From: Fistulifera solaris
Lineage: Eukaryota
Assembly (NCBI GenBank): GCA_030295235.1
Contig: AP026127.1
Coordinates: 1,178,001-1,242,000 of the forward strand
Direction: 5' to 3'
DNA: 64,000 nt
Shown: in pieces, positions 1 to 64,000 of the stretch
Numbering within the stretch: position 1 is the stretch's first letter
Layout of the letters: each line of letters opens with the position of its first letter
Program-made: the position numbers and the translations under genes
Notes under the pieces: generated by a model
The model's input: the letters and a program-made list of their open reading frames with translations, nothing else
Database searches by the model: none
What the model was told of the DNA's origin: nothing

Positions 1-1466
1 CACCTCTATCAAGGTCACCCAGCTGCAGAGGCTCAATTAGTTCATACAATGTGTCAATGTGGTCCGACAAAAAAAGAGCAGAACGCTGGAAGTCGTTCGA
101 AGCACTTTCCATCAAAGTGGTAGCCACCATCGATGGTCGGACGGGATCTTGCTTTACATGCTGGCCGGATGAACCCCAATAAAAGCGATTCAACATGTAG
201 AGTTTATCGACAAGAAGCCCGTCCGAGTAAACTCTATCTTTACCATCTGTCACTGTAACATTTCGGCTATGAGAAGAAGGCTCGCAGAAAACAGTAGTTG
301 GGACCAAAATCTTCTTGATCGGCTGCAGCTTTGAGGGTACGCAGTCTTTTGTGATCCTTCAAGCCATTGAAAAGTTTTTGTAAGTATGGTCCCCAAAACG
401 GTTCTTCCTCACAATCACTCAAACAAAGAACCTGCAAGTTAATATTCGAGTGTGCGGCTCGGATGAGTTCCTGTACAACATAGTCTGGCAGTTCGAAATT
501 AGACCCATAAAACTTGATATCGAGCTCCAAGAAATGGCCCAATTCAGCGACACGCCTCCAAAACGACACCATGAGGTCCGTGGGAAAGAACTCGTCTTCA
601 ATACCGACCGAGAGACAGAGTTTCTTAGCCACAATGTTCAAGACCGACAAGTCAGTATCTAACGCAGACGCCGAGAAAATGCAATAGTCAAGGGACTCTA
701 CTTTTGCGGTCAACGGGAGAAGAGCAAGTTCGTCGTTTTCCAGAATCGGTAATTCCAAATGATCTAGCACTTCCAGATCCAAAAGCAGTTTGAGGTTTTC
801 GTCATTCAATGCATCGCAATCAATAGCTAATGAACCAAACGCTGCTGTACGCATTTTTAGCGCATCAACAAACGCAGTGCCCTTGTCTTCAAATATGCAT
901 TCCGACATGTACAACCACATAGGTTGAGGTCTCGTGGCCAAAGCAACAGATTGTGCTACACTTAGTTTAATTGCATTCAATTCCATTTGAAATGACGGTA
1001 CCGTGTCCATCAAACGCTGGAGACATTGATCTCCCGCAGCACGAAAATCAAAGTCAGTGCGGTTGAATCTTACTAACAGATAAGGGTTGTTTTTCAGTGT
1101 CGATTCCTCCAAATTCAAGAAATAGGCTGCCGTTTGTGCGATTGCGTCGTCGCTTTTGCCAATAATGTAAAAGGTAGGACCTTTTTCCCAGGAGCTCAAC
1201 AAGAGGTATCTCTGACTGTAGTCACAACTGTGCGAAGAGTCGCCTTGCATGTGCGGTATGATATGCGTGAGCGTGTCGTTCTCTCGCCAAATAGTCACGG
1301 TATCCTCATTGGAGCAAATCTCTTCTAAGTTAATGGGATCACGCAGCAATTGATACGTCGATTGTCCGCTCCCTTAACGCCAGCGAGATACTTGCACCGG
1401 TTTGAGCAGAGACGACGGAATTTCTTGCAGCAAAGGACCCCTCGCTTCGTGGTTGGTCTTCATCAT
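1..1466 (-). pseudogene. Member of an expanded diatom hypothetical (LRR/RNI-like) family, paralog of 12923..14410; disrupted, and runs off the window edge
   Basis: ATG at 1466 (MMKTNHEARGPLLQEIP) is in frame with ORF 267..1349 but separated from it by TAA at 1374-1376. After a frameshift near 275-285 another frame continues SHSRNVTVTDG..DGLLVDKLYMLNRFY..SASNDFQRSALFLSDH, matching the paralog C-terminus. Shared motifs include LLRDP, FEDKGTAFVDAL, VVQELIR and GLKDHKRLRT. Confidence 0.65.
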
Positions 1467-2089
1467 GTTTGAGATTGATGAGAGGTTTGATGTCAAGAAC
1501 TCGAGGATCAAGATATTATGCTCTTTAATAATGTGCAAAATGGGACATGAAGACAACGCTACCAGGTAAAGTTGAGTTTTCGCCTTCCTTCAACGACATG
1601 TTTGAATTCTGGAGGGAAAGTTTTTTATTTGCTTTGAGCTTTGAATGACAATGGAAAAAGGACTCAGCTACTGTAAGGTTATGGCTCATTCCGCTCTGTG
1701 CTCTGTGAAGAACACGGTTTAAACAAGCCACTGCATTGTACATTTCCGGTACTGGCATTATTTGGGACTGTGGCTTTCGTGACACAAACGCAAGAAGAAC
1801 TGTGATTGTCCGTACCAATAGACCCTGTAGTCGTTGACATTTTGTTGATCCAGAATGTAATAAAGACGAAAGAGAAAGAGTGGAACTGTGGTTGCCGTGA
1901 CAATAATGACCGGACGTTTCGTTTAGGCTATAATGTAGACGAATCCTTTAACCCCTTCAACAAGCGGAATCTCCGGCTTTATTGCAGGTTGCAGGGCCGC
2001 TGTCTTTTCGCACAATTTTTATTCTTCTCCCGTTTCGCTCTTTCCATCTTCTTCTCTCTTTCTTTCATTTGAAGTCATCATCATTCATT

Positions 2090-3571
2090 ATGGCCCCGCG
2101 CAATAATAACAAGAAGAAGCAGGAGAACACTGGAGTCAGTCCGGTGTACGCTGGCAGTGCAATTGACCGCAGCTTCTTTGAATCCTTAACGGATGAGAAA
2201 TTGGCTCAGCATGTCTTCCCTTTGCCCGTTGACAACAAGTCAAAGCTGGAGATCATTTATCATTTCATTGATGAATTCTTTCGCCGCTTTCGTCTTCGCG
2301 TGACGCACAACGCGACGGAGAAAAAATGGTACCCCGGCACTTCCCCTGGAGATGACTTGGCCGGCAAGCCATGGGTCCATGCGTTCCGGGAAGATAAAAG
2401 ATTCAAGTACTGTGATCTTTATTGCAGTGCTTGTCGCAGTTGCCATGATACTTGTGCCCAAAAGGAAGGATCGAACTACACCAAGTTTCACGGGGAGGTC
2501 AGCGTGGTAGCTACAATCGCTTTCGAGAGTCTCTCGACCGCCAACGAAGGAGAGACAATGTACCGGGGCACTGTGTCTCGTTTATATTATCATCATGTCC
2601 ACAACGATGGCGGAGATTTGAAGCAGTTGATGATTGGTGGGTGGTGTGTTTTGTCGACGCCTCAGGACTCCGCTGGTGTCTATGCTAAAGCAATGGCTCA
2701 TTGTAAGGAATACCTCCATCCTGACAAAGGTACCACGGTCCAGCAGCATGAGAGTTTACTGCCAATCAATTTGGCGTCTGGCAAACGATCCAAGGACAAC
2801 AGATACTATTTGATGATGTCGGATGAGGGCGAAAGCTGGGACGAACGGCTCGTGAATGCTTGTTGCAATGATAAGAAGGACGGCACTAACCTTGTGGAGC
2901 TCGAGAAACACCAACAGGTGATTGTGTCTCTCTTTTATGCGATTTGCTGCAAGCTAGGATTGCAGGATTTCGCCTCTCCTTTCATTTACCCCATGAGTGA
3001 ATTTCGTGTCCAGAGTGGCGAGGAGAACCGCCGCGTCAATCCGCTATTCCGTCTTTTCTGCAATGAGGAGTCTTTGCTAGCAGGCGGTTTTGCTGATGAG
3101 GGATCATCTGTCCCAGCTCAACAATTGCATTGTGATCATGCGGATTCGGATATTTTTTATGGAACCACTGTGTCGCAATTTCCGCCAAAAGAATCCGACC
3201 TCGGGCAACTTCTTGCTGCTGGGATGTCCTTCATTCATCCATTGTCGGACAAAGGACGACATATCCAGGTTCTCAAATCCCTGCCTCATATTCAGCCGCA
3301 CCAGACCCTCGTCTTCTTGGGAAATGTTGCTCATGGAGGGGTTACTCATCTCTTGAAGAAAGACAAGTTTTTGGAAAAACTTACCTGGCCGGCTCTGCAT
3401 GGTCATATTGATGTAAAGACCAAAAAGAGAGAAGTTGGCCTTTTGACATACCTCAACAAAGACATTACGCATCTGAATTTTGAAAACTGGAACCTAAGAA
3501 AGCACAAAACAAGAAATCTACTAAATAAGTACCTTTTCTACCTACTTATTGCATTGACATTCCGCAGGTGA
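2090..3571 (+). CDS. Orphan protein with an N-terminal Cys/His-rich domain and a C-terminal 2OG-Fe(II) dioxygenase-like domain
   Basis: Uninterrupted ORF from ATG 2090. QQLHCD (HxD, 3128-3136) ... SFIHPL ... TLVFLGNVAHGG (distal His 3332-3334) fits the DSBH facial triad. The N-terminal part has YCSACRSCHDTC ... RLYYHHVH. Confidence 0.6.
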   Translation: MAPRNNNKKKQENTGVSPVYAGSAIDRSFFESLTDEKLAQHVFPLPVDNKSKLEIIYHFIDEFFRRFRLRVTHNATEKKWYPGTSPGDDLAGKPWVHAFREDKRFKYCDLYCSACRSCHDTCAQKEGSNYTKFHGEVSVVATIAFESLSTANEGETMYRGTVSRLYYHHVHNDGGDLKQLMIGGWCVLSTPQDSAGVYAKAMAHCKEYLHPDKGTTVQQHESLLPINLASGKRSKDNRYYLMMSDEGESWDERLVNACCNDKKDGTNLVELEKHQQVIVSLFYAICCKLGLQDFASPFIYPMSEFRVQSGEENRRVNPLFRLFCNEESLLAGGFADEGSSVPAQQLHCDHADSDIFYGTTVSQFPPKESDLGQLLAAGMSFIHPLSDKGRHIQVLKSLPHIQPHQTLVFLGNVAHGGVTHLLKKDKFLEKLTWPALHGHIDVKTKKREVGLLTYLNKDITHLNFENWNLRKHKTRNLLNKYLFYLLIALTFRR

Positions 3572-3664
3572 TCGGTTTACCTTCACGATTTGCAAGTCTA
3601 GGCCTATAGAGAGCATCTATTTGTAATTAGCACAAAAGCACGAAATATCCGACTAAAACAAATG

Positions 3665-4075
3665 TTTCGGGTCGTACCGAAATTCTGTGGAAGTTCCAGA
3701 AATTCTGGACTTAGTGTTATCGGTTTGCAGAAATGCTGTAAAAGCTAATTGTGGTTGTACCGAAATACGAAATACTGTGCAAGTTGTTGATCATGCAGTT
3801 CTTCTGTACAGTATACACGTTCCAGAAATTTTGGATACGGTGTTTCGGATCGTACCGAAATTTTGTGCATTGTGCACATTCCAGAATATCTGCACAAAGT
3901 TTATCTCGGTAATACAGAAATGCTGATGCATTTCCAGAAATTCTGGAGAAGTCGTTTTTGATCCTACCAAAACTGTGTGTGCGTTCCAGCGATTCTGGAC
4001 ACGGTGATAATATTATTGTTTATTGTTAGAACCAAAATTATGCGCGTTCCCGAAATCTGAAGCAAGCGGTTTTGT
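3665..4075 (-). repeat. Degenerate, inverted-orientation copies of the 52-bp palindromic repeat
   Basis: ttccagaaattctggac at ~3694, tccagaaattttggat at ~3822 and ttccagaaattctgga at ~3932, with flanks resembling the reverse complement of the unit in 4095-5135. Confidence 0.6.
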
Positions 4076-4094
4076 GTTCCTGCCGAAAATGGTA

Positions 4095-5135
4095 ATTGAA
4101 ATACACCTTCTCCACAATTAATGGACCGCCCCAGATTATCTGGACGAATGAAAAACACCGGGTTTGGAGTTACTGGACCAGCCATGATTTTTGTGTGAAT
4201 GAAATACACCTGGTCCAGACTTTCTGAACCAGCCCAGATTTTGTGTACGAATAAAATACACCTGGTCCAGAATATCTGGACCATCACAGAATTTCTGTGT
4301 TAATAAAAACACCTGGTCCAGAATTTCTGGACCAGCCCAGATTTTGTGTATTAATGAAATACACCTGGTCCAGAATTTCTGGACCAGCCCAGATCGTGTG
4401 AATGAACGAAATACACGTGGTCCAGAGTTTCTGGACAAGCCCAGATTTTCTGTGTGAATGCAATACACCTGGTCCAGAATTTCTGGACCAGCCCAGATCG
4501 CGTGAATGAACGAATTACACCTGGTCCAGAATTTCTGGACCAGCCCAGATTTTGTGTATGAATGAAATACACCTGGTCCAGAATTTCTGGACCATCTCAG
4601 ATTTTGTGTATGAATGAAATACACATGGTCCAGAATTTCTGGACCAGCCCAGATCGCGTGAATGAATGAAAAACACCTGGACCAGAATTTCTGGACCAGC
4701 CCAGATTTTGTGTCTGAATGCAATACACCTGGTCCAGAATTTCTGGATTAGCGCAGATTTTCTGTGTGAATGAAAAGCACATGGTCCAGAATTTCTGGAC
4801 CAGCCCAGATTTTCTGTGTGAATGAAAAGCACATGGTCCAGAATTTCTGGACCAGCCCAGATTTTCTGTGTGAATGAAATACACCTGGTCCAGAATTTCT
4901 GGACCATCTCAGATTTTGTGTATGAATGAAATACACCTGGTCCAGAATTTCTGGACCAGCCCAGATTTTCTGTGTGAATGAAATACACCTGGTCCAGAAT
5001 TTCTGGACCAGCCCAGATTTTGTGTATGAATGAAATACACATGGTCCAGAATTTCTGGACCAGCCCAGATTTTCTGTGTGAATGAAAAACAACTGGTCCA
5101 GTATTTCTGGACCAGCCTAGATTTTGTGTACTGTA
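4095..5135 (+). repeat. Tandem array 1 of a 52-bp unit (~20 copies) with a 23-bp palindrome CTGGTCCAGAA-T-TTCTGGACCAG
   Basis: Consensus TGAATGAAATACACCTGGTCCAGAATTTCTGGACCAGCCCAGATTTTCTGTG; period 52 (e.g. 4871, 4923, 4975, 5027). Confidence 0.97.
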
Positions 5136-5463
5136 TGAATTATGAATACTGGACTGTAGTTTAGACTAGAGGTGCAGGCAAAGGGCAAGAAAAGTTCTCT
5201 CGTCAAGTTTAGTACCGGTACGATTGCGTAATTAACCACATGTCGTTTTCAAACTCAACGGCTCTCTTTCGCGGCGAGGAAATTCATTCTCAAGAGTGAA
5301 ATTTTTGCGGCGTCGATGCATGCATTGCCTCTTATTTGTTCACTCACCTCGCTCAGTGAAGCATTTAAAGCTTCGCTAGAGTACGTCATAGAGCTTTCTG
5401 GTTCATCGACTGGCGGTCGTGCATACAAATACGTTGATTTTATTGTGTCCTTAGCACAACAAG

Positions 5464-6544
5464 ATGAAACAAACGAGTCGGTTTACCTGCTCACGCCCGT
5501 GCGTGGCGTTCCTCGCTCTCATTGCGTTCGTCATGTTGTATTTCTCGCGTCAACAAACATTGGATGATTTAGACACAACGTCACAAGAAAAGCATAACCA
5601 CGTCGATGTCAATCCTACCTTTGGTGATGCACCGAGTGATAAACGAAATCCCATTCGTCAGATTAGTATTTTAGGTGAACGAAACAGCGGTACACGATGG
5701 ACCTTTGAGTACGTATCATTTGCTGCTGTTATGCCGCAGCTTGTTTCATTTCGGCTTCTAATTGCTTCATTACAGTCACATGCTGGAATGCTTCGGTCAC
5801 GCCTTGACGGTGAAAAAGGGACTGGTTCGCTATAAGCATTGGTTTCAATACGAAGACTCGTCGCTGTATCCGCACGACACACTCGTCTTGGCGCAGTTCC
5901 GAAACCCCTATGATTGGTTGCAAGCCATGCAGCGTGTGCCGCATCACAGTCCGGCTCATTTGAGTACAGCTGTCGATCACAAATGGGAGATTTTCTTGTC
6001 CAAACCGTGGACGATGGAACGGATCGGGAGCGATTTGTGGCCCAATCGAACGAGTGACGAAGACAGTCCGGCCAAGAACTGTCAACAGAAATTCAAGTAT
6101 CGAGACATTATTAGTTGCGATATCGAACCTTTGCCGCATGAAGCGTACAAACACACGATTCGTTACAGTGAACATCAACCATTTTACGAAATGCGAAATG
6201 ATGGTTCGGGGGAGCCGTTCGCCAATATCATGGAAATGAGAACGGATAAGATTCGGAATTTTCTGTCGGTCGTGGACTATGAAGGTGTTGCGGATGTGTG
6301 GGTGTTGCAGTATGAGTATCTGGTTCACAAAGGAACACAAAATTTAATTGATAAAGTGGCCGAATGGACGGGCATCGAACCAAAGTGTCAAGCCAAAGGA
6401 TCGCAGGTCCGCAAACCTAAAAAGACGAGAATTGTACCAACCGAAATGGCACGATTTATTCGTGAAAATCTAGATTGGGATGTGGAAAGGTCGATCGGAT
6501 ACAACATTGATTTGAAACGGGAAGAAGTCGGCTGGGATTGGTAA
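5464..6544 (+). CDS. Sulfotransferase-like type II membrane protein (2 exons; intron 5709-5775)
   Basis: N-terminal TM segment, ILGERNSGT PAPS-binding-like loop, YKHWFQ, and FRNPYDWL motif. The GT..AG intron joins RWTF-D-HMLECF in frame. Confidence 0.7.
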
Positions 6545-6630
6545 ATGCGACAGCTCGATGCCAGTATATACAATAGAACGATGAATAGCGATGTTAACAA
6601 CGATAGTTTTAGCGTAATCGTTTAACTATT

Positions 6631-9528
6631 TTAAACATTTTGCAAGGTTTCCATGAGTACACTCGCATCCTTATCAGCTAGGCAACTTCCGACAATAGCT
6701 CCCGTGGCTCCAGCTTCCTTTATTTGCTTGACGTAGTCCGTGGCGTCATCACCTATAAGTCCTACTCGGCCTTGAACCAAAAATTGTATGTCTCCGTGTC
6801 GCTCCTTCAGTTCTTCAAAAGTGTCACTTTTTAATAAGGAAAGAGCTTGAGCACCTGTCAAGTCGTACATGTAGTCTTCGAGAAGTCGGTTCGAAAATAT
6901 GAGGCCGTGAATGCTGCCTTTTTCGAGAGCCATTACGGCCCGCATTTGTACTTCCGAAGTCACTTTGACGAATACTTGAAACTGCAAACTAGCTGCAATT
7001 TTCGATAAATACAAAAGATCTTTCGCCGCAAGTGCTCCAGCTATCAGCGATACGGCATCTGCCCCCGCGAGTCGAAGTTTGTACAACTGATATGGGTACA
7101 GGATCAAATCGATTGCTAGCACCGGCGGAACAACAACCCCATCTTCTGACATCATGTCAAGTGCTGCTTTTGCGGTCTCTTCTCTCACAGTTTGTATATC
7201 GCTAAGGGATCCGCCAAAGAAGATGGGGTCGCAGTTGACCGCCATGGCTGGGGCTCCAGCCTGAACGAATGTTCGGGAGAGCTTGGCTAGATCGTATCGA
7301 CGTCGCAGCGATCCACCAACTGGATCAGATTTTTTGAATTCTGGGATTATGATGAATTGGCCGTTTTGAGCCGCAGCTCTAAGACTGGCAACAAAGTCAC
7401 GGGGCTTGGGCATAGTTGGATCCGTTGCCGAAAGTCGGCACTGAGAAACTAAATTCGCCAGAGGAACTCGTTCACGGAATCGATCCACTTCTGTTTCTTT
7501 CTCCCACATGAATTCTTCCAGCGCACTCGAAGCAACGGCCGTCTTTTCAGCAACACTCCATTCGACAGTAGACACAGTAAGGGCCCTGCCCGAATGAATT
7601 TCTCTTCGTTTCAAAATGAGTTCGCCATCCTCACCCCGAGGTGCTTTCGAGGTCAGAGTCTGAGGGCCGATCTTAGTGTCAGCGTCGTCTCCGTCACTTT
7701 CATCATCCGAGATTTCCTTTCTTTCTGAGCTTTCGTTTTTAGCTTGTTTCGGATTGTAGATTGCCCTACCGGAGTGACTGCCAACGAGAAAATATCCAGT
7801 AGCACTACCTTGTATGGTATTTCCAGACAACAGTACTCCATTGGAAAAGAAGCCACTGATGCAACTGACCGATGGCAACATTCGGGCAGCAGTGCTGCTT
7901 TCGTAATACTGCTTGCCTTGAAAAAACTTGCTACCACGATCGAGTGTAGGAATGATGAGGCATCCGACTGCCTCAAACTTGACTTTGGGTTTGTCTTCTT
8001 CGGCAGCAAACTGCTCACCTAATAACCTCTTCTTGTAGCCGATCCACAAAGCCTCTACTTCCTTTTTCGCAAACTCACTTTCACGCACAAAGAATCGCAT
8101 TCGGCTGCCAGGTGTAACATTAACTTTACCCAACGGCAGTGTGACGCTGCCGTCCTTCATCCCGGCCGTAGCTACCTGATGAACTGTGAACCGATGTCCT
8201 TGTCCCTCGGCGAGTCTCAAAAGTTCGGAAACGGTCCGTGCCGTCATGGGACCCTGCTGCTGTTCCAGTCCGATCAATAAAGTACGTCTCATGAAGGCTT
8301 GATCATCATCCGAAAGCGTCCTCATCAAAAATTGGCTTCCGCCAAGACTGGCTTGGGGATTCTGGCCTTGGCATACGCTTGTGCCTGTCGCGCTTTGACA
8401 TCCATCTCTTTTCATCCTCTTCATCGTCTTCCTCCTCCTCTTCTTGCTCTTCTTCTTCTTTCAATGCTTCTGTAGCTGCCTCATCGAGTACAATAGCATT
8501 GATGGTAGAGTCTTCACCTTTGAGAATTTGATAAATACCTCCTACCGCCTTGGCACCTTGTGCCGTCATGGTTTGTATCTGCACATCCCCTTGCAACATG
8601 ACTCCAGTACAACCGTTCGTGTGAAAGGTGGGACTGGAGGAATGTGCTGACCATTGATAGAGTTTGGCACGACTGAGAGACGACACGGTCGACGCAATGC
8701 CCCCACAATCGTGCATTGGGGAAAGTAGGTTTCCAATCCCAACAACAATGCATCCACTTGGGTCGAGAACGCCGGACTGGGCACGAGAAGAAACGATGTT
8801 GGCAATTGATCCAGAGTATCTTCTCCGGCAGCACTGCGCGGCAACAAACCGACTTCTTTTTTCCATTCCTTGGCGTCCAATTGGTCCATATCGTCCGGCA
8901 AATCCTCCAAATGAAACGTTCGAACCGTCGTATCCGGAAAGATTGCCAGGGTAACAATGACCGCCGGAATCCCTTCGTATTCGACCGTATCACACGCTTG
9001 CATGGTATTCAAAACCGGTGCACCCCCGATGCATCCCGCCACGGAACTCCCAATGAGATTTTGAATTTGAACACCAAAGGAAGACGCCGAAGCCAAAATG
9101 GTCGGTACCGTCAAAGTCGAGGGTTGTTGCGTTCCACCATCGTACAGTGATGACACGGATACCATGGCCAAGTCGACTGTTATAGGTTGTTCTTCCGTGG
9201 CAGTGGGTAGAGACCGCAATGCCATGGTGACGGCTTCTTGTAAAGCTTCGACGAGATTGGAGTTACTCGAATGACCTGTACTCATGGCCATGGGTTGATT
9301 GAGATCCATTTGTTCCGTTGAAAATGTTTGGGCAGAGAGATATCGTTTGGATTGTTGCGAAACATGACAAATGTTTGCATGTTGGTGGTATCGATGAAGA
9401 GACGCAAAAGTGAAGGCATGAGTTTGTTGCACAAACGACGTGCTCATGAGCCAGAATGAGGCAAGCGCGAGCAGCATTTGCAACTGTATACTACCATCCC
9501 TTCTTCTTGTACGTTGTGAGATCATCAT
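6631..9528 (-). CDS. Plastid-targeted fusion of FIST_N/FIST_C domains and an indole-3-glycerol-phosphate synthase (TrpC)-like TIM barrel; about 3 homopolymer frameshifts
   Basis: Signal peptide ending THA|FTF. FIST motifs LIGSSVAGCIG, FPQCTIVGGIAS, AQGAKAVG, RMRFFVRE and ISGFFSNG. TrpC-like motifs LEEFMWEKETEV, PRDF, IPEFKKSDP, FFGGSLSD, YQLYKLRLAGADAV and NRLL. Frames join at homopolymers near 8700, 8410 and 8328. Confidence 0.8.
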
Positions 9529-9857
9529 TTTGTTGTCGAGAAGGGTTTCCCTGCAATAACAATCTCAACTTGTTATACTGTCTTTTGTTGTCACCGCAAC
9601 AACAATGAGAAAAAAGAGGCAACACAAAAAAATGCGACGACGAGGCACGAGGCAGCCGCGAGCACGAATTTTGGTCAGTACGTCCGTCCGCTTTTCACTG
9701 CGACATGGATCAGTCACCCACTATTAATCTTAGTGTAACCTGGTCCCTGGTACGGTACCGTACTTGCCGCATTATTGCGTCGCTTGTCGTCTGCACGCAA
9801 CACCATGGCGTGCAATGATGAGAAACACGAAGTAATCATTAACTGCATGCAACAAGG

Positions 9858-9876
9858 TAACAACAACAACAACAAC
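9858..9876. repeat. (AAC)n microsatellite upstream of PP2A
   Basis: aacaacaacaacaacaac seen directly. Confidence 0.8.
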
Positions 9877-9989
9877 GTTGAGACTACCATTACTGACTAA
9901 ACAGTCGAATTCGTTGAACAAAGACATTTTCAGCGGAGAAACGCGATAAGTAATTCACAGCAATTCATTTCGACGCAACTACAAAAAAA

Positions 9990-11025
9990 ATGGACGAAAC
10001 CGCCGACACCCCGTCATCACCCGAGATGAATGCCACGGCGAGTGCCGCCGCGGCCACACCCCTTCCTCCTCAATCATCAACTGCTACGTTAGATCTCGAA
10101 AAATCATACGCCGATCTCGAAGCGTGGTTGGCCAAATTGACACAAGGAACACCCCTTACGGAAGCTGAAGTCAAACTGCTAACGGAACTCGCCCGCGAGC
10201 GTTTGTTGCAGGAATCCAACGTGCAGCCGGTACCGGCGCCCGTCACCATTTGTGGAGATATACACGGTCAATGGCATGATCTCATGGAGCTCTTTCGGAT
10301 TGGAGGGAGTGCGCCCGATACGAATTATTTGTTCATGGGAGATTATGTCGATCGGGGTTACTATTCCGTCGAAACCGTTTCCTTACTCGTTTGTTTGAAA
10401 GTTCGTTACCCCGATCGCGTCTTTATACTTCGTGGGAATCATGAATCACGACAAATTACGCAAGTCTACGGATTCTACGACGAGTGTGTTCGAAAGTATG
10501 GTTCTGCGAATGTCTGGAAATTGTTTACCGACTTGTTTGATTACTTCCCCTTGACGGCCGTCGTCGATAACGCCATCTTTTGTTTACACGGTGGTCTATC
10601 GCCAAGCATCGATACACTGGATCATGTCCGACAACTCGATCGCGTCCAAGAAGTCCCCCACGAAGGTCCCATGTGCGATTTGTTGTGGAGTGATCCGGAC
10701 GATCGGACCGGGTGGGGCATTTCGCCACGGGGCGCCGGATTTACCTTTGGCGCCGACATTTCGGCCGCCTTCAATGCCCGGAATGGATTGACGACGGTGG
10801 CGCGGGCGCATCAACTGGTCATGGAGGGATACAATTGGAGTCATGAAGGTGCCGTCGTGACCATCTTTTCGGCACCCAATTATTGCTATCGTTGTGGGAA
10901 TCAAGCGGCGATTTTAGAAGTCGATGAAAATAGAACCAATCAGCAGTTTTTACAGTTTGATCCGGCTCCGCGACGAGGTGAACCGAGTACGCTCAATCGA
11001 AAAAACACCCGATTACTTTTTGTAG
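9990..11025 (+). CDS. PPP2C: Ser/Thr protein phosphatase 2A catalytic subunit
   Basis: GDIHG, GDYVDRG, LRGNHE and [11 protein letters not shown] motifs. Removing one A from the run at 11000-11005 restores the canonical C-terminus RKTPDYFL-stop (TAG 11023-11025). Confidence 0.95.
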
Positions 11026-11166
11026 TTTCGTTATAACAGCAATAGTAATAATATAAAAATGGTTAATGTTGAAAGTATTTGCTCTATCTTTTGCTTGTAC
11101 CGATCCTGTGTAAGACTTCTCTTTTGCTGTTTTTATTGAAAAGTCAATGTGAAGTTTGGGTTATGA

Positions 11167-12501
11167 TCAATGTATTATATTGGGTCCTATCAATACACGT
11201 GCGCATTGTTCCCCCATTGTCTGGTTGTCTGGCTTGTCCCCGACTCCCAATCGTTTGTGGCGTGATCCTCCTCCTGATAACCACGATACCGTCGATCGCT
11301 GATGGTTGTGTTGGTTTCCAAAGTCGACATAAAGAGGCGGATTCGTTCTTCGTGCGGATCGGTATTTTGAGGAACGCTCCAAGCCATCGTTTTCTCGGTA
11401 CAGCCCGGCTCCCGACCGTTGACTCGCTGTATCGTATGGATTATCTGTGTAGTACTGTCCTGTCGAAGAAAAATGAAAGTGAGTCATTTATGCTTCGAGA
11501 AGGGTCAGCAACCGGCATGGGCGCTCTGAACTCACCTCTTCCACTCATGGCTAGTATCTGATTCGGGTCATGCGAATACAAATGGGCTTCTCCGTATGAA
11601 AGAGTGTCACTAGCGTACTCGGGAGGATATCCCTGACTGAGATCCGTATCATGAATGTGCATACCATCGGTATATATTTCTGGTCGTGTTGCGCGTCTCG
11701 TCATGCCAAAGAGAAGAAGTAAGACACTGAATGCGGCGAGAAAACTGAGCCCCACAATCAGGGGTACGTTGGGTTGCTTAGTCGAGTCCGTTGGGTTTGT
11801 AATTTGACCTTCTTCTACTGGTTCACTGAGAATGCTCTTATCAGTGTCTGCTACTTCGTTGTCACTCTCGTCATTTCCGGTGTTGATTTCTACATCGGTC
11901 TCGGATTCACTCTCATTGTCTGGATCGGCGTCGGTGTCGGATGCCTGCTCTCGATCATACTTTAAAAGTTCACAGTGAGGACCATAAAACTCTTTTGGAC
12001 AAACACAACCGAGATGGCGATACTCGTTGTTGATGGTAGTGTTCCCAGGTGCCACCTGTGCGCTGATAAAGCTACTTTTGCATTTTCCTCCGTTGGTACA
12101 GAAGGATGTCGATTCATTCGGATCATACTTGTCGGCACAGTATTCTGTGTAGGGATTGCGGCACATCAAACCAGCGAATCGGCTGACCTCTTCGGCCACC
12201 GAACAGTCACACACCATTTCTCCTGTGTCTCGTTGTCGCTGGCAGGGGCGTCCGTTTTGCATTTTCCGTCGCTCTGACACGGCTCTACCGGAACATCGCA
12301 CGCGGCACCTCCATACCCCTCGTCGCAGGCACATTGTTCGATCATTTTTCCACTCTGCACTAAGGCGGATAGCTCTTCTTGGTTATCTGATACGAAAGTA
12401 CAAGTTCCGTGTTCACAGGATAGCCCGCATTGTTCTTTGGCTGCCCACGACACAACTCCATGGAGCAGAGCAGAGACAATTATAGAGGATGATAAGCGCA
12501 T
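11167..12501 (-). CDS. EGF-like repeat single-pass membrane protein (frameshifted)
   Basis: Signal peptide MRLSSSIIVSALLHG; EGF motifs CEHGTC..CACDEGYGGAAC, CTNGGKC and CVCPKEFYGPHC; acidic linker; TM VPLIVGLSFLAAFSVLLLLFGM. The tail probably continues in ORF 11167..11487 after an extra A at 11469-11473. Confidence 0.75.
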
Positions 12502-12922
12502 AGTTTCCAAATCCTCACAGGAATAGACATTTGCAGCACAGCGGCGATAGAGTAAGTTGCGTTGTAGCAACTGCTTTTCACCTTCCTTCACTTGCTTGTC
12601 ATGCAATTCGTTTAGGATTTCAAAAAGTGGCGATCGATTTCGTCATGTACACATTTTTGGTGGTGGAATGCCAAAAACTCATCCAACAATAATGACTTTC
12701 TGCGTATAGTGTACCACCAACTCGTCTGACCGGTAGTCTCACGGATACAGTATTGAGCATTATGAGCGCCCGCGCGCGCGAGCGAGAGCGGCGGTGCATG
12801 TTCGCGATCTTCGCGGAACGAAAAGATTAAAACGACGAGAGCATTTTCTTCATTGCATCTCATCGAACAAAGCTTCTTGTATTCATATCTTATAAGTATT
12901 CTTTCAGACGCAACAATATCAA

Positions 12923-14410
12923 TTGCAAGCAGAACTATTCAACCTGCTTCCACTTCTTCTCCGCGTTCCGTCCTTTCTCCTTGGGATCGCGAATGTGCCT
13001 CGCTGGGAAATCGGGGATGAAACGCCTACATACATGATGCTTCGAGATCCCACCGATCTGGACGAACTTTTCTGTTACGATCACACAATAGCCATCTTGT
13101 GTATGAACTTTACACTTACGTATGTTTTGAGTAACAATGACGACGACGATCTTCCCGACGATGATCGATTATATCTGTCTCTAAGAAGCTGTTCAATGAC
13201 GAGAACCTTGATCATTGTCGGCGAATCAGATTGTGCTATCTTGGAAACTGCATTATACATCCTGGAACTGGAGAAGGAAGAAGTGCGATCTGGTGATTTG
13301 GAACTTTGTACGGGAAGTAGGCTCACCTTGAGACCGACTTGTTGGAGTAAATTACTGGATGCCGTATCGTCGCGATTTTTGGAGATCAAAAACACAACAC
13401 TCAGTGTGAAGCTTTCTCAACTTTTAGCGACAAAGCCACTTCAATTGAGTATATTAGAGGACTGCTACTATGAAGATGGGGGAACAGCTTTTGTCAATGC
13501 TCTTGAAAGGCGCCGCTCAATCTTTGATTCTTTAGAGCTTTCATGTGATCATTTTCATGACGATAATCTGAAACGTCTTTTTAGAGTTGACAAAATCAAG
13601 CACTTGGAAGTGCGCAGGGTGAAGGATGAGCTCATTCTTCTTCCCTTTTCTGCACAAGCTGACTCTCTCAAATATTCATTGTTGCTAAGCACACTACAGG
13701 GGTTGGAGGCCCATATGCATTCTGTCAATTTTGGCACGAGAAAGCTCGAACTCCTCCTATTCCATTCTGGTGGACCTTTTCCGACTTCATCCTTTCTCTC
13801 TTTACTTCGTCGAATGGCTCAATTCGACCATTTCGCGGAGCTTACAATTGATATCATGGATCGTGGGAGGAATCTCGTACCTGACTCAGTTGTCCAAGAA
13901 CTCATTCGAATCGTTACTGCCAACTGCGGTTTACAGGTGTTTAACCTACCAAATATCCTTAGTCATCCATACTGGAATGCACACACCACGACCTTTTTCG
14001 ACGGTCTGAGAGATCACAAAGGACTACGCACCTTCGGAGTAACGGTCACCGATAAAGTTGAAGCGTTCGGTCCTGATTTCATCCGTCTTCGACATTTCTT
14101 ATCATACAATCGAAACATTACGGTTACAGATGGGTTCCGTGATGTCTATACTGACGGTTTGTTGGTTGATGAGATTTATGCCCTCAACCGCTTTTATCGG
14201 GAATCTAAAACCTTGGTTTTCGTGCCGCAGTCGGAGCGACCATTGCTCGTGGCCACCGCCTTGACGCGAAGCGCCTCTGACCATTTTCAGCGATCGGCTC
14301 TTTTGTTAGCGGATCACGCGGATGCCTTACTTGACCTTATTCAGTGCTCTCCTAATTTGACAGCGAAGCATTTTGATGCCATTCATGATCTAGGTCATTT
14401 TGAGAGTTGA
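12923..14410 (+). CDS. Expanded-family diatom hypothetical (LRR/RNI-like) protein, paralog of 1..1466; start codon uncertain
   Basis: 495-codon ORF collinear with the first locus (LRDP, YEDGGTAFVNAL, VVQELIR, GLRDHKGLRT, LNRFY, FQRSALLLADH). The first ATG is at 13035. Confidence 0.7.
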   Translation: MQAELFNLLPLLLRVPSFLLGIANVPRWEIGDETPTYMMLRDPTDLDELFCYDHTIAILCMNFTLTYVLSNNDDDDLPDDDRLYLSLRSCSMTRTLIIVGESDCAILETALYILELEKEEVRSGDLELCTGSRLTLRPTCWSKLLDAVSSRFLEIKNTTLSVKLSQLLATKPLQLSILEDCYYEDGGTAFVNALERRRSIFDSLELSCDHFHDDNLKRLFRVDKIKHLEVRRVKDELILLPFSAQADSLKYSLLLSTLQGLEAHMHSVNFGTRKLELLLFHSGGPFPTSSFLSLLRRMAQFDHFAELTIDIMDRGRNLVPDSVVQELIRIVTANCGLQVFNLPNILSHPYWNAHTTTFFDGLRDHKGLRTFGVTVTDKVEAFGPDFIRLRHFLSYNRNITVTDGFRDVYTDGLLVDEIYALNRFYRESKTLVFVPQSERPLLVATALTRSASDHFQRSALLLADHADALLDLIQCSPNLTAKHFDAIHDLGHFES

Positions 14411-14710
14411 GACGCCTACGATACGAGAAGTTGTGATTTGAGATTATGCATCCGCGAAAACATCAGCCGCAGTACCTGGTACGGTGCTTGGATGATTGAC
14501 ATGAGAATAGAACACAGCTATACATCTTTGCACATTTGTTGGAGGATGTCGTAAGCCTTCCATTCTTTCATAAAATGTTCCTTTGATTCCAATATCTGTT
14601 TATTTATGCATTTTATTATGAATGAATTCCGTTCAGCCAAGAAGGATCCGAAATGTCGAGGGTGAAAGCAACCGGCCAGAGAAGCTTGAAACATCCTGCA
14701 ACAAGGCCAT

Positions 14711-17700
14711 TCACTCGGCTGCGTCGTTGCTGTGAAGACGATCAAACAGTGCATTCGCGGAAACAATTTCCGAGTACAGTGAATCCTCTCCCAAAGGTGT
14801 TTCCGCGAGCCCTCCCATGATCGATGGGTCGGATTTGACGATTGCTAGAGAGACTGGCAGCGGAGGACTTTTGTAGTGCATGCCCATTTTCTTCGAGAGC
14901 TCGTGACAAAATGCTGCTACTTCGGAACGACTCTCTTGAATGGCAAAATGTCCTGCCACGCTAATCGCTATAAAATGATTAGTCGGGCGAATGCAAAGTC
15001 TGCAGAATTAGAAGCAGTTGCGTTCACTTACATGTTGTAAAATCGTGATATATTCTACGTCGGTGAAGTTGTGATCGATACGTTAGAAGAGAAACCCGAG
15101 ACAATCAGAGAAACCACTTACTGATTCTTACCTATGAATCCCTGCTCCACCTGGATTTTCAAAACACGAAAAGTTATGAAGCTAGCCCATTCCCGAGGTC
15201 TATTTCGAATGAATTTCCGAAGAGCCTCTTCGTACACTTTCAACCGCTCGTACGGGACGCTCGTCGAAAACTTCAAATTTATGAACACAACAGCCTTCGG
15301 AGATCTAGCGGCGTTAATGATTCGAGAAGAAGCCATCGACCCGTTGGAGATCGTGGCTCTCTCGTTGTTGGGTTGAAAAATCACAGTCGTCGTGTACAAT
15401 GTGACATCCTTCAGATCAAGTTGTTGTCAGAGCTCGACGGGGGAACAAGGAAGGAACCATTCCAGACTTACCGTCACGATCCATCCAAACGATCCCTCGA
15501 GGCTGGAAAAGCAAAGCACAATCAAATGAGGCAGACATTGATTTACGATTACATCGAATAATATTACTTACTTGGAGTCAGACTGCACATTCGATACGTG
15601 AATCCTGTCGCCAATGTCGTACTACATGGATGATTAGGATGACGCACAACAACGAAGTAAAGGAAACATGTGGACGTACCGGCCGCTGCAGTAAAACCAT
15701 CAGCCAGCCCTCAAACATTCGAGAAGACGCAGAACCAATCATGAACGCGAAAGCGAGTACAAAGGACGACAGGGACAAAAACAGAGCCTTACAAAACATT
15801 CCTGTTAGATCACAATCAAATTTGACACATTCGACATGAACGACTTACCAATGGGCTTAAGCCTAAGAGAGGTGAGGTATCTAAAAAATGCTTTCAAGGA
15901 CTCGAAGCCGAATACTTACCGAGCTGATTCAGAATGATACACAAAGCGATCAAGTAAAAAATGACATCAAAAACGTTCTCGAAAGCCTTGTCAATCTGGA
16001 CGACAAATGTCAGTCACTTTGCTCCAAAGCGCTCAAATACGGTACGATGTAATGATACCTTTCTTACCTTTTCGCAGTTGCGAACACCAGCACTTAGCAG
16101 CTTTGCCTCCTTGTATACAGCATCGAAGCTCTAAAGAAAATGGACCAACAACACAGTTAGGGCGTCGGGTACAATGTAACAGTCAAACGCATATTTATGA
16201 CCAACCTTCACAAAGTCTAAAAGCTTGAGTTTGCCGTTTCGGTCAGGACGTAGGATTCGAATCAATTCCTTCAACGCGACCTCATCCAAGTTACCGTGGT
16301 CATCAATCGCAGCCAGAGCCAAAACGTCGAAAGATATTTCCATCGTTTCTTCGCTTTCCTCATCGAGACCACGAAGCGTCTGAAAAAGCTTTTGAGCATT
16401 TATAACTAAATTTTCTCTCGAGCTGGTCTCCCCAAAAGGAGTACCAAACATAAAACGGTCCTTCAAAACCTTCATCGAATGTCGAAACTGAGAGACAGCG
16501 CTGATGGGTATTGATTCGCCGATGCTATATTCTTTTTCGGGTTCTTCCCAAAAGCCAAGAAGTTCGTTGAGTCTTGTCTTTTCAGCTTGACTCAAGACTC
16601 GGTGTCCCTTAATATCCTCGGGGTCACGTATTATAAGACCATTGCCAGACATAACGTGTATGCTCTCCGATGCGAAGGATTGTTTCGTGGAATTGTCACA
16701 TTTACCTTGCCCTTCCATATCAGAGCCCTCACGTGTTTGATATTGCACCAAATGAATATACTGATCAGGATGGATACGCAGCCGACGTTTATCACGCGTG
16801 CGGCGGCTACAAGTCATTGACCGAGCCGCCTTGTTGGTAGCTACGACCGCCTTGCTTAGCAAGCATATCTTGCGCATCACCCTCGTAAGATCTTCGGCAT
16901 AAAAACGATACGTTTTCCGTCCTAAAGCCAATCCTAGCCATAAGCGCTTGAGCGAGACGACCAGCGTGATTGCTACCGCTATGCAAAGAATGCGAATATA
17001 TAGCTCACTGCTAGGGACCGAGCCACTTGGATTCTGATAATTGAACAACCCGATAACATCTTGCCAATAGGCCCAGTGATCAGCCCATGGGGTCTTGCCG
17101 GATAGAAAGGAGAAATCCAGTATTCCCCAGAAAAAGACAACGAACGGCCATCCTTTTGATTGGACTATGAACAAAGTTGCGAGCCTGCCCACGCATTTTG
17201 GCGCTATCTCAGTGGTCACGCAACAGTAGTCAACAATCATCAGCTGAATCAATGCTGCCGCGCTGAGCAGCGTCAACTGACGGACAATGAAAAGAAGCCA
17301 CCATGATGCCGATGCCGTTTGCGCCTGAAACTCCTCTCCCTTGATGTTCACCAAGGCTGTTTCATTTGTCTCTGGGTCAAAGACAGAAGTGACGTTGTAG
17401 TTCAGAATACCGGTTGAAGGATTGTCAGCCAAATAAAAAAGAATTAACGAAATACCGATCAATGGAGCGACAATCGCTGCATAAACCTTTGCATAATAGC
17501 GCAGTACGCTGGACCGAGACGACAAAAAGCTCACAAATTTAATGATGTGCTTTGGATCCATGCAACTCTGAGCATTTGTTGACATATTATTCCATAGACC
17601 AGTTTGTTTGGGAGTAGATTGGCCTAAATAAGGCGGATGCTCTTGATGTGAGCCAGTCTCCTCTTCATCACATCCTTCCTCAACATGCGATAGTTTCTGG

Positions 17701-19034
17701 TCAACGGTATTTCCCTTATTAGCGCCAAAATCAAATTTTCCACTTTGCTGGCTATGTCTGGACGCGTCGTCATGCCTTCCTTGCTCGATGTCGGTGATAA
17801 CACTACCAGTATCTTCCCTCTCTCTATCTACTTTAGCATTGCGAAAAATCAAAGCAGCATTTTCAGCAAATGTCGCTCCCGAGCTGAGATCCGCTGAATG
17901 AGGCTGGAGCTCTTGCTCCGAAATAGATGGGTTTGCACCCAATTCCTCAAGCACTTCTGTTATTTCCATCAATTGGGACTCTATTGTGTTTTGACGTTGA
18001 TGGGAGCGCCGCATAGATCTTATGTGGACGGGTACACTGCCAGGCGTTTCGTTTCCGGCTCGCTTATCGTCAATAAACGGTTGAAATTCAGAGTCGTCAT
18101 CACTTTCATCGTCCTTGACCTCCGGACTGGATTTTTGTCTGCCGGCCGGTGAAACATTGTTGGTATCGTCTGTTATATTCGTCGTCAACGCGGAAGTGTC
18201 GGTTTCTGCTCTATCTCTGTTGGCATTCTCTTGCTCTTCGAGCACTCTCATGATTAAAGTTTCCGCTTCCGTCTCCAGAGGATTGTACTTCAACACGTCC
18301 TCTAAAACGACTCTCCGAGGATGCGGCGAGCTGGTAAGAAGCGAGAAAGCCGTCGCGTCGCTCAAAGAAATGACACTTTTCGTAGGCCGGTGTGTGCGAT
18401 GCATGGGGTGATCCTTCGACGTTGGATACGAGCCCAGACTAAAATCTTCGGCTCGAGCGCGATGACTCTGTTCGACTTCCAAGAAGATGTTACTACCCAA
18501 CTCGTCACTCCATGATACATTGCGATGGTGATCTCGAGGACGATGCAAGGTGTTTGCAGCAATGTTGGGAATCGACAGATGCATGGGTCGGTTGGTCATG
18601 TCATTCGATGGCAGCGGATTTGTCTCAGTGACCGAATTCTCCAAAGGATGTTCAGCGGCCCGGATGCTGGCTCTTAAATTTGAATAAAAATCATTCGCTC
18701 TAGAGGGATCCGCATAATATCCTTGTTCATATGAAATGCCGGTACTTGAATCATTGTGATCGTTCGCTCTCGTAGTATCGTCGGGGGCATCTTTTTTGGT
18801 CGCTTTGACGAAATCCGGCGACGGCTGATGATTCTCGGACGAGTTGCCGTGTTGCGCCACACTCGGACCGAACAAATCTGAAACAGAAGGAACGGCGCGA
18901 TATGTATTGGACCGTGGGATCGTGCTGGCATTTTCCATGGAAAGATTCGTTACACCCAGAGATTCGAGGCGTTCCATCAACTCTTGTGTAGCGTCGTTTT
19001 CCGTGTCGACTGCATCGGCTGCTTCCGCCGACAT
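14711..19034 (-). CDS. MscS-like mechanosensitive ion channel with EF-hand-like motif; multi-exon 3' part
   Basis: Long disordered N-terminus, multiple TM helices, LRPDRNGKLKLLDFVK, LAFAFMIGSASSRMFEG..LLQRP, YDIGDRI, LYTTTV..NNERATISNGSMASSRIINAARSP and FIRNRPREW. Many short GT-AG introns lie between 14960 and 16205. Confidence 0.85.
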
Positions 19035-19199
19035 GATATCTGTCTTCAATCGATTGTGTTTTCAAATGTAATGCGTCTTATTATGAAAAAGAAAGTCCGC
19101 AAGCTTCGGAAGGATAATAGATCCGCGGAACATTGTTTTGCGGGTTTGCCAAAGAAAAAAAATGGAGCACGGCGCTGGCAGGCGCTGGTCTGGCTGCCC

Positions 19200-20945
19200 G
19201 TCGTCTACGCTTTTTTACACGTAGCTCTCGTACTGGTAGGGAAATTTATCGACAGAGGGGAACCCGGATATTGCCATACTTCGATCACACCTATTTTCGC
19301 GTCTTTCGGACACCAATGACAACAAGACTTTGCCCAACATTGCGCATGTGTGCAATAAAGCAATAATCTACCTCGATTAAACTGTGAAACATGAAACAGT
19401 AAATAAATACAAAGCTTCGAATGTCTACGCGTAATTTACGTAGCCGCCGTGGGAAATTTATCTCTGCAGGGGGTACCCGGATATTGTGTTTTTCTCCGTC
19501 CTCCAATTCTTGGGTTTAAAGTACCCAGATGCCATCGTTTCCTTGTCCACCGTATTTAATTCGTAACCGAAAGCAATCATTGTCATCGATTTGAAAACAA
19601 AATGTTGATTGAATGAATGATGCAACGCTTCGAATGTCTACGGCGTTTCACGTAGCTCTCGTAGGGAAATTTATCGACGGAGGGGAAACCCGGATATTGT
19701 CATACTTCGATCACACCTATTTTCGCGTCTTTCGGACACCAATGACAACAAGACTTTGCCCAACATTGCGCATGTGTGCAATAAAGCAATAATCTACCTC
19801 GATTAAACTGTGAAACATGAAACAGTAAATAAATACAAAGCTTCGAATGTCTACGCGTAATTTACGTAGCCGCCGTGGGAAATTTATCTCTGCAGGGGGT
19901 ACCCGGATATTGTGTTTTTCTCCGTCCTCCAATTCTTGGGTTTAAAGTACCCAGATGCCATCGTTTCCTTGTCCACCGTATTTAATTCGTAACCGAAAGC
20001 AATCATTGTCATCGATTTGAAAACAAAATGTTGATTGAATGAATGATGCAACGCTTCGAATGTCTACGGCGTTTCACGTAGCTCTCGTAGGGAAATTTAT
20101 CGACGGAGGGGAAACCCGGATATTGTCATACTTCGATCACACCTATTTTCGCGTCTTTCGGACACCAATGACAACAAGACTTTGCCCAACATTGCGCATG
20201 TGTGCAATAAAGCAATAATCTACCTCGATTAAACTGCGAAACATGAAACAGTAAATAAATACAAAGCTTCGAATGTCTACGCGTAATTTACGTAGCCGCC
20301 GTAGGAAATTTATCTCTGTAGGGGGACCCGGATATCAGCTACCGTAGATGCCAGCTTACGCTGGATGGCTGCTATGACAGACTTTGCCCAACATTGCGCA
20401 TGTGTGCAATAAAGCAATAATCTACCTCGATTAAACTGTGAAACATGAAACAGTAAATAAATACAAAGCTTCGAATGTCTACGCGTAATTTACGTAGCCG
20501 CCGTAGGAAATTTATCTCTGTAGGGGGACCCGGATATCAGCTACCGTAGATGCCAGCTTACGCTGGATGGCTGCTATGACAGACTTTGCCCAACATTGCG
20601 CATGTGTGCAATAAAGCAATAATCTACCTCGATTAAACTGTGAAACATGAAACAGTAAATAAATACAAAGCTTCGAATGTCTACGCGTAATTTACGTAGC
20701 CGCCGTAGGAAATTTATCTCTGTAGGGGGACCCGGATATCAGCTACCGTAGATGCCAGCTTACGCTGGATGGCTGCTATGACAGACTTTGCCCAACATTG
20801 CGCATGTGTGCAATAAAGCAATAATCTACCTTGATTAAACTGTGAAACATGAAACAGTCAAATATTACAAAGCTTCGAATGTCTAAGCGTAATTTTACGT
20901 AGCCGACGTAGGAAATTTATCTCTGCAGGGGTACCCGGATATTGA
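19200..20945 (+). repeat. Complex tandem array: 9 copies of a ~70-bp core at 213-bp spacing (426-bp dimer), then 202-bp spacing
   Basis: GGAAATTTATC at ~19240, 19452, 19665, 19878, 20091, 20304, 20506, 20708 and 20911; near-identical 426-bp and 202-bp units. Confidence 0.95.
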
Positions 20946-21085
20946 TTTTTTAGTTCCTTTGTATACGCACAACGCGCTCACGACACGCGAGATCGATTGC
21001 AACGGTGTTGCGGAAAAGTCACTATTTTCATTCGAGTGAATAAACAAACCCTTGTCTCTTCTCATTACCTTATTCATCAAATAGA

Positions 21086-21617
21086 ATGGCGCTTTGCTGT
21101 ATAGGAGGAGTTTGCATTCCGTATTCGGCTTTGTTGCCGTTCCTTGCCTACGGTTTTCAATGGCTTTTAACAAAATTGGTTGCTTACGGTATCTTGCCCG
21201 ATTGGCTACACGATCGTCTTCAAGGGATGCTACCTGCTAAGAAAACAACCAAACGACAATCCGAGTCTTGTTGTACCAGCACAACGTGCAGCACTGTCTC
21301 CGATTCCAGTATTACTTCGGTACAATCAATGGAACAATGGGCCGCCATTGTGCAGTCATCCAAGCCGGTGGTTTGCAAATGGACCGCCAGTTGGTGTCAG
21401 CCTTGTAAAAAAATTCAGCCACTCTTCGGAGTCACTTGCGGAAGAAAACGACGGAGTATTTTGTATCATAGATGTCGATGATATGGAAGATCTGGCTTCA
21501 GAATACAATGTGGCTATGATGCCCACTTTTCTCGTTCTCAAAGATCAAGTCGAAGTGGCTCGATACGCCGGTAGCGATGAGAACAAGCTACGGAAGCTTA
21601 TAAGTGAAAATCTATGA
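21086..21617 (+). CDS. Thioredoxin with N-terminal hydrophobic extension (one frameshift near 21425)
   Basis: WTASWCQPCKKI active site; the second frame gives IDVDD..LASEYNVAMMPTF..YAGSDENKL. Confidence 0.9.
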
Positions 21618-21806
21618 GACATTTGTGGAAAACTGATCGACATATTGTGTTTCTATATTGAAGGTTACACCTAAAATAATTTTAAAAGTCCGTTGAATAC
21701 TAGACTAGCGCTTGGCTACAAGTTTTCCCTAATAGTATAGCCTCACACTATCCTCCTACGATGAGCTCAGATGTCTCTGAAACTCAATTTTGTTCTTTTC
21801 GCGTGC

Positions 21807-22637
21807 TTACTTTTTCAGTTTCTCTTCCATGTATTCCACATACTCATCAATCAAAACGGGCCAGGCCGACGAGGACTGATCGTACGCTCCCAGATCTTCG
21901 CATTCGACACAAAAATCCCAAAAACTCGCCCATTGATCCAAGGTAATACGATTGTATTGTTGCTCTTGTTTGCCTTCCATCGACGTGAGAAAGTCGCAAA
22001 AGCTCTCCAACCGATCACTCGGAACGCGATCTTTCAGTACCATCGGCAATAGCGCCACGACCAGCTCTTTGTCCAGGGTTTTGTGCGTACCCTGACGATT
22101 GAACTGAAAGCAAAACTTGTAAAAGTCTTTGAATTCGTTGCCTGTCAGAAAACCAATATCGAGACGAGGAAGCATCTCTTTGACACTACTCCAGCCATTT
22201 TCTATAGGTAATGTGCCGTTCTTGCAGGCTTCCATAAACTCTGTTTTCGTCAAAGTACCAGGTTTCGAAGCACCCGTTTTCCACAACAGAACAATAATTC
22301 GAAGATCTGTCTCGACGTCTAGACCAAGTTTCTCTCCCAGCATGGCGATTCCTATCAAAATGATGAAAAAGTAAGAAATAAGACACCACACGAACGGTTA
22401 CTTGAATCAATATATTTCTCGATTTCATGCTCTCACATACGCACCTTCCATATTGAGTTGTTCCGTATCTATTTCTTCTTCGGGTTGTTGCTCGGCCGCT
22501 CCATCCAAAAGCTCCTGAAACAGTTTCTCGGCCGTACCCTCGAGAGCCGCCGCGTGGCTCTTCTTTTTGGATTTGGAATTCCACATGTCGTCAGTGTTGG
22601 CGGCCCTTTTCTTACTGCGTCCGCGGGTGCCTCCCAT
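21807..22637 (-). CDS. DCN1-like (defective in cullin neddylation, PONY domain) protein; intron 22352-22444
   Basis: LNMEG-IAMLGEKLGL, FKDFYKFCFQF, ITLDQWASFWDF and YDQSSSAWPVLIDEYVE. Confidence 0.9.
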
Positions 22638-23087
22638 ATAAGAAGAGGAGAGCGATAGAAACGATCGTAGTAATAGATAAGACACTTGTTCGGGTCTTTA
22701 AAGACGCAGCAAACGAAGAGGACGAGTTTTTGTCGCAACAAATGCGACGCGAGACGAGAAAATGCGTCGATGTCTGTCCCCGTTGCGTGCGCACCTCCGA
22801 CGCGCGTTCCCCTTCTGTCGACCAGTTCCGGCATGCTAGGGTGATAGGGTGATCTTTTCTAGACATCAAATAGATCGCACAATCATCCTAAATGAATGTC
22901 TCTATTATAATTCATCGTACGCATACTGCCAATGCCATTGCTTTTCAATGAAGGAATTTTTACATAATTACATAAAACATGTATGTGGATGAAAACAAGT
23001 AACAGTATCACGCAAACAAGAAATTTCAGTACTATAGTAAGATGCATATGGTGTTGACAATAATTTAACCAGCACCAACCACTCTTA

Positions 23088-24381
23088 TCAATCCTGTCTT
23101 TGATTGAAGAACACATACGCCGCTCCTTCATTGCTGTTGCCTTCGTCTTCCTGATTAGCCCCAACAACCAAAGTCCCGGCGCTATAACTCACAGCAATTC
23201 CAAAGTTGTCGTAGTTCTGAATGTCTTTCGGAGTCAATTGGACTCCTCGACGCCATTTGTATCGATTATTCGTCAGCGGAGCAAAAGATAGACGGCTCCC
23301 GCTTCTTTGCGTGTTCCTGTTTCACGAAAGCCCAACGGAGCGCCGACGACAATACGACCATCTTGAATCGCGATAGAAGTACCAAACCCCTTGCCCAGCG
23401 CTGACTGCGTAGGTCGTAAATGGTCTGTCTGCTTCCAACGACCATCTTTTTTGGCAAATACATACGCTTTGCCGATATCTTCCGCAACCAGAAAATCCGG
23501 TAAACGGTCGATAATTCGATTGAAAGGAAACGGCAAGGATCGGTTCTTTTCGCTCCCACAACGACAATTCCATCCTCAATATCAACGGCTTGACCAAAAT
23601 TATCACCTTTGCTAGTAAAACGTCCCGCAATGCGGGTTTCCAGCACCCACTCTTCCGAGGCTTCACCTTTTTTGTAAATGTAAGCCGCACCGATGCCATT
23701 GTTGACACCGATCGCACCGGCTACCAACAAATCTCCGCTGATACCAACATCGGTACCGAATTGATCGTTAAATGCCACATCAATGGGCATGATTCTGCGT
23801 TGCTCGGCCACGTCAAATCCGGACTCATCTTCCTTGAACTTGTAAACATACACGGCTCCGCCCGATTCAGAAAGGTCATCTTCGAGCGGTGCACCGACCA
23901 CTAAATAAGGAAGATCCAGATCAATATTCGAACCAAAACGTGAGCCTTCCGGTGCATTGATGTTCTCAATTTTCTGTGAAAAGCCGTCGTCGTCCAACTT
24001 GTAGACGTACACGGCGCCGGCATCATCGGCAATTCCGTCGTTCCGGGAAGCACCTACAACAAATATGTTTCCCTGAATGGCCACCGACTTTCCAAAGTTA
24101 TCTCGGATGGCTTCACCGGTGACTTTACGAATCTCGGTCCACTTGTTCGTGGCCGGATCTCGTTCAAAGACGAGGACCGCACCCGCTTCGTTATTTTCGG
24201 AAGGTGCACCAACGACCAGGTAATCGCCATCGATGGCGACCGAAGACCCGTATCCTCTTCCGGCATCATCGGAATTGACCGGATTGGCGTCGGCGGCGAT
24301 CAATTTATCCACCTGCTGCCAAAGTGCCGACGAGAAACTCCAGAATAGTGAAAGTAACACATATGTGAATTTCGAGTGCAT
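23088..24381 (-). CDS. Secreted FG-GAP (integrin-alpha beta-propeller-like) repeat protein; frameshifted
   Basis: Signal peptide followed by about 7 repeats of FG.SVAI.G..LVVGA....GAVYV. The last repeat (DNFGIAVS..TLVVGANQEDEG..GAAYVF) is recovered by frame changes and ends at TGA 23088-23090. Confidence 0.85.
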
Positions 24382-25036
24382 GCTGTTGCTGTCAGGCCGT
24401 AAATGTTCTCAATGTTATTCGTCTTCCCTGATTCTTTCCTATTCGCCGCAATCTTTGCTGTCCCTAATGTTAGTTTGTTGCTGTTTGTTATTTGTTTTGG
24501 TGGCACGACGACGGATCGGTGTGTTGGTGCTATTATTGTGCTGTTGCGCTTTGGTTATTGGCGTATCTTTTTGACGCGCGTTCGTCCACTTCGCGCTGTG
24601 CATTATTGCGTACTGCTTCCTAGTAGATAGTAGCTGCATGTGCAAGTACTTGTGTATCGGACTCAGTGTTGAGGTTGACTAACTACTCTATGTCTTTAAA
24701 GTACAGAGATCCGTATCACAATCGCTGCTTGAGAAATTTAGCTCTAAGTAACTCATAAATAAGGAAGAAAATTCGTGACTCAGTCATTCTTTGCTGTTAC
24801 TGTTTCTATCTCTTTAAACCTTACCAGTAGACTTTTACTTACTGATACACGTACATCTCCCTAAAACTAAGGACTAAAGATTATAGATTTCGACCTAGTC
24901 GTCTGTAACCTCTAACTTGAGATCCATTACAAGGCGTGTAAGATTTGGTATGGCTAAATTATCTACCCTGCGCGCTGCTCAAATTTGTAAACAATTTTCG
25001 TTGGAACTCATGCCTAGAAGCACTTCAAAACAACGT

Positions 25037-25687
25037 TTAAGGTCCACCGGGACGACGGATCTCTTCGGTCGCTTGCTCGTTGGATATGCCGCTTTCCGCG
25101 AAAGAAATGGTGGTCACTTCACATGGCGTCAGACAAATGCCCGTGCCCTCATCGGTGCAACAATTCCCAGGGACACAGCGATCTTCTCCGGAACAATCTG
25201 CTGATGTTGTACAAGTCTGGCGATTACAACTGTCGTTGATCCAACAAAAACTTTGGTTTTCCGTGTCGGAGGAACAGAGACAGTTTTCGGAGCCCGAAGT
25301 GCCACAAATGGTCTTGACATCTCCACACTGCCAAACGGCGTTACATTGACAAGATCCGCACTCGTAACCGGACAGTATGTAAGCTCGAGGGAAGAACGTA
25401 CATTCCGTTCTGCAGGTATCTCCGTCAAGGAATCGAACCGAATATTTGGTTAAAAAGCCAAGACGCTCGGTACAAGCATCCTCATCCGGACAAACATCAA
25501 AGATGCGACTGTTGCGGCCAGTATCGTCGCTTGTATGAAATTGACGAAGAGACAAATCCGTCGCACCTGTGCTGCTAAAGAAGAAAACGAGAAGGATGTT
25601 GACTTGGAAGGATACGGTTTGTGTCAGACGATGCTGGATCTACATCCACAACGTGCCTCCTCACTCACCTTTCCTATTGACTTTCAT
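25037..25687 (-). CDS. Small secreted cysteine-rich protein (2 exons)
   Basis: Exon 1 MKVNRK, then an intron gtgagt...ccaag, then NILLVFFFSSTGA signal-like sequence and a Cys-rich body (CTTSADCSGEDRCVPGNCC). Confidence 0.65.
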
Positions 25688-26108
25688 CGTGTTGCTACCT
25701 CGTAATTACCTCGATGACAGGTTGCTGTAGTTTCGAATTGTCTGTTGTTGCTAATAGATGATCCGATTTGATTGAGAAAAGTAAGGTCTTCTGCAGTTCC
25801 TTCGAGTGTTGCGTCGACTTTTCATTCTTTTGCCAATATTTTGCGATCGCTAAAAAATGAAGCTGTCAGTTTGAATAAGTACCGTTACGATTCCATAGCG
25901 TTCCATAAATACAGTAGGCACTTGTAAATCTATATACGCTAAAGTGTAAGCGACTGTTTCCGTGACTGCACAATTTTCAGTCATGATACGCGACGCTGCG
26001 CGACGACCATAACAATAAAACACGACACGCGATGAAACATAGCTTTCTCTTTTTCATTTGTTGATGTCAAAACATCTGGAAGTTGTTTTATCAAGTGAAA
26101 TACTTGCG

Positions 26109-27575
26109 ATGGCTTCTATCTCTTCGCCACCAACCACAAAAGAAGTTTGGGATTCACTATGTGATCACATACACCGTTCGAACGGTGCAATTCATCCGGA
26201 ATTGGTCTTACGAGAAATGGCCTCCGATCATCGTGGCGTGTTTAGTCGAATTGCGATTCGAAAAGGAGAAACTCTGATTCGTTTACCTCTATCATGTGCT
26301 ATTCACGGACAAGATATGCCTATCGAGTATTTGGTAGAGCAAGGAACCAAAAAGCAAGCATCGACATGGCTTCGTTGTCTAGCAGCTTTTCATCAATACC
26401 AACACGACAACAGTGATAAAAATGACCCGTATCTACAATCTCTGCCTCAACAATTCGAAACGTTATGGAGTTGGTCTCAAGAAGAAATCACTTCTTTCTT
26501 AGCGGGAACGTCCCCTTCTCTCAATGTGGCGGAGAGTGACGAGGATCGGGTGAATAGTTGGTACATTGATGTGGCTGCGATTGAAGCACGTTATCAAGAA
26601 CATGTGCGACCGTATCTAGAACAGCATTGTCAACTAAACTCTAATTTTGACACATTCTCACGAGCTTGTCAAATGATTTCAACAAGGGCTTTTCATTTGG
26701 CGTCGGCGAGTCAAAATTACCCGGGGCCATTTCTTTTGCCGGTCATTGATTTGTTGAATCATACTCCGATTGACCCCGTCACCACTCTTCAATTTGAACA
26801 GGACGCCTTTGTTATGAAAGCCGAGCGCGATATTCCTGCTCTTGTCGAAATCAAACACTCGTATGGTACAGGATTAAATGCGAGAGAGTCTTTGCGGACG
26901 TTTGGTTTCGTAGCAATGGAAGACACTCTTGCTGCATTGCAAGGAACTGTGCAAGCCATTAGCACTCCTGTAATTGTGGCAAAGCAGGATGTTTTGGAAG
27001 CTTGTTGGAATGTCATCGAGTCGTCGGTACCGCAGCAACTTGCGCAATCCATGCAGGACATGGATCTTGAGGATGAACCATGGGACATGCCCCGTGATTA
27101 TCGTAATCGCAATACGGACTTTTTACCCGACAACATTGTCATCACGGCCGAAGATCCGTTGTCGGATACACTCGTCACCGCAGCCAGTTTGTCGTTTTTA
27201 CCACTTTGTGCTTATCAAGAAGCCAGGCAAAGTTTCTTGGATGCCAGCCTCTTGGACGACTACTTTTTGGGCAAACTTGTATCGACGTCGTTGTTGCGAG
27301 TCATATCGGATCGTATGGCGGCCTATAAGTCCATCTACTACGAGGGTAGAGAATTTACCGACGACCACGAACTCTTAAAGCTAGTGCTGGCATCGAAGGA
27401 ACCTTTGTCTTTGCAGCAGAGAAGACTCTTGTATGGCCTCACGGTGCGTATACAGGAAAAGGAGTCATGGAACGCGTTGCGTCGAAACGTGTGCGAAGTC
27501 TTGACTCACTTGGACGACGAGGAGGAAGAGATGGAAGACCACAACATGAAACGACAGCGGATGGAAGTGTCATGA
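26109..27575 (+). CDS. SET-domain protein lysine methyltransferase (Rubisco LSMT/SETD6-like)
   Basis: RGVFSRIAIRKGETLIRLP, PYLQSLP, ISTRAF, LLPVIDLLNH and HSYG..TFGF. Confidence 0.85.
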   Translation: MASISSPPTTKEVWDSLCDHIHRSNGAIHPELVLREMASDHRGVFSRIAIRKGETLIRLPLSCAIHGQDMPIEYLVEQGTKKQASTWLRCLAAFHQYQHDNSDKNDPYLQSLPQQFETLWSWSQEEITSFLAGTSPSLNVAESDEDRVNSWYIDVAAIEARYQEHVRPYLEQHCQLNSNFDTFSRACQMISTRAFHLASASQNYPGPFLLPVIDLLNHTPIDPVTTLQFEQDAFVMKAERDIPALVEIKHSYGTGLNARESLRTFGFVAMEDTLAALQGTVQAISTPVIVAKQDVLEACWNVIESSVPQQLAQSMQDMDLEDEPWDMPRDYRNRNTDFLPDNIVITAEDPLSDTLVTAASLSFLPLCAYQEARQSFLDASLLDDYFLGKLVSTSLLRVISDRMAAYKSIYYEGREFTDDHELLKLVLASKEPLSLQQRRLLYGLTVRIQEKESWNALRRNVCEVLTHLDDEEEEMEDHNMKRQRMEVS

Positions 27576-28126
27576 AAATTTGTTCTGTTTGGATACATTG
27601 AGGGTCTCGTCTTTATCTGTAAATTGAACGAAAAAGCGTCCCTAGATTGTATAGACTACCTGGTAAGTCGCCTTTCCTAGGGATCAGTATACGTTGCGAC
27701 GATCATTTAGACGCATGTGGGTGAACGAGCTGTGGCCGGCGATGTTCGTCTGGATATAAATTTCCTTTTTTTGGGAAACCAATCGTCAATTGGCACAAAA
27801 CATTTGTACAATAGCGTCAAAACTAACAAATGAGATTTATCAATGATTGAATACCTGGTCAAAATAGTTCTCATTGTGTTCTATCGAAAATAATAGAGAC
27901 ATTTTCAACCTTAGCCGGGACTGAAAACCAGTCGTCTTAAACTACGGAGTAACTCTTTGCCCCAGTGTGTTTATACTGGTGCGATAATTGATTTCTTGAG
28001 GCCAGCGTTTCACCGGTCGACCGGTCAACATCAAAGCAGCGACCATGAGCACTTTCAAATAATCAAAATCTCAAAGGCAAAATCGATTGAAAAACTAACG
28101 TAGTCTTTCACTCAAACAACCACAAC

Positions 28127-30026
28127 ATGTTGCGTCGCACACCGCCGCTCCAGATGAGTGCAGGAATGCGTCGTATCCTCAAAAATAAAGGGCGTGTCAT
28201 AGATTACATACGTCAATCCGTCAAAGCCGGGACGTATCGCACATCCGAAGAGCTTGAGCAAGTGATGAAAGAACGCAACGATTCGGAGGACGATCTTCGC
28301 GTTGTGATGCGAAGATTCCGTCAAGATATTATCCGTGGGTCGCAAGTTCACGATTATCCGATCGAATATCGTATCCTTGAGCAACACCCGCCGATTCCCG
28401 ATCCTCCTGTCATTCCCAAAAAGTATTTACGAACCATGCCCAAAGAACCCAATCCAATTGAACCTTTAGTAGAAAAATATTATCGGCGACAACAGCGTGT
28501 TGAGGAAGAAGAGTCGACACAGCTTAGCGTGGAAGAATACTATCGCCGCTTGTTGGGAGTGCCGGCTCCGTCTCTCGCAGGGTCTTCCGGTTCTTCGACG
28601 TCCCTGACCCTCAAACCGGCTTCGTTGCAAAAGGCATACGCGGCTGCCATTACGCATTATAAACTTCAGCGGACTCAGAATATGTCGGATGAGGAAGCCG
28701 TACAGGCTGTAGATGAACTGCTCAAGGAGCAAGAAAAGATGGAAATTCAAGTCAGTGGACAGCGTGCCCAAGCTGTCGCGAAAACAAACGCCCGCATGCT
28801 CGGCAAACAATTTGCACCAAAGACCAAATCACATAAGACAGACGAAGATGTCGAAGAAACGAACGGATCGGGTTCTGACAAGACGCTGGATAGCATATTT
28901 GCGGATAATCCTCGCCTGATTGAAGGAATGATGCGATGGAGTGATCGCTTGCAGGCTGTACCCTACCGGGAATGGACGGTTGGTTCCTCAACTGCTTTGG
29001 ATCATTGGATTGCTCGGTGCATCTTGGGGTTGTCCGAGGAGACGTGGTGGAGTGTTGTCGAAGGCGAAGAATATGCCGCCGTGGGCCGTGATATTGTTGC
29101 TGTTCGCGAAGCTCTTTTCCGGAAACTGGAGGAACTTTAGCAGCCCAACAGGAAGACGAAGAAAACGAAATTGGAGAGGAAGAGATTTCCACGAGTGGAA
29201 AAACAGTCGAGGAGTTGTTAGCTTCGTTGGGTGCGCTTAAAGTTACGGATGATGAGGCAAAGACATCCTTTCCAGAGGAACAAGAACCTGTGGCACACGA
29301 ATTGGATCTGTTGGTGGATCAATTACAGGTCTGGCGCCAAAAGCAGTTAAAGACTCCTTATACACACTGGTCCACCGAAGAGCAAACTTCTTTTGATTCG
29401 TGGCTTAAAAATGAGTATGTGGCTCAGGTCATGCCCGGCTCTCAAGGTGAAATCGACTATACTGCAACCCGAGAGGCATTACTCTCAGACCCTCCTATTG
29501 ATAGCCGAGCCGAGTCGGACGCTTTCTGGGATGCTTTGCAAGATGAACGCACCGCCCAAATTTGGCTTGAACAGCACAGCGCAGAGCGCCTCCCGCCGCT
29601 GCCGCACCTTGGATACCTGCGAGTTTTTGGAAGCTCTCCGAGTCCGAGCAATTGGAACGTATTCTGAATCTAGGAGCACTTCGTCCGCTTCTGGATGAGT
29701 ATGCAACGCCGAGTGGTCGTGCAGCTTTTTTACAAGATCATTTAGCAACTCTCTTAACTGGCGTACCCTTGGAGCATTATGTACGTGACGACTTGGGACC
29801 AATCGAAGCATCCGAAATTGGGAAGAAAGAAGGTCGGTTCAGTATGGAAAAGCAAGCCTTTGGCGAAAATGCGAATGCTGTCCTGCAGGCATGGAATCAG
29901 CAAAAGGCAGGTCGTGCAAAATACGAAGAGCGGTTGTTTCAAACTGGGCGTCTTGGTTTGCGATACTCTGATAAGTTGCCCTCAGAAAACGAGATCTCCG
30001 ATGCTAACGAAGATAAGAGGAACTGA
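28127..30026 (+). CDS. Hypothetical helical protein over three frames, possibly with an mS23-like mitoribosomal N-terminal part
   Basis: Contiguous coding-like ORFs 28127..29140, 29215..29667 and 29652..30026; Arg-rich presequence-like start; YRILEQHPP motif. Confidence 0.55.
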
Positions 30027-30148
30027 TAAATTAACATTCGGAATGAAGAGGAGCTTATATTATTTTGTATTTGAAAAATATGCGGCAATTGCTACAAGTA
30101 ATAGTTTAAGGGGAATCATCTCACATACACTTTGGATGAACTATATAT

Positions 30149-32067
30149 TTATTGAACTATAGACCGAACTGGACTTTGATTGAGTGGCGCGGGCTGAATG
30201 TTATACCCACTTTGAAATGTATTTCTTTGGGAAGGTGAATAGAAATATCCAGTACGCTGTCCGGGGACTGGTTGCTGAATTACATACGATTGCTGCGGAA
30301 ATACTGGGGGTTGCTGTTGCTGATGAAAGTATCCAGGTGGGTATCCAGGATGATATGGTGGTTGATGTGGGTGCGAGGAGAAATAGGGATGCACTGGTGG
30401 ATGAAAACCTTCTTCACCCCAAGAACGAGACATCGAAGCCGACATTGAAGCTGTCATGTCGCCTGATCTTGATTGGTGAAGTCCTCGGAAATGCTTCTTC
30501 GATCCAGGATGGTTTCTCTTTTCTTGCTGAACATTTCTGTTAATATCTTTGTTCCTCGAAATTTATACCGCTTCCGATGTTCGTGACTTGGTGCTTCGTA
30601 GATAGACATGTTCTCATCGTGGACATCCGTGTAGTACTGCTCGTCAAGGGGACCGAACGTTACTCTTTTCTCCATCGAGTTCTTCTTCAAGATTCCTACA
30701 GGAGTGTGCGGCGCTTGATGTTGCCCTTGAAGCCAACCTTGTTGTGTTGTCTGATTTGCATCAGATGTTTTATCCTTTTCTGGATCGGTCATCATAAGGG
30801 ATGAAGCCAGTTGTTCAGCAATAGATGTCGTGCTACCTCGAAGTCGCTCCCATGCCTGTCTTGTGCGTTCCTCCCAACTCAGCTCCTCGGCTTTCTTACT
30901 TTCGGGCGTTTCCCCTGTATTGAGATGACCGACACCAGCAGCGTAGGGGGCGCCTCCATAATACACCTGCATTGCATCTACTGGAGGATGTGGCAATGCC
31001 GACTGATTAGGATAAGGACCCAATTTGTCGGCGTGATGGTTCTGTCCGTATACATTCTGATGATTTGAATGAAAAGGCAAGGAGGATAGAGGCTGCTGGC
31101 TTCCAGCATCCGGGCCAAGGGGTGAACGTGACCGGCGACCGGGTGACTGGCTTCGACTGCGCCGACTTGGAGATCGACTTCTGCGTAGACTGAAGCGATC
31201 TCTCGGCGATGCATTTCCTTTCACCACATGCTGGTTTTCTCGGTCATTTGCCCACTTTCTTTGATCCATTGGGATCTTACTAAGAGAAGGAGGAGCGTCT
31301 TGTCGCGATGCCGTAATGAAGCTTTGCCGGTCAAACATATCATCATCTTTAGGACGATCTCCAAGTCCTTGTCGGTATGCTGTTATGAAACTTTGACGAT
31401 CACTATCATCCATTCCATTGTATCCGACTTCGGAAAGAGCAGGGTCAAAAGCATTTCGATACGCTGTTATCATACTCTGGCGCTCGAAAGAGTCATCAAT
31501 CGCCGATCCGTTGTTTGGCATATTACCACCCATAAAGGTCTTCGTGGCATGCAGATTTCGGTCAAAACTCTCGCTTTTTTCAATAAGTCCAGCTGATGGA
31601 CTGTGCGATCGCTTTCCGGTCTCGCCAATTGAATTACGACGTTCAACAGAGCCACTATAGATACCCCGAGACGGACCCGGAGATGATGCACGACGCCCTT
31701 TGCTTTGAGAGACTTTTGGTAGCCAAGATGATTTCTTGCTTTTCTCTGTTTTGTCGGAGGGAAAAAGGGGCATACTCTGATCCCAGTCCTCGTCTTCGTT
31801 CGTGGCGCTACGAGAAGTTGATTTACCACGTTTGGATGTTATCACCGGATCCACCCCTTGTCGTGCTGGAGAGCGTCGGCGACCGCGGCCTCGCGTTTCT
31901 GGATCGGACTCGTACCCTTCCAAGCTATTCAAACCGTTTTTTCCACCACGTTTTCTTGGCCACATTCGCTTCAACGACGAAAATCTCGACCCACTCTTGA
32001 CCGACGAGTCAGCAGATGGAACCGAGGCGATCAGACCGTCCCCCATTTTTTCATCCTCTTCTTCCAA
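30149..32067 (-). CDS. Low-complexity Ser/Arg-rich hypothetical protein with a Pro/Gln/Tyr-rich tail (frameshift near 30455)
   Basis: 537-aa ORF followed directly by a 102-aa ORF; RS-like repeats; internal repeat DRQSFITAYR three times. Confidence 0.6.
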
Positions 32068-32206
32068 GTAATCGAAAGGCTGCTTCGGGCGTCGATGATG
32101 CTCTACACGGAGTACTGCCTGCCTGTCGCTGTCCTCAATTTCCTAGGAGTGGATGCATCCTTCGTATTACCACATTCCATGTGAACGGCCCCACAGATAT
32201 CGGCAA

Positions 32207-32779
32207 TTAATCCGCAGTTTCTCGGTGGCGGCGGGGAGGAGGTGGCGGTGGACGCACTTTGCTGGATTGTACGACACCACTGTCATCCGAGTCCGAACTG
32301 TCTTCTTCCATGGCCCTTCGCATCGCGGCTTTCTTCTTCTTATAGTCCGACTCTTCGGCTTTCTTGGCCGCCATCATGGCGTGCTTCTTTTCCAACTCGG
32401 TCAAATCGTACTTGGCCAATGCTTCTTTCGCTTTCGTCGGTGATTTCACCAATCCTACTTCGGCGCATCCATCCACGACGCTTTCAATGACATTGCAGTG
32501 TACTTCTGTGGCTGGAGGTTTCGGGTACGAGGCTTCGACACGTTGACTCCAGCGCACACCTTTTTTGCTGGCCGACGTGGCTTCGCTAACGGTCGTCAGG
32601 TTGCTTTCACTCCGACGGAACATTTTGGGCGCCCTTAAAATGCCACGATGCTTCTTCTTTTTTGCGGGAGGCTCGTAGTGGCAGAAGAGTCCATTCAACA
32701 TTTCTTCAGCAATGTCATCCAGCGTACCTTGAACGGCGACGGGTCGATCCGTCGAAACCAAAGTGGCGACAGGTAACAT
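32207..32779 (-). CDS. Hypothetical protein
   Basis: 190-aa ATG-initiated ORF with protein-like composition, flanked by AT-rich sequence upstream. Confidence 0.55.
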   Translation of the reverse strand: MLPVATLVSTDRPVAVQGTLDDIAEEMLNGLFCHYEPPAKKKKHRGILRAPKMFRRSESNLTTVSEATSASKKGVRWSQRVEASYPKPPATEVHCNVIESVVDGCAEVGLVKSPTKAKEALAKYDLTELEKKHAMMAAKKAEESDYKKKKAAMRRAMEEDSSDSDDSGVVQSSKVRPPPPPPRRHRETAD

Positions 32780-33294
32780 GGCTCGATTGGTAAAGCTTCA
32801 CCGACTGTAACCTTGAATACTAAATATAATCGATTCTTCTCGTTTCAATTATGTTTCAACAAGATTTCTTTGTTGTTGCTGTAACTCCTTTCTTGAGATG
32901 TTGGAATGAGCAACTTGTTTGCACCTTTTGTTCGCATGGATTGGCGAAAGAACCAAAAAAGTGATCGCCAAACAGAAAGAAGGCCGCATTCGTGTGTCAA
33001 TGTCATAGTAAGAGCAAGGAGCGTTAAATACGTCTAAGTAGAAAATTCGAACCAGATTAAGTGAATAGTATTACTATACTTTTAACTGTATCTTACAATT
33101 TCGTAAGGAGCTAAATAAGAAATTCAGTATAGCCAAAGATGTACTTGAATGGAGTGAGAAGCTGGCAGGCGCAGAGGCGGATAATTTTCCCGCTTTGTGA
33201 TGCGAGAAAAAAGGACGAGGTGATGTTGTTGCTAGCAATTACTTTGTATACTTTTTTGTTTGAGAAGCTTTGCAAAGCACTTTTGCTCTACACA

Positions 33295-36200
33295 ATGGCT
33301 TCTCTCGTGCAGAAAAGTATGAGTCGAAACGAGAAAGAAATAGATGCTGCACCAGCAATCATGTTAACAGACGAAAGTGACGACGCTCATTCGCCGGTCC
33401 CCTTGACGCGCAAAAGTCGAGCGATGGAAGTGCGATTTTTGTTGTGTTGAGACATTTCCTACAAAAGAAGAATGCATTGCTCATGAAGAGATTTGCAGTG
33501 CGAACCGGAAAACGGAAACGAAGGAACCGGAGAAGAAACTACATCCGTTTTTCCAGCCTTCAAAGAGGAAAGCACCTCTTCCGTCGGAACCGAAACGATG
33601 TAAGAAAACCAAGGCAAACAGTAAAGCTTCGAAAGTTCAAAAGGCTATTGAAATTGATGTTACCAGTCTAACAGAAACAGCAAACAAACACGTTACTTCT
33701 CAACCGAGTACAGACAACAATGCTTTAAACGAGACGGCCGCAGCTTTAGGAGTCAGTCCAGAAATTTTGTTGGCCGAGCAACAAGCATTTGAGCGTCAAG
33801 CGGACCGCATGAAGCAACAGAACACAGACGCTGCAGCAAAGGCATCATCGGACGATGATCAAAAATCATTATCGCAGTGGAAGGCCCAGTTTTCGTATGG
33901 TGCGAATGCCAAAAAGTTAGCAAAGGAAAGCAAACCGACGGAGGAAACGACGAACAAAGAACTGAACGCTTTAGCCACTGCCCTTGGTATGAATCCTGCT
34001 TCTCTATTAGCCGAGCAAAGAGCGCTGGAGAATCAAGCGAATCGTCAGAAAAGCAAAGCAAAGGATGAGGTGAAACTACCACGAAATGAACAAGTTGTAG
34101 AGTCATCCACCGCTGTACTACACGACCCGATCAAGCGTCGAAAAGGAGCGGCTCCTATGTTTCCGTGCCCGAATCATGTCATGCCGATGGAGAATGACGT
34201 TACTATGTCAACTGATAGTCAAGGTTGGCTCACGTCGGATCGTCTTGAAATGATGAACCGTCGATGGGCTGCACAATCACTGGCCAGTGAACGTGTGCAG
34301 GACAAATATCACGAACCCGTGCATCATTTGAATGAGAATACTACGTCTTGGGAACCACAGAACGGATCAGTGCATGACAACTTGTTCGATTTGCTGTGCA
34401 AGAATTTGAGAGTTTTATTCAACCGCAGTCCGTCTACAGAGTTATGGGTGGATCGCTTTCGTATTAAAGACTTACCTGAGGATCTTTGTGGTAACAGGCA
34501 TCAGCTATCCGAACTCGAAGCGTTTTTGAGAGAGTGGAAAGAAGCCCGACAGAAGTGCCTAACGCACATGGCGAGTAAATATATCAAAACCAAGAAAACG
34601 AAAGCTAAGAAGTACAAAGATGACGATAGCTTATTTGAGGATTCGGATGCCGAAGAAGATTTTGGATTACCGAGTCTTTGTCTAGTGTCGGGTCCCGTGG
34701 GTTGTGGGAAGTCGGACTTGGTGCGGGCTGTGGTCGAGTCTCACGGCTGTCGATTGTTCGAATTAAGTACCGCTGAAAAACGTGGTGCCGGTGCATTGAA
34801 GAGAGCTATTGGTGAGGCGACTCAGAGTTTATCTTCATCGGAATTGATGCGGAATTCCAAGAAAAATTCAATTTTTGGGATCAGCACTGTCGAAAATGCA
34901 GAAATTGACACTGAAAGCTCATTGACTGCAATTTTATTAGATGAAGTGGATATTCTTTTCGAAAACAATGGCGACGGGGGCTTCTGGCAGGCGCTTCATG
35001 AGTTGTCTAGAAAGTCCAAATGCCCGATTTTTCTGACGACAAACAATTTGGAGTCGCCACCTTTTACTGCGAACACGTCCAGATGGAACTACCACGACCC
35101 GAGGAATGTATTCATCGCTTGCGTCGATGTATACGGGAGAGTATGTCTTTTCAATTTGTATCCGAGTCAAAAGAGGACCAAGACAAATTTCTCAGCGAAC
35201 TCGCTCGTTTATGTGGACGCGACATGAGAAAAGTCGCACATGAATTGCACGCATACTCCCATTCCCATGTACAAGGATCCGAGACGGTGGACTTGACACA
35301 AGACGACGAGACATCCGTAATGCTAGAAAAATCTGTTTGCGACAATCGAGAATGCGTTGGGATTCCATCGGTGAGCTACGTACATCCAAACCGAGTTGAT
35401 TCTGATCAGTACAGTCTGCTGGAAATCACGGGCACGGAGTTTTCAGTCTTCGCCGAGACCTCCGGAGAACTGAACGGTTCTAGCAAACGAGGCGTAGCTG
35501 TCAATGTGTGCATTGGTGATCAACAGTGCCCGGCAGCTCGAATTCTTAGCGACGACACAATCATGGTCGTATGCCCACCACGCCGAGCCGAGGGCAGGGG
35601 GTACCGAAGGTCAATATATTATGAACAGGTTAAGATTGCATCATTACATCGGACGGGTATCACGTCCACAACTTCCGGCGGCTTCGTTTTTAAGACGTTG
35701 GAAGACGGAAGCGCACTTTTAACAGAGCACGTGCCAGTCAACGTCCAGTTTTTTCAAAGCCAAGGCACGGCAAACGATATTCCGAAAACAAAGCAACATG
35801 AAAGCTGCGACAGCGAGTCCGAGGGAGAGTTTGAATTTCAAGACGAAGATCACGTCGTCATACACAAAAACGTTGCATACAACGTCTTTTATGACGACGA
35901 AGAAGTGTCGAGGATATTGAATGATGGTATTGACGCATGGTTGACAAGGCACCCCGATGTGCATGAGTTCAGTACCCGAACAACCAATATAGCGCCTGAG
36001 AAATGTGACACGGAGTCTTTAATACAGCTGTGCATCGATACCCAGTTAACTAGTGATGCCGCTTTGCTGGAAGATATTGGACTGGATGGCCTTCCATACC
36101 TCGCCGGATCCGTACCTGGATTTGGATACAATTTGACCGAAGCGTATCCTTTGTGCAGTAACGAGGCAAGCAAAAGGTAAGTAACGATGCAGCAACTTTG

Positions 36201-37044
36201 CAGAGACAACAACAATCAATGCGTCTTACGCCTCTTGTTTCGGAAAACCAGACCGCCTTTTGAAAGCACTCTTTATCAAACGGGGTGGAAAGACGATTGC
36301 GGATTCTACGGCGGTCCCGATGCTCCCATGACGTTTCCACTAACTCGAACAGAGAGGCTGCTACTTGTTGACACCGAGAAGTTGGAACGTGGATTGGCAC
36401 TTCCTGAACAAGTCGCGAAGAGTGAAAATGAGGAGAATGCAGAAGATGATGTAGCTCCTACTTTTCGCGATTCTGAGGACTTCCTTTTCCCAATCCAGTT
36501 CCCTTAGGCATCTTGTCACTGCCGCATGTGTTGCGAGAAGCCAGGTCGAGAACGAAAGACACGTACGCGGTTATTGAATCTCGAACAATTCGTTTCGAGA
36601 AAGCCAAACAATTGCGAGAAGGTGCTATACACACATTGCAGTCCACGCTTTTCGCAGAGGAAGCGCAACCGCCACTGTTGTTTTTTTGCGAATGTCCATC
36701 GGACTCTTCACCCCTTGTTACCAGAATGGATGCAGATCGAAAAACGGCTCTTTTTAGATTACTTCCCTTACCTACGATGGCTTGCTGTTTGTGACCGAGC
36801 TGCGGAACGGGCTTATAAAGCAGGCAATTGTAGCAAGCCTGCTTCGGTGGATCACCGGCCTAAGAAACGGACGACACGGCAAACCACCAGTAAGGGTTTT
36901 TCACATGTTTGGGAAGCAATGACGCCTTCCAGCGTGTGGGGAGAGAAAGACGAAGATGGCAACAACCCAAAAGCATCGAAGCTGACGAAGATGCTAGCAG
37001 ATCTTGCGATGTACAAAATTAATTGCACTTCTATTGAGATGTAA
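33295..37044 (+). CDS. ELG1/ATAD5-like RFC-clade AAA+ ATPase with an IPT/TIG-like domain; multiple frameshifts and introns
   Basis: LWVDRF..EDLCGN, Walker A GPVGCGKS, Walker B ILLDEVD, GGFWQAL..SKCPIFLTTN, CGRDMRK and C-terminal FLDYFPYLRWL. Confidence 0.7.
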
Positions 37045-37943
37045 ATGCAAATCATGATTTCGAATGTGATTTAAGTACATAACGATCTGTTTACCTTAAT
37101 GATATTTATCGTACTCATGTCCGCACTTTGTGTTCATAGAAAACACTGTTCTTATAATTAAAATCGTTTTGTCTGACATTTCCGGTCTGTCAAATTTGAT
37201 GAGACATCTGTCTCTTTTACTTGTGCGTCCATTTATACAAAGGACATTCTTATCCCTCTTTTCTTCTCCTTTTCAAATTAGTCACTATTCAAGGAAGACG
37301 CAGCGTTTTTCTTGGGAAAAGATGCGCGTCGAAGTGCTTTGACGATGATAGTGCCGTTCTAACGTCCACCCAAGCTTGGAAAAACAAAAGAATCACTCGA
37401 CTTTTGGGCCACCTAATACAGCACCGGTGTCTTTCATAGCGTTAATGATGATTATCGTTTGAAGAACTGCAAAGATGGGGTAGAAATACCATCCAAAGGT
37501 CAACATTTGAAGGTGTTGACAAAAAGTGAAAATTTCCTGGACAACCCCCTTGCGTTTTGGCGCAAAAATCAGAATGCTTTTCACAGTAATACTACAAAGT
37601 ACCCGGATTAGTACTCTAGACGAAAAGAGTTTTGTCTCTATCGGAGTGGCACTCCAATATTTTTTCATGTCGCAGTGTGTATCTCAAATTTCCTTGAGGA
37701 TGCACGGACAGACTGGACCCTCTTTGAAACTCGTGACTTGTGATATCTGCGGGACAGCTATATTGTACGTACATTTTTACGTAGCTTTGTCGTAGGAAAA
37801 AAGAACCCGGCTAGTTTTGTCTGTATGCCAACCGTAATTTGAGTTGGCGTGGAAACGGCGAAGCTCTTGCTGTTGATGCAGTGTGATTTTTTGTTGTGTT
37901 TTTAGTCTTTCTTATTCTTCTTTTGAATGCAAGTTGAAAGACC

Positions 37944-39520
37944 ATGTTGACTCCGCAATCCCTCCTTCGCCCCGTGGCGAATAGGCTAGCTGCGCGCCAA
38001 GCAGGTCGCGCTTTGTCTTCGAAAGCAGAGACAAATGTAGCGGGGTAAGTGACCGTTCCCTGCGGCCTGTGGAGTGCCTCTTTTTCAGCGTTAGCTTCTT
38101 CTTACACGCCGCATTTCACAATATCTTTCAAATTAAAGTGGTTTTAATTTCCTTTCCGATCAAGATCGTATTTTTACGAATCTTTACGGTGAACAAGACT
38201 GGCGATTAAAAGACTCGATGAAGCGCGGCGATTGGCATTTGACGAAGGAAATCATGTGCATGGGTCCGGATTGGATCGTGCAAGAAATCAAAGACTCTGG
38301 CTTGCGCGGACGCGGAGGTGCCGGTTTTCCGTCGGGTCTCAAATGGAGTTTCATGCCCAAGAATACGGACGGTCGTCCTAGTTTCTTGGTAGTGAATGCC
38401 GATGAGAGTGAGCCAGGTACTTGCAAGGATCGTGAAATTATGCGAAAGGACCCTCATAAACTCGTTGAGGGATGCTTGCTGGCCGGGTATGCGATGCGTG
38501 CTCGTGCTGCCTACATCTACATCCGCGGGGAATACTTTAACGAGGCAGTGGTGATGGATGAAGCGATTCACGAAGCCTACAGTGCCGGATTGCTCGGAAA
38601 GAACGCATGCGGATCGGGTTACGATTTTGATATTTATCTTCACCGCGGAGCTGGTGCTTACATCTGCGGAGAAGAGACTGCGTTGATTGAAAGCTTGGAA
38701 GGAAAGCAAGGAAAGCCCCGCCTCAAACCTCCGTTCCCTGCGGGTGTTGGTCTCTTTGGATGCCCTTCTACCGTGACCAATGTTGAAACGGTTGCTGTGG
38801 CGCCCACGATTCTGCGACGAGGCGCTTCCTGGTTTTCATCTTTTGGACGTGAAAACAACCGTGGAACCAAGCTCTTTGCTATTTCTGGTCATGTGAAGAA
38901 TCCCATTGTTGTCGAGGAATCCATGTCGATTCCTCTTCGCGAATTGATTGACAAGCACTGCGGTGGTATGCGTACTGGATGGGACAACTTGCAAGCCTGC
39001 ATTCCTGGAGGATCTTCTGTTCCAGTTCTCAATAAGAAGCTGTGCGATGAGGCCATTATGGATTTTGATGACTTGCGCTCCAAGGGATCTGGATTGGGAA
39101 CTGCGGCAGTCACCATGTTTGATAACACGGTTGATATGGTAGGTGCAATTCGTCGCTTATCCCACTTCTACCAGCACGAATCGTGTGGTCAGTGCACTCC
39201 TTGCCGTGAGGGAACAGGCTGGCTTGAGGACATTTTGATTCGCATGGAAAAAGGGAGACGCCGACAAGCGCGAAATTCCCATGCTTGAAGAAATTTCCAG
39301 ACAGATTGAGGGACACACCATTTGTGCTTTGGGAGATGCCGCAGCTTGGCCTGTCCAAGGTCTGATTCGTCACTTTAAGGCTGATATTGAGAAGCGAATT
39401 GATGATCCGTCTAGCTTTGATGCCGAAGCCGCTTTCCAAAAGGCGTGGAGTGGTGATCCTTTTGACAACGCCCAATGGACCAAAGAACATGGTGCAGGAA
39501 AAACATATGCCTCTGCTTAA
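37944..39520 (+). CDS. NDUFV1: NADH:ubiquinone oxidoreductase 51-kDa flavoprotein subunit; intron 38045-38138, frameshift near 39250
   Basis: [58 protein letters not shown] and [15 protein letters not shown]; mitochondrial presequence in exon 1. Confidence 0.97.
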
Positions 39521-39589
39521 AGAGCTTATAAAAACTAAGGTTTAGTGCATGTGATACGTTTACTCTGTATTGTTGTAATCTTGTCCTGA

Positions 39590-40632
39590 TTTCTGGGAGG
39601 CCCCAGATTTTCTGTAAGAACGAAATACACCTGGTCCAGAATTTCTGGTTCATAATACAACTGGTCCAGAATTTCTGGACCAAACCTGATTTTCTCTATG
39701 AATGAAATACGCCTGGTCCAGAATTTCTGACACAGCCCAGAATTTCTGTAGGAATGAAATGCACCTGGTCCAGAATTTCTGGACCGCCCCAGATTTCCTT
39801 TGTAATGAAATACACATCGTCCAGAATTTCTGGACCAGCCTAATTTTTTGTAATGAAATACACATGGTCCAGAATTTCTGGACCAGCCCGATTTCCCTTT
39901 GTAATGAAATAGACATGGTCCAGAATTTCTGGACCAGCCCAGATTTCCTGTATGAATGAAAGGTGTAGAATTTCTGGACCAGCCCAGATTTTCTGTACGA
40001 ATGAAATACACATGGTCCAGAATTTCTGGACAAGCCCAGATTTTCTGTAAGAATGAAAACACATGATCCAGAATTTCTGGACCAGCCCAGAATTTTTGTA
40101 GGAATGAAATACACATGATCCAGAATTTTTGGACCAGCCCAGAATTTCTGTACGAATGAAATACACATGGTCCAGAATTTCTGGACCAGCCCAGAATTTC
40201 TGTAGGAATGAAATACACATGGTCCAGAATTTCTGGTTCATAATACAACTGGTCCAGAATTTCTGGACCAAACCTGATTTTCTCTATGAATGAAATACGC
40301 CTGGTCCAGAATTTCTGACACAGCCCAGAATTTCTGTAGGAATGAAATGCACCTGGTCCAGAATTTCTGGACCAGCCCAGAATTTCTGTACGAATGAAAT
40401 ACACACGGTCCAGAATTTCTGGACCAGCCCAGAACTGTACGAATGAAATAACACCTGGTCCAGAATTTTTGGACCAGCCCAGAATTTCTGTGCGAATGAA
40501 ATAAGCATGCTCCAGAATTTCTGGGCCAGCCCAGAATTTCTCTACGAATGAAATGCACATGGTCCAGAATTTCTGGACCAGCCCTGAATTTCTGTACGAA
40601 TGAAATACACCTGGTCCAGAATTTCTGGACCT
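39590..40632 (+). repeat. Tandem array 2 of the same ~52-bp palindromic unit (~21 copies)
   Basis: Same unit and orientation as 4095-5135; includes 30-bp shortened units and an internal block duplicated at a 588-bp offset. Confidence 0.97.
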
Positions 40633-40979
40633 GCTTCTCCTTGGTTGTAAAATGATACGGAGTAGGAAAAACTAAAGCTCGGTGGATCGGGCATTCGAAT
40701 GAATCACTGGTTGGATCAAATCACGATAAGCGATAAGGCTTCTTGCGTACGTAAGTGACTCAGAGTGATACTACTACTTAAATCCTTTATACAAGAGGCA
40801 GCTGACTATGACGTGGAAAGAAGCATCCGCGATCCGTCCGTCCGACGAAAAAGATCGCGCCTTTCGACAAACCGCAGCATGATGATGACACCATTATTGC
40901 AACATATTATTGTGATCAATCTCTGCTGCAACTCGCAACATAAAGACGACAATTAACGGCAACTTTTCTGTGAGCAAAG

Positions 40980-41828
40980 ATGTTATACCGAAATCTATTC
41001 GCTTTTACCGCTTTTTGGGCTGGCTGCAGTGCATTCACAGTGCAAGAACAGGCCAATCGCCGAATGATCTCTCTGAATCTATCGGAAGATAACTTGATTA
41101 CGGAAGGTTCACGCCGTTCATTCCTTTCCCAAGCCGCCATTACGACTGGAATGGCCTGTTTCGGTGAAACATTGTCGCTGCAACCCGCGAATGCCGTCAG
41201 CGGAGTGAGTAAGGTAGACGCCAAGTTACGCGGTTACGGGCTGCCGCCGTTGGGCCCGGTCCCCGATGGCTTTGCCCCCCTTCTCGAAATTTACGGCAAA
41301 GGGAAAAACCGTTTTCCCATTCTTGTTTCCTTTTCTCATCCCATTACTTGGGTTGTTCAAACGCCGAGTAACGACGTAAATGGAGAGGATGGAACGGTGC
41401 AAGCGGGAGATTACGGAAAGGGCGACACGGCAACCTTCTTTGTTTATTCTGACCCGGGACATGTGAACGATATTGCTACACAACCAAAAGAATTGTTTGA
41501 GAAGGCGTTGATGAAGTCCATCGGCCAGAAAGGTGAGAACATGTACCAGAATTTCAAGGTTACCAAGTTAACGCCAGTTACGAAAGCGGGCCAAACGTAC
41601 GTGATGGCGGATTTCAAGTACCAGTTGTTGACGGGTGCTGGTTTCGAAGTGGATCGAAAAGGTGTTGCTAGTATTACTAGTGAAGGTCCTGCTGTGGAAG
41701 TTCTCTGGGCTGCCTCCACATCGGCGCGTTTCAAGAAGACGGAACCGAATCTTCGCAACATTGTTGACAGCTTTCGATGCTACACGGAAGGGATTAACAT
41801 GTCCGATGAGTTGATGCAATACGATTGA
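40980..41828 (+). CDS. PsbP-domain-like thylakoid lumen protein
   Basis: Signal CSA|FTV, twin-arginine SRRSFL, hydrophobic stretch ending ANA|VSG, and C-terminal YQLLTGAGFEVDRKG..IVDSF. Confidence 0.75.
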   Translation: MLYRNLFAFTAFWAGCSAFTVQEQANRRMISLNLSEDNLITEGSRRSFLSQAAITTGMACFGETLSLQPANAVSGVSKVDAKLRGYGLPPLGPVPDGFAPLLEIYGKGKNRFPILVSFSHPITWVVQTPSNDVNGEDGTVQAGDYGKGDTATFFVYSDPGHVNDIATQPKELFEKALMKSIGQKGENMYQNFKVTKLTPVTKAGQTYVMADFKYQLLTGAGFEVDRKGVASITSEGPAVEVLWAASTSARFKKTEPNLRNIVDSFRCYTEGINMSDELMQYD

Positions 41829-42582
41829 ACAATTTCGCTAAAGTTTAGATAATTCTCGTTGAAGCGCATTGTTGCTTTGCGTAATATATTCTGTGAGTTG
41901 AATCGTGCGCATCCAAGACTGCTTAAAGACTGCATCGGGTATTTTCCTTTTGACCTTGACCGACAACTCATCAGTAACTCTAATTGTTCCACTGAAGGAA
42001 GTAGCCGACACTAATCCGCTTAGGGAAGCGATCGGTGATCGATGCTTTCTTTTGTCCGTCTTTCGATCGGCACCGAAATCGGATGTTGCCAATGGAATGT
42101 GAGCTAGGAGCTCTAGAGTCTTTCGGTATTGTGCGTCTTACCTTCATCTCATCTCTAGTTATCTTTACTATTGGCGGTCTAAGCAATCGGCTCAAGTGGA
42201 GACGAGGAGTGAGTCAAGAACGTATAACACGAGTGAGTTGGTCGCCTTTTACAAGTCATCGTTCCGGTACCGTACCGGTAGTCAAATGCATCCAAGACTA
42301 CTTCCCATCATACAGTACATGGAAGGAGTTCTGGAGATAAAACTTATTGCTTCGTACCGGTACTAAAAGTATCTCAACTTCGCCAAAAACGCCGAAGAAG
42401 GAAGGCGAGCGAACGAATGAACGCAAAGAAAGATTTTTCCTTGTCCGAAGACTTTCTTCTTGAATGGACTTCAGCTTCAGCACATTTCAAAGGAGCGAGA
42501 CAGAACTGCAACAAGCCGTAACACATCGGAGCCAGTTTCTGTCTATCGAAAGCAAGTGATACCGAAAAGGAAATAAAGACAA

Positions 42583-45186
42583 ATGGGCTGTGGACCGAGC
42601 AAAGAAGCAGCAGCAGCTGTCTCGGTAGAGACCTCGAAAGCGACAATTACTCCACGTAAGCTTTCTTTGCGTTACTCAATTCCTTGTTTGCTTGCGTTTT
42701 CTCTGACAACATCGTTTTTATCTTGACTATTTTAACGAAAAGGTTCGATAAATTTGAAGAATACTACGGCAGCAAGTACGCAGGCGGAGTCTTTACGAAA
42801 GGGTTCTTCTTCCAATCGAGAGTTGAAACCTCTTTCCGATCACAGCAAAAAGTCAGCCGAGGAACGCCGCAATGACTGGAAAATCAGACCAGGTTACTCT
42901 TCTGGTGCATCTTCGTATGATGGTTCCGAGATCGGAGAGGATCTTTCGACGAGAGACCTCAATCGCAGCGGAATATTGGATCTGGTCAATTTGCGTCAAG
43001 AGATGCAAGAGAAGGGTGGAATTGCTACCAATGTTGTGCGAATTGAGGTATGTATCTTAAAAGTGAGGTGTCTTTTTGTCGATCTATTGCGAATGCCTCT
43101 CACTGTTTACCTCTTTCACAACAACATAGACCCCTTTCGGAAAGCCAATTGAAGAAATCTACGACGGTGTTCACGATGGACCCATCTTGGGTTCTGGAGT
43201 GTCGGGGATCGTTCGCTTGGTAACACATCGAGAAACAGGCGTCAATTACGCAGTAAAATGCCTCGATATTGGTCTGGTCGACTCGGTAGAAGGATTGCGA
43301 CAACTCCGTAATGAAATTTTTATCATGTGCCAGCTCGACCACCCCAACATTGTCAGGATAGAAGAAGTGTACGAGAGCACCAATGAAATATATATTTTGC
43401 AGGAATTGTGTCATGGAGGTGATTTGTTTGATCGCTTGGATGAACAACCAGATTTTCATTACACGGAAGCGCAATGTGCCAGGCTCGTTAAACAAATGGT
43501 ATCCGCCGTGCGATATTTACACTCGAAAGGGATCATTCATCGTGATTTAAAACTGGAAAACTTTTTGTTTAGCAACCAAGAGCCAGACTCGGAACTGAAA
43601 ATGATCGATTTCGGCTTATCAAAACATTTTGAACTAGGACAAAGCCTTCACGACAAAGTTGGAACGCCGTACACGGTTGCTCCTGAAATCATTCAAGGCG
43701 CGTATGACGAAAAGTGTGATGTTTGGGCAGTTGGTGTCATAACTTACCTACTGCTGAGCGGTGAGACGCCTTTCGGTGGATTGGACGGCGAAAGTCTTCT
43801 TCTAGTAAAAGAAAATATCATGCGAGGCGAGCTGACTTTCGAACCGGCGGATGTTTGGGCTCAAGTTAGCGATGATGGAAAGCGGTTTGTCAAACGGCTG
43901 CTACGTGCCGATCCGAAGAAAAGGCCCACTGCACGGGAAATACAAAAAGATCGTTGGATTCAAGTGTGGGCGAAAAAGGATATACGCGAAGGAAACAAGC
44001 TAAATTCGAAAACTTTGGAAAGTCTGGTTTCGTTCAAAGAAAACTCTGACATGCAGAAGATTCTATCGGAAGTACTTAGCTTTACGCTTTTGCCCGACCA
44101 AATCGCGGATCTCCGACAAGAATTTGAATTAATAGATACCGATGGTGATGGAGAGATAACGCTGAAAGCGTTGCGCACTGTTCTTCTCGAGAATGCTGAA
44201 GCTGGGACATTAGGCGCTTTGACAGAACAAGAAATCGTGGACATATTCGACGCAATAAAGACACGGAAAAATGAACCCACAATTCGTTGGCATGATTTTC
44301 TTGCAGCTGGACTTTCTCAAGCGCGAGTTGACGACAGAAACCTCCGTTTGGCTTTTGATCGACTTGATGGCAATCGACGAGGGTAAGTAAAGTGCTCCAT
44401 TAGTTTTAAGGCTGCTTCTTTTTTCTAAACGACGCTGTTCGCAGATACATAAGTATCGAAGATCTCCAGAATTTACTAGGTAACTCTACAGCGTATGAAG
44501 AGCTTGAGAAAATATGGCGAGACAGTTTAAAACAATGCACTTCTAAAGATACGATCGATTTTGAAAATTTCAAAAAGCTAATGAAAGGACAACCAAAGGA
44601 AGCGGGAACTCCCGAATCATCGTTCCGTCGTGTCGGTAAGGGAATAGGCGAAGGGTCTCTGGGGGTCTTGCCTGAAGGAGAGAGCACCGAAGATCACACG
44701 TCCGATTCTATCAATAAGCTCAGTAATGGAGAAACACCCGTTCGCTTTCAGAAAAAGAAGTCTTTATCACACGAACTTAAAAGTGGGGTTCAGTGGGACG
44801 ATGGAGATCGATCCGCGAGTATTGCTTTCTTGCCATCTAAAACCGATGAGGATGAAAGTTCAGAACTTAGTTTAACATCTGCATCGCCCTTGATGGCAAA
44901 TAGAGCATTGTATCGCAGACATCGCGGTATGAGATTAGCTGTGCTTGAAGCATCGAAACAATTCGACAAGAAAAGGACAGATCGTCAGACAAAAGATATC
45001 CCGGTGCAGGCTGGTCTGATAATGAAGCGAGGCACGATGCCGCCTGTCGAGCTCGAGGATGCACACACGCGTGCGTTATTTGATGCTGCAGCGAAGCGGT
45101 GCGGTCGCTCAAGGCATACAAAAAATAAGACTGTCTCCGATGTTACTGGAATGTTAATGAAAAAACCGTCGCCAGCTTTCAAATGA
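42583..45186 (+). CDS. Calcium-dependent protein kinase with EF-hands; introns 42656-42742, 43048-43129 and 44383-44443
   Basis: Start MGCGPSK; kinase motifs LGSGVSG, AVK, HRDLKLEN, DFG and APE; EF-hands DTDGDGEIT and DGNRRGYIS. The splice joins keep frame. Confidence 0.9.
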
Positions 45187-45286
45187 ATGAACTTGTCTCA
45201 ACGGCTACATTGATCTGATTGATGTCTTTACTTAGGAAAAAAACAATTAACGATGATTATATACGTTTACCCGTTTGCCAGTGAAT

Positions 45287-47957
45287 TTAATTCTGTTCTT
45301 TGGTCTCGCTTAACATCTCTGGACTCTTTTCAAACGTATCGCGCATGCGTTTCAGATCTTCAATAAGATCCTCCACTTTCTTTTCACCCTCAACCTTGTT
45401 CTCACGCGTACGGATATTCACCGATCCGTTCTCCACCTCGACTTTGCCAACGACGAGTTGGAAATTATATTGGGCGATCTGAGCGTTTCGAACTTTCTTT
45501 TGAAACGTGTTCTTGGAGAAATCTACATCAGCATAAAAACCCTCGTCATGCAGTCTCTGTCTCACGTTTTCACAGTACTCGTTCCAATCAGCGTGAACAG
45601 GAATGAGCATGACTTGGCGAGGACTGAGCCAGAATGGCCACTTGCCTCCAAAATGTTCACAAAGCACGGCGAACATGCGCTCCACGCTTCCCAACATCGC
45701 ACGATGGATCATCACAGGACGAGCAAATTGTTTGCCTTCTTCCTTGCTCGCAGTAGTGTACTGGAGATTGAAACGAATTGGGAGCTGAAAATCTAGCTGG
45801 ATGGTAGCACACTGGTGGACACGATCCATAGCATCCATGACCTTGATATCAATCTTGGGACCATAAAATGCTCCATCTCCGGGATTGATGCGCCAGTTTC
45901 CCTCGCCGATGAATTCGTTCATCGCTCTTGCTAGAGCAGCTTCCGCTCTATCCCACAATTCAATATCACCCAAAGCTTTTGCTGGCCGGGTCGATAATTC
46001 GAGCTTGTACGACATGCCGAATGTGTCGTAGACATCCTTCATGAAGTTCAATGCCCCAACGACTTCAGACTCAATCTGGTCTTCGCGACAATAGATGTGG
46101 GCGTCGTCCTGCTGGAAGCGACGAACGCGCGTTAATCCTGTCAACGCACCAGACAGCTCATTGCGATGGAGAACGCCGAAATCTGCCATACGAATAGGGA
46201 GATCACGATAAGAGCGAATAGCGCCTCCAAAAATAAGACAATGACCAGGGCAATTCATGGGCTTCATCGCCCACTCTGTGCCTTCCACATCAAAGCAAAA
46301 CATGGCGTCCTTGTAATGCATGGCGTGCCCAGATTGGTGCCACAAATCGAGATTGTAGATGTTAGGAGTAATGACCTCATCGTAACCACGTTTCCAGTAG
46401 TGATCCTTGATAAAGCTGATGAGCTTATTGTAGATTCGAGCACCGTGGGGCAACCAGAATGCACTACCGGCTGACAAATCGTGGAACATGACAAGGTCTT
46501 GCTTTGCAGCAATGCGCCGGTGATCTCTCTCTTTGGCCTGTTGTTTCGATGACAGTTGATAATGTTAGATAGCTTGTATAAGCAGCTTATAAACAACAAT
46601 TATCCAGTATTGCGGAAACACGGCTCAGAAGAATCAGCGGACGAATGTTTTCGGTCATAATGTAATCCGTGAATGAGATTTCTTTGTATCCTCATAGCCA
46701 GGGTCGCGACGAAGAGTATAAATCCATCACCTACCTTTTCTTGATTCTCTTGCCATACTTTCAACATTTTCTTGTCCGGGAAACTGATACCGTACATTCG
46801 TTGCAACGTGTCGTTGTCTGTGTTTCCGAGCCAGTTGGTAGCCGAATGGCGCGTTGCTGCAAACGCCTTGATTTTCCCGGTGTGAACTACGTGAGGTCCC
46901 CGACAAAGATCAATCAAGTCACCACATCGATACACAGTAGTGCGACCATTATCAGGGACTTTGGTTTTCAAAATGGACTGCTTGAACGGATTGTCCGCAA
47001 AGAGTTCCAGACCTTCTTCTTTGGTGATCACCATGCGCTCAAATTGTTGTTTTTGTTTGACAATCTTATTCACCTCCTCTTCTACCGGTTTATCTATAAC
47101 AGAAAACAATTAATGAGATTAAAGGGCACACAAAATAGCATTGTGACGTGTCGATTGAACTTACAATCTTCTTCACGAAACGCATCAGTCCCCATGTACG
47201 AATCGTAGTAAAAGCCACCGGCCAAAGGAGGTCCAATCGTCAACTTGCATCCATACAAATGCTCCAAGGCTTCTCCCATCATATGCGCAGAGGAATGCCA
47301 GAAAACAGTTTTGGCGTCCTGATCCGTTTCAAATTTGAGGAATTCTAGTTTCGCCACTTGTCCTACTAAAGGTCGCGTCATATCCCACAAAAAAGTCTTA
47401 TCCGAGTCAGATTTCTCCAAGCCAGCATCCGCCATGGCGTCACTTAACATATCTTCGCCTTCCATGCCGTCTTCTGCCGGGGAGTAATCATCGCAATACG
47501 ACTCGTACGTAACTCGAGCTACCGTAGCAGCATCCGCCAATCCTTGCGAAATGGTGACCGCCACATCGTACGGTGATGTTTTCCACGCTTGCAAAGAATT
47601 GCCTTGCTTATCTTCGGAAATCAGTTTTCCGTCGGGTAAAGTAACAGTGATCGAAACAGGAGTTTTCTTCGTCAACTCTTCCGCGCGGCGTTGCTGGATC
47701 TTCTGATAAACATCCATGCGTTGCTTCAACCAATCCGGATCTTTCGTGCGTTTCACAAACGAGTCACCACCCAACTTGAGCCCGGCATCCATTTTGGGAC
47801 CCGAGGACGCCTTGGCGCGTCGTCCTTGCAATCCTTCCTTGTTTGCCTTGACGGAAGACGATGGCTGCGAAACACCCGGGGCATCCATCACAGCGAATTT
47901 GCTGGTAGCATTGCATTTTAAGCTACTAGGAATGATCGCTTTTTCTTCTGGTTTCAT
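45287..47957 (-). CDS. TARS: Threonyl-tRNA synthetase (cytosolic type); introns 47094-47164 and 46538-46734
   Basis: [56 protein letters not shown] and [10 protein letters not shown]. Confidence 0.97.
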
Positions 47958-48119
47958 GTTGCTGAATTAAGAAATGGAATATACTGCCTCACTTTTACAA
48001 TACTAACTCGGTTATTGTTGCTGTATGGTCTTTCCATTGTTTGCATGCAACACAAAATACGAAAAACTAGTCCGCCGACTGCGGACGGATGAACGGTGGA
48101 GAATGATCAACTTTCCTTA

Positions 48120-48449
48120 CAATCCCCTTGCAAAATTTTACGGATTTTACTTATTAAAAGCGACATAATTCACATGGATTTTATTTAACAGCACAAAACC
48201 AGTTTTCCTGTATGGTTGAATGTGTACGAGTGGAACCATAATACAGAATGGGTATTGCTCAACTAATTAAGGTTATCTGAGTTAAAAGCTGGATAACCTT
48301 AATGAATTGTTGAAATTGCTGTCCCTTTCATGGGTTCAAGTGTACACATTCAGCCACACTTGGAGACTGGTTTTAAAAAACGTAATATAAACCTTGTGAA
48401 TCTTGTCGTTTTTACTAAGTGAAATCCGTAATATTTTGCAAGGGGATTG
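48120..48449. mobile_element. Foldback MITE-like element with long imperfect inverted arms, flanked by TA (Tc1/mariner-like ends)
   Basis: Left TA|CAATCCCCTTGCAAAATTTTACGGATTT; right AAATCCGTAATATTTTGCAAGGGGATTG|TA. The symmetry continues inward to AAGGTTATC..GATAACCTT near 48270-48300; no coding capacity. Confidence 0.8.
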
Positions 48450-49396
48450 TAAGGAAAAATTGTGAAAAATTGTGAGATGAGTGTTTGCTTTTCATCTGCT
48501 TCACCGTACAACATGGCATGCACTTTTCAATGGTCTGGCTCGACGCTTTACTTTTATTTTAATCATTTCAAAGATACTATTATTACAAAGAAGTGTACAT
48601 GGGAGAGATGTTGTGGCAGTCTTCGTCTGCCATACGGAAACTCTATTTGATGATTTTCGTTGATGAATTCACTTCGCTGCGTTTGTCACACCTTGACGCC
48701 AGGCTTCATTTCTATTGCCCGATGCGAACTATCAATTTTATTTACTCGAATGATCGACTTCTTCCGTACTTCACGGAAAGAGTTGCAGATGTAAATTGCT
48801 TGATCGAACGGAGAATCTTGAATGGTACGAGCCACAATCGTAGATAACAATTTGTAAAGACGAAAGGTCAAGACCAGAGCAAGAAAACAACGAAACAGAC
48901 ATTGCGAGAAAAATCGGACATTACAGCGACAAGGTATTGTATGATAAAGGGAAGCTGTGCTTTATCTTACTCTGTTGACGGTGTTGACCCAAATGTTTCG
49001 TCCGGTCGACAGCGCGTGGCTCTGCTCGTTCGCGGTCGTCAGCTTCCGCAAAGCTCTCATTCACCAAGGTCTCGATTAAATCCTACTTTTGGCTTAAAAA
49101 CTGTAGGAAGAGATCCACACGAAAGCTAAAGCTCCGCGGTCGGTGATCATGCAGTATTGATTGTCATCAGCCGAATACCAATCTCATAATAAATGCTACT
49201 TCTTACTAAATCGAAAGAACAATAGGCCTACTTCCTTTCGCAAAGTCTCTTTAGCCTGGGAGTGGGACCTGGGACGCATCTGTTACAACCTCAGCGGCAT
49301 TGAGAGTAGACGCCATCAAGCGCGTCTTTGTGATACGAGTTACACGATAATCGCAAATGAACAAAGAGGCGCGTCAAATATTATTATTTATATTAT

Positions 49397-50088
49397 TTAG
49401 ACTTCTTTTGCAGCAACATCTACAACACCCGCTGGCTCATCTATCACATCCGACGCTGAGTTGTCTGTATTGTAGGAGAGATTCAAGACGGCCGTGAACT
49501 GAATAGGATCTCCTAATTTGTATCCTTTCACCATGTCTTCTACGTTTTCTTTCACTTCCACCTGTCCATCACTCCCTGATAGTGCTTTGAGTCCATGTGC
49601 ATCAACAGCGGCTTCTACTGTTTTGATGATGGCTTCTTGAATAGAAAATTGTGTAATTTGAGGCATGGCGTACGGAGGAACTTGACCCTGGTGAACAGGA
49701 AAAGAGTAAGGCAGTGATTCCAACGAAGCAATTACGCGAAGCATACACAAATACTCTTGTACCTTTCGAAACCCTGGAAAGTTAGCCTTCTTTTTCGCGT
49801 TTTTCAAAAGTTCCGTGTGGTTGTCCTTGATCATATTTCCATCTACGGTCGCTGTCATCCAGAATTGATACGCCGGACCATTTTCACTCTTGACGTTCTT
49901 TAGTTCTTCCATTTTCTTCATACGACATCCCGCCATGGTTTTGAGGGGCGTAACTTCTTCGCCACCCTCTGGTTCCGGTTCCAAGGCCACCGCATGGAGG
50001 GACACGCCGAACGTTCGCACAGTCGGAGATTGTGGCACAACGAAAGCCGATCCGAAAGGAAGAATTAAGAGTAAAGGGAGTTTCTCAT
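49397..50088 (-). CDS. Plastid-targeted trigger-factor ribosome-binding-domain protein; in-frame 75-nt intron 49688-49762
   Basis: GSA|FVVP targeting motif; ANFPGFRK-GQVPP signature after splicing. The ATG at 50088 needs a 1-nt correction. Confidence 0.75.
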
Positions 50089-50836
50089 TCTTGCAACTAT
50101 GGGGAAGAGGAAATAAAATTAGATTGTGTTGATGACAAGCACCATCGTCAAATTGGACCACTGACCTGTCGACCTATCGCATTGTGATGTGGTTTCGATT
50201 TTCTGGGTACGTAGATATACCGCACTTCCAGATTTTCTGTAAGTTGAAGTTGAAAAACACCAAACGCCCAGAATTTTTCTTGGTGAGTGAACCCACAAAC
50301 GCCCAGAGACTTCTTGGTTTTTGGAACAGCACTTCAGAAATTCCGTCTGCTTCAAATAATGACATTTTTCACTTACCATAGTGGAAAGTATTGACTCGGA
50401 GTAGAACTTATCCACGACTGCATTTTAGTCCTTCAATATTTTTTTTTGATTTCCATTTGCCGTCGTTGCAATGAAATACTCCGTAGTCTTTACCGGTAGC
50501 AGCATCTTACATCGTTATAATTTTACGTCGAAGAACCTTGCAAAAGGTTGAGTTCCCTATTTACTAAGACCCAAAGAGATAGCCCTCGCAAATCACGACT
50601 GCATTTCAGTCATGAGGAATGAACCAATACGCGACCTAATATCGTACAAATGCTGTACCATACTTTGTAAGGAATGTACACAAATCCTACGCTCATGGCT
50701 CATGGTACAAACTGTACCATAGGTACAGCAGGAAGATGATAAAATCCACCAAAGCAACCGCTTTACTGGTATAGCCATTCGCCATTCCTATCACGTAACA
50801 ATCGTTCAGCTCGCTCTGAAGAGGATTCCAACTAAA

Positions 50837-51997
50837 ATGGTGTGCTGGGGCGGCTGTTGGGAATGTTTGAAACGAAAGCTAAAACAAGATATTCCGCGTT
50901 ACCGACGTGTCATTCCATGGCGGTGTCCCTTGTTTCTGGCTATTTGGGATGGAGATTGGGATGTAGCGATCCATAGATTAAAAGTAGCTCCGTGGGAAGC
51001 CTTTTACAAAATCGAAGATTCGGAGCGCACACCATTGCATCTGGCTACAATGCCGGGGATTGCCTCGCCTTCGACAGAATTCCTCCTGAAGTTGATCAAG
51101 ATCAATCCGCATGCTGTTCTGGTGTCAGAGAGCGATAACACTGGATCCACTCCAATTCACTTTCTTTGTAGCAACCAATATACCCGGGAAAATTTCTCTT
51201 TAGTACGCATTTTCGTCGAAACAGCGCTGAAGGAACAGGCAAGAACACAAGCTTCAGTCTCTGTACACCGAAGGTCACCGCTGTTCATCGCATCTGTAGG
51301 AAATGTACCTGCTGATATACTTGATATTCTGGTCCAGACGAAAAGATTTGTTCCATGGATAGCGCCATGGACCGGAACAGAAACGATTGAGGAAGAGCAG
51401 CATGCCGATTCGCCTCTCTTGAATTTGTGGAGTAGATGTCGAAGCCATCCGGATTTCTTCCCCGTGAATGATGATTTGATGTCGAAAATGCGCGAAATAG
51501 TCGATTTTGTGCTTGATCGCGACTTGGAAAGCAGCGCGTTGTCAACAAATGGGAGTGAGAATCGTTCGCCTGTGCTGGAGTCATGGGTGCGTATCGTTAC
51601 GCTTTTCCGAAATCCTTGTCACATGGCTACAACACCTACTTTGCTTTATCGCGTAAGCACGTTATATTCACCTTTACCGGATCTTGTCGAAATCGTATGC
51701 CGACTCTTTCCAGAACAGTTACTGGAAGAAGTATCAATCTCATCGAGTTGCTCTGAGATTCCGCTTCATGCCGTCCTGCGCAATGTGTGGTATGATACAA
51801 ACCCCAAATTGATCCAAAATGTCATCCGAACGCTCATGACAGCTCAATCCGAGTCCTTGACACGGATTCATGCTTCAACAAACCTATACACTGTTTTTTT
51901 GGCTGCTTCAACCAACATCACTCTTGATCTTCTGTTTGAAATGATGCGACTTGCACCCAATGCGCTGCAGTTACAGCGTATTGCTTTTTCAGGCTGA
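50837..51997 (+). CDS. Ankyrin-repeat-like hypothetical protein
   Basis: ERTPLHLA, GSTPIHFLC, RSPLFIA and IPLHAV motifs in a 386-aa ORF. Confidence 0.7.
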   Translation: MVCWGGCWECLKRKLKQDIPRYRRVIPWRCPLFLAIWDGDWDVAIHRLKVAPWEAFYKIEDSERTPLHLATMPGIASPSTEFLLKLIKINPHAVLVSESDNTGSTPIHFLCSNQYTRENFSLVRIFVETALKEQARTQASVSVHRRSPLFIASVGNVPADILDILVQTKRFVPWIAPWTGTETIEEEQHADSPLLNLWSRCRSHPDFFPVNDDLMSKMREIVDFVLDRDLESSALSTNGSENRSPVLESWVRIVTLFRNPCHMATTPTLLYRVSTLYSPLPDLVEIVCRLFPEQLLEEVSISSSCSEIPLHAVLRNVWYDTNPKLIQNVIRTLMTAQSESLTRIHASTNLYTVFLAASTNITLDLLFEMMRLAPNALQLQRIAFSG

Positions 51998-52419
51998 AAA
52001 TGTAAACCGGAACGGTCTTGTCATAAAGTCGCTTTCTTCTTACAAGCGTCGTTTAATGGATGGCGTTGTTCGACAGCGAATAGTTTCTAGCCAATGTTTT
52101 GACATTATGGACACCGGACCACAGAGCGTGCACAAATTATAACGGAATTCCTTTGCACGGTCAAAATGAGCAAAATGTTCATCGAGTATCCCTACTTCAG
52201 TTCCCAAATAATTTTCTGTTTATACTATAAAAAATTGAAGAATAAGTCGAAAGAATTTATGTCTGATAAGACTATAAAGTCAGCTTTTCCCTTCAACAAC
52301 AGTAAACCCATGCAGGAAAGCCCTCGGCATTCGGCAGAGACCCAAGGGCGAAGAGGAGATCCTATTTACTGATACGTAGAATGAACTAAATCTATGAATT
52401 TCTTGACGAAAGGAGTGCT

Positions 52420-54918
52420 TTACTCCAGCGTCGGTAAGCCGTACTTCAGTCGATATGATTCATCACATGCGATGGGACTCTCCATTTCAAAAACATAACG
52501 ACATGTTTCAGGTTCATCAGCAGATGTGACCTGATTTTCAATGCCACAAGTGACATGGACTGTGGCGGAACGCTTTGGACCATTCCAGCATTTTGCCCCA
52601 TTTGTCCATTTCCAAACGCGAGTTCCGTCATCTTCCACGCTAGCCCCATCCCATTTTCCAAGATGAGTGCCTCCAGGGCCACCTTCTGACTGGGTCGCTG
52701 AATCATTTAAACAAAGTTTGTAGGTGTATTTCCCGGATTCTATGGAGTGGCATGAATTCTTCATTGAATACAGCTCGCCGTCAGGGCCATGAGATCCGTC
52801 TTTTCCGCCATCTACTAGATCAGCCATATCGGCTATTTTGCTTTGTAAGCTTTCTAACTCCGTTTCAAATGTTGAGATACGAGCATTTAGTTCGTCTCTT
52901 TCATTTTTCGCTTCGTCGTTGTCCACGAGAGTCAGGTCGCCTAGAATGGTGTGAAACAAGTCAAACTCATCGCGACCACTAAGAACATAAAATCCACCGT
53001 AGCCGTTTGGAATATCTCCAGATAACGCGTCTTCTCCATCTTCTACCACGCAAGATTGCTGAGCTTGCTGTAAAAGTCCAATGCAAGCTTCCTCTGCTGC
53101 TTTCAATATTTCCGTCGACGGTATACCAATAGAGTTACGTCGGATAGTCGTCGGTGGACAAGTAATATGTGCTTTGCAAGTTTTCGACTCCCCGTCCACA
53201 ATTCGTAGCTCTGGGACCACGTTTGCAAGTAGCTCCCAAAATTGTAAGGAAGATAAATTTCCATGGATCAATGTGCCTATCAACAGGGATTGGAGCACTG
53301 CGCGTAAGTTAGGCGGGTTGCTTGCATCAAGTTCATCCATTAATACCTTTGCCGAAACCGCATAGTCGAGACCTGTTTTATAAAGAAAAGCATGAGTTAG
53401 CGAGCGCGGACACGACTACGGATCGACGAATGTTAAAAAACCGACATCCACGATACAATGCAACATACCGGTCTGGATAACTCGACTGCGATCGTCAAGC
53501 TTGTTGCGGATGAAAGGAAGAGACACGGGGTCGATCACTGGACCAGGGCCACTATTACCACTCTCTTCAATATCCTCAGTCATATTTGTGTCTCCTTCGG
53601 CGGTCTCTTTCATTGCGTCAATCACTGCGATTACTTTCTCGGCCTTTTGCCGCAACGCAACTCGACTCAACGAATATGGTTGCCCTAAAATAAGCTGTTC
53701 AAGTTGCAGTCGTCGTTCTTCTTGTTCAGACTTTTTGGCTTGCTTACTTGAATTGCGTGATGTCTCTTTTGTCGGTTTACGATCGTCGTCAATGTCGTCC
53801 TCGTCATCTCCTTCATCGTTCTCTGGTTCCACCTCTGTGAGTCGACGCCTTTGTGACTTATCATTAAGAGTGTTAGCCTTGTCAAGTGATTGCTGTGTCC
53901 AGGCAGGAGAACCCGTATGTTGTACATTAAAGTCGAGAAGCTCCGCTAGCAGTATCTTGTCAACAGCTTCGTCCATAGACTTTGGCTTGTAGGTAGTTGA
54001 CTCCCAAATCAGGCCTGCGTCGAGTCCGGCCAATCGCAACGGAACACACGTTGTCGAATCAGTGCCTTTGCTACTAGCACTGGATTTCGCGTCTCTTTCT
54101 TCCAAAGGATACATGGTCTGCATCTCGCCTGCCGTTTGACACGCATGCACAATCATCCAACCAAGCTCATCGGTTGATAATCCGTTCAAAATTCCTGTTT
54201 CAGGATCCGTGGCAATCTTCGCTGTTCGTTCCTTTATCTGTTCAAGCCGCTGCTCCAGTCTCTTTATTTTCCATTGTGCAAGTTGGTCTTTTGCCTCGTT
54301 CAAACGAGACTCCAATGATTTTATTCGACTCCGCTCAACTTCCAGATCAAGTGCTGTCTTTTCGCGAAGTTCTGAATAGGATGCGAGTTCCTTCTTTCTG
54401 ATCAACGATCCCTCCCGGAAAGCGTGCAATCGTCGTTCCATTTCCTGTCGTTCCGCCGCCAGTACTTCGTCGCATATATCTTGACAAACACCCGGTGCTT
54501 CATCCGCCCCACTGCAACAATCACAAATTCCGTCCTGTACTTTCGAAAGGGATATGTGTAGCTGAGCCTGTCCCGGGCAGTGATATTTAGATGTACTGGT
54601 TTGTTTCAAAAATTTGTAAGACTACGACATCACAATGAACGAATTTAGACCGTCGATGTTCATTATTTCTACTTACCTCGCAGTGTCGGCATGAATGCCA
54701 GGCCAGTTCGCTGACCCCGAGCAAGCGTTTGTTTCCGTTTCATCTAAGCCTGAAGTCGGACAGTCACAATATCCATCGTTGATTCGATCTGGAGGAATTT
54801 GAATTAGTTTTTCATTGTCTCCCCACCCGAAAGGACATTCGAGAAGTTGGGCAAACGTTGCGCCGAGGGAATTGAGGAGAAGAACGATAACAAGATGATT
54901 TTTCCGATTGCTTTGCAT
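52420..54918 (-). CDS. Glucosidase II beta subunit (PRKCSH-like), 3 exons
   Basis: Signal peptide; RINDGYCDCP..DETETNAC and VQDGICDCCSGADE; coiled coil; MRH domain YTYKLC..GAKCWNGPKRS..EPETCRY..SPIAC. Confidence 0.9.
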
Positions 54919-55596
54919 CCTACTTTCTTAGCTTTCGACCTTTGAAATGATTTCCTGACTTGTTAACAATGCTAGAGCCTTTTCTTTATGAATGATGGAG
55001 GGCTTCGAATGATAATGGATAATAAACAATCATCGCAATAGCATCAACAAAAACACACATACGCGAAGGTGACGAGCGCGGAGATATTACTATAGTCCAA
55101 AGTGTCATGTGGGTCAATTTTTGGCAAGATTGAAATCAAGTCACGAGACAGGGACTAAACTATATTTTTCCCTCTTCTAGCTAGTCGATATTCACTGGCT
55201 TCCGTCCGCTAAAACAGTTTTAAGAAATAATGCTATACAAAAGCAAAAAATACTGCTGGATAAGAGAACCAAACTTTTGCATATCACCCATCAGATAATC
55301 TTCATGACTTATATAAAAGTCGATTGACTCGAGTCCGAAGTTATAGCATGAACTTGAGATCCTATGCTAAGAAACACCCAAAATATAGAATCATTTCTGT
55401 TTGAATCCGTCTGCAGAACCAATGTCACAGAGTAGCAAAAACTAAGGTTCACATGCTACTGCCCATTATTAATATATTTGTTCTTAATCCTCACGATCTC
55501 GGAACAGCAGGTAAAACAAAGGGTAGAAAATATTCTGATGATAAATTAGCCATCCGCATGGATGTTTCTATTATTACAATTTTATGAGTGCGCGGC

Positions 55597-57956
55597 CTAC
55601 TCCTTATTGCCGCTTTGCATATTCTTTTCTTTTTGCGAGGGCTTTGCGAACTCTAAAAAGGCAGCCCCGTCGTCTCGATCGCGGGCGATTTTAGTAGCAA
55701 AATCGCGATCGCCGTGTCGCAAAACGTTATCCAATCGAGGTAACAGCGCCACAGGTATTCGTTTGATTCTGACCAAGTACATGAAGCGACTTCTAATAAC
55801 TCGGTCCAGCGGATAAGAAAAGTAAGCAGGGAAACGAGACACCTCAAAACGAGGATCCGTGGTTACCGCCTTCAAGAATTCCCATTTCGGCTGCAGCTCT
55901 TGTTTGACTGAGTAGCCAAGGACCGGAGGAAGCCTAGTGACAAACCTGCCAATGTTCCGTATACCCACAGTCTCTCTCAAGAATTGTTCGACAGGTTTTA
56001 TTTGTGTTTCAATATCCATTGTCAGGATTGCAGGAAATGATCTGAAAATGAGGGGCATACTTTCTTCGTCCACGCCCAAATGCTTTAAGTAATCGACCAC
56101 TCTTTGCATTTCTTCACGCGGCTTGCCCAGTAGTAATGGGTACAGCTGAAGCACTCGAGGAAGATCGTCTTCCCACATACCGAGATCTTCCATCAAATAC
56201 TTGGCTGTCGGTAAGATTTGTTCTTTTGCATCGAGCAGCAGCACCGAAGGATAAGCAGCGATGACTTTGCCGAGATCGGAAGTCCCAATTTCGTTTCGTA
56301 GCGTCCAAGCCGTTTCACTCATTTTCTGGTAAGTTCGATTGATTCGCTCTCGTCGGGTCTGACTTTCCCGGCCATACAATGCCGACAAAACACTTGGATC
56401 TGCGTCAGAGTCACCAAACAATGAAGATTCCTTATCACTTAATCCTGCAATTCCAGCACCAAACGAAGTCGAGTTTTCTGCGAGATTCAAAGCCGTCTTT
56501 TCAAGTCTGTTTTGCGTTACCAATCGAGGAACAGGAGCAACAGTATCCAGTAGCTCTTGGCAACCAGGCCGGCGTAATAGAGGACCGATACTTTCTACCG
56601 GCATACGCACGGCATCACTGGCAAGAAACGCTATTAGTCGGAAAACGGAAGCAGGTGACCTCGAAAAAGAACTGGAAGATGATTGCCCTGATTGCGAGCG
56701 AGTGACTTGGCCGACACCGACAACTGAACAAAAGGGCTACCATTTCCATAGCCGATCTAGACCCTCTCATGGTCAAGAGACCTGGAGTCCGACGAAGTAC
56801 CTTTCGAGCTTCATATCTGCGCAGACGGAGTGTGCCACACAATAGATCTACTAACACCCGGTGTAACGTTTCTTGGAGCGTTTCCCCTTCCGACGAACTT
56901 GCAGCGTCCGTTTCGCCTTCTCCTGCACCTTGAATAGGTCTCGCTTGCATCAAAGCAATACCCGGTGAATGAATAAGAATTTCTGCAATATCTCTCACCG
57001 AGAGTCCGTATTCCAGCATCAAATCCACGACATTTTCAAAATTATTTTGCAAAGGGCGAGGCGCGGCAGAAATACCCACAGGAAAATCGTCGACTGGTAA
57101 ATTTGTTTCTTCAACGCCTTCTACCAACCAAACGCGATCTCTTTGTTTGAGAAATTCTCGAACCCTTCTTCGGGCCGTCCGTGCCAAGGCTTGTGACTGC
57201 ACGCGGTCTCCCGCCGTGATTGCCAACGCTTCCAGTTCTGTCGCATCGTCGGCATGCGACATTAAAACCCGAGCCACGCGATTACTATTGAACTGTCCTA
57301 ACCAGTTTTGGTCGCTGGTGGTGTCACCCGCTGTATCCGTTTCTCCCGAAACTGTATCCATCCAAATGGAATCATCATTGTCGTTTGGTTCATTTATTTT
57401 TGTTGCCAGTGATGATGACAAGTAAGCAGCAAATGCATTCGCTCCCAGAGCTGCCCCATCATCTATGGAAAGTGATGGAACTAACTCTGGCTCGTTGTTT
57501 GACTTGAACTCGTTTCTTTCGGGACTTTCGGTCGCTTTTTGTTGTGTTTCTCGTGATGTTTGTTGCAGCAATGGTTGTTGCGTTTCTTCTTCTTGGATCC
57601 GTTGCAGTTGTCGAGCTTTCTTTTGCGCACTCACGAATCTCAGTAAATTGGAGTCCACTAACGGCGTTCGACGAGGCGGAGGCTTTTTATTGTTGGCACC
57701 TTTTCTTTTCCGTCGCGCTAAATCAAGATCTAAATCGGAACTCGTCCTACTTGTTTGTATTGTGATCCAAGCGGCGGTGTTTCCTGTACGAGATAGACGG
57801 GTTTTGTATGAATGAGACGCCCTCTTAGCGTGTTGTGCATTCGTTGGCAAAGTAATGTGACATACCTTTCGAAGAGCGTTGAGGAGGTGATTTGGAATGA
57901 AATGCTGTGCATATTACTCCCATAAGAGCAGTTGCCAAGAGTGATATTTGCCTCAT
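55597..57956 (-). CDS. Plastid-targeted mTERF family protein; intron ~57784-57865, frameshifts near 56610-56720
   Basis: MRQISLLATALMGVICTA|F signal; repeats such as YPSVLLLD, FPAILTMDIETQIKP, LPPVLGYSVKQELQPKWEFL and FPAYFSYPLDRVIRSR. Confidence 0.85.
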
Positions 57957-58648
57957 GGCCTCTCTTTTAGACAATGTGTTTGTCTATTTACCCCTTCTAT
58001 TGATTCTTCTTGTATAAATGAAACGTCAATCCATTGACTTTTACCAGTAATTACCTTCACCTGCCTGTGTTGCGGTTTTTATCTTATTGGTGCTCTCCTT
58101 CCAATCGTTCCACCTTTTCCCTCGTTGTAGGTAAACCGTGAAGTGTGACGTCGTCCTACTTCAAAGTGATTTTAGCAAACAGCAACCGCTACTTGACTAT
58201 TAAGCAAGAAACGTCTACGTTCCAGGCCAATGATCGTCGAAAACGCACTTCAACTTGATCGTCGTCAGAAGAGGGACTGGAATTTGATTGGGGACGTCAC
58301 GCGGAGAACTTTGCGGAAGAATTTCTTTCGCAAGACTCAAATAGCGCTTGACGGATCGATGGACAGGTTACCAGGTACGACCAGCAAAAGAGAAAAGATC
58401 GCCGGCTTCGGCGAATGACGTGTGTGGCGAACGGAGGGAGCGCAGACATATTATTTACTATGTAAGTAAGAGTACTGGTACCTTTCCTACGCTCGAATGC
58501 GGTGGCCAAACGACTTTGTGCGAGACAAAAACAACGAGCAATAACGCAAAACAACGCGGTCTTTCATCACGCAACAACGATTCTTTAGTATTGCGTCGTT
58601 CTTTTTTTCATCTTGTATCAAACGATAAACAAACGAATCATTATCACC

Positions 58649-59464
58649 ATGAAGCTTTCTGCATCCATTCTGGCGGTTCTTGCCGTTAGCGCCTCGGCTT
58701 ACAATATGCCGACCCGTTCCACTCTCCGCAGCATGAGTGTGAAAACGGTGAGCGCCCCCGTAGCTTTGGGACGTTCGTCTTCTTCCTCTATTAAGATGGA
58801 AGGTAAGTATTATGCTACAATCTTGTTTAAAGCGTCAATTTCACTCATCAACTCACATTTTTTCAGATTTCGGACTTTTCAAGGGCACCAAATTGTCGTT
58901 TGATGATACTTGGGATGGTATTGAGGCTATTTCGGAAGTTGGTTTGGAGAAGCGCCTGAACAAAGATGGTCTTCGCTACAAAATGAACCGAACGGAAAAG
59001 GAGGCTAACGAAGTCGGCCGTTTGTACAATCTTCCTGGTTTCACTGTCAACTTACCTTTGATTGGAGAGACATACTTGGGACCACCCAAGGTGGAAAGCA
59101 TTTGGGAGGCATTGGGCTTCACGGCGACTTCCAACAACCCCGCCCGCCAAAAGAAAAGCTCAAAGCCATCGAAAAGGCTCGTGAGGCCCAGTATGGTGTT
59201 CGAGGTGGACCCGGAAAATCGATTCGTGCGGAATGGTTGAAGAAGTACGGTTACCCTCGTCTCGTAGGATCGGGAGGTATTTTCTATGCGGATCAGCTCT
59301 CTACCGACGAGCAACCAATGGGCGGATTCAACATGGGTAAATCGGGTGAAATGTGGCCGGTTCCCAAGGTTGTCAAGGAAGGAAACTACGGAGGATCCAA
59401 AGGATGGGGAATGAAGAAGATGGGTCTCACGGTGGACGGACTTCCTCCTCAAAAGAAGATCTAA
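58649..59464 (+). CDS. Plastid-targeted protein of unknown function; intron 58803-58866, frameshift near 59150
   Basis: MKLSASILAVLAVSASA|Y plus a Ser/Arg-rich transit peptide ending IKM; mature part DFGLFKGT..LRYKMNRT..IWEALGFTATSNN..KYGYPRLVGSGGIFYADQLS. Confidence 0.75.
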
Positions 59465-60052
59465 AATAATAGCTAGAATATAGCGATCGTTTGTTTTGCT
59501 ATTTCAATTCTTGTTTTGATTATTGAGCGTGCTACTGTGATTGACTTATCTTGCCGTTCAGCAACACTATATAAACCGTCCTATGCTTGCGCTTTGTACT
59601 CCGGGGTATCAAACAAAGAAAGAGTCGTCGAACGGAATGGTTCCAACGACTTTTAAATTAAAGTAGGTTGTGTGAGTGGAAATCTAGCATGACAATCCAA
59701 GTAAGGAGGTCTCAGTTCGCAACATGCTTGATGCTTTGATAGCTAGGGCCCGTTCTTAGGCAGAGCTAAGGAGCTAGGTCTTCGTGGCGTCGGCCAGACC
59801 TTACAAAAAGGAGCAACGTCAGTCTATCCGCCTTGACACCAAACGATCGTGGACAGTGGGTCACGTACACGGCGTCATCCGAGACTACTCTTTCATGGAG
59901 ACTACCGATTCAGGACACAAAACGGTCGTCTCGCGTCCTCCGATCGGAGGTTGGAGGAAAAAAAATTGCATTGAAGCAAAAATCGAACTGCTGTGTCAAG
60001 CAATTGATACACTTGCTGCTTGCTTCATTCATCAGCGACACTCACAGCAGCT

Positions 60053-61717
60053 ATGCGTCGACCTATTTGGTGTCCTTCTTGGTGTTTCCTTTTCCTAGCG
60101 TTTACACGGAATGGAGTATCGCTGACTTCGGCTTGGGGATGGAAACGAAGCATCGGTGCGTCGCAACGCAGTAATCTTTTGATTACAAGCGAGAGTGACA
60201 CTTCTCTTTCGCTCACAAAGAGTGACCATTTACCAAGAGGCGGTGCAGTACTGAATGAGACGTCTTTGAATGATGCTGGTAAAGTTGCCGTCGAAGATCC
60301 TGCTGAAGTAAGTAAGATTCATGAAGCATCGGAAGTCCTTCCGACTATCTTCTCACTCAATTTCTTTCGTTTTGAAGAATCGAGGTCCTTTACGAGTCTT
60401 GTTTCTATCGGCAGATACCGGAGGTGGCCATCGTGCCTCAGCCGAGTCACTGGCAAAACAGTTTCTAATTCATTATCCGGGTAGCAACTATGAACTCTTG
60501 GATATTTGGACTCCATGCGGAGTTTATCCCTACCGTACGCTTGTCCCTTCCTATCAGCATCTTTCCGCAAGCCCTAAACAGTGGCGAGTCCTCTACCATG
60601 CGTCAAATACATTACCCTGGGAGATTTTGATGGATCTTCATAGTACCTTTTTATGCGAAAAAGGAATTCGAAAACGCATCGCTGAATATGATCCTGATGT
60701 AATAGTATCCGTCCATCCCGCAATGAATTATGCACCAATGAGGTCAGCGCAGAAACTTTCCAAGTTATATGGAAAGCATATTCCTTTCTTCACTGTTGTA
60801 ACTGACTTGGGTTCCGGGCATGCAACGTGGTTCCAAAAGAATGTTGATAAGCTGTATCTGGCATCGGAGCGACTTTATCGATTGGCCAAACGCCGTGGAG
60901 GTACCCCGGACGATCGAATCGTCATGACCGGATTGCCGATTCGCCACGATTTCACTGTACAGGCAGATTTGTTAGGGCGTGACCGGTATAGTGCCTTCGG
61001 GAAAGAGTATCAGAAACAGGTCCGACTAAAGCTGCTGCCCGGTGTGGACCCGGAAAAGCCGGTAATACTGCTCATGGGAGGAGGTGAAGGTGTCGGGCGC
61101 TATCGGAAATCGTGGACGAACTGTACACCACATTGGTTCTCAAGGGAGTTGATGCGACAATTTGCGTCATTTGCGGTCGGAAACGAAAAGCTCAAGGATA
61201 GTTTGAATAATCGCGATTGGTCATCCGTTTCGGAAAAGCTGGCAGCTGGTAATAGAAATAAGCGGACGTAAGAAGAGGAGTCGCTGGTTTGGCAAACGTC
61301 CTCCATTGCAGCCCATTGTCAAGAATGAACAATCCGGGAAAGTGGATGTGATTGGATTGGGCTTTTTAACAAATATTGCTGAATACATGGTCGCCCCGAC
61401 CATTTTGCTCAGCAAAGGCGGGCCCTGGAACAATAGCAGAAGCTGCTTCGGTAGGACTACCTATTCTAATGACGAGCTTTTTACCGGGACAAGAAGCTGG
61501 AAATGTTGATTTTGCGGTCGAGAAAGGCTTTGGCGAGTACTGCGATGAGCCGGTATACATAGCCGAAATAGTATCTCAGTGGTTAGAGCAACCAGACCTA
61601 ATTCGAGAAATGAGTCAAAAGAAGCATGCTGTCGGTCATCCCGAAGCTGCATCAGAGATCGTTCAAGATATCGGGTCGATTACTCACACATGGAAAGTCT
61701 TGAACAAGCAAGCCTGA
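60053..61717 (+). CDS. MGD: Monogalactosyldiacylglycerol (MGDG) synthase, GT28; one intron ~60308-60377 and several frameshifts
   Basis: LFLSADTGGGHRASA, PDVIVSVHP, FFTVVTDLGS, GLPIR, LMGGGEGVG, KAGPGTIAEA and LPGQEAGNV. Confidence 0.92.
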
Positions 61718-62823
61718 GTTTTTCTTACTATTCGTATCTTCCATACGCTCTTCACGCCTTGAGAGGAGCTTAAACGGGAGATTCTACTAATTCAATCAAT
61801 GTTTTTACTAAGTTATCGGAGTTAATAACCTATCTCGTGTAAGATACAGTTGAAATGTGTTTGGAAGTTACATCATGATGATTCTACCTCATCGACGAAT
61901 TTGCTTTCGCTTCGTTCTTGTTTTCCTATCCAGCATATCTTTTTCTTTTAAAAATAAATAGAGACAGGTTGCTCTTTCGCGGGCTTCTGGATGAAAGAAC
62001 ATGTGTAACCTCCAGTGCCGCTTACCGCCAGTTATTAGTCATCTATTCTCATTCATCACACTTTCCAAATGAATGGCTGGACGAACTGAACGTTTGTATC
62101 AAGACGTTGATTGCGAGTCAAAGAGCCCGCGATCTCCACAACGTAGATCATTCTACTTATAGAGCTTCAGTTGACGAAGAAGATTGAGCAATGAAAGCTA
62201 GTACAACTCTCGGTGTTAATCTCGCACCGATGCATACCTGCATACTTCAATCGTTCGAGATCATCGATCTTCCTGTTGATACTTCAGCTTCATGACTTGC
62301 TGAGGTGAATTAGAAGGTATTCCGAGTTCCAATTGCAAGCCTAGTTTCGAGTCGATAGTCAGTGTCGACAAACCCTGCTTGCTGGTATGCAATTTTGTGA
62401 CGAGGATGTGTGCAGTTTTGCGTTTTCACTGGTTCACGTTTCCTTCGTCCACTCACGACCCACTCTGTAGAGTGAATACAGTGCCACTACGGCATACGGC
62501 ATACGGCACTCAACTGTCCCTAAATCCTAACAGTTGCTACTTTGTAGGTCAGACTGCGTCACGCATGACCTAATTGCCTTCGGCTTTGACTACAAACATC
62601 ACGTATTTCTGAGTTCAACCGTGACTAAGCTCTCGATATTTTTAGTACAAAACTGTACTGCGCACTGTTGCACTCCGCTTTTCTCGCTCGTTTTCTGGGT
62701 GAAAACTCGCGGCTTGCGGTATTGGCATCTCTCTTTTTCCACCGATTCATTCCAGCGGCCAAAATGTTTCATTGAAAACAGTTGCGGCACGACTACCATT
62801 GCAAGCTGCAATCAACCATTTCA

Positions 62824-63345
62824 ATGAATATGCACCGCATGAGATCCTTCTCTCCTTTTATTGCACCCAACACGGAGAATCCTCCTTGTCCGGTGGTGAC
62901 CATTGAAGTGGCACCGTTGGAGGGAATTGATTTTCGACACGCGAGCGCGAACAAGCGAAACAAGGCGCATGGCGGTTTGTCAACAGCGAGTGCGACAGAA
63001 ATCAGCAGCATCAGTACAACGCCATCCTTTGAAAAGTCGGTCAAGGTGAGCTCCTCGCATACCAGAGCCTCGCAAGCTCCTTCTTGTCAATCTCCCGTCA
63101 GCCACAAGAGCCGATCGCGCACGAATCACACATCGGAGGATGGCACGACTGCTCCGGAAATGGAAACGTACAAAGCCATGTTGAAGAAAACGACACGACT
63201 GAGTAAGAAATCACCCATGCGTCAACAGCATCACCTCAGCAAAGAGTCTTTGGCCAATTACAAGGATTTGGTGGCCGTGCAACATCGCGATGCTCGTCGG
63301 AAACACAAGCTTCTGGGTTTGCCTCCGGCGTCTATACAATACTAG
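62824..63345 (+). CDS. Ser/Thr-rich hypothetical protein
   Basis: ATG-initiated ORF of about 173 aa with coding-like composition; no recognisable domain. Confidence 0.45.
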   Translation: MNMHRMRSFSPFIAPNTENPPCPVVTIEVAPLEGIDFRHASANKRNKAHGGLSTASATEISSISTTPSFEKSVKVSSSHTRASQAPSCQSPVSHKSRSRTNHTSEDGTTAPEMETYKAMLKKTTRLSKKSPMRQQHHLSKESLANYKDLVAVQHRDARRKHKLLGLPPASIQY

Positions 63346-64000
63346 AATTCTTCCCCAAGCATCGCTATGAAGTGTTTTGAATAGAATGAGAATGAGACGA
63401 ACTGCAAAATTATATTACCATAATCTCTAAATCTCGCTTGCTTTTGACAATATCAGTTGAATTACAGGGTACCATGGCTACACTTGTTCTAGCGTTTATC
63501 TTCAATACCCAAATAAGTAATGATGAGTTTGAGACGCGACTATTCATCGTCAATAGCACAAATACTTTTCGAAGCACAAAAACAAAAACTACAATTTGTT
63601 CGATAAAATGGAGACCTTACGCCGCAAAACATTCGACGCCTCACGTACAACAACCCCACTACCTAAGCATAACGTTGAAAATCTATTAGTACCGCTCTCA
63701 GGAAAGCTTAGAGAGCGTTCGAAGGCAGTATACTAGGGTTCCTAATGGTTCGGGAACTTTGTCGAGCTAATTCGGACCCGCCCCCCAAACCGGAGGACCA
63801 ATGGCTGTCCTCCTCACGAATAACTGATGATCCTACATTTCTTTTCTCGGTATTTAGATAGAAGCGATCGAAGCATGTTAATATTTGCAAAGAAAGCCTC
63901 AAATTGGCTTCTTTCCATCGATTTGTGCCCGTTATCCTTTTCATTGAATAATTACTGTAGCCTTTAAGTGTAGATTACTTTTTTCGCGACTGGATTTTAG

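What the first reader, a model, noticed from the sequence alone, without database searches (positions are those of the whole stretch)
6631..9528. Plastid FIST sensor fused to a catalytically degenerate TrpC (IGPS) barrel: candidate metabolite/NO-sensing regulator
Seen: one reconstructed reading frame with a plastid-targeting peptide, complete FIST_N/FIST_C domains, an acidic linker and a cyanobacterial/plastid-type TrpC barrel. The beta-1 Glu/Lys pair is kept (IPEFKK), but the catalytic Lys of L[RC]KDF reads LAIDL (7111-7113), the LVEV Glu reads FVKV (6964-6966), and the ESG phosphate-site motif reads VQGR. Known: these residues (K110, E159, E210/S211 in Sulfolobus numbering) are central to IGPS catalysis and binding; FIST domains are small-ligand sensors, and bacterial NosP FIST proteins bind haem/NO. 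Inference: a pseudoenzyme-sensor linking tryptophan/indole intermediates or NO to plastid regulation, likely to be mis-annotated as TrpC.
Basis: partly seen in the sequence, partly recalled or inferred. Interest (0 to 1): 0.8.

Follow-up and report, generated by a model that had tools for sequence, protein, structure and literature searches.

The report
Plastid FIST-fused TrpC-like paralog
This diatom gene encodes a plastid-targeted protein that joins a FIST sensor-type module to a tryptophan-enzyme-like barrel lacking two key catalytic residues; the fusion is real but already known and widespread in algae, and databases label it as the enzyme.

Summary
Window 9528..6631 (minus strand) is one intronless gene of Fistulifera solaris. 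It encodes a 965-aa protein: signal/transit peptide, FIST_N, FIST_C, acidic linker, IGPS (TrpC)-like barrel.

The window needs three 1-nt homopolymer corrections. Independent contigs carry the missing bases, so these are assembly errors, not a pseudogene.

The catalytic Lys is I806 and the Glu of LVEVH is K855, at the stated coordinates. The beta-1 Glu/Lys and the Asn/Arg pair are kept. Lys and Glu are absent in 0 of 34 diatom orthologues and 0 of 22 wider family members. These include Nannochloropsis, Mallomonas, Chrysoparadoxa, Chromera and Vitrella. A plant IGPS control has both.

The family is under strong constraint, so it has changed function rather than decayed.

Most of this is in print. 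A recalled 2007 paper reports the diatom fusion. Diatoms have a separate canonical InGPS-PRAI. IGPS-like barrels of Vitrella and Plasmodium (AMR1) failed trpC complementation in 2019.

Two points were not found in the searched literature: chromerid IGPS-like proteins share the FIST architecture, and the FIST half matches a single-copy cyanobacterial protein.

The proposed Trp/NO ligands are untested. This is a new member of a known kind, of moderate interest.

The parts
6631..9528 (-). Whole intronless CDS (965/966 codons after three 1-nt corrections), FIST-IGPS-like protein of Fistulifera solaris
   Evidence: identical to deposited proteins P0001-P0003 once three homopolymer bases are restored
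9301..9528 (-). Bipartite plastid-targeting presequence (residues 1-75): hydrophobic signal peptide, THA|FTF site, low-complexity transit part
   Evidence: sequence; motif count in orthologues; pLDDT below 50 in the model; homeologue identity only 0.48. No predictor was run; the ASAFAP-type motif is recalled knowledge
8492..9300 (-). FIST_N domain (residues 76-345)
   Evidence: Pfam PF08495 43.1 bits on P0003; model pLDDT mostly 78-94; fold match to FBXO22
8700..8704 (.). Homopolymer (C5 on + strand), one base short: assembly frameshift 1
   Evidence: table 4: C inserted after 8699 in X1 (15.4 of 15.4) and X2 (16.6 of 16.6)
8388..8491 (-). Acidic insert between FIST_N and FIST_C (residues 346-380, Glu/Asp run)
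   Evidence: pLDDT below 50 at 359-375
8409..8412 (.). Homopolymer (T4 on + strand), one base short: assembly frameshift 2
   Evidence: Deposited protein reads DEKEMDVK. X1 record 8296-8678 is 2 letters longer and X2 record 8346-8573 is 1 letter longer than the window (table 8). Not listed in table 4, because 8412-8461 was skipped as a repeat
8327..8331 (.). Homopolymer (A5 on + strand), one base short: assembly frameshift 3
   Evidence: table 4: A inserted after 8326 in X1 (13.4 of 13.4) and X2 (17.3 of 17.3)
7759..8387 (-). FIST_C domain (residues 381-590)
   Evidence: Colinear with relatives that hit PF10442; fold match to FBXO22 over 530 columns; 37 of 210 columns invariant in 34 diatoms. 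Pfam itself gives no hit at E 0.01 in F. solaris
7645..7758 (-). Acidic, poorly conserved linker (residues 591-628)
   Evidence: 0 of 38 invariant columns; pLDDT below 50 at 611-627
7525..7644 (-). Strongly conserved 40-residue segment before the barrel (residues 629-668)
   Evidence: 15 of 40 columns invariant; 100% identical between the homeologues. Modelled with low confidence. Function unknown
6634..7524 (-). IGPS (TrpC)-like (beta-alpha)8 barrel (residues 669-965)
   Evidence: Pfam PF00218 88.4 bits; family profile against PDB IGPS E 4.5e-55; fold TM 0.82-0.85 to 3tsm and 6y88
7333..7341 (-). Beta-1 Glu730-Phe-Lys732, kept (equivalents of IGPS E51/K53)
   Evidence: Glu in 30 of 34 and Lys in 34 of 34 diatom orthologues
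7111..7113 (-). I806 in place of the catalytic Lys of L-R-K-D-F
   Evidence: S31 I1 M1 L1, 0 Lys of 34; 0 of 22
6964..6966 (-). K855 in place of the Glu of L-V-E-V-H
   Evidence: T19 S10 K2 M2 V1, 0 Glu of 34; 0 of 22
6886..6891 (-). N880-R881, kept (equivalents of IGPS N180/R182)
   Evidence: S-N-R invariant in 34 of 34 diatoms; variable outside diatoms
6772..6774 (-). Q919 in place of the Glu of E-S-G (E210)
   Evidence: Glu in 26 and Gln in 3 of 29 ungapped diatom rows. The Fistulifera-like sequences P0005 and P0006 also read Q

Best explanation
The gene encodes a nuclear-encoded, plastid-imported protein of a conserved family of red-lineage complex plastids (diatoms, other ochrophytes, chromerids).

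In this family a FIST_N/FIST_C module of cyanobacterial ancestry is permanently fused to an IGPS-derived TIM barrel. The barrel is not the tryptophan-pathway enzyme. It lacks the general-acid Lys and the LVEVH Glu. Published work reports a separate canonical InGPS-PRAI fusion in diatoms and other ochrophytes.

In diatoms the barrel keeps the beta-1 Glu/Lys, the Asn/Arg pair and the Gly-rich phosphate loops. It most likely still binds, and may convert, a phosphorylated sugar-like plastid metabolite. The FIST module would act as a partner for ligand or protein recognition.

By homology to the Vitrella IGPS-like proteins, which a 2019 study groups with Plasmodium AMR1, the cellular role is most likely plastid maintenance or biogenesis, or metabolic homeostasis. 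It is not Trp synthesis.

Shown: architecture, residue pattern, family range, constraint, and that the frameshifts are assembly errors. Inferred: plastid import, ligand binding, and the cellular role.
For: - Architecture: Pfam IGPS and FIST_N are above their cut-offs on intact P0003. The AlphaFold model (mean pLDDT 71.5) matches IGPS structures (TM to target 0.82-0.85) and the FIST protein FBXO22 (E 6e-11).
- Not TrpC: Lys is present in 0 of 34 and Glu in 0 of 34 diatom orthologues. I chose these as full-length-looking rows from the 120 listed. The counts are 0 of 22 for both in a wider set chosen. The Brassica IGPS control P0215 has both.
- Canonical paralogue: InGPS-PRAI is reported in the diatom clade, and Ectocarpus has both InGPS and InGPS-PRAI (PMC3942023 passages). 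Nannochloropsis has an IGPS-PAI fusion (PMC3499364 legend). Phaeodactylum has two IGPS ORFs (PMC3901274).
- Constraint: the barrel is 97% identical between the two F. solaris homeologues, against 48% for the presequence. 52 of 297 barrel columns are invariant in 34 diatoms, including D-L-x-L-Y-P-Y-Q-L-Y-K and S-N-R.
- Range: full-length colinear members are named from Vitrella (CEM12188.1, E 2.8e-101), Chromera, Nannochloropsis, Chrysoparadoxa and Mallomonas. Pinguiococcus and Nitzschia sp. Most carry FIST_N, and several also FIST_C, with IGPS.
- Link to function: in PMC6380595 (passages) Vitrella has one canonical IGPS that complements E. coli trpC9800. It also has two IGPS-like genes that, like PfAMR1, do not complement. 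AMR1 knock-down causes apicoplast loss.
- Size: PfAMR1 is 790 aa with a signal peptide and an IGPS domain without catalytic residues (PMC3637116). This size is like the algal proteins.
- FIST origin: a profile of the eukaryotic FIST halves hits one ORF of about 420 aa, end to end, in 51 of 151 sampled genomes of the phylum of Acaryochloris. Almost all of these score E 1e-46 to 4e-76 (one genome only 1.7e-6), and none is fused to IGPS.
Against: - No apicomplexan AMR1 sequence could be obtained, so orthology to AMR1 and the presence of FIST in AMR1 are untested. My one search for it covered only proteins of 1631-4655 aa, the wrong class for a 790-aa protein, and found nothing.
- The Vitrella identifiers of the two IGPS-like genes are not given in the passages I read. 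That CEM12188.1 is one of them is therefore an inference.
- The canonical InGPS-PRAI was not verified in F. solaris itself. No genome is held.
- The authors of the negative complementation note that protein expression was not detected.
- The retained beta-1 Glu/Lys are themselves catalytic in IGPS (recalled), so residual or altered catalysis is possible.
- Outside diatoms the Asn/Arg pair and the beta-1 Lys vary. A single shared ligand for the whole family is therefore not assured.
- In the Fistulifera group the three pocket positions differ from the diatom consensus: S/T/E becomes I, M or L / K / Q.
- Plastid import rests on sequence motifs only.
Confidence: 0.65

Rival explanations
1. One reading: a pseudoenzyme sensor. 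The dead barrel binds a tryptophan-pathway intermediate (CdRP, IGP, indole) and/or the FIST module binds haem/NO, and the protein couples this to plastid regulation.
For: In diatoms the residues that hold the substrate in IGPS are kept, while the two catalytic ones are gone: beta-1 Lys in 34 of 34, S-N-R in 34 of 34, Glu at the E210 position in 26 of 29, and Gly-rich loops. FIST domains are annotated as small-ligand sensors (source names). That NosP-type FIST proteins bind haem/NO is recalled knowledge.
Against: No output domain (kinase, DNA-binding, cyclase) was found. Chromerid members lose the Arg of N-x-R and the beta-1 Lys. The published IGPS-like relative AMR1 is essential in a Trp auxotroph. 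The closest solved FIST structure is a protein-recognition module, FBXO22. No haem-ligand residue was tested.
Confidence: 0.15
2. It is a working enzyme with a new reaction. The IGPS-derived barrel acts on a different phosphorylated substrate, and FIST acts as an allosteric or substrate-delivery module.
For: Strong, position-specific conservation of replacement residues in diatoms (Ser in 31 of 34, Thr/Ser in 29 of 34) and of the beta-1 Glu/Lys. Tang et al. propose a new biochemical function for AMR1. AMR1 depletion raises DOXP and MEP (PMC8022201).
Against: The replacement residues are not conserved across the family: S, D, I, M, N or A at one site, and T, S, K, V, C or A at the other. They drift even within the Fistulifera group, which is unusual for catalytic residues. 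No activity is known.
Confidence: 0.15
3. It is the genuine tryptophan-pathway IGPS, as annotated, using alternative catalytic residues.
For: Pfam IGPS is well above its cut-off. Databases name it IGPS. A recalled 2007 analysis placed it in the diatom Trp pathway.
Against: The Lys and Glu are absent in all 56 rows examined. A canonical InGPS-PRAI is reported in diatoms. Vitrella IGPS-like genes did not complement trpC.
Confidence: 0.04
4. It is a decaying pseudogene, because the window shows three frameshifts.
For: The window's frame is broken three times within about 400 bases.
Against: Independent contigs of two runs carry the missing bases. Three deposited gene models are intact. The neighbouring phosphatase gene shows the same kind of homopolymer error. 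Both homeologues are conserved.
Confidence: 0.01

Closest known systems
Diatom 'InGPS fused to COG4398' (Jiroutova et al. 2007, J Mol Evol; paper not held, recalled from its abstract; cited in PMC6380595 and PMC3942023)
   Same: The same gene family in Phaeodactylum. P0016 is the P. tricornutum orthologue: 57% identity to the 567-aa query and the same FIST + IGPS order.
   Different: As recalled, that work treated it as the pathway's InGPS. Here every member lacks the catalytic Lys and Glu, and the fusion extends well beyond Phaeodactylum.
IGPS-like proteins / AMR1 (PF3D7_1363700) of Apicomplexa and chromerids (PMC6380595, PMC3637116, PMC8022201)
   Same: An IGPS-homologous barrel without the catalytic residues, targeted to a secondary red plastid, and of similar size (PfAMR1 is 790 aa). 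A Vitrella member (CEM12188.1) is colinear with the diatom protein over nearly its whole length.
   Different: Direct homology of the F. solaris protein to PfAMR1 was not tested. None of the AMR1 papers I searched contains the word FIST (0 occurrences in PMC6380595).
Canonical IGPS / TrpC (EC 4.1.1.48), e.g. PDB 6y88, 3tsm, 1igs
   Same: Full-length barrel homology (profile E 4.5e-55; TM 0.82-0.85). The beta-1 Glu/Lys, Asn/Arg and phosphate loops are kept in diatoms.
   Different: The general-acid Lys is Ile and the LVEVH Glu is Lys. The E-S-G motif reads Q-G-R in F. solaris. The protein has a 590-residue N-terminal FIST module and a plastid presequence.
Cyanobacterial stand-alone FIST protein (COG4398 type), e.g. 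Acaryochloris marina WP_012163957.1
   Same: End-to-end match to the FIST half (E 5.6e-63). One copy is found in 51 of 151 sampled genomes of that phylum.
   Different: About 420 aa and never fused to IGPS in those genomes. It is unlinked to trpC in A. marina. No IGPS gene lies among its neighbours in the 13 loci inspected.
FBXO22 FIST domain (PDB 8ua3/8ua6) and bacterial NosP
   Same: The FIST_N/FIST_C fold.
   Different: FBXO22 uses FIST to recognise a protein substrate inside an SCF ligase. NosP (recalled) binds haem/NO and pairs with kinases. Here there is no F-box or kinase partner in the polypeptide.

Membership tests
Canonical IGPS (TrpC, EC 4.1.1.48) | PF00218 (beta-alpha)8 barrel | tested here: met
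   88.4 bits against a cut-off of 27; PDB profile E 4.5e-55; fold TM 0.82-0.85
Canonical IGPS (TrpC, EC 4.1.1.48) | General-acid Lys in L-R-K-D-F (K110, Sulfolobus numbering, recalled) | tested here: not met
   I806. Lys in 0 of 34 diatoms and 0 of 22 wider members; the Brassica control has Lys
Canonical IGPS (TrpC, EC 4.1.1.48) | Glu in L-V-E-V-H (E159) | tested here: not met
   K855. Glu in 0 of 34 and 0 of 22; the control has Glu
Canonical IGPS (TrpC, EC 4.1.1.48) | Beta-1 Glu/Lys (E51/K53) and Asn/Arg (N180/R182) | tested here: met
   E730, K732, N880 and R881. Lys and S-N-R are present in 34 of 34 diatoms, Glu in 30 of 34
Canonical IGPS (TrpC, EC 4.1.1.48) | E-S-G motif (E210/S211) | tested here: not met
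   Q919-G-R in F. solaris. Other diatoms read E-G-R (Glu in 26 of 29); the Ser is Gly in all 29
Canonical IGPS (TrpC, EC 4.1.1.48) | IGPS activity / trpC complementation | not testable with these tools
   The literature is negative for the Vitrella IGPS-like genes and PfAMR1, with an expression caveat (PMC6380595)
FIST domain proteins | FIST_N (PF08495) | tested here: met
   43.1 bits against a cut-off of 23.2
FIST domain proteins | FIST_C (PF10442) | tested here: inconclusive
   No hit at E 0.01 in F. solaris. Above the cut-off in colinear Vitrella, P0154, P0150 and P0162. The fold matches FBXO22 over 530 columns
IGPS-like / AMR1 class (Tang et al. 2019) | IGPS-homologous barrel lacking the catalytic residues, in an organism with a red secondary plastid | tested here: met
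   organism named
IGPS-like / AMR1 class (Tang et al. 2019) | Sequence orthology to PfAMR1 | not tested
   No AMR1 sequence was obtainable.
IGPS-like / AMR1 class (Tang et al. 2019) | Needed for plastid biogenesis | not testable with these tools
   Needs a knockout in a diatom
NosP-type haem/NO sensor | Haem binding by the FIST module, partner kinase | not tested
   No haem-ligand position is known to me with certainty. There is no kinase domain in the protein

The most novel reading that the evidence does not exclude
The FIST-IGPS-like family is the algal counterpart of apicomplexan AMR1. It would be an ancestral two-module plastid factor, with FIST inherited from a conserved single-copy cyanobacterial protein. 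Its barrel would no longer close the indole ring but would still hold a 1-deoxy-pentulose-5-phosphate-type ligand.

CdRP and DOXP share that skeleton. AMR1 loss raises DOXP and MEP. The family could therefore sense or process an early MEP-pathway intermediate and couple isoprenoid supply to plastid maintenance.

Diatoms such as Phaeodactylum would then be a tractable system for solving AMR1's unknown function.
Probability: 0.15. Interest if true: 0.75.

Novelty: new member of a known kind. Interest (0 to 1): 0.38.

Why it matters
Practically, databases label this protein in many algae as the tryptophan enzyme IGPS. Metabolic reconstructions that rely on that label are probably assigning the step to the wrong gene.

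Biologically, an IGPS-like barrel (AMR1) is essential for the malaria parasite's plastid and its function is unknown. If the algal FIST-fused proteins are its counterparts, they add a second, recognisable module (FIST) and genetically tractable free-living hosts for working out what the family does.

The FIST half also points to a conserved, uncharacterised single-copy cyanobacterial protein as the ancestor.

Tried and rejected
- No whole genome is held for the window. A second, canonical IGPS in F. solaris could not be searched for.
- Earlier findings of this scan: three look-ups returned nothing.
- Sequencing runs: no RNA holder is listed. The runs laid were contigs only, so they say nothing about a transcript.
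- Search for AMR1 among longer proteins with the Vitrella barrel found nothing. I had misread a variant label as implying a very long protein.
- ESM Atlas returned only IGPS and diatom FIST-IGPS clusters. No apicomplexan lead.
I used the single Acaryochloris protein instead.
- Gene neighbourhood of the cyanobacterial FIST gene, 13 loci: the neighbours vary. They include NifU-like, DUF2518 and PDH-E2, and in several loci OprB porin and CP12. No trp gene is present, and trpC is about 0.77 Mb away in A. marina. No functional hint resulted.
- The Jiroutova 2007 paper is not held. Its content is recalled from the abstract.
- Literature searches linking FIST to the apicoplast, AMR1, diatom plastids or Phaeodactylum found nothing relevant. 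The library lacks most subscription journals, so this is weak evidence of absence from print.
- No phylogeny of the barrel was made. Only a plant and a cyanobacterial canonical IGPS were at hand.
- The pseudogene reading was rejected on the strength.
Full report
**What is in the window**

On the minus strand, 9528 (first ATG) to 6631 (end of TAA) holds one gene without introns. The window's frame is broken three times between 8700 and 8330.

The deposited Fistulifera solaris proteins P0001, P0002 and P0003 are annotated 'indole-3-glycerol phosphate synthase'. They are 100% identical to the 567 residues I queried. They read straight through these places.

The three differences are one-base shortfalls in homopolymers: + strand C5 at 8700-8704, T4 at 8409-8412 and A5 at 8327-8331. 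Contigs of two public runs insert the missing base after 8699 and after 8326 at full depth. Two contig records that span the third site are longer than the window by exactly the expected number of letters.

The same kind of error shows up twice more. One is in the 5' leader, at 9582. The other is at an A6 run at 11000-11005, where the C-terminal TPDYFL of the neighbouring PP2A-type phosphatase lies out of frame.

The frameshifts are therefore assembly errors, and the gene is intact. A second set of contigs about 7% diverged, together with P0004 (95% identical to the query, 92% over full length), fits a second homeologous copy.

**Anatomy of the 965-aa product P0003**

- Residues 1-75 form a hydrophobic signal peptide ending THA|FTF, followed by a low-complexity stretch. 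A comparable [ASGC]F dipeptide lies in the first 50 residues of 30 of 31 orthologues that begin with Met. This regex is crude. That the motif means plastid import is recalled knowledge, and no predictor was run.
- Residues 76-345 are FIST_N (Pfam 43.1 bits).
- Residues 346-380 are an acidic insert.
- Residues 381-590 are FIST_C. Pfam does not detect it here. It does detect it above the cut-off in colinear relatives. The AlphaFold model (mean pLDDT 71.5) aligns over 530 columns to the FIST protein FBXO22 (8ua3_C, E 6e-11).
- Residues 591-628 are an acidic, unconserved linker.
- Residues 629-668 are a very conserved segment of unknown role (15 of 40 columns invariant).
- Residues 669-965 are a complete IGPS-type barrel: Pfam 88.4 bits, family profile against PDB IGPS E 4.5e-55, and TM 0.82-0.85 to 3tsm and 6y88.

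**The catalytic residues**

The PDB alignments place the residues as follows:

- IIPEFKK lies on the I-A-E-I-K-K motif, so the Glu and Lys are kept.
- LAIDL lies on L-R-K-D-F, so the Lys is Ile806 (7111-7113).
- FVKV lies on I-E-V-H, so the Glu is Lys855 (6964-6966).
- F-S-N-R lies on N-N-R, so these are kept.
- VQGR stands where E-S-G is expected.

In 34 diatom orthologues (chosen as full-length-looking from the 120 rows; alignment A1) the pattern is:

| Position | Residues observed |
|---|---|
| Catalytic Lys | S31, I1, M1, L1 |
| LVEVH Glu | T19, S10, K2, M2, V1 |
| Beta-1 Lys | K in 34 of 34 |
| Beta-1 Glu | E30, D3, Q1 |
| S-N-R | 34 of 34 |
| E210 | E26, Q3 (of 29 ungapped) |

In a wider set of 22 family members drawn, neither the Lys nor the Glu occurs once. 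A Brassica IGPS in the same alignment has both.

The Fistulifera-like sequences (P0003-P0006) differ from the diatom consensus at all three pocket sites: I, M or L / K / Q instead of S / T / E.

**Constraint**

The barrel is 97% identical between the two F. solaris homeologues and FIST_C is also 97%. The presequence is 48% and the linker 76%. Fifty-two of the 297 barrel columns are invariant across 34 diatoms. This is a protein in use, not a relic.

**Range of the family**

A profile search of 1.84 billion representatives gave 172 hits at E 1e-30 or better. Named full-length members are:

- Vitrella brassicaformis CEM12188.1 (one stretch covering profile positions 66-974, E 2.8e-101)
- Chromera velia Cvel_19631
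- Nannochloropsis/Microchloropsis
- Chrysoparadoxa
- Mallomonas
- Pinguiococcus
- Nitzschia sp. Nitz4, which I recall to be a non-photosynthetic diatom

Most of those scanned carry FIST_N with IGPS, and several also FIST_C.

**Origin of the FIST half**

A profile of five non-diatom FIST halves (A3) finds stand-alone FIST proteins. The best named ones are from the cyanobacterium Acaryochloris (E 5.6e-63).

Across 151 sampled genomes of that phylum, 51 have a hit to an ORF of about 420 aa. Almost all of these are end-to-end matches at E 1e-46 to 4e-76. None is fused to IGPS.

In A. marina the gene is unlinked to the single canonical trpC. Neighbours vary among the 13 loci inspected.

**What is already published**

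I recall that Jiroutova et al. 2007 reported that the Phaeodactylum InGPS is fused to the cyanobacteria-derived COG4398. The paper is not held.

From passages and legends that I read:

- Imanian and Keeling 2014 show that the diatom clade has an InGPS-PRAI fusion, and that Ectocarpus has both InGPS and InGPS-PRAI.
- Vieler et al. 2012 list an IGPS-PAI fusion in Nannochloropsis.
- Bromke 2013 counts two IGPS ORFs in Phaeodactylum.
- Tang et al. 2019 define 'IGPS-like' proteins. These are PfAMR1 and two of three Vitrella homologues. They lack active-site residues, fail to complement E. coli trpC9800 (with an expression caveat), and in Plasmodium are needed for apicoplast biogenesis. [quoted passage not shown]
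- PfAMR1 is 790 aa with a signal peptide.
- AMR1 depletion disturbs isoprenoid synthesis, with DOXP and MEP raised.

Searches for FIST together with apicoplast, AMR1, diatom plastid or Phaeodactylum found nothing relevant.

**Reading**

The gene is a plastid-targeted, functionally changed IGPS paralogue fused to a cyanobacterium-derived FIST module. It belongs to a family shared by ochrophytes and chromerids, and it is not the Trp-pathway enzyme.

The barrel probably still binds a phosphorylated ligand. Whether it catalyses anything is open. The tie to AMR1 rests on the Vitrella bridge and on published grouping, not on a direct comparison.

**Gaps**

- Supplements of the cited papers were not opened. 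The alignment figure of Tang et al. is an image.
- No barrel phylogeny was built.
- No F. solaris transcript evidence was obtained.
- The canonical paralogue was not verified in this genome.

Noticed in passing
window 9954-11036 (+), esp. 11000-11025: This is a PP2A-type Ser/Thr phosphatase gene (Metallophos, 147.9 bits), head-to-head with the FIST-IGPS-like gene. Its expected C-terminal TPDYFL-stop lies in another frame just after an A6 run at 11000-11005. This looks like a further homopolymer error of this assembly.
   Followed up: partly
window 9582: Contigs of both runs insert a T after 9582, in a T-run of the 5' leader. This is the fourth homopolymer shortfall within 3.2 kb. ORF calls anywhere in this window should be treated with that in mind.
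   Followed up: partly
window 7249-7409 and 7933-8242: Alongside the identical contigs, a second set lies on the gene, differing at about 7% of positions (12 of 161, 21 of 310). This fits a second homeologous copy, whose protein is P0004.
   Followed up: partly
L011-L022 and L001 (cyanobacterial genomes): A single-copy FIST_N+FIST_C ORF of about 420 aa is present in 51 of 151 sampled genomes of the phylum. Most genomes without it that were listed are small. In several loci it sits beside a CP12 gene and an OprB porin gene. Its function is unknown.
   Followed up: partly
window 5762-6544 (+): This 260-aa open frame converges on the 3' end of the gene. It has no Pfam match at E 0.001.
   Followed up: no
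P0003-P0006 (Fistulifera-like sequences), residues 806, 855, 919: These sequences share Lys855 and Gln919, where other diatoms have Thr/Ser and Glu. They vary (I, M, M, L) where others have Ser. This is a lineage-specific reshaping of the barrel pocket, possibly a coupled charge change.
   Followed up: partly

Follow-up and report, generated by a model that had tools for sequence, protein, structure and literature searches.

The locus described here raises one question: what keeps a short segment alike in nine tandem copies, while the DNA between these copies has diverged? The window, by which we mean the whole stretch of 64,000 nucleotides that was analysed, is gene-dense nuclear DNA of a photosynthetic eukaryote, and the tandem array at positions 19200–20945 of its + strand contains nine cores and eight spacers. 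The initial annotation took the array for a ribozyme- or retrozyme-like candidate under selection on an RNA or single-stranded DNA structure, and named a protein-binding satellite as the fallback. Our analysis leads to a reading close to that fallback. We consider it about an even chance that the array is one of the dispersed loci of a lineage-specific satellite in a diatom-like alga, and that the conserved box of this satellite is recognised at the DNA level.

The array is built from unequal units. The spacing between successive cores is 212 bp, then 213 bp four times, and then 202, 202 and 203 bp, and Tandem Repeats Finder showed a 426-bp period at 19236–20335 (2.6 copies, 98% matches) and a 202-bp period at 20177–20942 (3.8 copies, 98% matches). 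These results confirm the nine-copy array with a recurrence of 213 bp followed by 202 bp that had been noticed at first sight. On the basis of the 426-bp and 202-bp periods, the array does not consist of nine equal monomers. The 11-mer anchor GGAAATTTATC, counted on the + strand only, is present nine times without mismatch between 19240 and 20911. When up to one mismatch is allowed, the window contains 12 matches, whereas 1.6 would be expected, and a count of 12 was reached in 0 of 100 shuffles. A core profile detected no copy in the window beyond these nine, and its next match had an E-value of 1.1.

In order, the units are the edge copy A1, the series B1-A2-B2-A3 formed by A-B dimers, the three units C1–C3, and the last core C4. 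The alignment of the cores places core A1, the left edge copy, at 19200–19273 on the + strand. It is followed on the same strand by the first full A-B dimer of 426 bp (19414–19839), which was defined by the period and by unit comparison and which comprises core B1 (19414–19487), spacer b (19488–19626), core A2 (19627–19700) and spacer a (19701–19839). The second A-B dimer (19840–20265, + strand) contains core B2 at 19840–19913 and core A3 at 20053–20126. Three C units of 202 bp occupy 20266–20871 (+ strand), with cores that start at 20266 (C1), 20468 (C2) and 20670 (C3). Core C4, the right edge copy, was placed by the alignment of the cores at 20872–20945 (+ strand) and consists of a core only. 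Each C unit is a chimera: its core is B-like, the 5' part of its spacer is different and about 11 nt shorter, and the remainder is the 3' half of spacer a.

Repeated units of the same type are nearly uniform. The two and a half A-B dimers are 98–100% alike, and the two full dimers differ at one of 426 bases, which is T at 19811 and C at 20237. B1 is identical to B2 and C1 to C2, A2 and A3 differ at one base, and C3 carries five changes relative to C1 and C2 near its 3' end. On the other hand, the outermost cores A1 and C4 are the most damaged of the nine. The left end of the array lies about 12 nt inside a core, and A1 is without the 5' block GCTTCGAATG and has a private 6-nt insertion. The right end falls exactly at the 3' end of a core, and this core, C4, is degenerate: its 5' hairpin arm reads CTAAG, its loop is one T longer, and it has CCGACG. 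Besides the broken arm, C4 carries three changes. Thus, the monomers of the array follow one another head to tail at constant lengths (periods of 213, 426 and 202 bp), and they show the concerted evolution that is characteristic of satellites (dimers different at 1 of 426 bases, C1 equal to C2, and degenerate copies at the A1 and C4 edges). Uniform dimers and C units with decayed edges form a pattern that unequal crossing-over produces.

The conservation between the A and B types is concentrated in the core. Units A2 and B1, compared without gaps, are identical at 115 of 213 positions, which divide into 50 of 74 in the core and 65 of 139 in the spacer (Fisher p = 0.004). Spacers a and b show an ungapped identity of 46.8%, compared with a mean of 26.3% for shuffled sequences, and none of 5000 shuffles reached the observed value, indicating that the two are homologues that separated long ago. 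The three longest identical runs between A2 and B1 are 16 bp (positions 1–16), 13 bp (62–74) and 12 bp (38–49), and all of them lie in the core; such a set of runs in the core was matched by none of 20,000 shuffles of the match vector. The gapless, roughly half-identical spacers around a conserved core that the initial annotation described are therefore borne out. In the windows between these blocks, only 35% (11–30) and 30% (21–40) of positions are identical, so that the sequence there has been largely replaced. Accordingly, the constraint falls on short blocks rather than on the core as a whole. The conserved element is a composite box of about 74 bp with the blocks GCTTCGAATGTCTACG, CGTAGC, GGAAATTTATC, GGGG and ACCCGGATAT. 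These data support the conclusion that the core is constrained in a way that the spacers are not, and the signal within the array is weaker than the signal across the genome. A coding role was rejected, as the core contains length changes of 1–3 nt and 6 nt, which put a reading frame out of register.

The signal across the genome came from public sequencing runs, whose contigs were aligned on positions 18000–19640 at a likeness of at least 80%. Two of the four runs, X1 (share 0.64) and X2 (share 0.60), represent this DNA well; X3 does so weakly, and X4 is one of two other runs that belong to the study of X1. X2 is labelled as a wetland metagenome, and the label "RNA?" of X1 and X4 is only a guess. 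In total, 442 contig pieces of X1 and 466 of X2 were aligned, most of them below 95% likeness. The summed contig depth, which is not a copy number, was 7085 and 8087 in core bins 1 and 2 for X1 and 6680 and 7363 for X2. By comparison, it was 500–820 (X1) and 420–620 (X2) in the spacer bins, and 14–50 (X1) and 11–39 (X2) over the left gene and the intergenic DNA at 18000–19209. At this likeness, the core is thus covered 10–15 times more deeply than the spacers within 18000–19640.

The contigs also indicate where these cores reside. The letters 3' of the core in other contigs agree poorly (0.44–0.54), which indicates that the spacers elsewhere are diverse, and many contigs link one core to another across spacers that are absent from the window. 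Contigs identical to the window span the gene and the intergenic DNA without a break and end inside core A1 at 19265. Since this continuity is accompanied by a core-to-flank depth ratio that is about equal in X1 and X2, which come from two different studies, we read the depth as reflecting DNA copy number and not expression. X1, despite its "RNA?" label, behaves like DNA in contig depth. The depth points to some hundreds of cores, with the reservation that summed contig depth is not copy number. The core therefore belongs to a high-copy family with members at more than one locus, as the core depth of about 7,000–8,000 against a flank of 11–50 and the diverse following letters show. The left flank has single-copy depth up to about 19209, and therefore the array does not lie inside a larger repeated element on its left side. 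With respect to the family, the 6-nt insertion of A1 (at 19230) is left out in 8105 of 8433 depth in X1 and in 8434 of 8610 in X2, and the majority base at position 19451 is A, as in the C type (8528 of 9714 depth, X1). In addition, one contig of X4 carries a b-type spacer that is about 89% identical, and one contig of X3 carries the exact C-type junction.

What, then, does the box do? The first alternative to be weighed is that the core is a small structured RNA gene in tandem arrays, such as those of 5S rDNA or spliced-leader RNA genes, whose spacers are free to drift. A conserved segment with a fast-evolving spacer in hundreds of copies is the layout of small-RNA gene arrays, and the present family, with its conserved segment of about 74 nt, its fast-evolving spacer and its hundreds of copies, has this form. 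Inverted arms that do not vary, CTACG/CGTAG and GGG/CCC, flank two sites of the core at which the length changes, and these sites behave as hairpin loops would, differing in both sequence and length; the loop of the GGG/CCC hairpin in the A type is GAAA. T-runs are located within 2 nt after the B cores and directly after C4.

However, the folding results do not favour this alternative. The cores of the three types, folded on both strands, gave z values of 0.11 to 1.23 against dinucleotide shuffles, and neither the 426-nt dimers (z of 0.30 and 0.18) nor the 202-nt C units (z of −0.54 and 0.15) folded better than shuffles. RNAalifold gave a consensus of a 5-bp hairpin, a 3-bp hairpin and one 2-bp helix, with −7.27 kcal/mol and no compensatory pair. 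Covariation was assessed for the four helices proposed in the initial annotation, placed on the nine aligned cores; these include only five distinct sequences, so that the power is low. In this structure, 88% of the cells pair and 10 of 19 pairs are invariant. Of the 19 pairs, a single one, in helix 3, changes on both sides: it is C-G in some types and G-C or G-U in others. As much was seen in 384 of 500 shuffles, and the covariation score was reached by 48 of 500, with little power from five distinct cores. In B- and C-type cores, only four of the six pairs of helix 3 are retained. In the sequencing run X1, nine variant copies among 11 of 34 rows could be read, by eye and not as a statistic, and the 3' arm of the hairpin was intact in five, G-U compatible in one and broken in three, the last with an unchanged 5' arm and no compensation. 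Thus, the two marks of a structured RNA, a fold above shuffles and covarying pairs, are absent from these sequences, at the low power that five distinct sequences give.

The stems proposed earlier fared unequally. CTACG/CGTAG is indeed found around three loops, but C4 has a fourth loop and its CTAAG arm breaks the stem; the pairing of CTCTCGT with ACGGAG holds in the A type alone; and A1 and the C type have fewer pairs in the closing stem AATGTC/GATATT. The proposed selection on an RNA or single-stranded DNA structure thus finds no support in the fold values, which are not below those of shuffles, or in the covariation, which is not above controls, although the covariation test has little power.

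Searches for RNA families gave a similar result. No Rfam family reached its gathering score in the whole window, and the Infernal search against Rfam at E up to 10 over 19000–21100 returned nothing except SNORD100 (E 1.6, 18.7 bits against a gathering score of 58), which we regard as noise. A C/D box snoRNA was rejected on this low score and on the absence of a C/D box arrangement (RUGAUGA...CUGA) from either strand. ARAGORN found no tRNA gene in the window, and tRNA-like, SINE-like, spliced-leader and Sm-site readings were set aside on this negative result and because neither a splice donor nor ordered A/B boxes were seen by eye. On the + strand, units C1–C3 have no run of four or more T, so that the array does not carry the T-run terminator in every copy that is expected of a Pol III array. 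The conservation is, moreover, patchy rather than full-length. Taken together, we consider it unlikely that the core is the gene of a small structured RNA, and the structured-RNA or ribozyme reading in general is weakened, not refuted.

A more specific form of this idea is an undescribed diatom small RNA, comprising the box of about 74 nt with or without upstream bases, in hundreds of tandem copies. Such an RNA might form a three- or four-way junction with two variable-loop hairpins, one of which has a GNRA-type loop in the A type, and with GGAAAUUUAUC as an invariant single-stranded part. Alternatively, the arrays might be spread by a rolling-circle replicon, for which the core hairpin would serve as the origin or nick site. 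For these two possibilities together, the probability appears small.

It might also be supposed that there is no constraint at all. The repeat would then be selfish, and the blocks would be what common ancestry and recombination or gene conversion between its copies have left behind. The chimeric C units, the homogenised dimers and the decayed edges show clearly that recombination has a part in shaping the array, and single copies such as A1 and C4 tolerate damage to the box. The difficulty for this explanation lies in the identical runs of 16, 13 and 12 bp amid replaced stretches, in units whose spacers are only 47% identical. Blocks of 6–16 bp between replaced stretches are probably too small for gene-conversion tracts, and the shuffles of the match vector likewise disfavour gene conversion alone, one of three conditions that together would have overturned the initial annotation. 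In addition, at a likeness of at least 80%, the core is found in far more contigs than any spacer. The absence of constraint is therefore distinctly improbable in our view.

The position of the array suggests another function, namely that of a cis-regulatory element for its neighbours, such as a repeated enhancer, an insulator or a spacer in a divergent promoter. The left neighbour is an open frame of 967 aa on the − strand (16131–19034), with its start codon 165 bp from the array, and the right neighbour is a thioredoxin gene on the + strand (21086–21617), identified by Pfam, with its start codon 140 bp from the array and with the thioredoxin domain split across two reading frames. The array occupies 1745 of the 2051 bp between these two start codons. 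The earlier statement that it fills the divergent promoter between an MscS-like gene and a thioredoxin gene is accordingly sound in its extent and in the thioredoxin, whereas the MscS part is only a lead from a protein atlas. The left neighbour is MscS/Msy1-like by protein-atlas features only, the nearest cluster being mostly Bacillariophyta, and Pfam gave no match to the 967-aa frame or to three downstream frames. The blocks have the size of transcription-factor footprints, and the hairpin arms contain two ACGT cores, which may be transcription-factor sites. Nevertheless, the same core is present at very many other places, and these two genes do not explain its conservation. The contigs of X2 include another version of the left gene with about 90% identity. 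Past 19050, it continues for 396 nt that are unlike the window, and it seems to be core-free over this length. This is a weak hint, as contigs give an incomplete picture, and it assumes that contigs break at high-copy words. Accordingly, we give a regulatory role toward the two neighbours a slim chance.

Finally, the view that the array encodes self-cleaving ribozymes, which would cut multimeric transcripts into monomers that may circularise, agrees with the locus only in its general form of tandem few-hundred-bp monomers with a conserved segment, and it is very improbable, as there is no CUGANGA site on either strand of 19150–21000, no match in 19000–21100 at E up to 10 to the Rfam models of hammerhead, twister, twister-sister, pistol, hatchet, HDV-like, hairpin or VS ribozymes (cmscan; HDV-like folds, which sequence searches easily miss, were sought by covariance model only), no greater stability of monomers and dimers than of shuffles, and single-copy DNA that bounds the array on the left, with no repeated terminal segment seen. 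The remark in the initial annotation that no canonical hammerhead, twister or HDV core could be recognised agrees with these negative results, and its ribozyme- or retrozyme-like candidate loses ground with them. By eye, there is no direct repeat at the two ends of the array.

We return to the dispersed satellite with a box recognised at the DNA level. In this explanation, monomers of about 200–213 bp would have undergone an old duplication, which gave rise to the A and B types, and these would have diverged to about 47% spacer identity. The A-B dimer and, separately, the recombinant C monomer would then have been amplified and kept uniform by unequal crossing-over, while the outermost copies may have escaped homogenisation and decayed. 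Throughout the family, the composite box of about 74 bp is kept, whereas the loops, the linkers and the sequence between blocks and between boxes drift. The constraint would come from a protein that recognises short blocks of double-stranded DNA, and not from an RNA fold. Considering that blocks of 6–16 bp are hard to obtain by gene conversion and that there is no fold signal, we infer such recognition by exclusion, and the mode of homogenisation is likewise deduced from the pattern of the units. The putative recogniser may be a chromatin protein, a box-binding factor, or the machinery by which the repeat is copied and spread.

A comparison with known systems gives this explanation some context. 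In alpha satellite with the CENP-B box, as described in a review (PMC8122249), alternating types are amplified as a higher-order unit and a box is kept for a protein. The present array resembles primate alpha satellite dimers in its monomers of about nucleosome length, in its two alternating types that form a higher-order unit, in types within the unit that are much more diverged than successive units, and in a short box that is kept, here for putative recognition by a protein (PMC8122249). Unlike alpha satellite, it measures 1.7 kb, lies in gene-dense DNA and not at a centromere, and has no sequence relationship to it. The part that is kept here also differs, in that it consists of five blocks over about 74 bp and is present in every monomer.

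Arrays of 5S rDNA combine a conserved short segment with fast-evolving non-transcribed spacers, sometimes of two spacer classes. Our array is similar in that a short conserved segment alternates with fast-evolving spacers in hundreds of copies, but unlike small-RNA arrays of the 5S type it is patchy and has no Rfam match, no consistent terminator and no fold signal. Tandem elements bearing hammerheads occur in plants, algae, oomycetes and metazoans according to another review (PMC5680766), and the few-hundred-bp tandem units with a conserved segment recall these retrozymes. Unlike retrozymes, the array has no hammerhead core, no ribozyme-family match and no stable overall fold.

For Tribolium castaneum, short satellite-like arrays have been described that are scattered through euchromatin (PMC4675708), and for the Pacific oyster, satellite-like arrays carried by Helentrons (PMC7492417). 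The present array is like both in being short, in its monomers, which compare with those of about 170–200 bp, and in lying among genes rather than in heterochromatin (PMC4675708; PMC7492417). It is unlike the Helentron-borne arrays in that no transposase or Rep frame was found among the frames scanned in the window and in that single-copy DNA extends on the left as far as the first core (PMC7492417). In Phytophthora parasitica, the monomers of PpSat1 and PpSat2 are about 89–91% or more identical to their consensus over the full length, and these stramenopile satellites share with our array the presence of high- and low-copy arrays and of degenerate copies away from the consensus (PMC7290008). 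Unlike in PpSat, only the box is kept here, and the spacers are less than 50% identical.

Possible relatives and mobile-element genes were also sought. Core-pattern scans returned 29 loci (10 in metagenome contigs, 1 and 2 in viral contigs and 16 in prokaryote genomes), and the nine-core profile matched only the pattern-fixed part of these loci, none of which is in tandem. The best of the 29, in one bacterial bin, scored 15.5 bits over model positions 16–71. We take all 29 as chance matches, since the match is limited to the part that the pattern had fixed. A preprint on a diatom assembly (10.1101/2021.11.10.468027) gives three "centromere/ARS" motifs, two of which share the 9-mer TCGAATGTC with the core. 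This link was dropped as a chance resemblance because a scan of the window with the IUPAC motifs ranks the array only 6th–12th, with unrelated places higher. Among 33 of the 43 open frames of at least 180 aa in the window, none encodes a transposase, Rep or reverse transcriptase; the other ten overlap 52-bp arrays, are antisense overlaps or had previously been scanned. The Pfam domains identified in the window are IGPS, calcineurin-like phosphoesterase, NuoF, protein kinase, class II tRNA synthetase, mTERF and MGDG synthase.

The same window also contains two intergenic arrays of a 52-bp satellite that is unrelated to this one. Since they likewise lie between genes, the genome seems prone to short intergenic satellites. 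In the limited collection of literature that was searched, no account of a satellite like the present one in diatoms was found. Diatom genomes are usually described as satellite-poor. For the locus itself, our results mean that most of the divergent promoter is repeat DNA, and the ribozyme idea is not worth carrying forward without RNA evidence. For the family, a box of 74 bp that is kept over hundreds of copies, between spacers that are less than 50% identical, provides a handle for finding what recognises it, which may be a chromatin or box-binding protein, the copying machinery or, less likely, an RNA function.

The thioredoxin gene to the right of the nine-core array (21086-21617, + strand) carries its domain in two reading frames. 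The frame at 21086-21481 (+) covers profile positions 6-40 and the one at 21171-21617 (+) covers positions 46-102. A frameshift at roughly 21425-21445 is implied, arising either from an error in sequencing or from disruption of the gene itself.

On the other side of the array, an ATG frame of 82 aa (19071-19319, +) starts in intergenic DNA and passes through core A1, the left edge copy. This frame has no counterpart in the other units of the array, because length changes in the core abolish it. It is therefore most unlikely to be a gene.

Two arrays of a 52-bp satellite, unrelated to the nine-core array, are also present in the window, at 4097-5139 (about 20 copies) and 39654-40631 (about 19 copies), with 84-86% matches across both. 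Each is intergenic, with open frames on either side. The consensus unit contains a perfect 23-bp palindrome, CTGGTCCAGAA-T-TTCTGGACCAG, and the array at 39654-40631 shows higher-order periods of 134-392 bp.

Further open pieces, in other frames, follow the 967-aa frame of the left, MscS-like gene on its downstream side (15118-16130, - strand); by eye they resemble membrane proteins, and Pfam gave no match for the minus-strand pieces there. These pieces suggest introns or additional frame breaks in the MscS-like gene.

When contigs of two public sequencing runs, X1 and X2, were compared with 18000-19640 at a likeness of at least 80%, both runs contained a second version of the left gene, about 89-90% identical over 18000-19050 (contig records 2, 9, 12 and 14), together with window-identical contigs; the two versions had similar depth. 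In record 14, from X2, the 396 nt beyond 19050 differ from the window. Candidates for this second version are a divergent allele, a homeologue and a paralogue.
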